Shown here: piece after piece, positions 1 through 34,027 of the stretch
Layout: each line of letters begins with the position of its first letter
How positions within the stretch are numbered: position 1 is the first letter of the stretch
Source: a virus
Taxonomy: Duplodnaviria > Caudoviricetes
IMG/VR virus record: IMGVR_UViG_3300032270_001162
Span: 1-34,027 of that record
Direction: 5' to 3' (one strand)
Length of the DNA: 34,027 nucleotides
Notes under the pieces: generated by a model
Database searches by the model: none
Told to the model about the DNA's origin: nothing
The model's input: only the letters and a program-made list of their open reading frames with translations
Translations under genes and position numbers: made by a program

Positions 1-510
1 ATCATCTTTAAAGGATACTGAATCTAAAATAATTGGAATATCTCTTTTTTCCCCAATAGAATCTACTAGATCTACTGTCAATGTAAATGCTGGTTGGAAG
101 TATGGTAAAATTTGCTCAACAATCTGTAAAGCATCATCATTTAATTTTGTCAAAATATTTAATTCAAATCCAATGTTATATGGGACCGGCATAAAAACCT
201 TCTTTAGGTTTGTACCATCTGATGCTTTAAAAGTTTGAGTAACTCCTACTTTTCTTGTTGAATCATATTTGATAGATGTCATTTCAAAAGACATTCTTGG
301 TAATGTAATTGCAACTGGTTTGTTTAAATCTGGTTGTTGCTCAATTCTTGCCAAAAACTTTTGCATTGGTCCGTATGCCAATGGAACTCTCATTTCATCG
401 TAAGGATCACCATCCTTATCTTTATGCTTAATGTATATCTCATTAAATACTGTTCCGAATGAAATAATTGTTTTTCTAATTATCTGATGATAATAGTAAG
501 TTCCTAACAT
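1..510 (-). CDS. gp15: Tail sheath stabilizer / tail completion protein gp15 (partial, runs off the window start)
   Basis: Not in the ORF track. Manual translation from ATG at 510 gives MLGTYYYHQIIRKTIISFGTVFNEI...VPLAYGPMQKFLARIEQQPD...TLPRMSFEM...PVPYNIGFEL...QIVEQILPYFQP, which are T4-like gp15 motifs. The start overlaps the gp14 stop (TAATG). Confidence 0.93.
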   Translation of the reverse strand, partial: MLGTYYYHQIIRKTIISFGTVFNEIYIKHKDKDGDPYDEMRVPLAYGPMQKFLARIEQQPDLNKPVAITLPRMSFEMTSIKYDSTRKVGVTQTFKASDGTNLKKVFMPVPYNIGFELNILTKLNDDALQIVEQILPYFQPAFTLTVDLVDSIGEKRDIPIILDSVSFKDD

Positions 511-1907
511 TAATAATTACCGAATGGGTTTGATTCTGAAAAATCAATGATGAGATCTGCCTCTGCTTCAATCTCATCATTTTGTTCATATTTATCTTGA
601 AACTCTCCTTGAGATACATTTCTGACACTAAATCTGGCAGATGATGCAGATCCTACAATAATGTCTCCAGGAACAAAATCTCCATCAGTTGTTCCAACTT
701 TAAGAATATTTTGAACTTGATTCCAAGTTTTAACTCTTGCAGTTGCCCCAGAAATTGATCCAGTAACAATTTCATTAGAAGAAAATGTTCCTATTCCAGT
801 AATAATTGGGGGCGGGGATATTGTTACTACTGGATTCATAGTATATCCAATTCCCGCATCAGAAATTAATATTCTTGTTATGCTACCTGAAGCACTTATA
901 GATGCAATTCCTCGCGCAGTAACCGCTAATCCTGCAGAAGGAGTGCTGAAAGTAACATTTGGTGCTACTGGATATCCACTTCCAAAAGTTTGTATTCCCA
1001 CAATAGATGTACCATAATAATTAGTTACAATTTCGCAAATTGCTGAAGCTCCTGCACCATTTCCTCCAGTAATTGTAACCGTAGGAGTTACTGTATACCC
1101 AGCGCCAGGATTTGTTAATAAGATACTCTGTACTGAATATACTCCACCCTTTTGTGTTGTAATTGCTACAGCAGTTGCATTCATACCTCCTGAAGGTGCT
1201 GATGAAATTGCAACATTTGGTGTAGACGTATAATCATGTCCATCATTATTTAAAATAACTCTCCTGACATATCCAGATACAGTAGTTGCAGTTCCTGTAG
1301 CAGTTTGCCCAAATGAGAATAATTCGAGAGAAGTCATATAACCTTGATTTACTAGCGTACTATCAATCTCATCCACTGTTGTATTGTCATTATTCCAACC
1401 ACCAAGTTCATCTTCATATTCAAACAGTTCACATTTTAATTCATAAACATAAGTTTTACCTAATTGATAAAATGGTTGCTCATGTTCAACAAATTTAATT
1501 TCGAATAATCTTCTTCCTAGAGGGAAATAAACAATGTCACCTTCTCTTGGTCGAGAAGATAATACAATTTCATCATCATTCATTGTTTCTAAAAATGGTG
1601 AAATAAAATCTTCAAATCTTTCTTTTGAAATAATTAAGGTAAGTTCATCCTTTAAGTTCATCCCAAATTTTGTTAAAATATCTCCAGATCCACTATATCC
1701 CTCATAGTTTTGTACATAAGCTTCGAGTGCAAAATTATCATCAAATTTTGATGATGTTACTTCTCTTATAATTGTTTCTTTTCTTACAAATTTTCTTGGA
1801 ATATATGTAACTTCAACTCCATATATCCTCAATTGCTCATTTATGAGTTCTTGAATTAATCTTTGTTCATTTGCTGAACCTTGTAGAAAAAAAGGATTAA
1901 GTGCCAT
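510..1907 (-). CDS. gp14: Neck protein gp14 with an inserted Gly/Thr-rich beta-repeat region
   Basis: MALNPFF...EQRLIQELINEQLRIYG, RPREGDIVYFP, FEIKFVEHEQPFYQLGK and C-terminal DFSESNPFG; lies between gp13 and gp15. Confidence 0.92.
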   Translation of the reverse strand: MALNPFFLQGSANEQRLIQELINEQLRIYGVEVTYIPRKFVRKETIIREVTSSKFDDNFALEAYVQNYEGYSGSGDILTKFGMNLKDELTLIISKERFEDFISPFLETMNDDEIVLSSRPREGDIVYFPLGRRLFEIKFVEHEQPFYQLGKTYVYELKCELFEYEDELGGWNNDNTTVDEIDSTLVNQGYMTSLELFSFGQTATGTATTVSGYVRRVILNNDGHDYTSTPNVAISSAPSGGMNATAVAITTQKGGVYSVQSILLTNPGAGYTVTPTVTITGGNGAGASAICEIVTNYYGTSIVGIQTFGSGYPVAPNVTFSTPSAGLAVTARGIASISASGSITRILISDAGIGYTMNPVVTISPPPIITGIGTFSSNEIVTGSISGATARVKTWNQVQNILKVGTTDGDFVPGDIIVGSASSARFSVRNVSQGEFQDKYEQNDEIEAEADLIIDFSESNPFGNY

Positions 1908-1909
1908 AA

Positions 1910-2752
1910 TTAACCAATAAAATCATAAGGTGGAAGTTCATACTCCTGTACCATTCTTTGCTTAATATCTTCTAATTCTCGTTCAGCATCTTCATATAGT
2001 TCTCTACCATTTAACTCAATTCCGCCAGGAAGTTTAACACCTCTAAATTTAATTAAATTCTGACCCCATTGTTTTTTAATTAATGCGGTAAGATATTTTT
2101 TAATAAAACTATCATTATATACATTAGTAAATGTATTTGGGTCAAGTATTCTATAACAATCAATAACAATATATTTGTCTGCAGATTGTGACGCCCAATC
2201 AAGATCCAGATACAATCTATTTTGTCTTTTGTTAAATCTAAGTTGTTTATCTGTAGTCAGTAAAAAATCAATATCTTCGAGATATGATTTAACCATAGCA
2301 TACTGTAACAGTTCAACAGAGTTAAAATAATATAAATCATTTAAGAATAATTGATATTTGATACTAAACATTCCACCAGAAATGGAACTAGTATCAAATT
2401 TAAAAACCTTTTCAATACCTATAACTGAATCTGGTACTTGAATGTAGTTTGAAGTTTCGTAAAAGTTATAGGATACAGTTCCTATGCCAGTAATATTCGA
2501 CGTTGCTGTAGTTGTAGTTACACCAACTCCATTAGTGTTTCTACCTCTACCTCTATCAAGATCTGCTTGAGTAATTTTATATTTCAGATACATTCTTTCG
2601 ACACCATCAAAGTGCCTTTCCTGGAAGTACTGAAGGGCATCATCGACTAAATCATCAATCTGGTCGTCATCAACGTTAATCTCCAATACAGGAGCACCTA
2701 AGCGTCTTAGACAGTAATCTATAAGTTGTTGTCTACTTGCTGGTTTTGCCAT
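1910..2752 (-). CDS. gp13: Neck protein gp13
   Basis: MAKPASRQQLIDYCLRRLGAPVLEINVDDDQ and KKQWGQNLIKFRGVKLPGGIELNG match the gp13 signature; synteny agrees. Confidence 0.95.
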   Translation of the reverse strand: MAKPASRQQLIDYCLRRLGAPVLEINVDDDQIDDLVDDALQYFQERHFDGVERMYLKYKITQADLDRGRGRNTNGVGVTTTTATSNITGIGTVSYNFYETSNYIQVPDSVIGIEKVFKFDTSSISGGMFSIKYQLFLNDLYYFNSVELLQYAMVKSYLEDIDFLLTTDKQLRFNKRQNRLYLDLDWASQSADKYIVIDCYRILDPNTFTNVYNDSFIKKYLTALIKKQWGQNLIKFRGVKLPGGIELNGRELYEDAERELEDIKQRMVQEYELPPYDFIG

Positions 2753-3210
2753 TAGTATTCTCCCCCATCTATTATGCTTGACCAGGTAGTAATTCCAACA
2801 TTATCTGTTGTAAGTATATAGTTGGTATAATCGATTGCATTACTGGTCGAACCAGTAGAAACCATTAATCCATTAGAATTAAAATATGCAACTCCTCCAG
2901 TATTATATGTTCCATAATAAAAGGAAGCAATTGTTGCAATTCCAGTTATATTTGAGTTTCTGGCAGTAAATTCGTCAAATTTTAGATCATCTCTTACATA
3001 AAGATCACCACCAATATAAACGTCATTAATAAAAGTTGCTATACCAACAAATGTTGATATTCCACTAACATTTAATTGTGTAACTGATGCTATTCCACCG
3101 ACTACATTTTCTGCAATATTGGAAGTTTCTGAAAATGCAGATCCACCAGAAAGACTCGAAAGTACTTTAATTACATTTTGTTGGCCAACTCTTACTTTTA
3201 TGTCGGACAT
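2752..3210 (-). CDS. Hypothetical virion/fibre-associated protein
   Basis: 152 aa with the VSGISTFVG repeat typical of cyanophage fibre proteins and a C-terminal IDGGEY; start and stop overlap its neighbours by one base. Confidence 0.6.
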   Translation of the reverse strand: MSDIKVRVGQQNVIKVLSSLSGGSAFSETSNIAENVVGGIASVTQLNVSGISTFVGIATFINDVYIGGDLYVRDDLKFDEFTARNSNITGIATIASFYYGTYNTGGVAYFNSNGLMVSTGSTSNAIDYTNYILTTDNVGITTWSSIIDGGEY

Positions 3211-3554
3211 TATCGAGTAACTCCCTCCCTCACAAGAATCATACCTTCAATTACTCTATTTTTAATGTTATAATTATCAGTAATTATTACATCATATACA
3301 TATCTTCCTGGTTTTAAATTTTGAGTTTGTTCGGAGTCTAGTGTTAAATATATTTGGCCACGAGATGGTGGGTCAGTTATAGTAGTGCCAAAACTTACAG
3401 AAGTTGAACTACCAGACCACTTTCTAAATTGTGCAGTAATTTGGTATCCAGTTAAATTTAATGGAAACTCTCCAGCAGAAGACTCTAAATTAAAAGATTG
3501 TGAAAAATCGGCACCAGAATTTATTACTAGATTAGTGACATATACTGCTGACAT
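3210..3554 (-). CDS. Small virion structural protein (BppU-like Ig fold)
   Basis: The GADFSQSF...NLTGY...LKPGRYVYDV...RVIEG...EGVTR pattern is common in cyanophage structural regions; a late promoter lies directly upstream. Confidence 0.65.
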   Translation of the reverse strand: MSAVYVTNLVINSGADFSQSFNLESSAGEFPLNLTGYQITAQFRKWSGSSTSVSFGTTITDPPSRGQIYLTLDSEQTQNLKPGRYVYDVIITDNYNIKNRVIEGMILVREGVTR

Positions 3555-3579
3555 TTAACCAATTTCAACATCTACTTAT

Positions 3580-3587
3580 TATTTATA
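3580..3587 (-). promoter_or_regulatory. T4-type late promoter TATAAATA
   Basis: Exact consensus on the minus strand, intergenic, 25 nt upstream of the ATG at 3554. Confidence 0.85.
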
Positions 3588-3588
3588 T

Positions 3589-3759
3589 CTACAGAGAAGC
3601 GAGAGTAGATACTACTTCCTGTTGTTTTAAATATAATTTGCAATATAATTTTGCAAATTCCTTTAATTCATCCACAGTTAACTGATCTATTACTCTAGCA
3701 TGTTTTTCATATTCAAATAATTTATCAATACTTTCTAAATCAATACTATTTGGGTCCAT
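3589..3759 (-). CDS. NblA-like small helical protein (candidate phycobilisome degradation adaptor), 56 aa
   Basis: Not in the ORF track. Manual translation: MDPNSIDLESIDKLFEYEKHARVIDQLTVDELKEFAKLYCKLYLKQQEVVSTLASL. Size and two-helix hydrophobic pattern resemble NblA, and it fills the intergenic gap. Confidence 0.6.
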   Translation of the reverse strand: MDPNSIDLESIDKLFEYEKHARVIDQLTVDELKEFAKLYCKLYLKQQEVVSTLASL

Positions 3760-3946
3760 TTAATAACTCCTTAAGAAGAGATTTAATTTCGTCAATATCT
3801 TTTCTCATTTCATTCATTTCTCTTTTTTGAGAATCTCTATTATTTAATGAATTTACATATTGATTATATGCGACAGAATCACAATTTATAATCGCACCTG
3901 ATCCTTCATCTCTATAAAGATTTGGATGTCCCTCTACTCTTATCAT
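3746..3946 (-). CDS. Conserved cyanophage hypothetical protein with a C-terminal coiled coil
   Basis: MIRVEGHPNLYRDEGSGAIIN...DIDEIKSLLKEL; ATGA overlap with the upstream giant gene. Confidence 0.8.
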   Translation of the reverse strand: MIRVEGHPNLYRDEGSGAIINCDSVAYNQYVNSLNNRDSQKREMNEMRKDIDEIKSLLKELLNGPK

Positions 3947-6900
3947 CGGATTGCAATTGCCCTAAGTTCTTTGATTCTTACTGGATATGCCTGATTTGTT
4001 CCAGACATTACAATTTTAATTGCATATCCAGTGAATAAATCTAAATTATCTGCAGTAAATTGATATTCTAAAAATTCATTATTCAAACTTGGTCTTACAA
4101 ATAAATCTGAAAGTCCATCATTTTTTGCTGGATCAATAATGGAATATTGATTTGTATCAGTATACTTTAGATTATTATATCCTGGGAATAATTCAAATGC
4201 CTGAGGAACTTGACTAGAATCAGATCTAATTAAACTATATAGAACTCTAAAATCGGAAGAAGAATGTCTATATGCAGATAAAATAACTTTTAATGATGAT
4301 GCAGGTTGAGATAGTGATACAATTCTAGAAACATATGATGCTGCATGGGGATCATTTGTTATTGAATTTACTCTAGAATCTACTACATAATCCGATATTG
4401 GATTATCTAAACGATTATTTCTAAACTCGGTAGATGAATTGTTCAAATATATTACTGGAGATAGATATTTGTCAGAACTATTCAAAGTTATTCCAGTAGT
4501 AAATGATTTGTTTCTTGGTAAATTGCTCAGATATTCAGTCTCATTTTCTTTGGAGCACACCAATCTTACAGACTCTAAGACGTTCAATGTATTTAATTGA
4601 ACTGGTTCAAATCCATTATCGAGGAATGAAGTTTCATTTCCACCAATACTAGTACCAGTGGTAGTCCTAATTGTTGCAGTAACAGATGTATTTGCTGGAG
4701 TAATAACATCATAAACTGGTACTAATGAACTATAAGATATGTTTGATGATGCATATACGTTGGATCCGCCGACAGTTGATTCATTTGTGAATGATAATTC
4801 GGGCAATCCTGGTGCATCTAATGATCTGTCAATAGGTCCATTTGTTGATCTATTAATTTCAACATAATATTCATCGATCCCAATTCCAGAATCACTAATA
4901 TCATGAGTTGTATTAATTCTTCTTAAAGAAACTCCGTTCATTTCGTACTTATATACTAAACTATTAATGTCGTAGTTTAATACCTTAGTTAAGTCAATTC
5001 CTCTAACTACACCCCTTAAAGTTCCGTTTCCAATTTCATTATATGAAATAATTTCATTTTCAATCTTTATATATCCCAAATTAGTCCCACTTACTGCAAC
5101 TCCTTCAAAAGTTGCAAAGTTTGAAGTATCTGCAATACTAACGATAGAAACATCTGTACTCAATAGTTGTGTTGAAAGTGTTGTTGCTGGAATATTAGAT
5201 TCTGCTCCACTAATTACCAATTTATTTGTATTTGAATACATCCCATGATCAAAATGATCCACTTTGATATAATTTCCAGAATTTATACTTCCTGTAGGTG
5301 TGAAGTTTCTAATTGTAGTACTTGCAAGAGAGACAATTGTTCCGGAATTATTATAATAACTTAGTCCAGCGCCAACATTAAATGTTCCTCCCTGAACATT
5401 TGATAAGTATAAAGTATCCAGACTATTTCCAATTGCACCGATAGTAATTCTTGCATCCTTTCCAGTATTGCTTGAGACTGAAGATGTTACAATACCAACA
5501 ACATCACCTATAGCATATCCATTTCCTCGATTTACTGTAGTTATTCCTGTAATTGTACCATTGAGTGCCGTGATATTCAATACAAGACCAGAACCACTTC
5601 CAATAATATTGTAAGTATTTACGGAAGTACCTGTAACATAATTACTTCCACCAGTAGTAATTCCTAGCGATGAGACAGAACTTCCTGTTCCAACTACATA
5701 TCCATAAACATAATTTTGCGAACCAACAATTTTTCTACCTTTTGATAATGTGGTAATTAATGATGTATTAGTAGTTGTAGTAATGCCAAGAGTTGCAGTT
5801 TTTGGTAAAGTTTTTAATGGATTGTTAATTAATTTGTCAACATATCCATTACTCTTATCGAATGTTGGATTGTAGAAAAATGCAGTTCCTGTGGGTGATG
5901 TAAATTCTGCCTTGTAAAGTTTAAATTTTAGATCTTGATAATCACTTCCAGTCCATTCGGATCCATTTTGAGATTTGTAAAGTCTTCCCATGGAGAATTG
6001 CTTAGAGTATTTGACACTATCAGCATCTGGTAATGATTTAGTATTTACAGTCTTCTCACCCATTGTTGCACACCACAATTCATATTGATCACTCGTTTCT
6101 GAGATAATTACTACTGCATATTGTCTTCCAGGTGCTAGATAAATTGGTTCATCAAAAGTAACTTTGGTTGGAGTTTCTGCATCATCAGATACATTAACTT
6201 GATCTGGTCTCAATGTAACCGCATTACCAATTCTAAGTCTCGTTGGAGTCCCCAATTCAACAGTTCTTATTTCTACTTTTACTGGGGCATTTCCTTGATC
6301 TTTTGCTCCAAAATATAAATCAACAGCAGTTAAGAAAGCACCATTTACATCATCGTTTGTATTTGTTGGTGAAGGTGCCTCAACATTTCCTCCGACAACA
6401 AATGATTGTGCAAGAGGGTCTATGTATCTTGTTACTGTTGTTGTAGTAGCAGAGTTTAAGTCTACATTAGTTACATTTGTAGTTGTATTTGTAGTTGTGT
6501 TTACATCAGTATTTCTTATAGTTGTTGTTACTAAATTCTCCCACTGCTCAAACATGCCATCGGCACTATAATTTGTTTCTGCAAAAGAAATTGAATTACT
6601 TCCAACAAGACCAGGAGCATTGGTTGAACTTGAAGTCAATTTAAAAGTCTTTGTGCCAGTTTCAATTCTAACTGAAGGTGGCGGAATTGTATTTGGATCT
6701 CTTAAGAAACTTGCGCCGATTAAATCTCCATAATTATCAGTAATCAATCTAAGATCCTTAACATATGCAACTGCACCACTTGTTTGCCCAACAAGTCTCA
6801 TACCCTTCAGTAAATATCCAGAATATTTTCCTTGAGCTTCTTGCGATAATGAATACGTATCAATATTCAAAACCTTTGAAGATGAACTGTATGATGCTGG

Positions 6901-9900
6901 TAATGTTTCTCCTTTAATATAAGGATTTATTGTATATGTTGAAGATGGTGAACTGAAATTACCATACTTGTGGTTTGAGGTTGCTACACGGAACGTAATT
7001 AAATTTTGACCATTACTAGTACCAATAACTTCCTCACCAACAACAAATGATCCGGAAGAACCATAATTTGCTAATGTAGCATCATTTGAAATTTCTACTA
7101 ATTTTGGAACAAAATCTACCGCACTATTTGAATCAAAAAATAGATAGAATTGTGTAGATGGTTTTAGGTTTGTTATTGAAAATCCAATATTTCTAGATCT
7201 TATAAACTTCTCTTCTGCCGAAGATATTTTTATATTTTGAATTGTAGTATCATAATCTGATATAGTGCCAGTTTTTTCGGTATTTGATGAAGTTGAAGAT
7301 GAAGATGTGCTTGATAATGAATATGTAGGATCAGATGTACTGGCATCCTCCCAATTTCCCATACCATAAATTACCCTTTCAACAGTTGTATTAGTAAAAC
7401 TATTACTAGTAGTAACTACATTATTTGAAACATTATTTGTAAGATTTAACGAAGGCATTGATATTGTATTTGACACATGCTTATCTGGAAGTTGTATAGT
7501 TCTAATCCAATTATCTCTATCCGGGTCTAATTTAATATCTCCAGTATATACAATAACATTAAATGGATTAACATTCTCAACTCTTGTTGCAAACGGTTGT
7601 TCAATCCAACCTACAGAATTATATTTTAAAGTTACTGCATTTCCAGTTTTTTGTACATTTGGATCAAGTAAATCATAATTAACTGATAAATCAAATTGAT
7701 TATCATTAATTGCAGTTGCTGGCGCAAGTTGTGATTTTAAAGAATTTCTACTAATAATAGGAATTAATTCATTAGATTGATTGTTAATTTGAATTGATGA
7801 TAATCTTCTATTAATTGATGTGTAATCTTTAAAGTCATCAACAAAAAATCCAGTTTTAAATCTATTTCTTCCATCAGAATCTTGAATTTGAAGTGTCTGT
7901 GTATTTACTTCAAGTAATGATAGCGAAGTAACTCTTTCTAAATTAGAAACTCTTTCTTGAATTATTCCAATATCTCTCATAGTATATCTTCTATTGTCAA
8001 TTGGTGTGACAACAGCATCTGATGGATTATACAAATATGGTGGTAGTGTAATGGTTGCAATATCCATTACATCGCCTTTTTTGCTTGGAACCGTAAGTTT
8101 TTTTGAAGATATACCTTTTTCTAAAATAAAAGTTCCAAATTTATCAAGATATAATTTATCTACTCTTGGTAGATAGTAATCATATCCAATCAATGAACTT
8201 TCATTTGATGATAAAATAACTTTGGGATCGGAATTAAACGATCTTGAATCAAAATCAAATGGAGATTTGTTTGTATCAGTAAAAACCGATACTCTTGGTC
8301 TAAAATCCAACGTATCAGAGGCCCTTACATTTCTAGGTCCAATTGTCGGAATATCATTTGAAAATCTTTCTTGATCATAACTTGAAACAGTAAATACATC
8401 ACCAGTATCATTGAGTGGTACTGAGTAATAGTCGAATACTATTAATAATTTTTTTGAAGGTTCTGGAGTATTTTTGTTTCTAGTTAGTCTAGAATAATCA
8501 TAATATTGATCTCTCTGTCCCTTATCTAATTGATATGAATATGTAATATCTTTGTAATTCCCTACAGTAATTAATTCAATATCAACAGTTATATTAGATT
8601 CTTTAAATTTTACTGTTTCTCCATCAGAAAATCTTTCCGTATTTAAATAAACAATCCCTAAAACATTTGTAGATGGTTTTGAAACAACTCTTGCAATTGC
8701 TTTGCTACTATTTCCAATTATATCTTCACCAATTATTGTATTAGTAGTAACATCCGCACTAGATGTAAACCTAACCGTATCTAGTGATGGTGATAATGAA
8801 TCATAGGATTCATAAACTGCCAAAACTTTACACACATCTGGATAATTTAAACTTATCTGTTCGTCTTGAACTCTTAATCCATAAAATTGATTATATGTAA
8901 GTCCATCATTAATTGAAGAATTGCTAGAACTTCCAGATTGTGAATATTTCGAAAATTCAACATTCTGTATTTTACTTCTATTATATTCCTTTTTCTTACT
9001 TTGAATTCCATTTTTAATTAATGTTGCATTCACTGTAACGTCACTACCATCAATCAATCCTCCAATAGTAACTACATTTGAATTAAGTCTAAAAGAATCT
9101 TGTGTTACTGTGCCAATTCCTCCTCCAGAATAATGAACAGAATATCTTTCTTCATCAAATGAGGCGAAAAATGAACTGGAAATTCCAGTAATATCTGAAG
9201 AATTGAGAGATAATTGCCCACCAGATATTGTTTTCCCAGAAATTTGTGTGGAAATAGTCAATAAAGAATTTGAAAGATTTACTGAAGATATATTTGAATC
9301 TGGAAGTTGTGCATATAAGTATCCTGTAGACTCATTTCTTATAATTGGAGCGCCAATTTGAATATTTGGTTCAATTGTACCTCCAGGTACACCACCATCA
9401 AAAACTCCAGAAACAGAAGTAATTCCTGCAATAGTCATTGACAATCCATCAGCAGAAACTGATGTTATTCTATTGAATGTTTCTACTGAGGAACCTTGTT
9501 TTTGATATCTTATAATAGTATTTTCTCTTACACCACTGAATACATTTCCAGCAGAAATTACGTTACTACCAGAAATAGTTACTTTACTTACATTATTTTG
9601 AAAATTAAATCTTTCAAGAAAAGCATTTGCATTAAATTCTACAAAAAAACCAGATACAGCAGTAGTCTGTTTTACTGATTTTATATTCTGAGTTCCATAT
9701 GATGTGATTGTTTTAATTGATGTGGAAGAATCTACACCATTTATTATTAATTGTTCTCCTTGAGAAAATTTACCTGAAGTTTGACTTAATTGAATTGTTT
9801 CTGATGATCCGTTTGCAACTGCATAACCACTAGCACCACTACTCTTACCTTTTACAAAAGATGATTTTGGAAGTTCTGTAGTTGATATACTTTTATTTAA

Positions 9901-11283
9901 AACTAATTTTGTATAAGTTTGTACATCATACAAACATAAATCCCATTTTGATGAATTTCCATTATATGCAGCATCAGTTAGACTAAGACTGTATACCCTA
10001 GCATATCCGACAATATCTCCTTCCCCATTTAATCTATTATATAATTCTACCTTTTCTCTTAGTTTTGGAGCTCCAGATACTGTATTGACTCTTAAAATAT
10101 TTCCCATTTCAAAAGGAATATTGATCGCAGATACTTTTTCAGTGTCTCGTGGTTTTTCAACATCAATAATTGTTGTCGATGTTTTATCTACATCATATCC
10201 TTTCACATATGCTTTACCTGGAGATATTTTGATTCCCATCAAATTATCTGATGGTTTATTATTTTGATCTGTAGTTTCATTGTCAAAGAATAATCCATTA
10301 CTACCTAATCTATTATTCAATGAATTATGAACAGATACACTAAATGGTGTTACTGCATAATCTCCAGATTCATCATATGTTCTGCCAGCAAGGTAATCTC
10401 GAATTATGTTATAATTAGTTTTTGATTCAATTTTCTTAATTTTTCCATCTTGAACTCTTAATAGTTCAACAAAATCTGTATCATTAAGATCACTTATCAA
10501 TTTTTTTGTTAAAGTTAAATTGATTTGTAATCTATCAGCACCTGGCGCTGCATAATTTGTAAATCCCTTTGCATTATCAAATAAAGATTTATCGTCTTTT
10601 GAAGCAATAAGTAATTCATCAATTTTTAATCCGACTCTATATGATGGTGTATTGGTATAATTATCTAAAATTATAGTTTGTTTAGATACATTTACAAAAT
10701 AACCTCTAATGAAATATACACCATCACCAATAGAAGCTGCAGATCCTATTGAAGTTGCATTTAGTGAAATTAAGGATGCAAAAGGAGTTCCTGCATTGAT
10801 TGTGGTATTTCCATAAGTTATATTTTCTTCTGCAATTAAGGATTCACCATCCTCAAATTGATTAAATACAAAATTATTATCAGAATCTAAATATTTTACA
10901 TATATTGTTAACTGATCAACATTTACATTATCAGGTAATGTTACATATTGTACAAGTGCTGTTGTACCTGATATTTGTCCAATTATTTTTTTACCTATAA
11001 ATTTATTAATATAGAGAGAAATATCAATTCCAAAATTAGTTGGATTAAGTTTTACTGCATAAAATTGTCCATCATATGCAATATTTCCGGGGATCACCAT
11101 CGATCCATCTTTGAATATATGACTACCGAATGATTCTATTTGATTTTGTAGAATTGACTGTAAAGTAGTTAATTCCCTTGCTTGAATGGGTCGCCCTGGA
11201 TTAAATAGTACCTTATAAAAATTTTTTTCAGAATCAAAATCATCATAGTATGGACTAATATTTAAATTTGTTTTTTGTGCCAT
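3943..11283 (-). CDS. Large virion structural protein, VrlC/DUF4815-like (2,446 aa)
   Basis: N-terminal NISPYYDDFD...KVLFNPGRPIQARELTTLQSILQNQ, plus APGADRL, RTYDESGDY, DNRRYTMRDIG, GFFVDDF and DPLAQSF; lies downstream of gp8 as in cyanomyoviruses. Confidence 0.85.
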   Translation of the reverse strand: MAQKTNLNISPYYDDFDSEKNFYKVLFNPGRPIQARELTTLQSILQNQIESFGSHIFKDGSMVIPGNIAYDGQFYAVKLNPTNFGIDISLYINKFIGKKIIGQISGTTALVQYVTLPDNVNVDQLTIYVKYLDSDNNFVFNQFEDGESLIAEENITYGNTTINAGTPFASLISLNATSIGSAASIGDGVYFIRGYFVNVSKQTIILDNYTNTPSYRVGLKIDELLIASKDDKSLFDNAKGFTNYAAPGADRLQINLTLTKKLISDLNDTDFVELLRVQDGKIKKIESKTNYNIIRDYLAGRTYDESGDYAVTPFSVSVHNSLNNRLGSNGLFFDNETTDQNNKPSDNLMGIKISPGKAYVKGYDVDKTSTTIIDVEKPRDTEKVSAINIPFEMGNILRVNTVSGAPKLREKVELYNRLNGEGDIVGYARVYSLSLTDAAYNGNSSKWDLCLYDVQTYTKLVLNKSISTTELPKSSFVKGKSSGASGYAVANGSSETIQLSQTSGKFSQGEQLIINGVDSSTSIKTITSYGTQNIKSVKQTTAVSGFFVEFNANAFLERFNFQNNVSKVTISGSNVISAGNVFSGVRENTIIRYQKQGSSVETFNRITSVSADGLSMTIAGITSVSGVFDGGVPGGTIEPNIQIGAPIIRNESTGYLYAQLPDSNISSVNLSNSLLTISTQISGKTISGGQLSLNSSDITGISSSFFASFDEERYSVHYSGGGIGTVTQDSFRLNSNVVTIGGLIDGSDVTVNATLIKNGIQSKKKEYNRSKIQNVEFSKYSQSGSSSNSSINDGLTYNQFYGLRVQDEQISLNYPDVCKVLAVYESYDSLSPSLDTVRFTSSADVTTNTIIGEDIIGNSSKAIARVVSKPSTNVLGIVYLNTERFSDGETVKFKESNITVDIELITVGNYKDITYSYQLDKGQRDQYYDYSRLTRNKNTPEPSKKLLIVFDYYSVPLNDTGDVFTVSSYDQERFSNDIPTIGPRNVRASDTLDFRPRVSVFTDTNKSPFDFDSRSFNSDPKVILSSNESSLIGYDYYLPRVDKLYLDKFGTFILEKGISSKKLTVPSKKGDVMDIATITLPPYLYNPSDAVVTPIDNRRYTMRDIGIIQERVSNLERVTSLSLLEVNTQTLQIQDSDGRNRFKTGFFVDDFKDYTSINRRLSSIQINNQSNELIPIISRNSLKSQLAPATAINDNQFDLSVNYDLLDPNVQKTGNAVTLKYNSVGWIEQPFATRVENVNPFNVIVYTGDIKLDPDRDNWIRTIQLPDKHVSNTISMPSLNLTNNVSNNVVTTSNSFTNTTVERVIYGMGNWEDASTSDPTYSLSSTSSSSTSSNTEKTGTISDYDTTIQNIKISSAEEKFIRSRNIGFSITNLKPSTQFYLFFDSNSAVDFVPKLVEISNDATLANYGSSGSFVVGEEVIGTSNGQNLITFRVATSNHKYGNFSSPSSTYTINPYIKGETLPASYSSSSKVLNIDTYSLSQEAQGKYSGYLLKGMRLVGQTSGAVAYVKDLRLITDNYGDLIGASFLRDPNTIPPPSVRIETGTKTFKLTSSSTNAPGLVGSNSISFAETNYSADGMFEQWENLVTTTIRNTDVNTTTNTTTNVTNVDLNSATTTTVTRYIDPLAQSFVVGGNVEAPSPTNTNDDVNGAFLTAVDLYFGAKDQGNAPVKVEIRTVELGTPTRLRIGNAVTLRPDQVNVSDDAETPTKVTFDEPIYLAPGRQYAVVIISETSDQYELWCATMGEKTVNTKSLPDADSVKYSKQFSMGRLYKSQNGSEWTGSDYQDLKFKLYKAEFTSPTGTAFFYNPTFDKSNGYVDKLINNPLKTLPKTATLGITTTTNTSLITTLSKGRKIVGSQNYVYGYVVGTGSSVSSLGITTGGSNYVTGTSVNTYNIIGSGSGLVLNITALNGTITGITTVNRGNGYAIGDVVGIVTSSVSSNTGKDARITIGAIGNSLDTLYLSNVQGGTFNVGAGLSYYNNSGTIVSLASTTIRNFTPTGSINSGNYIKVDHFDHGMYSNTNKLVISGAESNIPATTLSTQLLSTDVSIVSIADTSNFATFEGVAVSGTNLGYIKIENEIISYNEIGNGTLRGVVRGIDLTKVLNYDINSLVYKYEMNGVSLRRINTTHDISDSGIGIDEYYVEINRSTNGPIDRSLDAPGLPELSFTNESTVGGSNVYASSNISYSSLVPVYDVITPANTSVTATIRTTTGTSIGGNETSFLDNGFEPVQLNTLNVLESVRLVCSKENETEYLSNLPRNKSFTTGITLNSSDKYLSPVIYLNNSSTEFRNNRLDNPISDYVVDSRVNSITNDPHAASYVSRIVSLSQPASSLKVILSAYRHSSSDFRVLYSLIRSDSSQVPQAFELFPGYNNLKYTDTNQYSIIDPAKNDGLSDLFVRPSLNNEFLEYQFTADNLDLFTGYAIKIVMSGTNQAYPVRIKELRAIAIR

Positions 11284-11288
11284 TTTTT

Positions 11289-12836
11289 TTAAAATTCCAG
11301 AATAATTTTAACGTCTTCTTTTTGTCTAATGTCTCTTTCCACCAGGGGTCTATTATCAATATAAATTATATCTCCTGTCTTTTTATTTATCTCCGGATTT
11401 GCAAGACCTGCTGTAAAAGTTACTCCCAAATTTATAACTTTACTTCCAAGTACAATTTTATTTTCTCCAAAAGATGTATCGATAGATCCTGCAAATGGTG
11501 TAATACTATTTCCAGATGATTCGAAATCATATACATTAGGACTACGATTATTATCTCTATAATCAGTTTCATCATATTTTGTGGGATGATAATATAAAGA
11601 TCTATCTCTAAAATATTTTAAAACCTTAGTTTCACTATCATATGATGCAACATATCCTTTTGCAACTTTTCCATCCGTCCTTGTCTGTGTAATTTCTCCT
11701 CCAATAACTGGAGTTCCGGTAAAATCTGAAGTTAATTTTATTGAATATAATGATGAATATTGATTTTCAGTAAAAATAGTAGTACTTGAAGCGAAAGTAG
11801 TTGGATTTTTTATAATTCCGACTTGAGCAAATTGAGTATCTGTTGGAAAATCTTTAGTCGAATCATCAAATCTTACATATATTAATACTTTATCAGTACC
11901 TAATTCGGAATAGATATCATATCCATGCCCTTTAGATGGTGGAATAATTGGTATTAATTTTGCTGGATTTGAAATACTTTCTGGTGGTTGAAGACTTCCT
12001 AAATTAACTACTCCCCAAGTATACCCACTTCCACCAGATGTCACAACAGCAGAAGTTATCACTCCACCAGTAGCAGTAATTGATACTCTACCTCCACTGC
12101 CATCACCAACAATATCAACAGTACCAGAACTGTATCCTTTTCCACCATTTTCAATGTATACTTTCTTAATTTGATTAAAATTTATATCAGAATTTCCTGC
12201 TTCTCTAACAGAAACAATTTGAGAATCTGTCGATGATTCCCAATCATTGGGAACTACAACATATTCGGTTGAATCAAATTTTATAATATCACTTGGAGAA
12301 ACTGAAAAAAGATATTTCCAAATATATCCATCTCCATTTATGCCTGCTGCAGATGGTTCCAAATCTGTAAATGTGGGTTCATCTTGAGATTTACTTCCTT
12401 TTGGAATTTCTCCAGAAGAACCATTATCAATACAAATATAAACCCTATAATCTTTATTAATTACATAATAGTTTGAATCATATAATCTACTTGTCTTTGA
12501 ATTTGGTGATGGATTTGAAATACTATAATCATGCCTATACATATCATAAGAAGTGTTAGAAGTCCAAGTAACCTTTCTTATAAGTCTTCTGATATTGCTA
12601 CTTGTAATTCTTTTACCAAATAGAGCAGTATCTCTATAATGTGTAGAATATTGAAAATTATCAGTCGGACTTGGTGTATTGGAATTCCAATTGGTAGTTC
12701 TTCCAAATCCAACTGATGTTGGTAATGGATTGACTAATCCCAAAAAGACATAATATGAATTATTACCAGACACTACAGAATCTACGAAATTGCCCACATT
12801 CACTATTCTAAATTGGTCTGTTACAACTGCTGCCAT
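11289..12836 (-). CDS. gp8: Baseplate wedge subunit gp8
   Basis: YDMYRHDY, YRVYICIDNG, DGYIWKYLF, GHGYDIYSELG and C-terminal GDIIYIDNRPLVERDIRQKEDVKIILEF. Confidence 0.9.
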   Translation of the reverse strand: MAAVVTDQFRIVNVGNFVDSVVSGNNSYYVFLGLVNPLPTSVGFGRTTNWNSNTPSPTDNFQYSTHYRDTALFGKRITSSNIRRLIRKVTWTSNTSYDMYRHDYSISNPSPNSKTSRLYDSNYYVINKDYRVYICIDNGSSGEIPKGSKSQDEPTFTDLEPSAAGINGDGYIWKYLFSVSPSDIIKFDSTEYVVVPNDWESSTDSQIVSVREAGNSDINFNQIKKVYIENGGKGYSSGTVDIVGDGSGGRVSITATGGVITSAVVTSGGSGYTWGVVNLGSLQPPESISNPAKLIPIIPPSKGHGYDIYSELGTDKVLIYVRFDDSTKDFPTDTQFAQVGIIKNPTTFASSTTIFTENQYSSLYSIKLTSDFTGTPVIGGEITQTRTDGKVAKGYVASYDSETKVLKYFRDRSLYYHPTKYDETDYRDNNRSPNVYDFESSGNSITPFAGSIDTSFGENKIVLGSKVINLGVTFTAGLANPEINKKTGDIIYIDNRPLVERDIRQKEDVKIILEF

Positions 12837-12853
12837 ATTAATAGTTTTTTAGA

Positions 12854-12861
12854 TATTTATA
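12854..12861 (-). promoter_or_regulatory. T4-type late promoter TATAAATA
   Basis: Exact consensus overlapping the gp7 stop, 17 nt upstream of the gp8 ATG. Confidence 0.85.
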
Positions 12862-15800
12862 AGAGTTTGGAAAGTGCTCCAGTATCTCTGATACCAGTAC
12901 CTCTTCTTTGAATTGTTGGGAAAGTTGATAATCCAACATCTACAGTATTACCAGATACTCCTATTGAAATTGGGGAACTGGACCTAGTAGACACTGATAA
13001 CCTACCCCAAGAGAATTTACCTACAGGATTTGATTCACTGCCAGTAGATGCAAGTCCAACTACAGATGTATTTGACTTTATGTTACATGTAATAATTCCA
13101 GTAGAACCACTGTAAGAGAATTGGTGAATATGGTAAATATTATCCAAGAATGTGGATCCAATTCCAATCACAGATGAATCAGAACTGTAAATAGAAGTTA
13201 CTCCTCCCCCAATACGTGTATCAAAGATATAAATTGGATATCCGGCTTGTAATCCAGCATAAGATGTGGCGTCCATATAGAATTTGAGTGCTAAAGCAGT
13301 TCCAATACCAGTAGTAGTTGTAATCCCTGTAATAATTCCAGAAAATCCATTAACTAAAGAAATATCTGTAATATTTTCATATGTTGGATCTGGAAGTGGA
13401 ACAATAACTCTTGGTGGATTTGAGGAGGTATATCCAAAACCAGGATTTATTATTGACACTACTCCAGTTAATGATCCATTAGAAATGGATGCAGTTGCAG
13501 TTGCAGTGGCAACCTCTGGGGAAGAAAAAGTAACTTCAGGAAAAAAGCTATATCCATATCCTGGATTTGTGATTGTAACAGAAGTTACAATACCAGCAGT
13601 TATATTTGCTGTTCCTGTTGCAATTGCTCCAATTCCAACTCCAATGACTCTAGGACTTTCAAATATAGCAGTTGGTGGTGAAGTATATTGATATCCACCA
13701 TAAGTAATAATAACATCTGTAACAATACCAGAAGATCCTGTAATCGCATATCCAATAGCGAACCTACTTACGGGAGCAGCAATTTTAACATCAACTGATG
13801 AACCTGTATATCCACTTCCAGCATTAGTGATAGATAGTGATTGAATAGTCCCAGCAGCAGAAACTATTGCAGTAACAGATGCAGATACTGGATCGGCTGC
13901 ACCAGAAAAAACTAAAGCATCGAAAGGTGAATCTATATCATAATCAAATAACTCGGCATTATCGATAAAGATTTCATTGGAAGTAGTAGAAAAATTTTTA
14001 ATGACCTTTGCAGTTGGATATACTAAAGACTCAATAGAATCTCTAGTTTTATAGACATCTTCACCATTAATTTTTCTATCAACTTTTTGCTTAATCCAAC
14101 TTAGTGGTCTATTGTTTTCAGTATCTACTCCTTGATCAGAATACAAATTAGTTTCAAACTTATCAGAATATGATAAATCAAATACAGTTCTTTTATCCTG
14201 TGATATTGTACCAGAAATGCTATTATTTTTGAGTACTTGTACAGTATCTCCTCTCTTTATAGTTTCATTTATATTTGTAATCAATAGACTATCATCACCT
14301 GCTGTTCCTTTATAAAAGAAAACTGCAACATTATCTTCTTTTTTTGGTGCAGTTGTAAATACAAAGGATGTTCCACCATCAAACTCGTATGCTACTCCTG
14401 GATCTTGAATTACGCCATTAATAACAATTAGTAATGCATTTGTAAGATTTACCTGAGAATCTTCCTGAGATTCAAAACTCAATAAGTTGTTATTATAATA
14501 TAATGGGAATCTCTGTCTAATTCCATCTTGATAATTTGCAATTGAGTCGATATAATCAAATTCTCCAAATTGCCAAGCAGCAAAGGAATCTGTAAATGTA
14601 TTAAGAACAGTTAATTTAAATTCTGATAGTGGAGATCCTAATCTTGAATCAGTGACTAGACCAACTACTTTAAATACATCTCCACGTTGGAAATTATATC
14701 CTTGTCTAGAGATATTAAATCTGGTTACTTCATAATATGTTGAACCTATTCCTGTGGTTGAACTTGCTCCAACTTCAACATTTAAACGTAGTCCTATTCC
14801 AGTAGATGTTGTTGTACCAATACCTAATCTGGAAACACCAATTACTTCAAGATTTTCATATGAAGGTTCTGAGACAAATATCTTGGGATTTGTATATTCA
14901 TTACCACCACTAATAATATTAAATGATAAGGTTCCTCCAGCACCAACAGATGCTCTTATAGATGCTGCTACTCCAGTATGTCCATTTTGATACACACTTA
15001 CGCCTATAGAAACAATTCCATTATATCCAGATCCAAGATTATCAGTAGTTCCCAGTCCAACAGATTCAATTGAACCTCCCGCACCCACTACAGCAGTCAC
15101 TGCTGCTCCAACAAGGGGTGCATATCCCAATCCAGTAGATGATCCCAAGGAAATAATTATTCCACCCCTAGGAATTTGATTTTGATTCACATCAAATTGT
15201 GAAGTGAAGATATCTAACGTATTTGCTGATGTAATACCAGAAAATACTACACTACTTATTCCTACAATAGAATTTTTCAATAATTTTAAAATTATTTGCT
15301 GGATTGTTATCAGTTGTTGGTGTTTGAAAAACACCATTTATTAATAAAATACCATTTCCACCAGTAGATCCTAATCCAACAGTATTTGCTCCACCAACAG
15401 TCAATGTAAAAGTTCTTCCAATACCCGTAAAGAGGTTGGAAACATCATCATATATCTGATTAGTTGCATAATTATTTCTCAAAAATACTCTACCAGTAAA
15501 ATCAGATGTTTCAAATCTCAGATTACTAGAAGTTCTTTCTATTTGTGGATTTCCTCTAGGTGATTCTGTAAAGAAAATTCTATTATTAACAATATTGTAA
15601 GAACCTTTATAAATTCTTGCTGTCGTGGAATCAGTATGAGATGATGTTGATGACCCCACAAATCCCCTAATTACTTCAACTAAAGGTATTGTCCCAATGT
15701 TTGTAATTGGTCCAATATTAGTTGTACCCAGTCCAACATTAATAATTCCCATATATTCATCATCAATTTTGAGAATATTTTTTGGTGAAATTGTAGATAT

Positions 15801-18800
15801 CCCACTTAATGAGAATATGGTAGATACTGCATTAATTTGTCCACCATTTCCAGATAAAGTATGTGATATAGGTGTATATAACAATGGGAATTGTATTATA
15901 TTATCAATAGTAATAATTGCCTTTTCATTTCTTTTAGACATTGTAAGTTTATGTGCATTGCCTTCCCCAACAGAGGTAAATGTTACTCCAATTCCATTTT
16001 CGGCATTATTTTTAGTTGTTGCCAATTTAAATTCATTATTATTGATTTTAATTGCAAAAACTGTAGAAGGCAAAACATTAGTCGAACTAATCATCATTGC
16101 AGTAGAACCAATTCCCAAAAACGTTGATTTTGGAGTATAGATTAATTGTTCAGTATTACTGAAAAAGTGATTTGGAATAGTAAATGTTCCAGTGGTTCTG
16201 TCTAATTGAGAAGTGTTGGATGGATCAAATGTTTTTTCAAAAATTGCATATCCATTGGAAGTTAAATCAAATTGAGTTTTGTTAATTCTATCTCCATTAA
16301 TTGCATTATAAAAACTAACATTAACAGATTCTGTTATTTTTCCATATTCAAAATTTGGTGAAATATTTACGTCATCCAGAATAGTGTATAAACACTGATT
16401 AAATGCTGAAATATCAATTTTAGATGTTATTGATGAATCTGGATAAAATTTTAATATGAAATTATTTCCAGAATATTCTCCACCAAAAGTTCCAATCCCA
16501 TTAGTACTTCCAATAGAAAGGAACGGTGATTGTTGAATATAAGTATTGGTATTATCGTGTACCATCATAATTTGATGTAAAGCACTTGTAGATCCAACAC
16601 CAACTTTAATTATAGATTTAACTGCATTAAAATCAGTTTTGTTTAATGATATTACCTCTGTTGACGCTGCAGAAACTGTTGATGAATAATTTGATTGATA
16701 TATTGCAGTCCTTTCATATCCAGTTAATTGACCTGGTAATTTAAAACGATATGTTCCAATACCAACTGATGTTGTACCAAATCCAACAATTTTTGATCCA
16801 ACAGTAACATTATTAGGGGAATCATTAGTATAATTTAAAGATAGTATTCCGGAAGAAATATTTGCAGAAAAAGATCCTATGAAATTTCCCGAATAATTAT
16901 TAGTTTGGTATTCGGAATCAAAATAATATTCTGAAATATAAGTATCTGTACCAATACCAGTCAAATATAACTCAACAAAATTCATATCATTTGTTAAAGT
17001 ATCAATAACTTGACTATTAACATGCAGTGAAGTAAATTTATTTGAGTTTACAGATATAATTGAAGTTGTTATTCCTGGGTTTACAATTAAATTGGAACCT
17101 GTTAAATCAATAAACCCAATAGAAGTTGTTCCAATACCAGGTGAAGTAGAATTGAATTCATTTTTAATTAATTTTAAATCATAATCTATATTATATGGAT
17201 CAGTAGGCGTGAACTGTAAGTAAGTTTTATTAAATTCATCTGTAAATATTGAAAATGATCCAATCTCTTCATTAGAAACATTCGTAAGTATTGTTCTAGC
17301 ATTAACTATAGTTCCTTTTTCCAATATAAAATTATTAATACCATCATTCAATAAAACTAATTCCGTCAATTGGATTTGGGAATTATCCGAATTAGAAATT
17401 CTGAATAATAAATTATTATAGGATACTCCTTGAATTAATTCGATAATATTTAAAAATTCACTTGGTTCTCCGTCTAAATTGGAAAACTGTCTGCTTATAT
17501 CATCTATTCGTAAAACTACATTAGTTCTACATTCAGTATAATTTGTTAACTTTTTATTTTTTAATTTTAAAAATTTAGAAGAACTTCCAACAATATCAAT
17601 ATCCTTTACTAAATCAAAATCATAAATTGTATCTACTCTATTTTCTTCAATTATATCAGAAATTATTGAGGTAGCATCTGAACTAGAAATTCCAGAATTT
17701 GTAGTGGTTGAATTGATTTCAGTATCTGAAAAATTCTTTAACCCACTAGTATGGAGTAAACTATTAACTGGTGTTCTTAAATTTTGGTAGGTAATGGGAC
17801 TTTTTATTGTATATGATAGATTTTGATAATAATCATTATCTGCAATTGTTTGATTATCTTCATTTAATTTTCCAATATTATCTATCCACCCAAGATCTTT
17901 CTCAATCGAATAATGAATATTGAATCTTCCAGAATTATTTTGAATTCTTTCTATAGTTGCAATATTGCCAGATTCTTTACCTTTTATTATTTCACCAACA
18001 GATAAATCATAGGACCCGGATACTTTAATAAATGTTTTATCATAATCTACAATAAACAAATCTCTTTCTCTATTATTAGAGATAAGTTGCTCACCAATGA
18101 TAAATTGCGATACTTTTTGTGTAATCTTGAATAGTGGATAATCACTACTCTTTATAATATTTGCAACCGAGTCTTGAATTGTTTTTGCTATTCCAGTATT
18201 TGTTGTTAATCCACTATTACTAAGATTAAGTACAACTTTATCAATAGCACCCCTAAAATAACCGCTAACTGTAAAAAACTGATACTTATAGTCTTCAGAG
18301 TTGAATCCAGATCCATCAGTACTAATTTTTTGAATACCTTCTACAAATACTTTATCACCAATATTAAATGGATTAGTTGAGAATCCAAGCACTGGTGTTG
18401 TTATGAAACATGTGAAAATTCCACTAGAAGAAGATTGTACTCGTTGGATACTAATTCCATTTGTATTATTAGTTGCATATAATCCAACTGTTGTTTCTGA
18501 AAGACCTTTGGGTTCTTGTATTATATTTACTGCGGAAATAGAATTTCCAGTTATTACTGCCTCTAATATTCCACTATTAATCCTTTCTCCAGTTGTAGAG
18601 TCTACAATTGTAATTGCTGGAGCATTAATATATCCAGTTCCGCCATCAGTAATTTCAATAGTATCAATTGTATTTGAATTTTTAATCGTAATTAATGGTG
18701 ATATATACGCATTTGGTTGTAAAGTTTTATCGGAAGAATATTCAAATCCATCACTAACAATTCTTACTTCTCTTGCATTTCCTATAGTTAATGATTTTGT

Positions 18801-21800
18801 AATAATATAAGCATCCTGACCATCAATAGAATCAGATCCTACAAATACTGGCAATTTCTTATATCCTACCCCACCAGAAACAATGTTAATTTTATTAATA
18901 GGACCTTTTGCAGATAAGGAATTTGTAGTATACGATAAAATATCACATTCATTCTGAGAATATCTTAATTTTTCGGGAACCTTGGTTAAAGAAATATTAA
19001 AAGTTGTAGATCCAATACCAGAAATGGTATAGTTTGAATTATATACACTGTCTGTAAATAGTATTTCAGAATAATTATTTACTCCCGTATCGGATGTTCC
19101 AATATATCCAGATTTTTCCAAATTATAATATAATCTAGTTGGTAGAGCATTGTCATAATTAATGGTAAGTGTTGCATTAGTTGAAACTCCAACAGTTCCT
19201 ACACCAGATAAATTGAATCCAGAAGTAGATGCAGTAGAGACAAATTCATTTTTAAATTCCTGATCATAATAAATTTTAAATTTATATCCAGATAATGAAG
19301 AATCTGACAATTTAAATACTATATTATTATTTTTAATTGATTCAATTTGTGGATTTATTAATGAAATAATTTGATTTTTTCCACCAGTACTTGCAATACT
19401 TACCGTAGTTGGTGGAATAGTACTAACATCAAGGTAAGTTTGTGAAAGTTTGATATTATTATCATCAATTTTATAAACATAATAAGATCCTGTTGATAAA
19501 CCAGATGCAATTAAATCTGCAGAATATAAAATTTTATCTCCAGTTTTTAAATTATGTGAGTTAATTGTAATTGTATTAGAAGTTGTATTAATACCAGTAG
19601 AATTGAATCCAATTGGATTGATTAAAATATTTCCTGTATTTACATCTCTCTTGACATATACTGATGCTGATGTTCCAATACCAACTGATAAATTTGGTTT
19701 TACATTCAAACTAATAATATCTCCAGCAGATAATTCGTGATATGTTGAAACTGAAACAGTAGATTTAATCTTCCTAACTTTTCCTATTTTTTGAGTATAT
19801 ACACTTTCAAATGAATATCGATCATAATTTTCACCATTATCTAAGAAGAATACTTCAGACGAATTGATAGTAGTTTTAATTCCAATAATATTTTTATTTT
19901 TATTAGTTACATATACATTTTGTGGCAAATTAAATTGATTTCCAGTTGATGATAAAACTAAAATATTTGTAGTATCAGCAGTAAAGATGACTTGTTGGTT
20001 ATTAGTGAATGGATGATTTTCAATATAAATTCCTTGTGTTGGAATATTTCTTGTAATGGTGGAATCGCCAAATTTGAAAGTTACTGAATTTGTAATTCCA
20101 CTAGTAGTACCAATACCAACAGATTGTTTAGGATTAAAATATACTTTGTCATTGACTTTTGACTCAAAATAATCAATATTTTGTGAAATTGTAAATGAGT
20201 CTGGAATAAAGTTTATTTGTGTAGTTGCAGTATGAGCTACTCCATTTAATCCTCTTTTTACTTTAAGTATGTTGAGATTTCTGAATACTTCTAGTACTTG
20301 TAATGTTTCTGTTCCAATTTTAATACTACTTCCAACGGATACGGATGCTGGAAGTTGTGTGACGTATACTTCTGTGGTAAATCCTACAGATGATGAAGGA
20401 ATATTTTTCAGAACATTTGAGTAATAGGAAGATACTGATATTTGATGTGAATTATTTAATTTACTTAAACTAGTTGAGAATCCAGAAACAACAACATAAT
20501 CATTATTTGATAGATTATGATTTGGTAAGATAGAAACCTTTACTTCTCCACTATTATTCCAAGTAAAAATAGCATTATCATAATTATCTACAGAAGTTGT
20601 TAATTCTACAATATCTTTCCCTTCTATTGATGAAACTTTTGCAATTAATCCTCCACCTTTTGTATTCTCATTATCAAATTCTAAGACATCATTCACTTTA
20701 TAATTTGAACCAGAATTAATGATATCAAAATCATTTACATATCCATCAGTTACTGATTCAATAATTGATTTTTGTTTTGTAATTTCATTAGTTTCAATTA
20801 TAAAATCATTATCTGCATATTTATCAGATACTTTGTATGGAAAGGTATTTCTAAGTAAATTTGAACTATTAAAATCAAACGATTGATTGAGTGTATAATT
20901 TTCTTCCAAAATATTAGATCTGTAAGAATTTCCAATAAAATATGGAAATTGAGGTTCAAAAGTTATATCTTTAATTGGAGCAAAATATGCATAAACTCCA
21001 TTTGGAAATTCTGGAGTTTTTCCAAATCTTCCATTATTTTCATCCAAATCTCCGGAATTGGTATATACATAATCTTCAACAAAAAATCCATCAGAAATTT
21101 CTGCAGGTCTATCAATAATATTAGATGTATTTAATGTATAACCAGAAGTTAGAAGTTTTGGTATGGAATTTGCATCTTCGGCATCTGAATAACCGTATGA
21201 ACCATATATTGGGTTTCCATCATATGCCCACCCAATTATATTAGAAATACTAGTACCAGCATCACCAAATGATTGTCTTAATTCATTAAAGTATCCACAA
21301 ACTGAATATTGTAATTTATTTTCAGTTTCTATTAAAAGTTCATTTCCAAATCTTAAATTATTATTGACCGTTAAAGATCTAATATTTGATTTGAATACTG
21401 CATTAGAACCTGCTGGTTTAACTTGAATTGTAGTTGATGCATTTGAATATCCAATTCCGGCGTTTACAATTTTAACATCAGTTATTTTTCCATTTGCAAT
21501 AACTGGTCTTAATTCTGCTCCCGATCCTTGTCCGGTAGAATCAATTACAATTAAATCGGGAATTGAGTAGTACTCTAATCCAGGATATTGAATATTTACT
21601 GAATTAATAGTACCATTGATAATAATTGGTTTTAATTTTGCTTCTTTACCATTCTTTATGGATACTAAAGGACTTCTTTCAAAGTTTAGGATGGTTGTTC
21701 CATAACCAGTTCCAGTTTCATATAAGTATGCATCTATAATACTACCTCTAACTTTGGGAGTTGCTATAAGTGTTTGATATATTTGAGTTGTTGTACCGAA

Positions 21801-24800
21801 ACCAACTGGAGTGTATTGTATAGAAACTGAGATATCTGGATAATTAAAGTACTGATAACCAGAACCTGTAGAAGAAAATTTGGTATAATTTTGTTTATTA
21901 TAGTTTGAAGGATTTGTACCCCCAATACCAGCATCACATAGTCTAAAAGAATTATCATCATTTTTTAAAACATAATATTGTGATAATGTAGAAATTCCTA
22001 TTGTAGATGATTCATAATTATAAGTTACCAACTCTCCACTATTAAAACCATGATTTTTAAAATTAATAGTATAATTAGATGTAGATATTCCTGTTGGTTT
22101 GACAATTAATTTTCTATTAGTATAACCACTACCACCATTAATAATTTTAATTTCTGATATTGTATTTTTATATGAAGTAGTTCTAAATTTATGAATTCCC
22201 GAATTATTATACGTACTAAATCCTATAGCATTAATTCTGGCCGAATAATCTGAAATCGTTTGATATAATTGAACTGTTTTATTATTATCAATTTTTACAT
22301 AATAAGTTGCATTATTAATTAGAGTTGAACTTGCAAAACCAACACCAATTGCAGAATTTCCATTGGAACTATAAGTTATTGATTCACCATTTACCAAATT
22401 GTGATCAGTTAAAAATGTAAGTTGTTTTGTGGTTGTGCTAATACCACCAGAATTTGTAGTTGCTCTACCATCAAAAAATATTTCTCTTACTCTTTTTGTA
22501 ACAACTGGTTCAATAATTGCACCAGAACCATTACCACCACTTACTCCAATTGATACGATAGAATTAATATCATAATCTTGAGCATCCACATAAACTTCTT
22601 TAATACTGCCACCAACTACTGGTTGTACTAAAGCAGTTATTCCGACTCCAGATGAAACTGTTAGTAATGGTGGATTAATAACGTCATAGTTGGTTCCACC
22701 ATTTAATACATCAATAGATTCCAATGGACCATAATAAATTTTATCATTTGATTTATAATTATTAATCTCCACACCATTAATTAACATTCCAGTTGTGCCT
22801 GGAATTGTTACTTGTCCAACTCCACTTGTAATATTTGTATTTAATGGAAATTTTTTAAGTACCTTTTGAGCACCAATTTGATTAGATCTTTGAGAGTAAA
22901 TTGTAAATGTATGAGTACCAGTTGAAGGTCCAAATGTCAAATAATTAGATCCACCAATAAATGATCTGGAAGAATACAATCTAATTTTTTTCTTATCTGC
23001 CGATTGAATATAAACATAATAACTACCAGTCTCTAACCCAACCAAAGGACTCAGTTCTGGTTGATAATAAATTCTATCACCATTAATAAAATTAACTGGA
23101 TCGCCAAATGTTATGGTTGAATAAGTACCGTCACCAATAGCATCTTCCAATATTCCAACTGTACCATTACTAATTGATGCAGTATTAATATTTTTTGTTA
23201 TTTGATATGTGTATGGAATTGATTTATTAGTTTGATCATTAGAAGGTAATGAATTTGAAGCAACATATACATAATTTTCGTCAGTATATAAATTTTGTAT
23301 ATCAGATAGTACAGTATTATTTCCAAATTCAATTGGAACTATAGAACTACTTGCTGTATTAATTTTTCTTCTTAGATCATATTTTGCTCCAGATATTGCA
23401 GTAAAACCACTATTATTATCTAAAGTAACTGAATTGTTAACTGAATTTTGTAATTTGCTAATATTCGAAATATATGGTACATCTTGATTAAGTGATACTA
23501 CATTGTTAGTATCTCTCTCCACAATCTCAATTCTATCACCAATCTTTAAACTTGACTTATCAATTGAACTGGTTAGTGTAAAATTCCCATTCTCAATCTT
23601 TTCTATTTGATATCTTGAACTAGTATTATATAACCAAGAATTTGCAAAAATTTCTTTATATGTTTTATTCTGTTCTGGATTTTTAATTAATTCTCCAAGA
23701 TTTTTAACTGAAATTGTATCACCTTCACTCACATTTAAATTGTCAGATACTTGTACAAATTTTGATAATACTCCAGTAAGTCTCAATTCAACTTTTTTAG
23801 TAGTATCTCCATCTTCATAACCAAAATAAATTTCGTCAGATCTTATATTATCTGTGGAGGAAATTTCTTCTTTAATTCCACTACATCCAAAAAATTGATT
23901 AATACTTTTACTTGTGTAAGTAATAATGTTGTTTCCAGATATAATTGTTCCTTTTTCTGGAAATGAAATAGTAGAATCAACAGAAATTATGGAAGATCCT
24001 ACCAAAACATTTTCTAAACATTTTGTATTTGGTGTAATTGTAAAATTTCCCTCAACTGCAGAAACATCGTCATATCCAACAAACAATGAAATTTTAAAGT
24101 ATTGCTTATTATTTCTGGTGAATGGTTCTATTTCAGATACTGATGCACTTGTAATATTATCAACAGTACCATTAATATATTTTTTAATAGTCTGCCCCAC
24201 TAACTTAGCAGGATCTCCAGATATTGTTTCTGCTATTACAACTTCTCTCCTAATAAACCTTGCAGAGGATGGTTTAATTAAAAAATCTTCTAAGTTTACA
24301 ACCTTAGGAGTTACTCCATACAGAATGTTAAATAAAATTCGAAATGATTCATCCGTTCCTTTTGCCTGATAGAAAGATCTGGCATTTTTTATAAAATTGC
24401 CGATATTTAAATCTGAAACAAAATCAGCATTCTCTAACCCTGGAGTTAATGTTATTTTTAACTTTTTATAAAATTCTTTCAAAAATAAAGAACTGAGATT
24501 TTGTACAGAAGATCCTGAAGTATGTGATTCACGTTTAGACTCAGAAAATACCAATTCTTCTGAATTTAAATCTGCATGATAACTTGTGATACCACTAAAT
24601 CCACGAACACAACCAGTAAATGTATTTGTGGTTATTCCAGTATATGTGATAATTTCATCATCAATTTTTAAAAGTCCATATTTTTGAGGAAATCCTTTAG
24701 TACTTGTTACTGTAATGACTCCAACATTATCAGTAATGTTTGTACTGAGGATAACATTGTCTGCAATAATTTCTGGAGTAAGGTTATCTAGTTTTAAATA

Positions 24801-24971
24801 TTGATCTAAATTTTCTACAATATCTACAGGACCACCCTGGTATTCTTGGGAAATATAATATTGCTTTAAAAATTCAACAGCATTCGGACTTTCATCCAGT
24901 ATAAATTCTGGAAGTTGATTCTGAACTATTTGCTGTACTTTAACTCTAGATTCAAATCCAGTCCCTACCAT
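12857..24971 (-). CDS. gp7: Baseplate wedge initiator gp7-like giant structural protein (~4,037 aa), split by a single-base frameshift at 15273-15277
   Basis: Lies between gp6 and gp8. The N-terminus has QLPEFI...FLKQYYISQE and FYQAKGTDESFRILF, followed by a YHYH-like segment (GWAYDGNPIYG, GDLDENNGR). Track ORFs 15252..24971 and 12857..15337 join in frame if one A is removed from GAAAAAT. Confidence 0.8.
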
Positions 24972-24972
24972 C

Positions 24973-26916
24973 TTATGCTCTTATTAAATTACTGTTTGGA
25001 TAACTTGACGTATAAAAATCTCTAGACAATACTGTTCCAGATATCTCATCGCCAGAAGCAACTACGTCTCTCACCATATTTATTGAACTTTTTTCGATAT
25101 TAAAAACTAAATATAAATCTTTCAATCCAATAACATCATTTGATTCTGGGAATGCCTGAATTTCGATAGTATCATTTGGTAAAGATGTTGAAATGATATT
25201 AATTGTTCCCAATTTAATTTCACCTCTTATATAATCTACAGTACCTGCAGACTGGACAAGAATTTGCGTTTTCATCAAATAGGTAGTACCAACACCAGAA
25301 ATCACAGGATATGGTTTCACGATTGAAATTATTCCATTTCCAGTTAGATTTCCTTTTGAATCTTTAGATGGAGTATCAGTTAGATATACTGTATCTGATT
25401 GATTTGGAATTTTAAATCCGGTAGACTTTATATTATATCCTTCAGGATTAATGTGAAATTTGTTACCAAAACACAATTCATATTGTACAAATTGATTTGA
25501 TATTACTTTAAGATCTCTTCTTATTCTGACCTTAGTGATATTTGATGTTATTGAGGTGTCAGTGTTATCAATAATTTGAAGAACCTTACTATACTTAAAT
25601 CTTCCACCAAATTTATTAAAATCTGATGAATCTGAATATTTTTCTAAGGAATTTGATACTTTAGTTTTTAAAGAATCTACAGAAGATACCTGAGATGTGT
25701 TATAATAAATTGAAGAATCAATCTCAACATATAATATCTTAAGATCAATTATTTTTTGATTAATTCCAGAAATACTATATTGTTTTAGTTTATTTTTGAT
25801 CAATTCCTTATTAAAATCGGATACATAAGTTCCATTTTTTGGTTTAATACTTATAACAACAGTTCCATATTCTGGGGGATCCAATTCCTCACCGCCAACA
25901 ATAGCAACAGATTCTGTATCTGAATATATTTTTTTAATAATTACTTCATAATCTCTTGCAGTTACTGCTCTATACTGTGCAGAATAAATTCTTGGTGCAA
26001 AATATTTGATTGAATTGATGTCCTCAATTTCCGCACCATTTTGAGAAGATTGATTTGTGGTAACAGATACTGTTCCCAAAGTTATTGGTTGATCTGAAGA
26101 TGATCTCAAATTTCCTTGAAAGGAAAAGTTGGAACATCCATTTCCTTCTTTTCCATTAGTTACAATATAATTAACTGTTATAACGGTATTATTTTCCAGT
26201 TTTTTACCAAATCTTCCATCACCAAATAGAAGTTCATACTTTTCATCTTGAACTTCTTGTATTAAATAAATTTTAGATTCTGAATCAATGTTCAAAATAT
26301 TTTCAACTAATGAATACTCCGAACCAAGTCCACTATCATCAATACCTTTAACATAAACTGAAATTGTTGAAGTATCAATATTTGGATTATCTAAAAGAAA
26401 TCTTTGATCCAAAGATCCGTCAACAACAAATTGTTTTGTTAAAAATGTTCCTTGATAAACTGTAATACTAGTAAAACCTACAGTACCTACAGTACCATTT
26501 TTTACTACTGGACGAGTAATATTTTCTGGTACTGAAAAAGTATATGATGTATTATCTGCGCTTCCAACACATACTAAACCCGCCTTTAAGGTGACTGTTG
26601 GTGTTGTTGAATCAGTTGAACCACTAAATGATACAACTGCCTTAGAGCAGTTTCTGGAGCGTGGTACATAACCAATATTTCTTGCAAGTGAGACTACATT
26701 TTCTCTTAATGTTGCAGAATCCAAAAAGGATTCATTCACAATCATATTTGAGTTGAATGCTGTAATATATGTGTTATATGCTAAAGTATCAATTAAGACA
26801 GAAAAATTAGACCCTTCAAAGTCAAAATCCGTGAATGTAGAGTTAGCACGGAGATAATCTTTGATAGATGTCTTTATTTGATCAAAATCTAGATTTGTAA
26901 ATTTAGTAAAAGGCAT
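24973..26916 (-). CDS. gp6: Baseplate wedge subunit gp6
   Basis: LDFDQIKTSIKDYL...DFDFEGSNFSVLIDTLAYNTY, ESFLDSATLRENVVSLARNIGYVPRS, FGDG and QYRAVTARDY. Confidence 0.95.
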   Translation of the reverse strand: MPFTKFTNLDFDQIKTSIKDYLRANSTFTDFDFEGSNFSVLIDTLAYNTYITAFNSNMIVNESFLDSATLRENVVSLARNIGYVPRSRNCSKAVVSFSGSTDSTTPTVTLKAGLVCVGSADNTSYTFSVPENITRPVVKNGTVGTVGFTSITVYQGTFLTKQFVVDGSLDQRFLLDNPNIDTSTISVYVKGIDDSGLGSEYSLVENILNIDSESKIYLIQEVQDEKYELLFGDGRFGKKLENNTVITVNYIVTNGKEGNGCSNFSFQGNLRSSSDQPITLGTVSVTTNQSSQNGAEIEDINSIKYFAPRIYSAQYRAVTARDYEVIIKKIYSDTESVAIVGGEELDPPEYGTVVISIKPKNGTYVSDFNKELIKNKLKQYSISGINQKIIDLKILYVEIDSSIYYNTSQVSSVDSLKTKVSNSLEKYSDSSDFNKFGGRFKYSKVLQIIDNTDTSITSNITKVRIRRDLKVISNQFVQYELCFGNKFHINPEGYNIKSTGFKIPNQSDTVYLTDTPSKDSKGNLTGNGIISIVKPYPVISGVGTTYLMKTQILVQSAGTVDYIRGEIKLGTINIISTSLPNDTIEIQAFPESNDVIGLKDLYLVFNIEKSSINMVRDVVASGDEISGTVLSRDFYTSSYPNSNLIRA

Positions 26917-26917
26917 T

Positions 26918-27319
26918 TTATCTGGTTGCCTCTAGTAAGAATGTAAATTGCTGTGTTGGTATTTCTTGTCCAATAATATCAAATATAATAGTAACTTCAA
27001 ATGAATTATTATCTGGTTGAGGATCTACACTTACTTGAACATTATCCACTCTTGGTTCATAATTTTCAATTGTAGTTTCAATCTGAGTTTGTATAACTGA
27101 TGCAGTACCATAATCACAAAATTCAAATAAACTACTGTATACATCAGATCCAAGTAAAGAATTAAAAAATCTTTCAGTTGGAATTGTTTCTACCAGATTT
27201 CGAATTGATCTGGAAATTGCACGTTCATTTTTAAGTATGGGTAGATCCTTTGTTACCGGATGAGGTTCAAAGGATAAACTAATATCTTTAAATGATCTAG
27301 ATATCCTTTGTACTGCCAT
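26918..27319 (-). CDS. gp25: Baseplate wedge subunit gp25
   Basis: FKDISLSFEPHPVTKD...AISRSIRNLV...ERFFNSLLGS...IENYEPRV; directly upstream of gp6. Confidence 0.93.
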   Translation of the reverse strand: MAVQRISRSFKDISLSFEPHPVTKDLPILKNERAISRSIRNLVETIPTERFFNSLLGSDVYSSLFEFCDYGTASVIQTQIETTIENYEPRVDNVQVSVDPQPDNNSFEVTIIFDIIGQEIPTQQFTFLLEATR

Positions 27320-27342
27320 TCGGGAATCAAATTTCTATACTT

Positions 27343-27350
27343 TATTTATG
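27343..27350 (-). promoter_or_regulatory. Late promoter variant CATAAATA
   Basis: One mismatch to TATAAATA, 23 nt upstream of the gp25 ATG at the head of the baseplate operon. Confidence 0.65.
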
Positions 27351-27528
27351 TTGATTTCCATAAAGAACCGTAAGTTGGTTCAGTTCCATAGTCCCAATCA
27401 TCATAGTCTTCATCATTACGAATTTTTTCGTGTAATTCAGTTTGTTTTTTAAGATTATGTTTTGGTGCATAATCGTGCATAACTTCTTGAATGACTCTTT
27501 TTTCAGAATCTTCGGATTTGAATAACAT
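27346..27528 (-). CDS. Small acidic hypothetical protein
   Basis: 60-aa ORF with AGGAG 5 nt before the ATG. Confidence 0.7.
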   Translation of the reverse strand: MLFKSEDSEKRVIQEVMHDYAPKHNLKKQTELHEKIRNDEDYDDWDYGTEPTYGSLWKST

Positions 27529-27531
27529 GTT

Positions 27532-27588
27532 AGCTCCTGTTTTTTGGTAAAAACAGAACTTTTTTTGGAAGGAGGTTGCTATCTCCCC
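27532..27588 (-). promoter_or_regulatory. Two-hairpin leader; the second hairpin sequesters the Shine-Dalgarno sequence
   Basis: Minus strand reads GGGGAG-ATAGCAAC-CTCCTT, then AGTTCTGTTTTT-ACCA-AAAAACAGGAGCT immediately before AAC-ATG. Confidence 0.55.
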
Positions 27589-27597
27589 TACTTCTAT

Positions 27598-27939
27598 TTA
27601 ACGATCTATTTCTTTGAGTCTAAAGTTATTTGAGTCAAAATATTTTAATAATTCTAGTGCAATTAATTTTGGATTTCCTTCCCCACAGGTATAAACATCA
27701 ATAGCGATTGCACCTTCTTCGGGCCATGTATGACAAGAAACATGACTTTCTGCAAGTGCAATCACAATTGTAACTCCTTGAGGTACAAAGCAATGATGAA
27801 AAATGTTGAGAATTGTCATTCCTGCGCGGTTGATTCCACGCTCCATGACTTCCTGAATGGCAATTCCATCATTTAATAAGTCATACTTTATATCGTATAC
27901 CTCTAATAGGAGGTGCTTACCCATCGAAAAGCGTTCCAA
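27598..27939 (-). CDS. speD: S-adenosylmethionine decarboxylase proenzyme family protein (pyruvoyl-dependent)
   Basis: GKHLLLE, F.PQGVT, LAESHVSCHTWPE (E/S autocleavage site) and DVYTCG. Confidence 0.93.
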   Translation of the reverse strand: MERFSMGKHLLLEVYDIKYDLLNDGIAIQEVMERGINRAGMTILNIFHHCFVPQGVTIVIALAESHVSCHTWPEEGAIAIDVYTCGEGNPKLIALELLKYFDSNNFRLKEIDR

Positions 27940-27963
27940 GGCATAAAACCTACACTAAAAATT

Positions 27964-27971
27964 TATTTATT
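27964..27971 (-). promoter_or_regulatory. Late promoter variant AATAAATA upstream of speD
   Basis: NATAAATA overlapping the upstream stop codon. The AT-rich context lowers specificity. Confidence 0.5.
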
Positions 27972-28566
27972 TCACATAAAAACCCTTACGATGATATTCG
28001 TTATCATCTATAAAGGTATAATTTTGAGTATTTTCTACTTTCTCATCATTCCACACTGGAATTGCTACAGTATTATTGTAACGAAAGTCTGGATTTTGGC
28101 GAAAGTGAACCTCGATTAACTTTCCATCAATAAATTCACAGTTAATCCATTCATAACTTCCTTTCAATTTTGATAAAACTGAAGGAAATTCAATTTTTTG
28201 ATTTATTTTTTCCCATTTTTTCCATTTATAAAGAGGATCTTCACTTTCTTTTTCTCCTCTAACTACTAATTCTGATTCCCCATTCCTAAAATCGACACTC
28301 AGATGTTCCCCATCAAAGACTTCACACCAAAATTCTGATGGATGAAATTGATCCGTCCACTTATAAACAAACTCAATTCGAGCAAAGCGTCCCATACCAA
28401 GTAAATTAAAAGAAGGACGAATAATATAAAAGTCGGACTTGGGAACCGGGGTCCCAACAGGACCACAGTTATAACCCAAAACCCGACTTAGAAATAGTTT
28501 ATTATAAATCCATAGATCGTCTTGATGAATATTATTCCATTCATCTTTACCATCTAAGAGATACAT
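27967..28566 (-). CDS. Hypothetical protein with an ATP-grasp-like pattern (199 aa; start revised to ATG 28566)
   Basis: YIIRPSFNLLGMG, FWCEVFDGEHLSVDF and NCEFIDGKLIEVHFR resemble ATP-grasp motifs. The track's upstream extension overlaps another gene. Confidence 0.6.
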   Translation of the reverse strand: MYLLDGKDEWNNIHQDDLWIYNKLFLSRVLGYNCGPVGTPVPKSDFYIIRPSFNLLGMGRFARIEFVYKWTDQFHPSEFWCEVFDGEHLSVDFRNGESELVVRGEKESEDPLYKWKKWEKINQKIEFPSVLSKLKGSYEWINCEFIDGKLIEVHFRQNPDFRYNNTVAIPVWNDEKVENTQNYTFIDDNEYHRKGFYVK

Positions 28567-28570
28567 TTTA

Positions 28571-28711
28571 TTACCCTTGACCTCTATATCTTTTCTTAGC
28601 CCCGTTACGAGAAGACGCTGAGTACTTGGTATGAGCACCAGTCCCTTGACGAGTCTTTTTGGGCTTTGATTCAATAACAACTTTACCAGACAGTGATGGA
28701 CGCTTAGCCAT
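28571..28711 (-). CDS. Small basic conserved phage protein (46 aa)
   Basis: Manual translation MAKRPSLSGKVVIESKPKKTRQGTGAHTKYSASSRNGAKKRYRGQG. The KKTRQG...KRYRGQG pattern is familiar from cyanomyoviruses; GAGG lies upstream. Confidence 0.8.
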   Translation of the reverse strand: MAKRPSLSGKVVIESKPKKTRQGTGAHTKYSASSRNGAKKRYRGQG

Positions 28712-28865
28712 TTTCAATTACCTCAGTTTCAATTTCATTTGGATTTGGAGAACCTGACTGATAGAAATCAATTGCCAGATCCTCCATAGTATTGAAGTAT
28801 TCTTCCTCTGTAAGATTTGTGTAAATTTTACGTCCCTTACAAAGGATATTATACTTAGTAGTCAT
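28704..28865 (-). CDS. Small conserved hypothetical protein (53 aa)
   Basis: Manual translation MTTKYNILCKGRKIYTNLTEEEYFNTMEDLAIDFYQSGSPNPNEIETEVIENG; TGATG coupling to the upstream gene. Confidence 0.75.
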   Translation of the reverse strand: MTTKYNILCKGRKIYTNLTEEEYFNTMEDLAIDFYQSGSPNPNEIETEVIENG

Positions 28866-29623
28866 CAGATCACGCGAGTCTTTTCGTGTCCAACGCGAAT
28901 ACGAGGATCACACCAAATCTCAAAACCTGCTTCTTTCGCGTCGAGACAGAATGAAACATCTTCTCCACACATATCCTGAACATCGCCAGAATCAAAGACT
29001 TGCATCTTTGGTGCAAACCAAGGATACTTCATCTCAGAATTCTCAAATACACCGTGCTTAATCAGTACCCATCCAAAACCAGTATAATCTACGGTGAATG
29101 GTTTACGACGCTTCGAGATGCTATCTACTGTTTCGTGATTCATGACTCCACCATTATTGCGGAAGTCATCTTCTTCGAGCCAATGTGCAACTGATGTAGT
29201 CACACCATCTTCGGTCGCATACCAACCTGCGGAGATATCTTTGTCCATGAGAACCAATTGCCAGAACTTCTCAGTATTGAAGACAATATCCGAGTCGATC
29301 CAAAGTTGCCAATCATAATTTAGTTTGCCATCCCAGGGAATCTGATCAGGTCCTCGCAGTACATTCGCCCCCAAACATTTGCATCTTGCAAAGTTTACCA
29401 TGGAGGAATAGTCCTGCGAGATTTGAATACTTGCCCCAGACTGTACTAGATCAAAACAGAGTTGTACAAAACTTTTCAGATAAGTATAAGAAACTCCACG
29501 TCCTGGGAGACAGAATACGACTGACTTACCCCTGACCATTTCCCTGGCGAGATTATAATCCCACTCTTCTACGCTATTTCCGGCAACTGGTGCCTTTGCT
29601 TTTACTGTAAATCCTTTTGCCAT
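28865..29623 (-). CDS. Glycosyltransferase-like protein, GT-A fold
   Basis: WIDSDIVF (DxD), GFGWVLIK, GEDVSFC and RVGH are GT-2-like motifs. Confidence 0.75.
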   Translation of the reverse strand: MAKGFTVKAKAPVAGNSVEEWDYNLAREMVRGKSVVFCLPGRGVSYTYLKSFVQLCFDLVQSGASIQISQDYSSMVNFARCKCLGANVLRGPDQIPWDGKLNYDWQLWIDSDIVFNTEKFWQLVLMDKDISAGWYATEDGVTTSVAHWLEEDDFRNNGGVMNHETVDSISKRRKPFTVDYTGFGWVLIKHGVFENSEMKYPWFAPKMQVFDSGDVQDMCGEDVSFCLDAKEAGFEIWCDPRIRVGHEKTRVI

Positions 29624-29645
29624 AATTTCAAGTGATTACTAAAGT

Positions 29646-29674
29646 ATCATACATCATTATATAGTGTTTGTCAA
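29646..29674 (-). promoter_or_regulatory. Sigma70-type promoter TTGACA-N17-TATGAT
   Basis: Consensus -35 box, 17-nt spacer and a 5/6 -10 box, upstream of the glycosyltransferase-like gene. Confidence 0.85.
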
Positions 29675-29844
29675 TCTTCACGTTCTGTGAGAATTACATC
29701 ATTTCCTTCGACTTTAAAACTAATCTCGGTATCTTCATACCATGAGAGTTCGTTTGCAATACTCTCTGGAATAATCACATAATAGTCTCCAGTAATTGGA
29801 TCGACCTGTACGGACTCAAAAATTTCCCCGGAATTTTTCTTCAT
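29671..29844 (-). CDS. AbrB/MazE-like small DNA-binding protein (57 aa)
   Basis: Manual translation MKKNSGEIFESVQVDPITGDYYVIIPESIANELSWYEDTEISFKVEGNDVILTERED. VIIP..IA..L.W.....I.F.V....VIL fits the swapped-hairpin pattern. Confidence 0.65.
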   Translation of the reverse strand: MKKNSGEIFESVQVDPITGDYYVIIPESIANELSWYEDTEISFKVEGNDVILTERED

Positions 29845-30030
29845 ATAAGGTATTGTACTTTACTTTTTTCAAAATTATATAGTATTTTGAGGTTTTGGAG
29901 AATCTTTGTGGGTTTTGGAGGATCTTTGTGGGGCGCGGAATTTTTTGTGGAGAGTGATATATAGAGGTCGATCTGGGTCGTTTATAGATTGGAAGGGACC
30001 CATGGGCTTAAGGCGCCGACCCCCCCGGAA

Positions 30031-30088
30031 CCATAAGGACTGCAAATACGAACGAATGGACCGATAAGGAGTGCTGATACGAACGAAT
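30031..30088. repeat. Imperfect direct repeat, 2 copies
   Basis: CCATAAGGACTGCAAATACGAACGAAT followed by CCGATAAGGAGTGCTGATACGAACGAAT. Confidence 0.7.
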
Positions 30089-30134
30089 AGGGGCGCTAAG
30101 TATAAACAACTGCGCCCCACTAACTAACACTAAC

Positions 30135-30464
30135 TCAACTAAAGTAAGTGCCTACGATTACAGTGCCATCGTAGCAATACTTTATCAGAACTCCCGAAAA
30201 ATAGGAGTCTGAAGCATACCCATTCCACCTCTTTTTGTCGAAAGGTGAATCATAATTAATCACCATAAAGTCTGCGACAGAATACCAAACACCCCGATAC
30301 TTGAAGAACTCAGTTTCATCGAACTCATCGGCAGTAAGGTAATCAAACTGTTGGCGCAGTTTACTATACAAACTGCTGGTGTCGTGATAACCGAAACCGG
30401 GCAACCATTGCCCCATAGTGCATTCTCTGGGAGCGTAATTAGACTTGATTGTGAGATTTTCCAT
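30135..30464 (-). CDS. Hypothetical early phage protein (109 aa)
   Basis: Aromatic-rich ORF (FFKYRGVWYSVADFM...WNGYASDSYFSGVLIKY) with a CA-rich leader. Confidence 0.8.
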   Translation of the reverse strand: MENLTIKSNYAPRECTMGQWLPGFGYHDTSSLYSKLRQQFDYLTADEFDETEFFKYRGVWYSVADFMVINYDSPFDKKRWNGYASDSYFSGVLIKYCYDGTVIVGTYFS

Positions 30465-30495
30465 GGTAGGATTGTGATGGGAAAGTGTAGAGAAT

Positions 30496-30516
30496 AGGGG
30501 ATGGATTGCATCCCCT
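30496..30516 (-). terminator. GC-rich intergenic hairpin (terminator or processing site)
   Basis: AGGGGATG-GATTG-CATCCCCT (plus-strand reading), 10 nt after a stop codon; same loop as the 32386 hairpin; weak U-tract. Confidence 0.5.
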
Positions 30517-30526
30517 TAAGTGTAGA

Positions 30527-30772
30527 TCAGTGGAAGGAATCGTAGGAGGTTTGAGGTGTTGGATCAAACCCATCGATTGCGACATTAACCGCAGCGGATG
30601 GTGACAATCCCTCTAGGTAGGATTCCAGCAGGGAATCTAATGCCCAACCGGCATCTGGGATTCCCAGTGCCCAGATCCCCATAGGGTGGTCCAGTTGGTA
30701 GGCATGGGCGGCATCCCACCAAGCACAGAAAGCGGGAGAGTCGAAGCAATTATCAGCGGTGAGAGCAGGCAT
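30527..30772 (-). CDS. Hypothetical acidic protein (81 aa; start revised to ATG 30772)
   Basis: MPALTADNCF... follows the CA-rich leader AAACACACCACTGAC and a TAGGAT -10 box. Confidence 0.7.
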   Translation of the reverse strand: MPALTADNCFDSPAFCAWWDAAHAYQLDHPMGIWALGIPDAGWALDSLLESYLEGLSPSAAVNVAIDGFDPTPQTSYDSFH

Positions 30773-30874
30773 GTCAGTGGTGTGTTTGACCCCCAAATCC
30801 TACATCACCGGGAACCCTGACGGAGGGTTCAAACCTTAAGAGAATCTGGAGAGTCTCAGTTACTATAAAGAACT

Positions 30875-30918
30875 AAAACAACACTGAATAATAACAATTA
30901 AACAACACTGAATAATAA
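30875..30918. repeat. 19-bp direct repeat x2
   Basis: AAACAACACTGAATAATAA at 30875 and 30900. Confidence 0.8.
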
Positions 30919-30937
30919 GAATAATAAACTCCAAAAC

Positions 30938-31080
30938 TATAAAGAATTAGACAGGACTGAATGTAAAGAATAAACCACACCACTGACAATAAGTTACATT
31001 CAATCCTGAGTAATTCTTTATAATCAAGAAAAAGTATAAAGAATTAAGAACTAGGTGTGATTCATTCTTAATTCTTTATA
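30938..31080. repeat. Two adjacent long inverted repeats that share TATAAAGAATTA arms
   Basis: Imperfect 29-bp arms at 30938-30966 and 30994-31022; perfect 16-bp arms at 31035-31050 and 31065-31080. Confidence 0.85.
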
Positions 31081-31089
31081 TCTTACACT

Positions 31090-31248
31090 TCATACTTGTT
31101 CTTCATTCATTACACTATGCATGTGCATCTTATTAATAATAGTGTGACATGTATCCGCCACGCTATCATCATCTGTGCATTGCATGTGCATAACTAACGC
31201 ATCATAGATTGCGTCCTGTTCGTGTGAATTGAGTGCGAGCATGTTCAT
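31090..31248 (-). CDS. Small hypothetical protein (52 aa)
   Basis: Manual translation MNMLALNSHEQDAIYDALVMHMQCTDDDSVADTCHTIINKMHMHSVMNEEQV; CA-rich leader; same strand as its neighbours. Confidence 0.55.
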   Translation of the reverse strand: MNMLALNSHEQDAIYDALVMHMQCTDDDSVADTCHTIINKMHMHSVMNEEQV

Positions 31249-31308
31249 AACTGCGAATGCCTGTTAGTGTGTGTGAGAATGTGTGCAGATGCCTGCGAAT
31301 GCCTGTTA

Positions 31309-31398
31309 ATGTGTGCGCATCTCGACGAGTTATGTGTGCGCATCTCGACGAGTTATGTGTGCGCATCTCGACGAGTTATGTGTGCGCATCTCGACGAG
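31309..31398. repeat. 23-bp tandem repeat x4 (ATGTGTGCGCATCTCGACGAGTT)
   Basis: Three perfect copies plus a 21-bp fourth, with no spacers. Confidence 0.95.
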
Positions 31399-31401
31399 AT
31401 T

Positions 31402-31569
31402 TTAATAATGATGCCGACTCATTGTACAGTTGGGATCATTGTACCAATCAGAATCCTCATAAGATTCTGTTACTTTAGGTGCCATCCGAAGCATTAGATC
31501 ATCGGATAATTTGCACATTCCAGTTGTAACTAACTGGAGGATTTCATCGGGTGTTAGAAAGGTTTCCAT
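31402..31569 (-). CDS. Small hypothetical protein (55 aa)
   Basis: Manual translation METFLTPDEILQLVTTGMCKLSDDLMLRMAPKVTESYEDSDWYNDPNCTMSRHHY; starts 2 nt after the upstream stop. Confidence 0.7.
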   Translation of the reverse strand: METFLTPDEILQLVTTGMCKLSDDLMLRMAPKVTESYEDSDWYNDPNCTMSRHHY

Positions 31570-31571
31570 GA

Positions 31572-31823
31572 TCAGATCATCTCAATTAGGTGGAGAATAG
31601 ATGTAACTTGAACCGGTGTTTGGTAGGTTAAAGGATCCTCCATCATAATACCACCGGGGCGAATTACCATAACCTCAAATGTATCCTGGTCGATGATACC
31701 GTAGAGACCGGAATCTTCAGGACCCGATACAACTGAGACTGCCCAACCATTGGGGAAAGTGTGACGTGCCTTAGTGCCACCCTTGATAGCGTGATCTGAG
31801 AAAGTGAGAGAGGAGAAGTTCAT
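31572..31823 (-). CDS. Conserved phage hypothetical protein (83 aa)
   Basis: The FPNGWAVSVV...GLYG...FEV pattern is seen in small early phage proteins; has its own promoter and CA-rich leader. Confidence 0.8.
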   Translation of the reverse strand: MNFSSLTFSDHAIKGGTKARHTFPNGWAVSVVSGPEDSGLYGIIDQDTFEVMVIRPGGIMMEDPLTYQTPVQVTSILHLIEMI

Positions 31824-31893
31824 CGGAGCGGTGTGGTGTGAACTGAGAGAATCCTAGCATGGATTGGGGGGCATCTGCGCCCCCCTGGGAGAA

Positions 31894-32079
31894 TCAATAA
31901 CCTAACCAGGTTAGCAGTTCGCCAGTATCGACGCGGAAGGGTTTGGTTCCGTATTCTGTGCAGAAGTCTTCCCAGACCCCATGATCCTTAGCAGTCTGGC
32001 AAGCAGTAGACCAGCGGATGGTTCCGTTGTTTGGATCGGTGCAGGCGCTGAGCAGTTCGGGGAAAGTGGAGGATGCCAT
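31894..32079 (-). CDS. Small hypothetical protein (61 aa; start revised to ATG 32079)
   Basis: MASSTFPELL...VDTGELLTWLGY. The track's start at 32118 lies inside the promoter. Confidence 0.75.
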   Translation of the reverse strand: MASSTFPELLSACTDPNNGTIRWSTACQTAKDHGVWEDFCTEYGTKPFRVDTGELLTWLGY

Positions 32080-32105
32080 GGGGTGGTGTGGTTTGAACTG
32101 ATGCC

Positions 32106-32134
32106 AGTATGGTCCCAAACGGTGCCCAGGTCAA
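32106..32134 (-). promoter_or_regulatory. Sigma70-type early promoter TTGACC-N17-CATACT
   Basis: Correct spacing; followed by a leader ending AAACCACACCACCCC-ATG. Confidence 0.7.
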
Positions 32135-32290
32135 CCCTCCAAACCATAAGCATTGGTGATCAATCAAAGGGTTGCCAAGGGGTCCGGGTCCCGTGCTAGG
32201 ATGAAGGCAGAATCTATTTTTTGGGATGTGCCAATTTTTGAGGTGTCCACTGCTGGGCGATTATGGGTCCGGCGGTGCTGTAGGATAAGG

Positions 32291-32371
32291 GGACAATCAG
32301 CAAAGACAGCAGTGGGGTAACTGCTTGATCAATCCATCGCCACCGAACCTGCGCTCAAATAATTGTAACAA
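32291..32371 (+). ncRNA. Candidate structured small RNA, copy 1
   Basis: 65/81 ungapped identity to 33796-33876; stem AGCAGT/ACTGCT with loop GGGGTA; TAGGAT -10-like box at 32281-32286. Confidence 0.6.
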
Positions 32372-32382
32372 ATGAGTATAAA

Positions 32383-32408
32383 GAAAGGGGGCGGATTGTG
32401 CCCCCTTA
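32383..32408 (-). terminator. Rho-independent terminator
   Basis: G/C-run stem-loop (loop CAATC) followed by TTTCTTT on the minus strand, just after the stop at 32417. Confidence 0.75.
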
Positions 32409-32416
32409 AAGTATAC

Positions 32417-33097
32417 TCAACCGATGATTGCGTTCACCTTTGCTTTCTTAGGAGAATGTGCAGGGAATGCTATCACAAACTCACGCTTTGCTAATTGACA
32501 CAAACCGCAGGTGGCGCATGTTACCTTACCTGGAAAAAGTGCAGCGGGGCAGGTAACAACTTTCCGACCGTTAGTTGTTGTAAAGAACCGGCGGGATTCT
32601 TCAGAGTTAACAACTGCCATAGCGGGGATGTTATGCTCAGTCATCACTTTGTCCGCTTCGTCTACACTTTCTGTAGATGCGTTAACAGTAAACCCTAGGG
32701 CGTTACTATTCTGCAGGCAAATAACATTGTGATCGTTCAGAATGTGATGCGAATAGGTGAAACCTTTCCGCCCTTTGTTTGCACTAATTAACTGCTTGAG
32801 TTGAATATAATCAATGTTTCCGTCATTGTGAGGCAAATCGCCAGCAGTATTGTGGCGCCAAAGTACACCAAGGGGAACAATCTTGCGGAGTTGTAACAGA
32901 AACTCACTCCATGAAATACCTTTAGTTCCCTTGTTAAGTTGTGCCCACTGCATCCATTCTCTACCTTGTTTGGCATAGCATTCGCCACCAATAAAAGGGC
33001 AGGTTGGGGGGCAGGATGTGCCATCGGTGCGAGTGGTCGTGATGGGTCCGGTTTTGCCGTTGCCAGAGCGAGCGGTGATGGTGAGAGAGTAAACCAT
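32417..33097 (-). CDS. Cys-rich putative Fe-S protein (GP88/DUF7227-like, radical-SAM-like motif)
   Basis: N.KTG, SCPPTCPFIGGECYA (CX3CX6C), RHNTAGD, GFTYSH, NASTES and C-terminal CPA...TCATCGLC...FPAH. Confidence 0.7.
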   Translation of the reverse strand: MVYSLTITARSGNGKTGPITTTRTDGTSCPPTCPFIGGECYAKQGREWMQWAQLNKGTKGISWSEFLLQLRKIVPLGVLWRHNTAGDLPHNDGNIDYIQLKQLISANKGRKGFTYSHHILNDHNVICLQNSNALGFTVNASTESVDEADKVMTEHNIPAMAVVNSEESRRFFTTTNGRKVVTCPAALFPGKVTCATCGLCQLAKREFVIAFPAHSPKKAKVNAIIG

Positions 33098-33175
33098 GAT
33101 CGGTGTCGGTGGTGGTGACCCCTAAAGAATAGCACGGATGGGGGGCAATGGTGCCCCCCGACTGATCAGCGTTGC

Positions 33176-33652
33176 TTATGCAACCCAGAGTTTCTCCACG
33201 ATCATACGCTCTACCATAGACTTGGCAAATTCGCCACAATCGTCACACTCTGTAACAGCAGCGATCTTATACTTAAGACCGCCTTTGTTGACCTTGAAAG
33301 TATAACGCCAGATTGCACTAGTAGTCAACAACAACTGGCGGCGCTTTGCCCATCCTTTTGTGGGAGCATCTACAAGGTCGTGGTATAGACGAATCATGGC
33401 GCGGTAGTCGTTACCTTGGTGGCGCAACTTGTTCAGTTCCGATACAAACAACTTGCCACCTTTAATGTGTGACTCTAAAGTTGCACCGAAAAACTCAACA
33501 AACTTAACCGACTTTTCCTCTTGATTGAGAACAACTGGCGCAACTTTTTGCACCATAACATCAGAAGCAATGCCCAACATTTGAGCAAGTTCTAACATTG
33601 TGCCTTCAACTTGGTTGCCGTTGATAACAAGTTGGATGGTGGCGTTAGTCAT
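33176..33652 (-). CDS. Hypothetical protein (158 aa; start revised to ATG 33652)
   Basis: MTNATIQLVING... follows the CA-rich leader CCCACCACCCCAGACAA. The track's extension runs through promoter and RNA-like elements. Confidence 0.7.
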   Translation of the reverse strand: MTNATIQLVINGNQVEGTMLELAQMLGIASDVMVQKVAPVVLNQEEKSVKFVEFFGATLESHIKGGKLFVSELNKLRHQGNDYRAMIRLYHDLVDAPTKGWAKRRQLLLTTSAIWRYTFKVNKGGLKYKIAAVTECDDCGEFAKSMVERMIVEKLWVA

Positions 33653-33795
33653 TTGTCTGGGGTGGTGGGCGGCGTCAGTGGTGCGCCGTTGAATGAATGA
33701 TGCCACACCGGAACCGACCAGATCCAGCGACCTTGTGCCAGTGGTGAAACTGGTTTTTGCTGGCGGTTTTTGATCGGTGCCGTGGTATCCTAATA

Positions 33796-33876
33796 GGACA
33801 ACCAGCACCAACGGCAGAAGGGTATCTGCCTGATCAATACATCGCCACCGCCCCTGCCATAAAATAATTATAACAA
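33796..33876 (+). ncRNA. Candidate structured small RNA, copy 2
   Basis: Stem GGCAGA/TCTGCC with loop AGGGTA, compensatory relative to copy 1; TGGTATCCT extended -10-like box upstream. Confidence 0.6.
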
Positions 33877-33882
33877 TACATT

Positions 33883-34006
33883 AAGAAAAGTGGACCAGGC
33901 ACCACCCCGATCCACAGCAACCCACTCACCTATGCTAGAATTATCTGTTGTCTTGCTCGCAGGGTGACTTTAACATTCAGCGACGGCAAACCCCTTCCGT
34001 CTTTAT
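33883..34006 (-). ncRNA. Candidate ~120-nt small RNA with its own promoter and terminator
   Basis: Extended -10 TGGTACAAT (34013-34021); stems GACGG/CCGTC and TCACC/GGTGA; 10-bp terminator stem with loop GTGGTG followed by TTTTCTT; no convincing ORF. Confidence 0.55.
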
Positions 34007-34027
34007 CTTATAATTGTACCATCCAAT

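Follow-up and report, generated by a model that had tools for sequence, protein, structure and literature searches.

Silencing of CA-rich translation enhancers by a small RNA has a precedent in GcvB (PMC3879156), described as a host-encoded, Hfq-dependent sRNA (PMC4474525). Here, we analyzed a long hairpin in a viral DNA fragment of 34,027 nucleotides (the window). Like GcvB, it sets one G/U-rich seed against CA-rich elements upstream of many start codons, but its seed is the loop of one long hairpin that is phage-borne and would be aimed at the phage's own genes, and Rfam reveals no sequence relation between the two. Since cyanobacterial Hfq is reported not to bind RNA (PMC10989914), GcvB can serve as an analogy only. 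The seed complementarity to several leaders described in the initial annotation stood; the hairpin is no member of the GcvB family proper, given the missing Rfam match and the reported behavior of cyanobacterial Hfq.

The c4 antisense RNA of phages P1 and P7 and the CI RNA of P4 are structured phage RNAs that are processed from a longer transcript and pair with repeated phage leader sites, each serving one immunity operon of a temperate phage. Our hairpin shares with them the design of a phage-encoded structured RNA that would pair through unpaired regions with repeated leader sites, but the targets predicted for it lie in many distinct early transcription units of a T4-like phage, and it has no Rfam match. 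In the Yfr1, Yfr10 and Yfr2 RNAs, a short invariant motif is unpaired between stems, that of Yfr10 in a loop on a stem (PMC2190773, PMC6778093). The hairpin likewise holds its motif unpaired, and eight of its seed nucleotides complement CACACCAC of Yfr1-like loci; however, motif, structure and polarity are different, the Yfr RNAs are host-encoded, and the hairpin again matches no Rfam family. The ACUCCUCACAC motif of Yfr1/Yfr2 and its complement are absent from the loop, which pairs solely with the CACACCAC part of the Yfr1-like loci.

Among T4-type phages, RB49 and phi1 carry PeSL cassettes that are bounded by promoters and stem-loops and exchanged between strains (PMC2839356). The hairpin also lies in an early region of exchanged cassettes, but PeSLs are multicopy promoter-terminator units, whereas the hairpin is single copy, long and AU-rich, with a large conserved loop. 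CfrI, the non-coding antisense RNA of the lytic T4-like cyanophage S-PM2, is cis-encoded at psbA (PMC12197685); an RNA from our hairpin would be a further antisense non-coding RNA of such a phage, but would act in trans on many leaders. The non-coding RNAs listed for T4-like cyanophages in PMC10665884 and PMC12197685 are glnA, manA, PhotoRC-II, wcaG, abiF and CfrI, and none of these is the hairpin. A supplement of PMC12197685 further tabulates 38 undescribed phage sRNAs. In the main texts of the openly accessible literature searched, neither the hairpin nor any phage RNA directed against leaders common to early genes was described, in agreement with the initial annotation, which had recognized no described system. 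The hairpin is a real, conserved and uncatalogued element with a specific predicted target set.

The hairpin and its homologues

The window represents 34 kb from a T4-like cyanophage of freshwater, with the Synechococcus phages S-SRM01 and DSL-LC03 (Kyanoviridae) as its closest annotated records, and the sequencing runs that contain its sequence are mostly freshwater metagenomes. Positions 30000-34027 carry small genes of unknown function on the minus strand, with a G+C content above that of the adjoining structural genes, and most of these genes possess their own -10-like box and a short CA-rich leader. From this layout, we infer that the block consists of early genes. The hairpin sits close to the downstream end of the block (Table 1), and the gene following it is not the same between phages; the block as a whole probably travels as one unit. 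In strain contigs devoid of the 83-aa gene, the joint falls at the CA-rich leader (31569 to 31830), which shows that cassettes are exchanged at leaders.

Table 1. Positions of the hairpin, its flanking elements, its predicted partners and the second unit in the window
Feature	Position	Strand	Details
Long hairpin	30938..31022	-	29-bp stem, 27-nt loop, 2x2 pyrimidine internal loop, U.G pair
Conserved loop seed GUCAGUGGUGUGGUUU (complement of AAACCACACCACUGAC)	30972..30987	-	99% column conservation
16-bp inverted repeat of the TATAAAGAAT motif, upstream of the hairpin	31035..31080		Kept in some homologues, half-copies in others
AT-rich degenerate repeats, downstream of the hairpin	30869..30933		Copy number varies between phages
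Candidate sigma-70-type promoter ATCACA-17-TATACT	31033..31061	-	Consensus match alone; ends 10 nt before the stem
Predicted target: leader and first base of the 81-aa gene directly downstream	30772..30784	-	13-nt match, -26.8 kcal/mol
Predicted target: leader of the 83-aa gene	31833..31840	-	8-nt match
Predicted target: leader of the 61-aa gene	32083..32094	-	12-nt match, ends 3 nt before ATG
Small stem-loop CGGCG-CACCACUGA-CGCCG	33670..33688	-	Leader of the 158-aa gene; conserved; predicted loop-loop partner
Second non-coding unit	33886..34018	-	-10-like TACAAT, about 120 nt, terminator-like hairpin 33915-33890, GUGGUG loop

Folding confirmed the 29-bp arms around a loop that had been described from the sequence. 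The two 29-nt arms (30938-30966 and 30994-31022) are 90% complementary, with 31010-31009 opposite 30950-30951 in the internal loop, and the minus strand folds with -38.2 kcal/mol (z -6.38), a value equaled by none of 200 shuffles; the plus strand reaches -28.6 kcal/mol (z -6.68). A search of Rfam 15 with the hairpin returned no family, the best match being mir-2763 with 26.8 bits against a gathering threshold of 50, so that a microRNA identity was rejected on its score, and three related loci gave no family either.

The homologues fall into two stem types that have little sequence in common, although both place a pyrimidine mismatch 15-17 bp from the loop. In a MAFFT alignment, 7 of the 13 inner pairs have changed on both sides and 97% of the cells are paired, with the second stem type partly out of register and the sequences related to each other. 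Paired changes in long inverted repeats can also come from template switching without selection and, for these three reasons, the paired stem changes demonstrate a kept symmetry more than a proven RNA pairing. Non-Watson-Crick pairs, read on the gene strand, are G.U in 61 cells versus A.C in 10, corresponding to 12 versus 5 distinct events when grouped by hand (one-sided p 0.07), and the stem energy is better on the gene strand in 24 of 38 variants and on the other strand in 14. G.T pairs are also favored in single-stranded DNA hairpins; the strand bias leans weakly to the gene strand and does not separate an RNA from single-stranded DNA.

When IMG/VR was scanned with the loop, 56 loci were identified, 29 of them with the same hairpin, and a wider loop pattern identified 72, with the stem present in 62; after metagenome contigs had been added, the distinct stem-loop variants numbered 64 in all. 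To avoid circularity, loop-independent searches were run with the first stem, the second stem and a neighboring protein. With the first stem as the sole query, the exact 15-nt seed was recovered in all 34 loci. The second stem pattern yielded 11 loci, six by chance and five true, the seed being exact in four of the latter and carrying a 1-nt deletion in the fifth. The search via the neighboring 57-aa gene, for which 80 loci were fetched and 27 with less than 1200 nt upstream were dropped, revealed the hairpin in 14 of the 53 left, some of which were too short to reach it, and 11 of these 14 hairpins have the exact seed. Among the variants from these loop-independent searches (29 distinct sequences), column conservation is 99% in the seed and 69% in the 5' part of the loop. 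Weak self-pairing, a point against the anti-leader reading, is predicted for the CAG/UUG part of the seed, which is mostly unpaired, and being mostly unpaired and conserved is what is expected of an sRNA seed in a GcvB-like mode. The loop is thus kept on changing stems, and its sequence is complementary to the carriers' commonest leader words (see below), which supports the interpretation of the initial annotation in part.

A covariance model detected one locus per sequence searched, as befits a single-copy element, and no distant member beyond the known ones in 77 sources. In S-SRM01, DSL-LC03 and two complete IMG/VR genomes (4/4), it returned nothing better than an E value of 0.26. At about the hairpin's place, S-SRM01 (L001, 14594-15031) has an HNH endonuclease gene on the opposite strand. 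A close relative (L108, 4200-7200) carries matching leaders, the partner stem-loop and the second unit; in the stretch read, it has neither the long hairpin nor the box arrays, probably owing to a deletion. Both S-SRM01 and L108 possess matching leaders and the partner stem-loop and lack the hairpin, which speaks against the anti-leader reading. Carriers are mixed with non-carriers on a tree of the neighboring 252-aa protein (56 rows; 14 changes versus 16.7 when shuffled), which argues that the hairpin is accessory. Among 50,697 phage records, no cultured carrier was found, all 15 matches being at chance level, and no other long anti-leader hairpin was convincing in 28 loci without the element.

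Complementarity of the loop to early leaders

The 13-, 12- and 10-nt matches reported in the initial annotation for the 30772, 32079 and 33652 leaders are all exact. The first (30784-30772) includes the A of ATG and the last (33683-33674) lies 21 nt upstream of its ATG; a fourth match, absent from that annotation, covers 8 nt at 31840-31833. For eight leaders chosen by eye from the early block, of which three match just 4-5 nt, the summed longest match is 60 (counting one leader, placed 2 nt off, at 7 nt rather than 10), versus 38.0 for mono- and 41.8 for dinucleotide-shuffled loops (0/3000 each), and the summed duplex energy is -139 versus -78 and -92 (0/1000 each). In the comparison with shuffled controls that had been proposed as a check, the real loop thus prevailed. 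The remaining 13 minus-strand ORFs of at least 70 aa in the window have a loop match of at most 6 nt.

The same relation was observed among the carriers, in which leaders were taken from mechanical ORF calls (first ATG, at least 40 codons) around 207 redundant loci. A seed match of at least 8 nt occurs in 142 of 562 distinct leaders, compared to 13 of 558 control windows in coding sequence and 6 of 584 upstream, and none of 300 shuffled seeds performed as well as the real one. In related loci without the hairpin (n=36), 11 of 312 leaders match, 30 of 300 shuffles are equally good and other words dominate. The top three leader 8-mers in carriers (ACCACACC, CACACCAC and CCACACCA) are all complements of the seed, the matching words end mostly 0-13 nt ahead of the start codon, and leader matches cover all 16 seed positions. 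In three long contigs, the matches near the hairpin lie mostly directly before start codons on the gene strand. Complementarity of one seed to several translation-initiation regions beyond chance is likewise a mark of a GcvB-like mode.

If, as is probable, the early block passes between phages in one piece, the leaders come along with the hairpin, and the association between them would amount to few independent events. It is seen at the lineage level, between carriers and non-carriers. At the level of single bases, the variable base 5' of the seed (U, G or A) does not predict the base after CCACTGAC in the leaders, and phages with a G-to-A change in the seed show no matching leader change. As regards the covariation of loop and leaders suggested as a check, an association is seen between lineages, and the base-level result is negative on the few variable sites available. 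As for host leaders, counts of the motif plus ATG are low (0-52 per genome) and near those of controls in 81 cyanobacterial genomes, and most of 30 such sites read in two genomes, neither from a likely host, lie inside or antisense to genes.

The 10-nt match in the 33652 leader corresponds to the top of the stem-loop at 33688-33670, near the predicted 5' end of the message of the 158-aa gene, and this top is the exact complement of UCAGUGGUG. Where the hairpin is present, 22 of 26 distinct contexts also have the partner stem-loop, compared to 2 of 7 where the hairpin is absent, and five loci contain a compensatory G-C to A-U variant. The predicted duplex of hairpin and partner comprises 13 bp with -23.6, compared to -8.9 for the partner's own stem. 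Judged by complementarity, the GUCAGUGGUG half of the seed is explained by the partner stem-loop, and the other half by the common leaders. The 158-aa gene itself (33179-33652, minus strand) encodes an invariant CxxCG motif and has 110 homologues, all unnamed; a model of the protein (pLDDT 79) gave no PDB match at E 0.001 and no Atlas match, and in BFVD its S-SRM01 homologue was the only match.

A predicted antisense RNA for early messages

To our knowledge, how T4-like cyanophages turn their early genes down is not settled. We give about even weight to the proposal that a gene-strand antisense RNA of freshwater T4-like cyanophages damps early translation. Its transcription would start at a -10 element close by, or the RNA would arise when the last early operon is read through. 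At 38-62 nt ahead of the seed, 47 of 83 contexts have a -10-like hexamer, versus 17 of 84 on the other strand; homologues have no fixed promoter position, and no canonical terminator was called at the hairpin. In one metatranscriptome (X20), contigs of a relative lie on both flanks and none covers about 30905-31125, which is spanned by a DNA run (X4); coming from one study, these contigs indicate neither presence nor absence of a hairpin transcript.

Host RNase III may trim the RNA at the conserved internal mismatch, which we take to resemble T7 processing sites. RNase III is reported in all sequenced cyanobacteria (PMC10989914). The long stem would keep the loop of roughly 27 nt open, such that Hfq would not be needed. 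Within the seed, the GUGUGGUU half would then find its partners in ACCACACC-type leaders, for the most part 0-13 nt ahead of AUG; the partners of the GUCAGUGGUG half would be CACCACUGAC leaders and the stem-loop at 33670-33688. Such pairing would mask the site where ribosomes land on these leaders, in which no Shine-Dalgarno motif is apparent, and the accumulating RNA would act as negative feedback or as a timer for the early messages as a group, although the outcome may be message protection rather than repression.

A more elaborate version, which we consider possible but rather doubtful, would have T4-like cyanophages time their early program through anti-leader RNAs. All early messages would share a leader tag, and one hairpin RNA would turn them down together with no need for Hfq or a repressor protein; its first docking point would be the leader stem-loop, reached by a loop-loop contact, and this hairpin would be one of several independently evolved carriers of such a switch. 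If true, early-gene turn-down would have a simple and testable explanation in one RNA that matches a leader tag common to the messages, and this would be a rare case of a lytic phage that controls its own regulon in trans by base pairing. The hairpin family is a ready test system, with a defined seed, targets of 8-13 nt and a specific partner stem-loop, and S-SRM01 offers a cultured relative in which the targets are present and the hairpin is absent.

Flanking arrays, the second unit and other readings of the hairpin

The hairpin is surrounded by TATAAAGAAT boxes that point inward from both sides, up to 12 of them among 71 contexts, with means of 1.8 forward and 1.2 reverse boxes upstream and 0.2 and 3.3 downstream, and its right arm resembles one unit of the 30869-30933 repeats. 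The outer stem of the main stem type is composed of such boxes. These inverted arrays suggest DNA-binding sites, and an alternative reading, which we regard as unlikely, is that the locus acts at the level of DNA as a replication origin or a packaging or terminus signal, where a protein occupies the boxes about a central cruciform, the loop being a protein-binding box that early promoters share. In line with this notion, box numbers on both sides are variable, the region is AT-rich and the element is single copy per genome; repeated boxes around an AT-rich core, the layout of an iteron-type origin, are indeed present. However, a DNA box has no need to be inverted into an unpaired loop, and the second stem type maintains its pairing without boxes in the stem. 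The distribution of the element is not that of an essential origin: S-SRM01, DSL-LC03 and the two complete IMG/VR genomes are without it, and it is scattered on the neighbor-gene tree. For an iteron-type origin in particular, no initiator family was detected among 10 neighboring proteins, and the four complete related genomes lack the element.

The second unit retains a GUGGUG loop in 13 of 13 close variants and in every variant seen, S-SRM01 included, and has no Rfam match. The loop persists in L115, L118, L121, L150 and L167, where CACCAC leaders are few or absent, which indicates that such loops can be kept for another reason, such as a protein or a host RNA; the unit was accordingly dropped as independent support for an anti-leader role. 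The hairpin's G/U-rich loop could similarly be read, as an RNA, by a host or phage protein, serving as a decoy or a processing signal, in which case its leader match would be a by-product of CA-rich leaders. We consider this quite improbable. The constancy of GUGGUG in the terminator loops of other-leader lineages would fit it, as would the lack of fine covariation between loop and leaders, but it does not explain why every seed position is leader-matched, why the top leader 8-mers are the seed's complement where composition-matched shuffles never did as well (0/300), or why the ACUGAC half matches the top of a conserved stem-loop.

Pairing with a host RNA was also considered, in that the hairpin might sponge the sRNA Yfr1 in the fashion of Yfr2, which blocks Yfr1 by pairing (PMC6778093). 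Cyanobacterial Yfr1-like loci do present CACACCAC unpaired and could form 9 bp with the loop (-15.4 kcal/mol). This duplex is weaker than those with phage leaders (-20.7 to -26.8), leaves GUCA unexplained and misses the UCCU core required for Yfr1 targeting; moreover, the motif was a built-in requirement of the pattern used to find Yfr1-like loci, and none of 5 genomes tried yielded the Yfr1 of the actual host. We therefore rate a sponge as very unlikely.

The initial annotation had left open transcription from the plus strand, by which the hairpin RNA would present the leader motif and so act as a decoy, here taken as one for a factor that binds leaders. We hold this to be a shade less credible than the sponge. 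The plus strand folds as well (see above), and TATAAAGA boxes on the downstream side, which differ by a single base from the TATAAATA preceding a late gene of the window, point into the hairpin; on that strand, however, the G.U pairs turn into A.C mismatches and -10-like hexamers are scarce. Between the two strands, the distinct pair events weakly favor the gene strand over the decoy. Least probable of all is a guide or relic of cassette shuffling, with leaders as the recombination joints of early cassettes and the loop as a captured inverted leader: the contigs joined at the leader motif, the differing gene after the hairpin and the shuffling of T4-type genomes by PeSL cassettes (PMC2839356) would agree with it, but 99% seed identity on two different stems is not expected of a relic, the element is single copy, and no recombinase was seen nearby.

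Several further repeats were observed in the early non-coding DNA of these phages. Upstream of the hairpin, four tandem 23-nt repeats with CTCGACGAG-like words occupy 31309-31421, and the words recur in non-coding stretches of S-SRM01. Two non-coding 86-nt units, at 32286-32371 and 33791-33876, are 79% identical. Finally, clusters of TTTTCCACA / TGTGGAAAA boxes, which presumably resemble DnaA boxes, lie in the early non-coding region of DSL-LC03 (L002, 8320-8790) and of L108 (about 2520-2600).

Follow-up and report, generated by a model that had tools for sequence, protein, structure and literature searches.

Several structured non-coding elements of T4-like cyanophages are known from Rfam or the literature, among them wcaG, manA and PhotoRC. 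A psbA-linked antisense RNA of phage S-PM2 is mentioned by Fremin et al. (2023), whose accessible text reports 8,495 unnamed candidate structured RNAs from IMG/VR with a mean length of 67 nt (PMC10690425).

Two parts make up a replication origin of phage T4, a promoter and an AT-rich unwinding element; the transcript, held in an R-loop, primes the leading strand (PMC3016281). At oriE an early promoter is accompanied by direct repeats nearby (Kreuzer and Brister 2010, PMC3016281). As described in the available part of that review, T4 origins have no common sequence motif and R-loops are sequence-independent. For T4-like cyanophages, the portion of the relevant paper at hand reports only a predicted origin, that of Syn9 (PMC2984593). 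Promoter, stem-loop and AT-rich DNA are also combined in the PeSLs (PMC2839356), which, in the accessible text, terminate with a Shine–Dalgarno sequence and the initiation codon of the gene under their control.

The unit described here occurs twice in a 34,027 nt stretch of viral DNA (IMG/VR record IMGVR_UViG_3300032270_001162, positions 1 to 34,027), referred to below as the window. It resembles wcaG, manA, PhotoRC and the S-PM2 RNA in being a structured non-coding element of T4-like cyanophages; unlike them, it has no Rfam match and is not bound to one downstream gene. It shares source database and length range with the candidates of Fremin et al., as far as their accessible text describes them, and the family may be among them. 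No description of the unit was found in the literature searched, which did not include the Syn9 transcriptome paper, and an unnamed earlier listing is possible.

Two copies in the window and their relatives

The window is a 34 kb fragment of a T4-like cyanophage, from a virus record that is 16% complete, and its minus strand holds nearly all of the long ORFs. The T4-GC102 protein encoded in it is 92% identical to the counterpart in the freshwater phage S-SRM01 (Kyanoviridae). The annotated region of S-SRM01 has the same gene order and also contains two copies of the unit, which is not mentioned in the part of the S-SRM01 paper available to us.

The original prediction was of a duplicated plus-strand small-RNA module, and the two copies (Table 1) do align without gaps, with 65 of 81 positions identical. 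They match each other at an E-value of 7.9e-17 and form family D5 among the repeats of the window. The stem AGCAGT/ACTGCT of copy 1 is replaced by GGCAGA/TCTGCC in copy 2, a difference of two compensatory pairs, at positions 18/35 and 23/30 of the 81. Also as predicted, a −10-like hexamer ends 4 nt before the GGACAA of each copy, and GTGCCA lies 63 nt upstream of copy 1 and 61 nt upstream of copy 2. Both copies were said to be intergenic. This holds if the ATG at 33655 is the start of the adjacent gene; copy 2 overlaps only the TTG-extended reading of that ORF (33176–33811). The hairpin into which each copy was thought to run belongs instead to the opposite strand, where it forms an intrinsic terminator of minus-strand genes, and no plus-strand terminator follows either copy. 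A search of the window for the core pattern gives exactly two occurrences, where chance would give 0.22.

Table 1. Features of the window, and the second element at the unit locus in related sequences
Feature	Position	Strand	Remark
Unit copy 1, type A	32291..32371	+	Gapless alignment with copy 2
Unit copy 2, type A	33796..33876	+	P1 33813–33830, core 33846–33868
GTGCCA half of dyad motif, copy 1	32228..32233	+	Motif type found upstream of early promoters
GTGCCA half of dyad motif, copy 2	33735..33740	+	
−10 hexamer TAGGAT with TG extension, copy 1	32281..32286	+	Predicted start about 32292–32293; putative promoter
−10 hexamer TATCCT with TG extension, copy 2	33786..33791	+	
Hairpin P1, copy 1	32308..32325	+	RNNGUM hexaloop, 32314–32319
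Candidate short hairpin P2, copy 1	32326..32339	+	UGAU/AUCG
Rigid core, copy 1	32341..32363	+	CAC-N4-CCTGC-N7-TAAT, then AT-rich tract
Intrinsic terminator of DUF7227 gene	32385..32407	−	
Intrinsic terminator for minus-strand transcription	33890..33915	−	
226-aa gene, DUF7227 (PF23872)/phrog_2554	32417..33097	−	Convergent with unit copy 1
159-aa gene, no known family	33176..33655	−	Divergent from unit copy 2
Mostly non-coding AT-rich tract	30830..31400	.	Possible link to the unit
Second element, DSL-LC03	L328:13700–14180		
Second element, S-SKS1	L351:7750–7970		
Second element, S-SM2	L350:17060–17170		
Second element, P-TIM68	L353:17800–18220		
Second element, S-SCSM1	L355:900–1060		
Second element, S-B43	L359:2563		
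Second element, S-SRM01	L169:12719		
Second element, other loci	L214; L039		

Relatives were collected by pattern scans of IMG/VR, JGI metagenomes and GTDB and were filtered by profile and descriptor searches; the first pattern scan held one true relative among nine loci. The collection comprises 256 distinct units, which fall into 146 clusters when grouped at 90% identity; these totals include four rows (three of type C and one of type B) later dropped as noise. L093 and, before alignment A2, three of 80 rows (L097, L044 and the type B copy of L038) were also dropped. In JGI, 8 of 64 parts were covered, and about 1,100 matching stretches are estimated; of the 107 distinct matches found, 66 are of type A or B and 40 are unclassified, most of the latter being due to chance. 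Together, about 250 distinct units make up a large family that is undescribed and belongs to the T4-like cyanophages (Kyanoviridae). This bears out the expectation of a multi-copy, promoter-bearing non-coding family outside Rfam with a covarying plus-strand hairpin. Rfam gave no match in the window, and the six weak matches at E≤10 in 30700–34027 do not fall on the copies; no Rfam 15 family exceeds its gathering threshold on them.

Among 14 cultured Kyanoviridae, five carry the unit: S-SRM01 (two copies), DSL-LC03 (one), B23 (four), P-SSM2 (one; NC_006883.2 66483–66557, minus strand) and S-SSM7 (one). It was not found in S-SM2, S-SKS1, S-T4, P-TIM68, S-SCSM1, ACG-2014f, Sf-CH8, S-CAM9 or S-B43, negatives that are weak because the genome-wide model R1 missed the S-SSM7 copy; the core profile covered about 20 kb at the matching locus. 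Genomes hold one to five copies, up to five of them within 5 kb, and the subtypes described below are mixed in one genome. Copies are occasionally reversed, with back-to-back pairs in L372/L393, L395/L396 and L368; in L211 (2863–2998), a reversed copy faces a forward copy 135 nt away.

The exact-pattern scan of GTDB gave 31 loci, four of which are true units (L176, L187, L196 and L200), all in assemblies titled as non-cyanobacteria. One of these four assemblies (G006) encodes a gp25 homologue at 64% identity, and the units are therefore likely to be mis-binned cyanophage DNA. No host homologue of the unit is present among the 31 matches.

Hairpin, core and subtypes

In 77 type A sequences, hairpin P1 is paired in 385 of 385 cells and all five pairs show compensatory change; the covariation score is 0.90, compared with 0.24 in shuffled alignments and at most 0.15 when the pairing is slid. 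G-U pairs occupy 38 cells, which would be A-C on the opposite strand, so it is the plus strand that folds. The covariation predicted for further homologues is thus found for the main hairpin, and mutual information singles out the P1 pairs only (152 sequences, 73 effective). The P1 loop has the consensus R-N-N-G-U-M. The other pairings that had been suggested fare differently. A switch between GCAG and CUGC is paired in 76.9%, which is under the shuffled mean, with no compensatory change. The loop GGU can pair with ACY in 97%, with two of the three pairs invariant and again none compensatory; pairing of the loop with CCU is possible and likewise shows no compensatory change. The short hairpin P2 can form in 173 of 204 type A units, has no demonstrated covariation and is absent from the smallest marine members, which have one 5-bp stem.

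ViennaRNA predicts P1 with a probability above 0.5 in 172–190 of 206 RNAs that end before CCU and in 44 of 206 whole units; the program is blind to pseudoknots, which may explain the low stability of P1 in the whole units.

The hairpin had been taken as the defining part of the module. The relatives show otherwise: 33 have a different hairpin and 13 have none, and all keep the 3′ core. Type A units (n=206) have the hexaloop and UCG, type B units (n=33) a 4-bp stem with another loop, and type C units (n=13) no hairpin, the core beginning at about +2 behind the −10 box. Most type C units have a full TTGACA-17-TAnnnT promoter with a near-consensus −35 box. Common to all three is a YAC-N4-CCTGC-N7-TAWT core followed by an A-rich or AT-rich tract. 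The core is a fixed 23-base element (span 23–27 bp) with fixed spacing and no covarying partner; its conservation is inflated by the search patterns, and CCTGC was intact in 16 of 24 units found with a pattern that omitted it. AT content is 0.83 and 0.78 in the first and second 10 nt downstream of the core, compared with 0.33–0.68 upstream; after those 20 nt it falls to about 0.6, and the tail of the opposite-strand terminator explains part of the AT-richness. Direct repeats of the GTTACA type, presumably reminiscent of RpaB (HLR1) sites, follow immediately after TAAT in L349 (S-SSM7), L211, L304 and L084.

Covariation of this RNA type is what would be expected of a trans-acting early small RNA, encoded more than once, whose single-stranded core and AU-rich tail would titrate an RNA-binding protein of host or phage, with the hairpin protecting the 5′ end and a ribonuclease forming the 3′ end. 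The AAAUAAU end is predicted to be unpaired (0.72–0.93), and in 28 of 34 cases the type B loop is able to pair with positions 3–5 of the core, with a score above 99.5% of shuffles if kinship is ignored. Multiple copies, the patchy distribution among cultured phages and a setting among small early genes also agree with such a decoy. Although the main rival of the explanation preferred below, it is somewhat unlikely: an own-strand terminator lies within 150 nt in 44 of 244 units and is missing in the other 200 (162 of the 244 have one on the opposite strand), type C units dispense with the hairpin, the rigid N4 and N7 spacers would be unusual for a flexible RNA site, and the 31 GTDB matches contain no host homologue.

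The start of the type C core at about +2 could also be read as the product of a self-cleaving or processing module, in which the 5′ parts of types A and B are cut off to expose a type C-like 5′ end. The invariant unpaired bases in the loop and in UCG would suit a ribozyme. However, no Rfam ribozyme covariance model matches at E-values up to 10, the modules of types A and B fold differently, and the smallest members have a single 5-bp stem; the ribozyme proposed earlier thus finds no support and is highly improbable. Nor is there support for mimicry of an antitoxin. Type III antitoxins are head-to-tail arrays of pseudoknot repeats of about 36 nt, whereas copies of the unit lie apart from one another, have separate promoter-like boxes and show no covarying pseudoknot. 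Possible likenesses to rRNA helices, tRNA arms, the boxA of rRNA operons, a DnaG primase triplet and RegA sites were also considered.

Translation of the core as a minigene, in which CCTGCN would be followed by a start-like triplet, AAA and a stop codon, is scarcely credible. The triplet after CCTGCN is ATG in 33, TTG in 15 and GTG in one of 186 units, and TAA or TAG stands two codons further on in 144 of the 186. Against this, the commonest triplet is ATA (76 of 186), many units have no start at all, copy 1 of the window has CTC, and the invariant positions disregard codon wobble.

Promoter, orientation and genomic setting

TAnnnT is found at the expected place in 226 of 231 type A and B units, compared with 87 after shuffling and with 24 and 39 in control windows, so that, as far as sequence can tell, a promoter is directed into the element as in a T4-type R-loop origin. 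A dyad-type motif lies 40–130 nt upstream in 190 of the 231, compared with 81 of 224 in a downstream control window. One metatranscriptome contig spans copy 2 and none spans copy 1; the contigs come from two runs with small shares (0.12 and 0.05), and neither strand nor level is readable from them.

Where homology-supported genes lie within 1.5 kb, 189 of 191 units face against their neighbours. Homology was used because plain ORF calling is too noisy for orientation (81 of 105 opposite on each side). A unit placed directly behind a promoter, directed against genes and lacking a terminator might act in cis, as a pause or antitermination signal controlling antisense transcription that enters the early genes or heads for the DnaA module described below. 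HK022 put and lambda nut offer a comparison for such promoter-proximal antitermination signals. P1 is predicted to be favoured on nascent RNA, and the unit lies upstream of the DnaA module on the same strand. Type C, however, has no structured RNA, no sense gene downstream would benefit, and copies stand before each of several genes, some of them reversed; control in cis is therefore distinctly unlikely.

The sigma-70-like promoter and intergenic stem-loop by which PeSLs are recognized are both present in the unit. Further likenesses to PeSLs, as the available parts of the sources describe them, are the repetition between genes, the AT-rich DNA and the variable region of small genes (PMC2839356, PMC4122927, PMC4503421). 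Repeated promoter/stem-loop units of this kind could serve as a recombination cassette that shuffles small early genes; every unit abuts a terminator, and the neighbours change. Yet PeSLs, in the accessible text, face into the gene they drive, whereas the unit almost always faces away and has a sequence-specific core. A single copy is present in P-SSM2, S-SSM7 and DSL-LC03, and recombination would favour identity over compensatory change. A PeSL-like cassette is thus very unlikely.

In the five cultured unit-bearing phages, small genes lacking annotation surround the units, which lie 3–9 kb upstream of the T4-GC102 gene; that gene precedes gp25–gp6. The 159-aa gene next to copy 2 has no PHROG, Pfam or Atlas match. 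At the edge of the early region, a 57-aa gene (29671–29844, minus strand) has a weak MazE/AbrB-type match (E 0.006, below the cut-off).

The AT-rich tract of the window contains a 29-bp inverted repeat (30938–31022) and a perfect 23-nt tandem repeat of 3.9 copies (31309–31398). A similar tract, read by eye, lies directly downstream of type B or C units in L393, L394, L395, L398 and L399. The repeat at 30938–31022 and another at 31033–31082 are two long AT-rich inverted repeats; the former has CCACACCAC in its loop, on the plus strand, a motif that also stands ahead of start codons of early genes on the minus strand of the window. S-SRM01, P-SSM2 and S-SKS1 have words of the CTCGACGAG type, related to the tandem repeat, at the corresponding locus.

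A second backward element (Table 1) is found at the unit locus, and also at this locus in five phages that lack the unit. It has a near-consensus promoter, a conserved tail and a tract reaching 70–93% AT. It often carries tandem repeats and arrays of boxes that we take to be DnaA boxes; exact copies number seven in DSL-LC03, three in S-SKS1 (together with 21-nt repeats), two in S-SM2 and two in P-TIM68. On sequence grounds it is a candidate origin or DnaA sink. There are 29 matches to it, 19 of them in unit-bearing loci. A unit lies 0.3–2.4 kb upstream on the same strand in 15 of the 19 (the case of L404 resting on noise rows), downstream in two and on the other strand in two. The DNA downstream of units (438 kb) holds 55 exact DnaA boxes and the upstream DNA (415 kb) three, counts in which loci are re-used; the genome-wide rate in the complete genome G001 is 10 per 236 kb. 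A box is present for nine of 115 units having 2 kb of downstream DNA, and the window has none. In S-CAM9 (L358, minus strand, about 4.3 kb from the end), a backward near-consensus promoter leads into a long hairpin whose loop contains GGTGTGGTGGACC and which seems to us to recall the wcaG RNA motif.

A possible transcription-primed replication start

The explanation we prefer, with a probability of about 0.38, is that the units belong to a replication-origin region, in which they would be driven by their promoters and work through a primer RNA or R-loop, like T4 oriE and oriF. Host RNA polymerase would fire at the early promoter of the unit, and a short RNA would remain bound to the DNA where the fixed core and AT-rich tract lie. 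The retained RNA would then prime phage DNA synthesis as at oriE and oriF. The 5′ hairpin would be an exchangeable module that folds on the nascent RNA and keeps its G-rich 5′ part off the C-rich core.

The promoter-like box, hairpin, rigid core and AT-rich tract are observed, as are orientation and location; we infer transcription of the unit, stalling or an RNA–DNA hybrid at the core, and priming. The 23–27 bp span of the core fits a DNA site read by polymerase or primase, and type A units have 11 nt between the end of the P2 arm and the U of CCU|G. P1 covaries perfectly though it is predicted to be stable mainly before CCU, which fits a core held in the polymerase or in a hybrid. As the hairpin-less type C keeps both promoter and core, these appear to matter more than the fold. 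The 5′ module confers a weak advantage in hybrid stability, one that 10% of background windows equal.

With promoter and core maintained without the fold, no terminator of its own, rigid spacing and an origin-like locus, the unit fits the T4 origin plan better than that of a free small RNA. The back-to-back pairs in several contigs also count in favour of an origin, as does the second backward element at this locus. As characterized in the available part of the review, oriE, oriF (uvsY) and oriG likewise have a geneless promoter and AT-rich DNA, which in the unit would be a candidate unwinding element, and occur several to a genome, and oriE shares with the unit an early-type promoter with direct repeats nearby (PMC3016281). 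According to the same text, oriE, F and G lie at strand switches with skew shifts and oriA and C do not; the unit has no skew switch. In G001, GC skew tracks the coding strand and does not change lastingly where the unit lies, one 5-kb bin before it being reversed. Further differences from the T4 origins are the conserved core, the covarying hairpin, the clustering at one locus and, in some relatives, the host DnaA boxes nearby.

Several points argue against an origin. The core of the unit is conserved, whereas no motif is common to the T4 origins and their R-loops do not depend on sequence; nine of 14 cultured relatives gave no unit when searched; and up to five copies stand within 5 kb. The origin may lie in the DnaA module itself, with the unit as a bystander. 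Because the skew test failed and the defining tests are experimental, we do not class the unit as a T4-type origin, and infer at best a likeness. An elaboration of the origin reading, which we regard as doubtful, is replication from a cluster of primer-RNA genes beside a module bound by host DnaA, in which the sequence-specific core would bring host RNA polymerase to a stop at one fixed base and pass the 3′ end of the RNA on to the phage replisome, a step tuned by the exchangeable 5′ hairpins.

T4-like cyanophages are major agents of mortality in oceans and lakes, and the exact coordinates of the unit in P-SSM2, S-SSM7 and S-SRM01 make both the origin and the small-RNA questions directly testable. 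If the unit specifies a decoy RNA, it would be a conserved early host-takeover RNA common to phages of Prochlorococcus and of freshwater Synechococcus. An origin defined by a motif and a structured RNA, if true, would be of a kind not described in T4-like phages.
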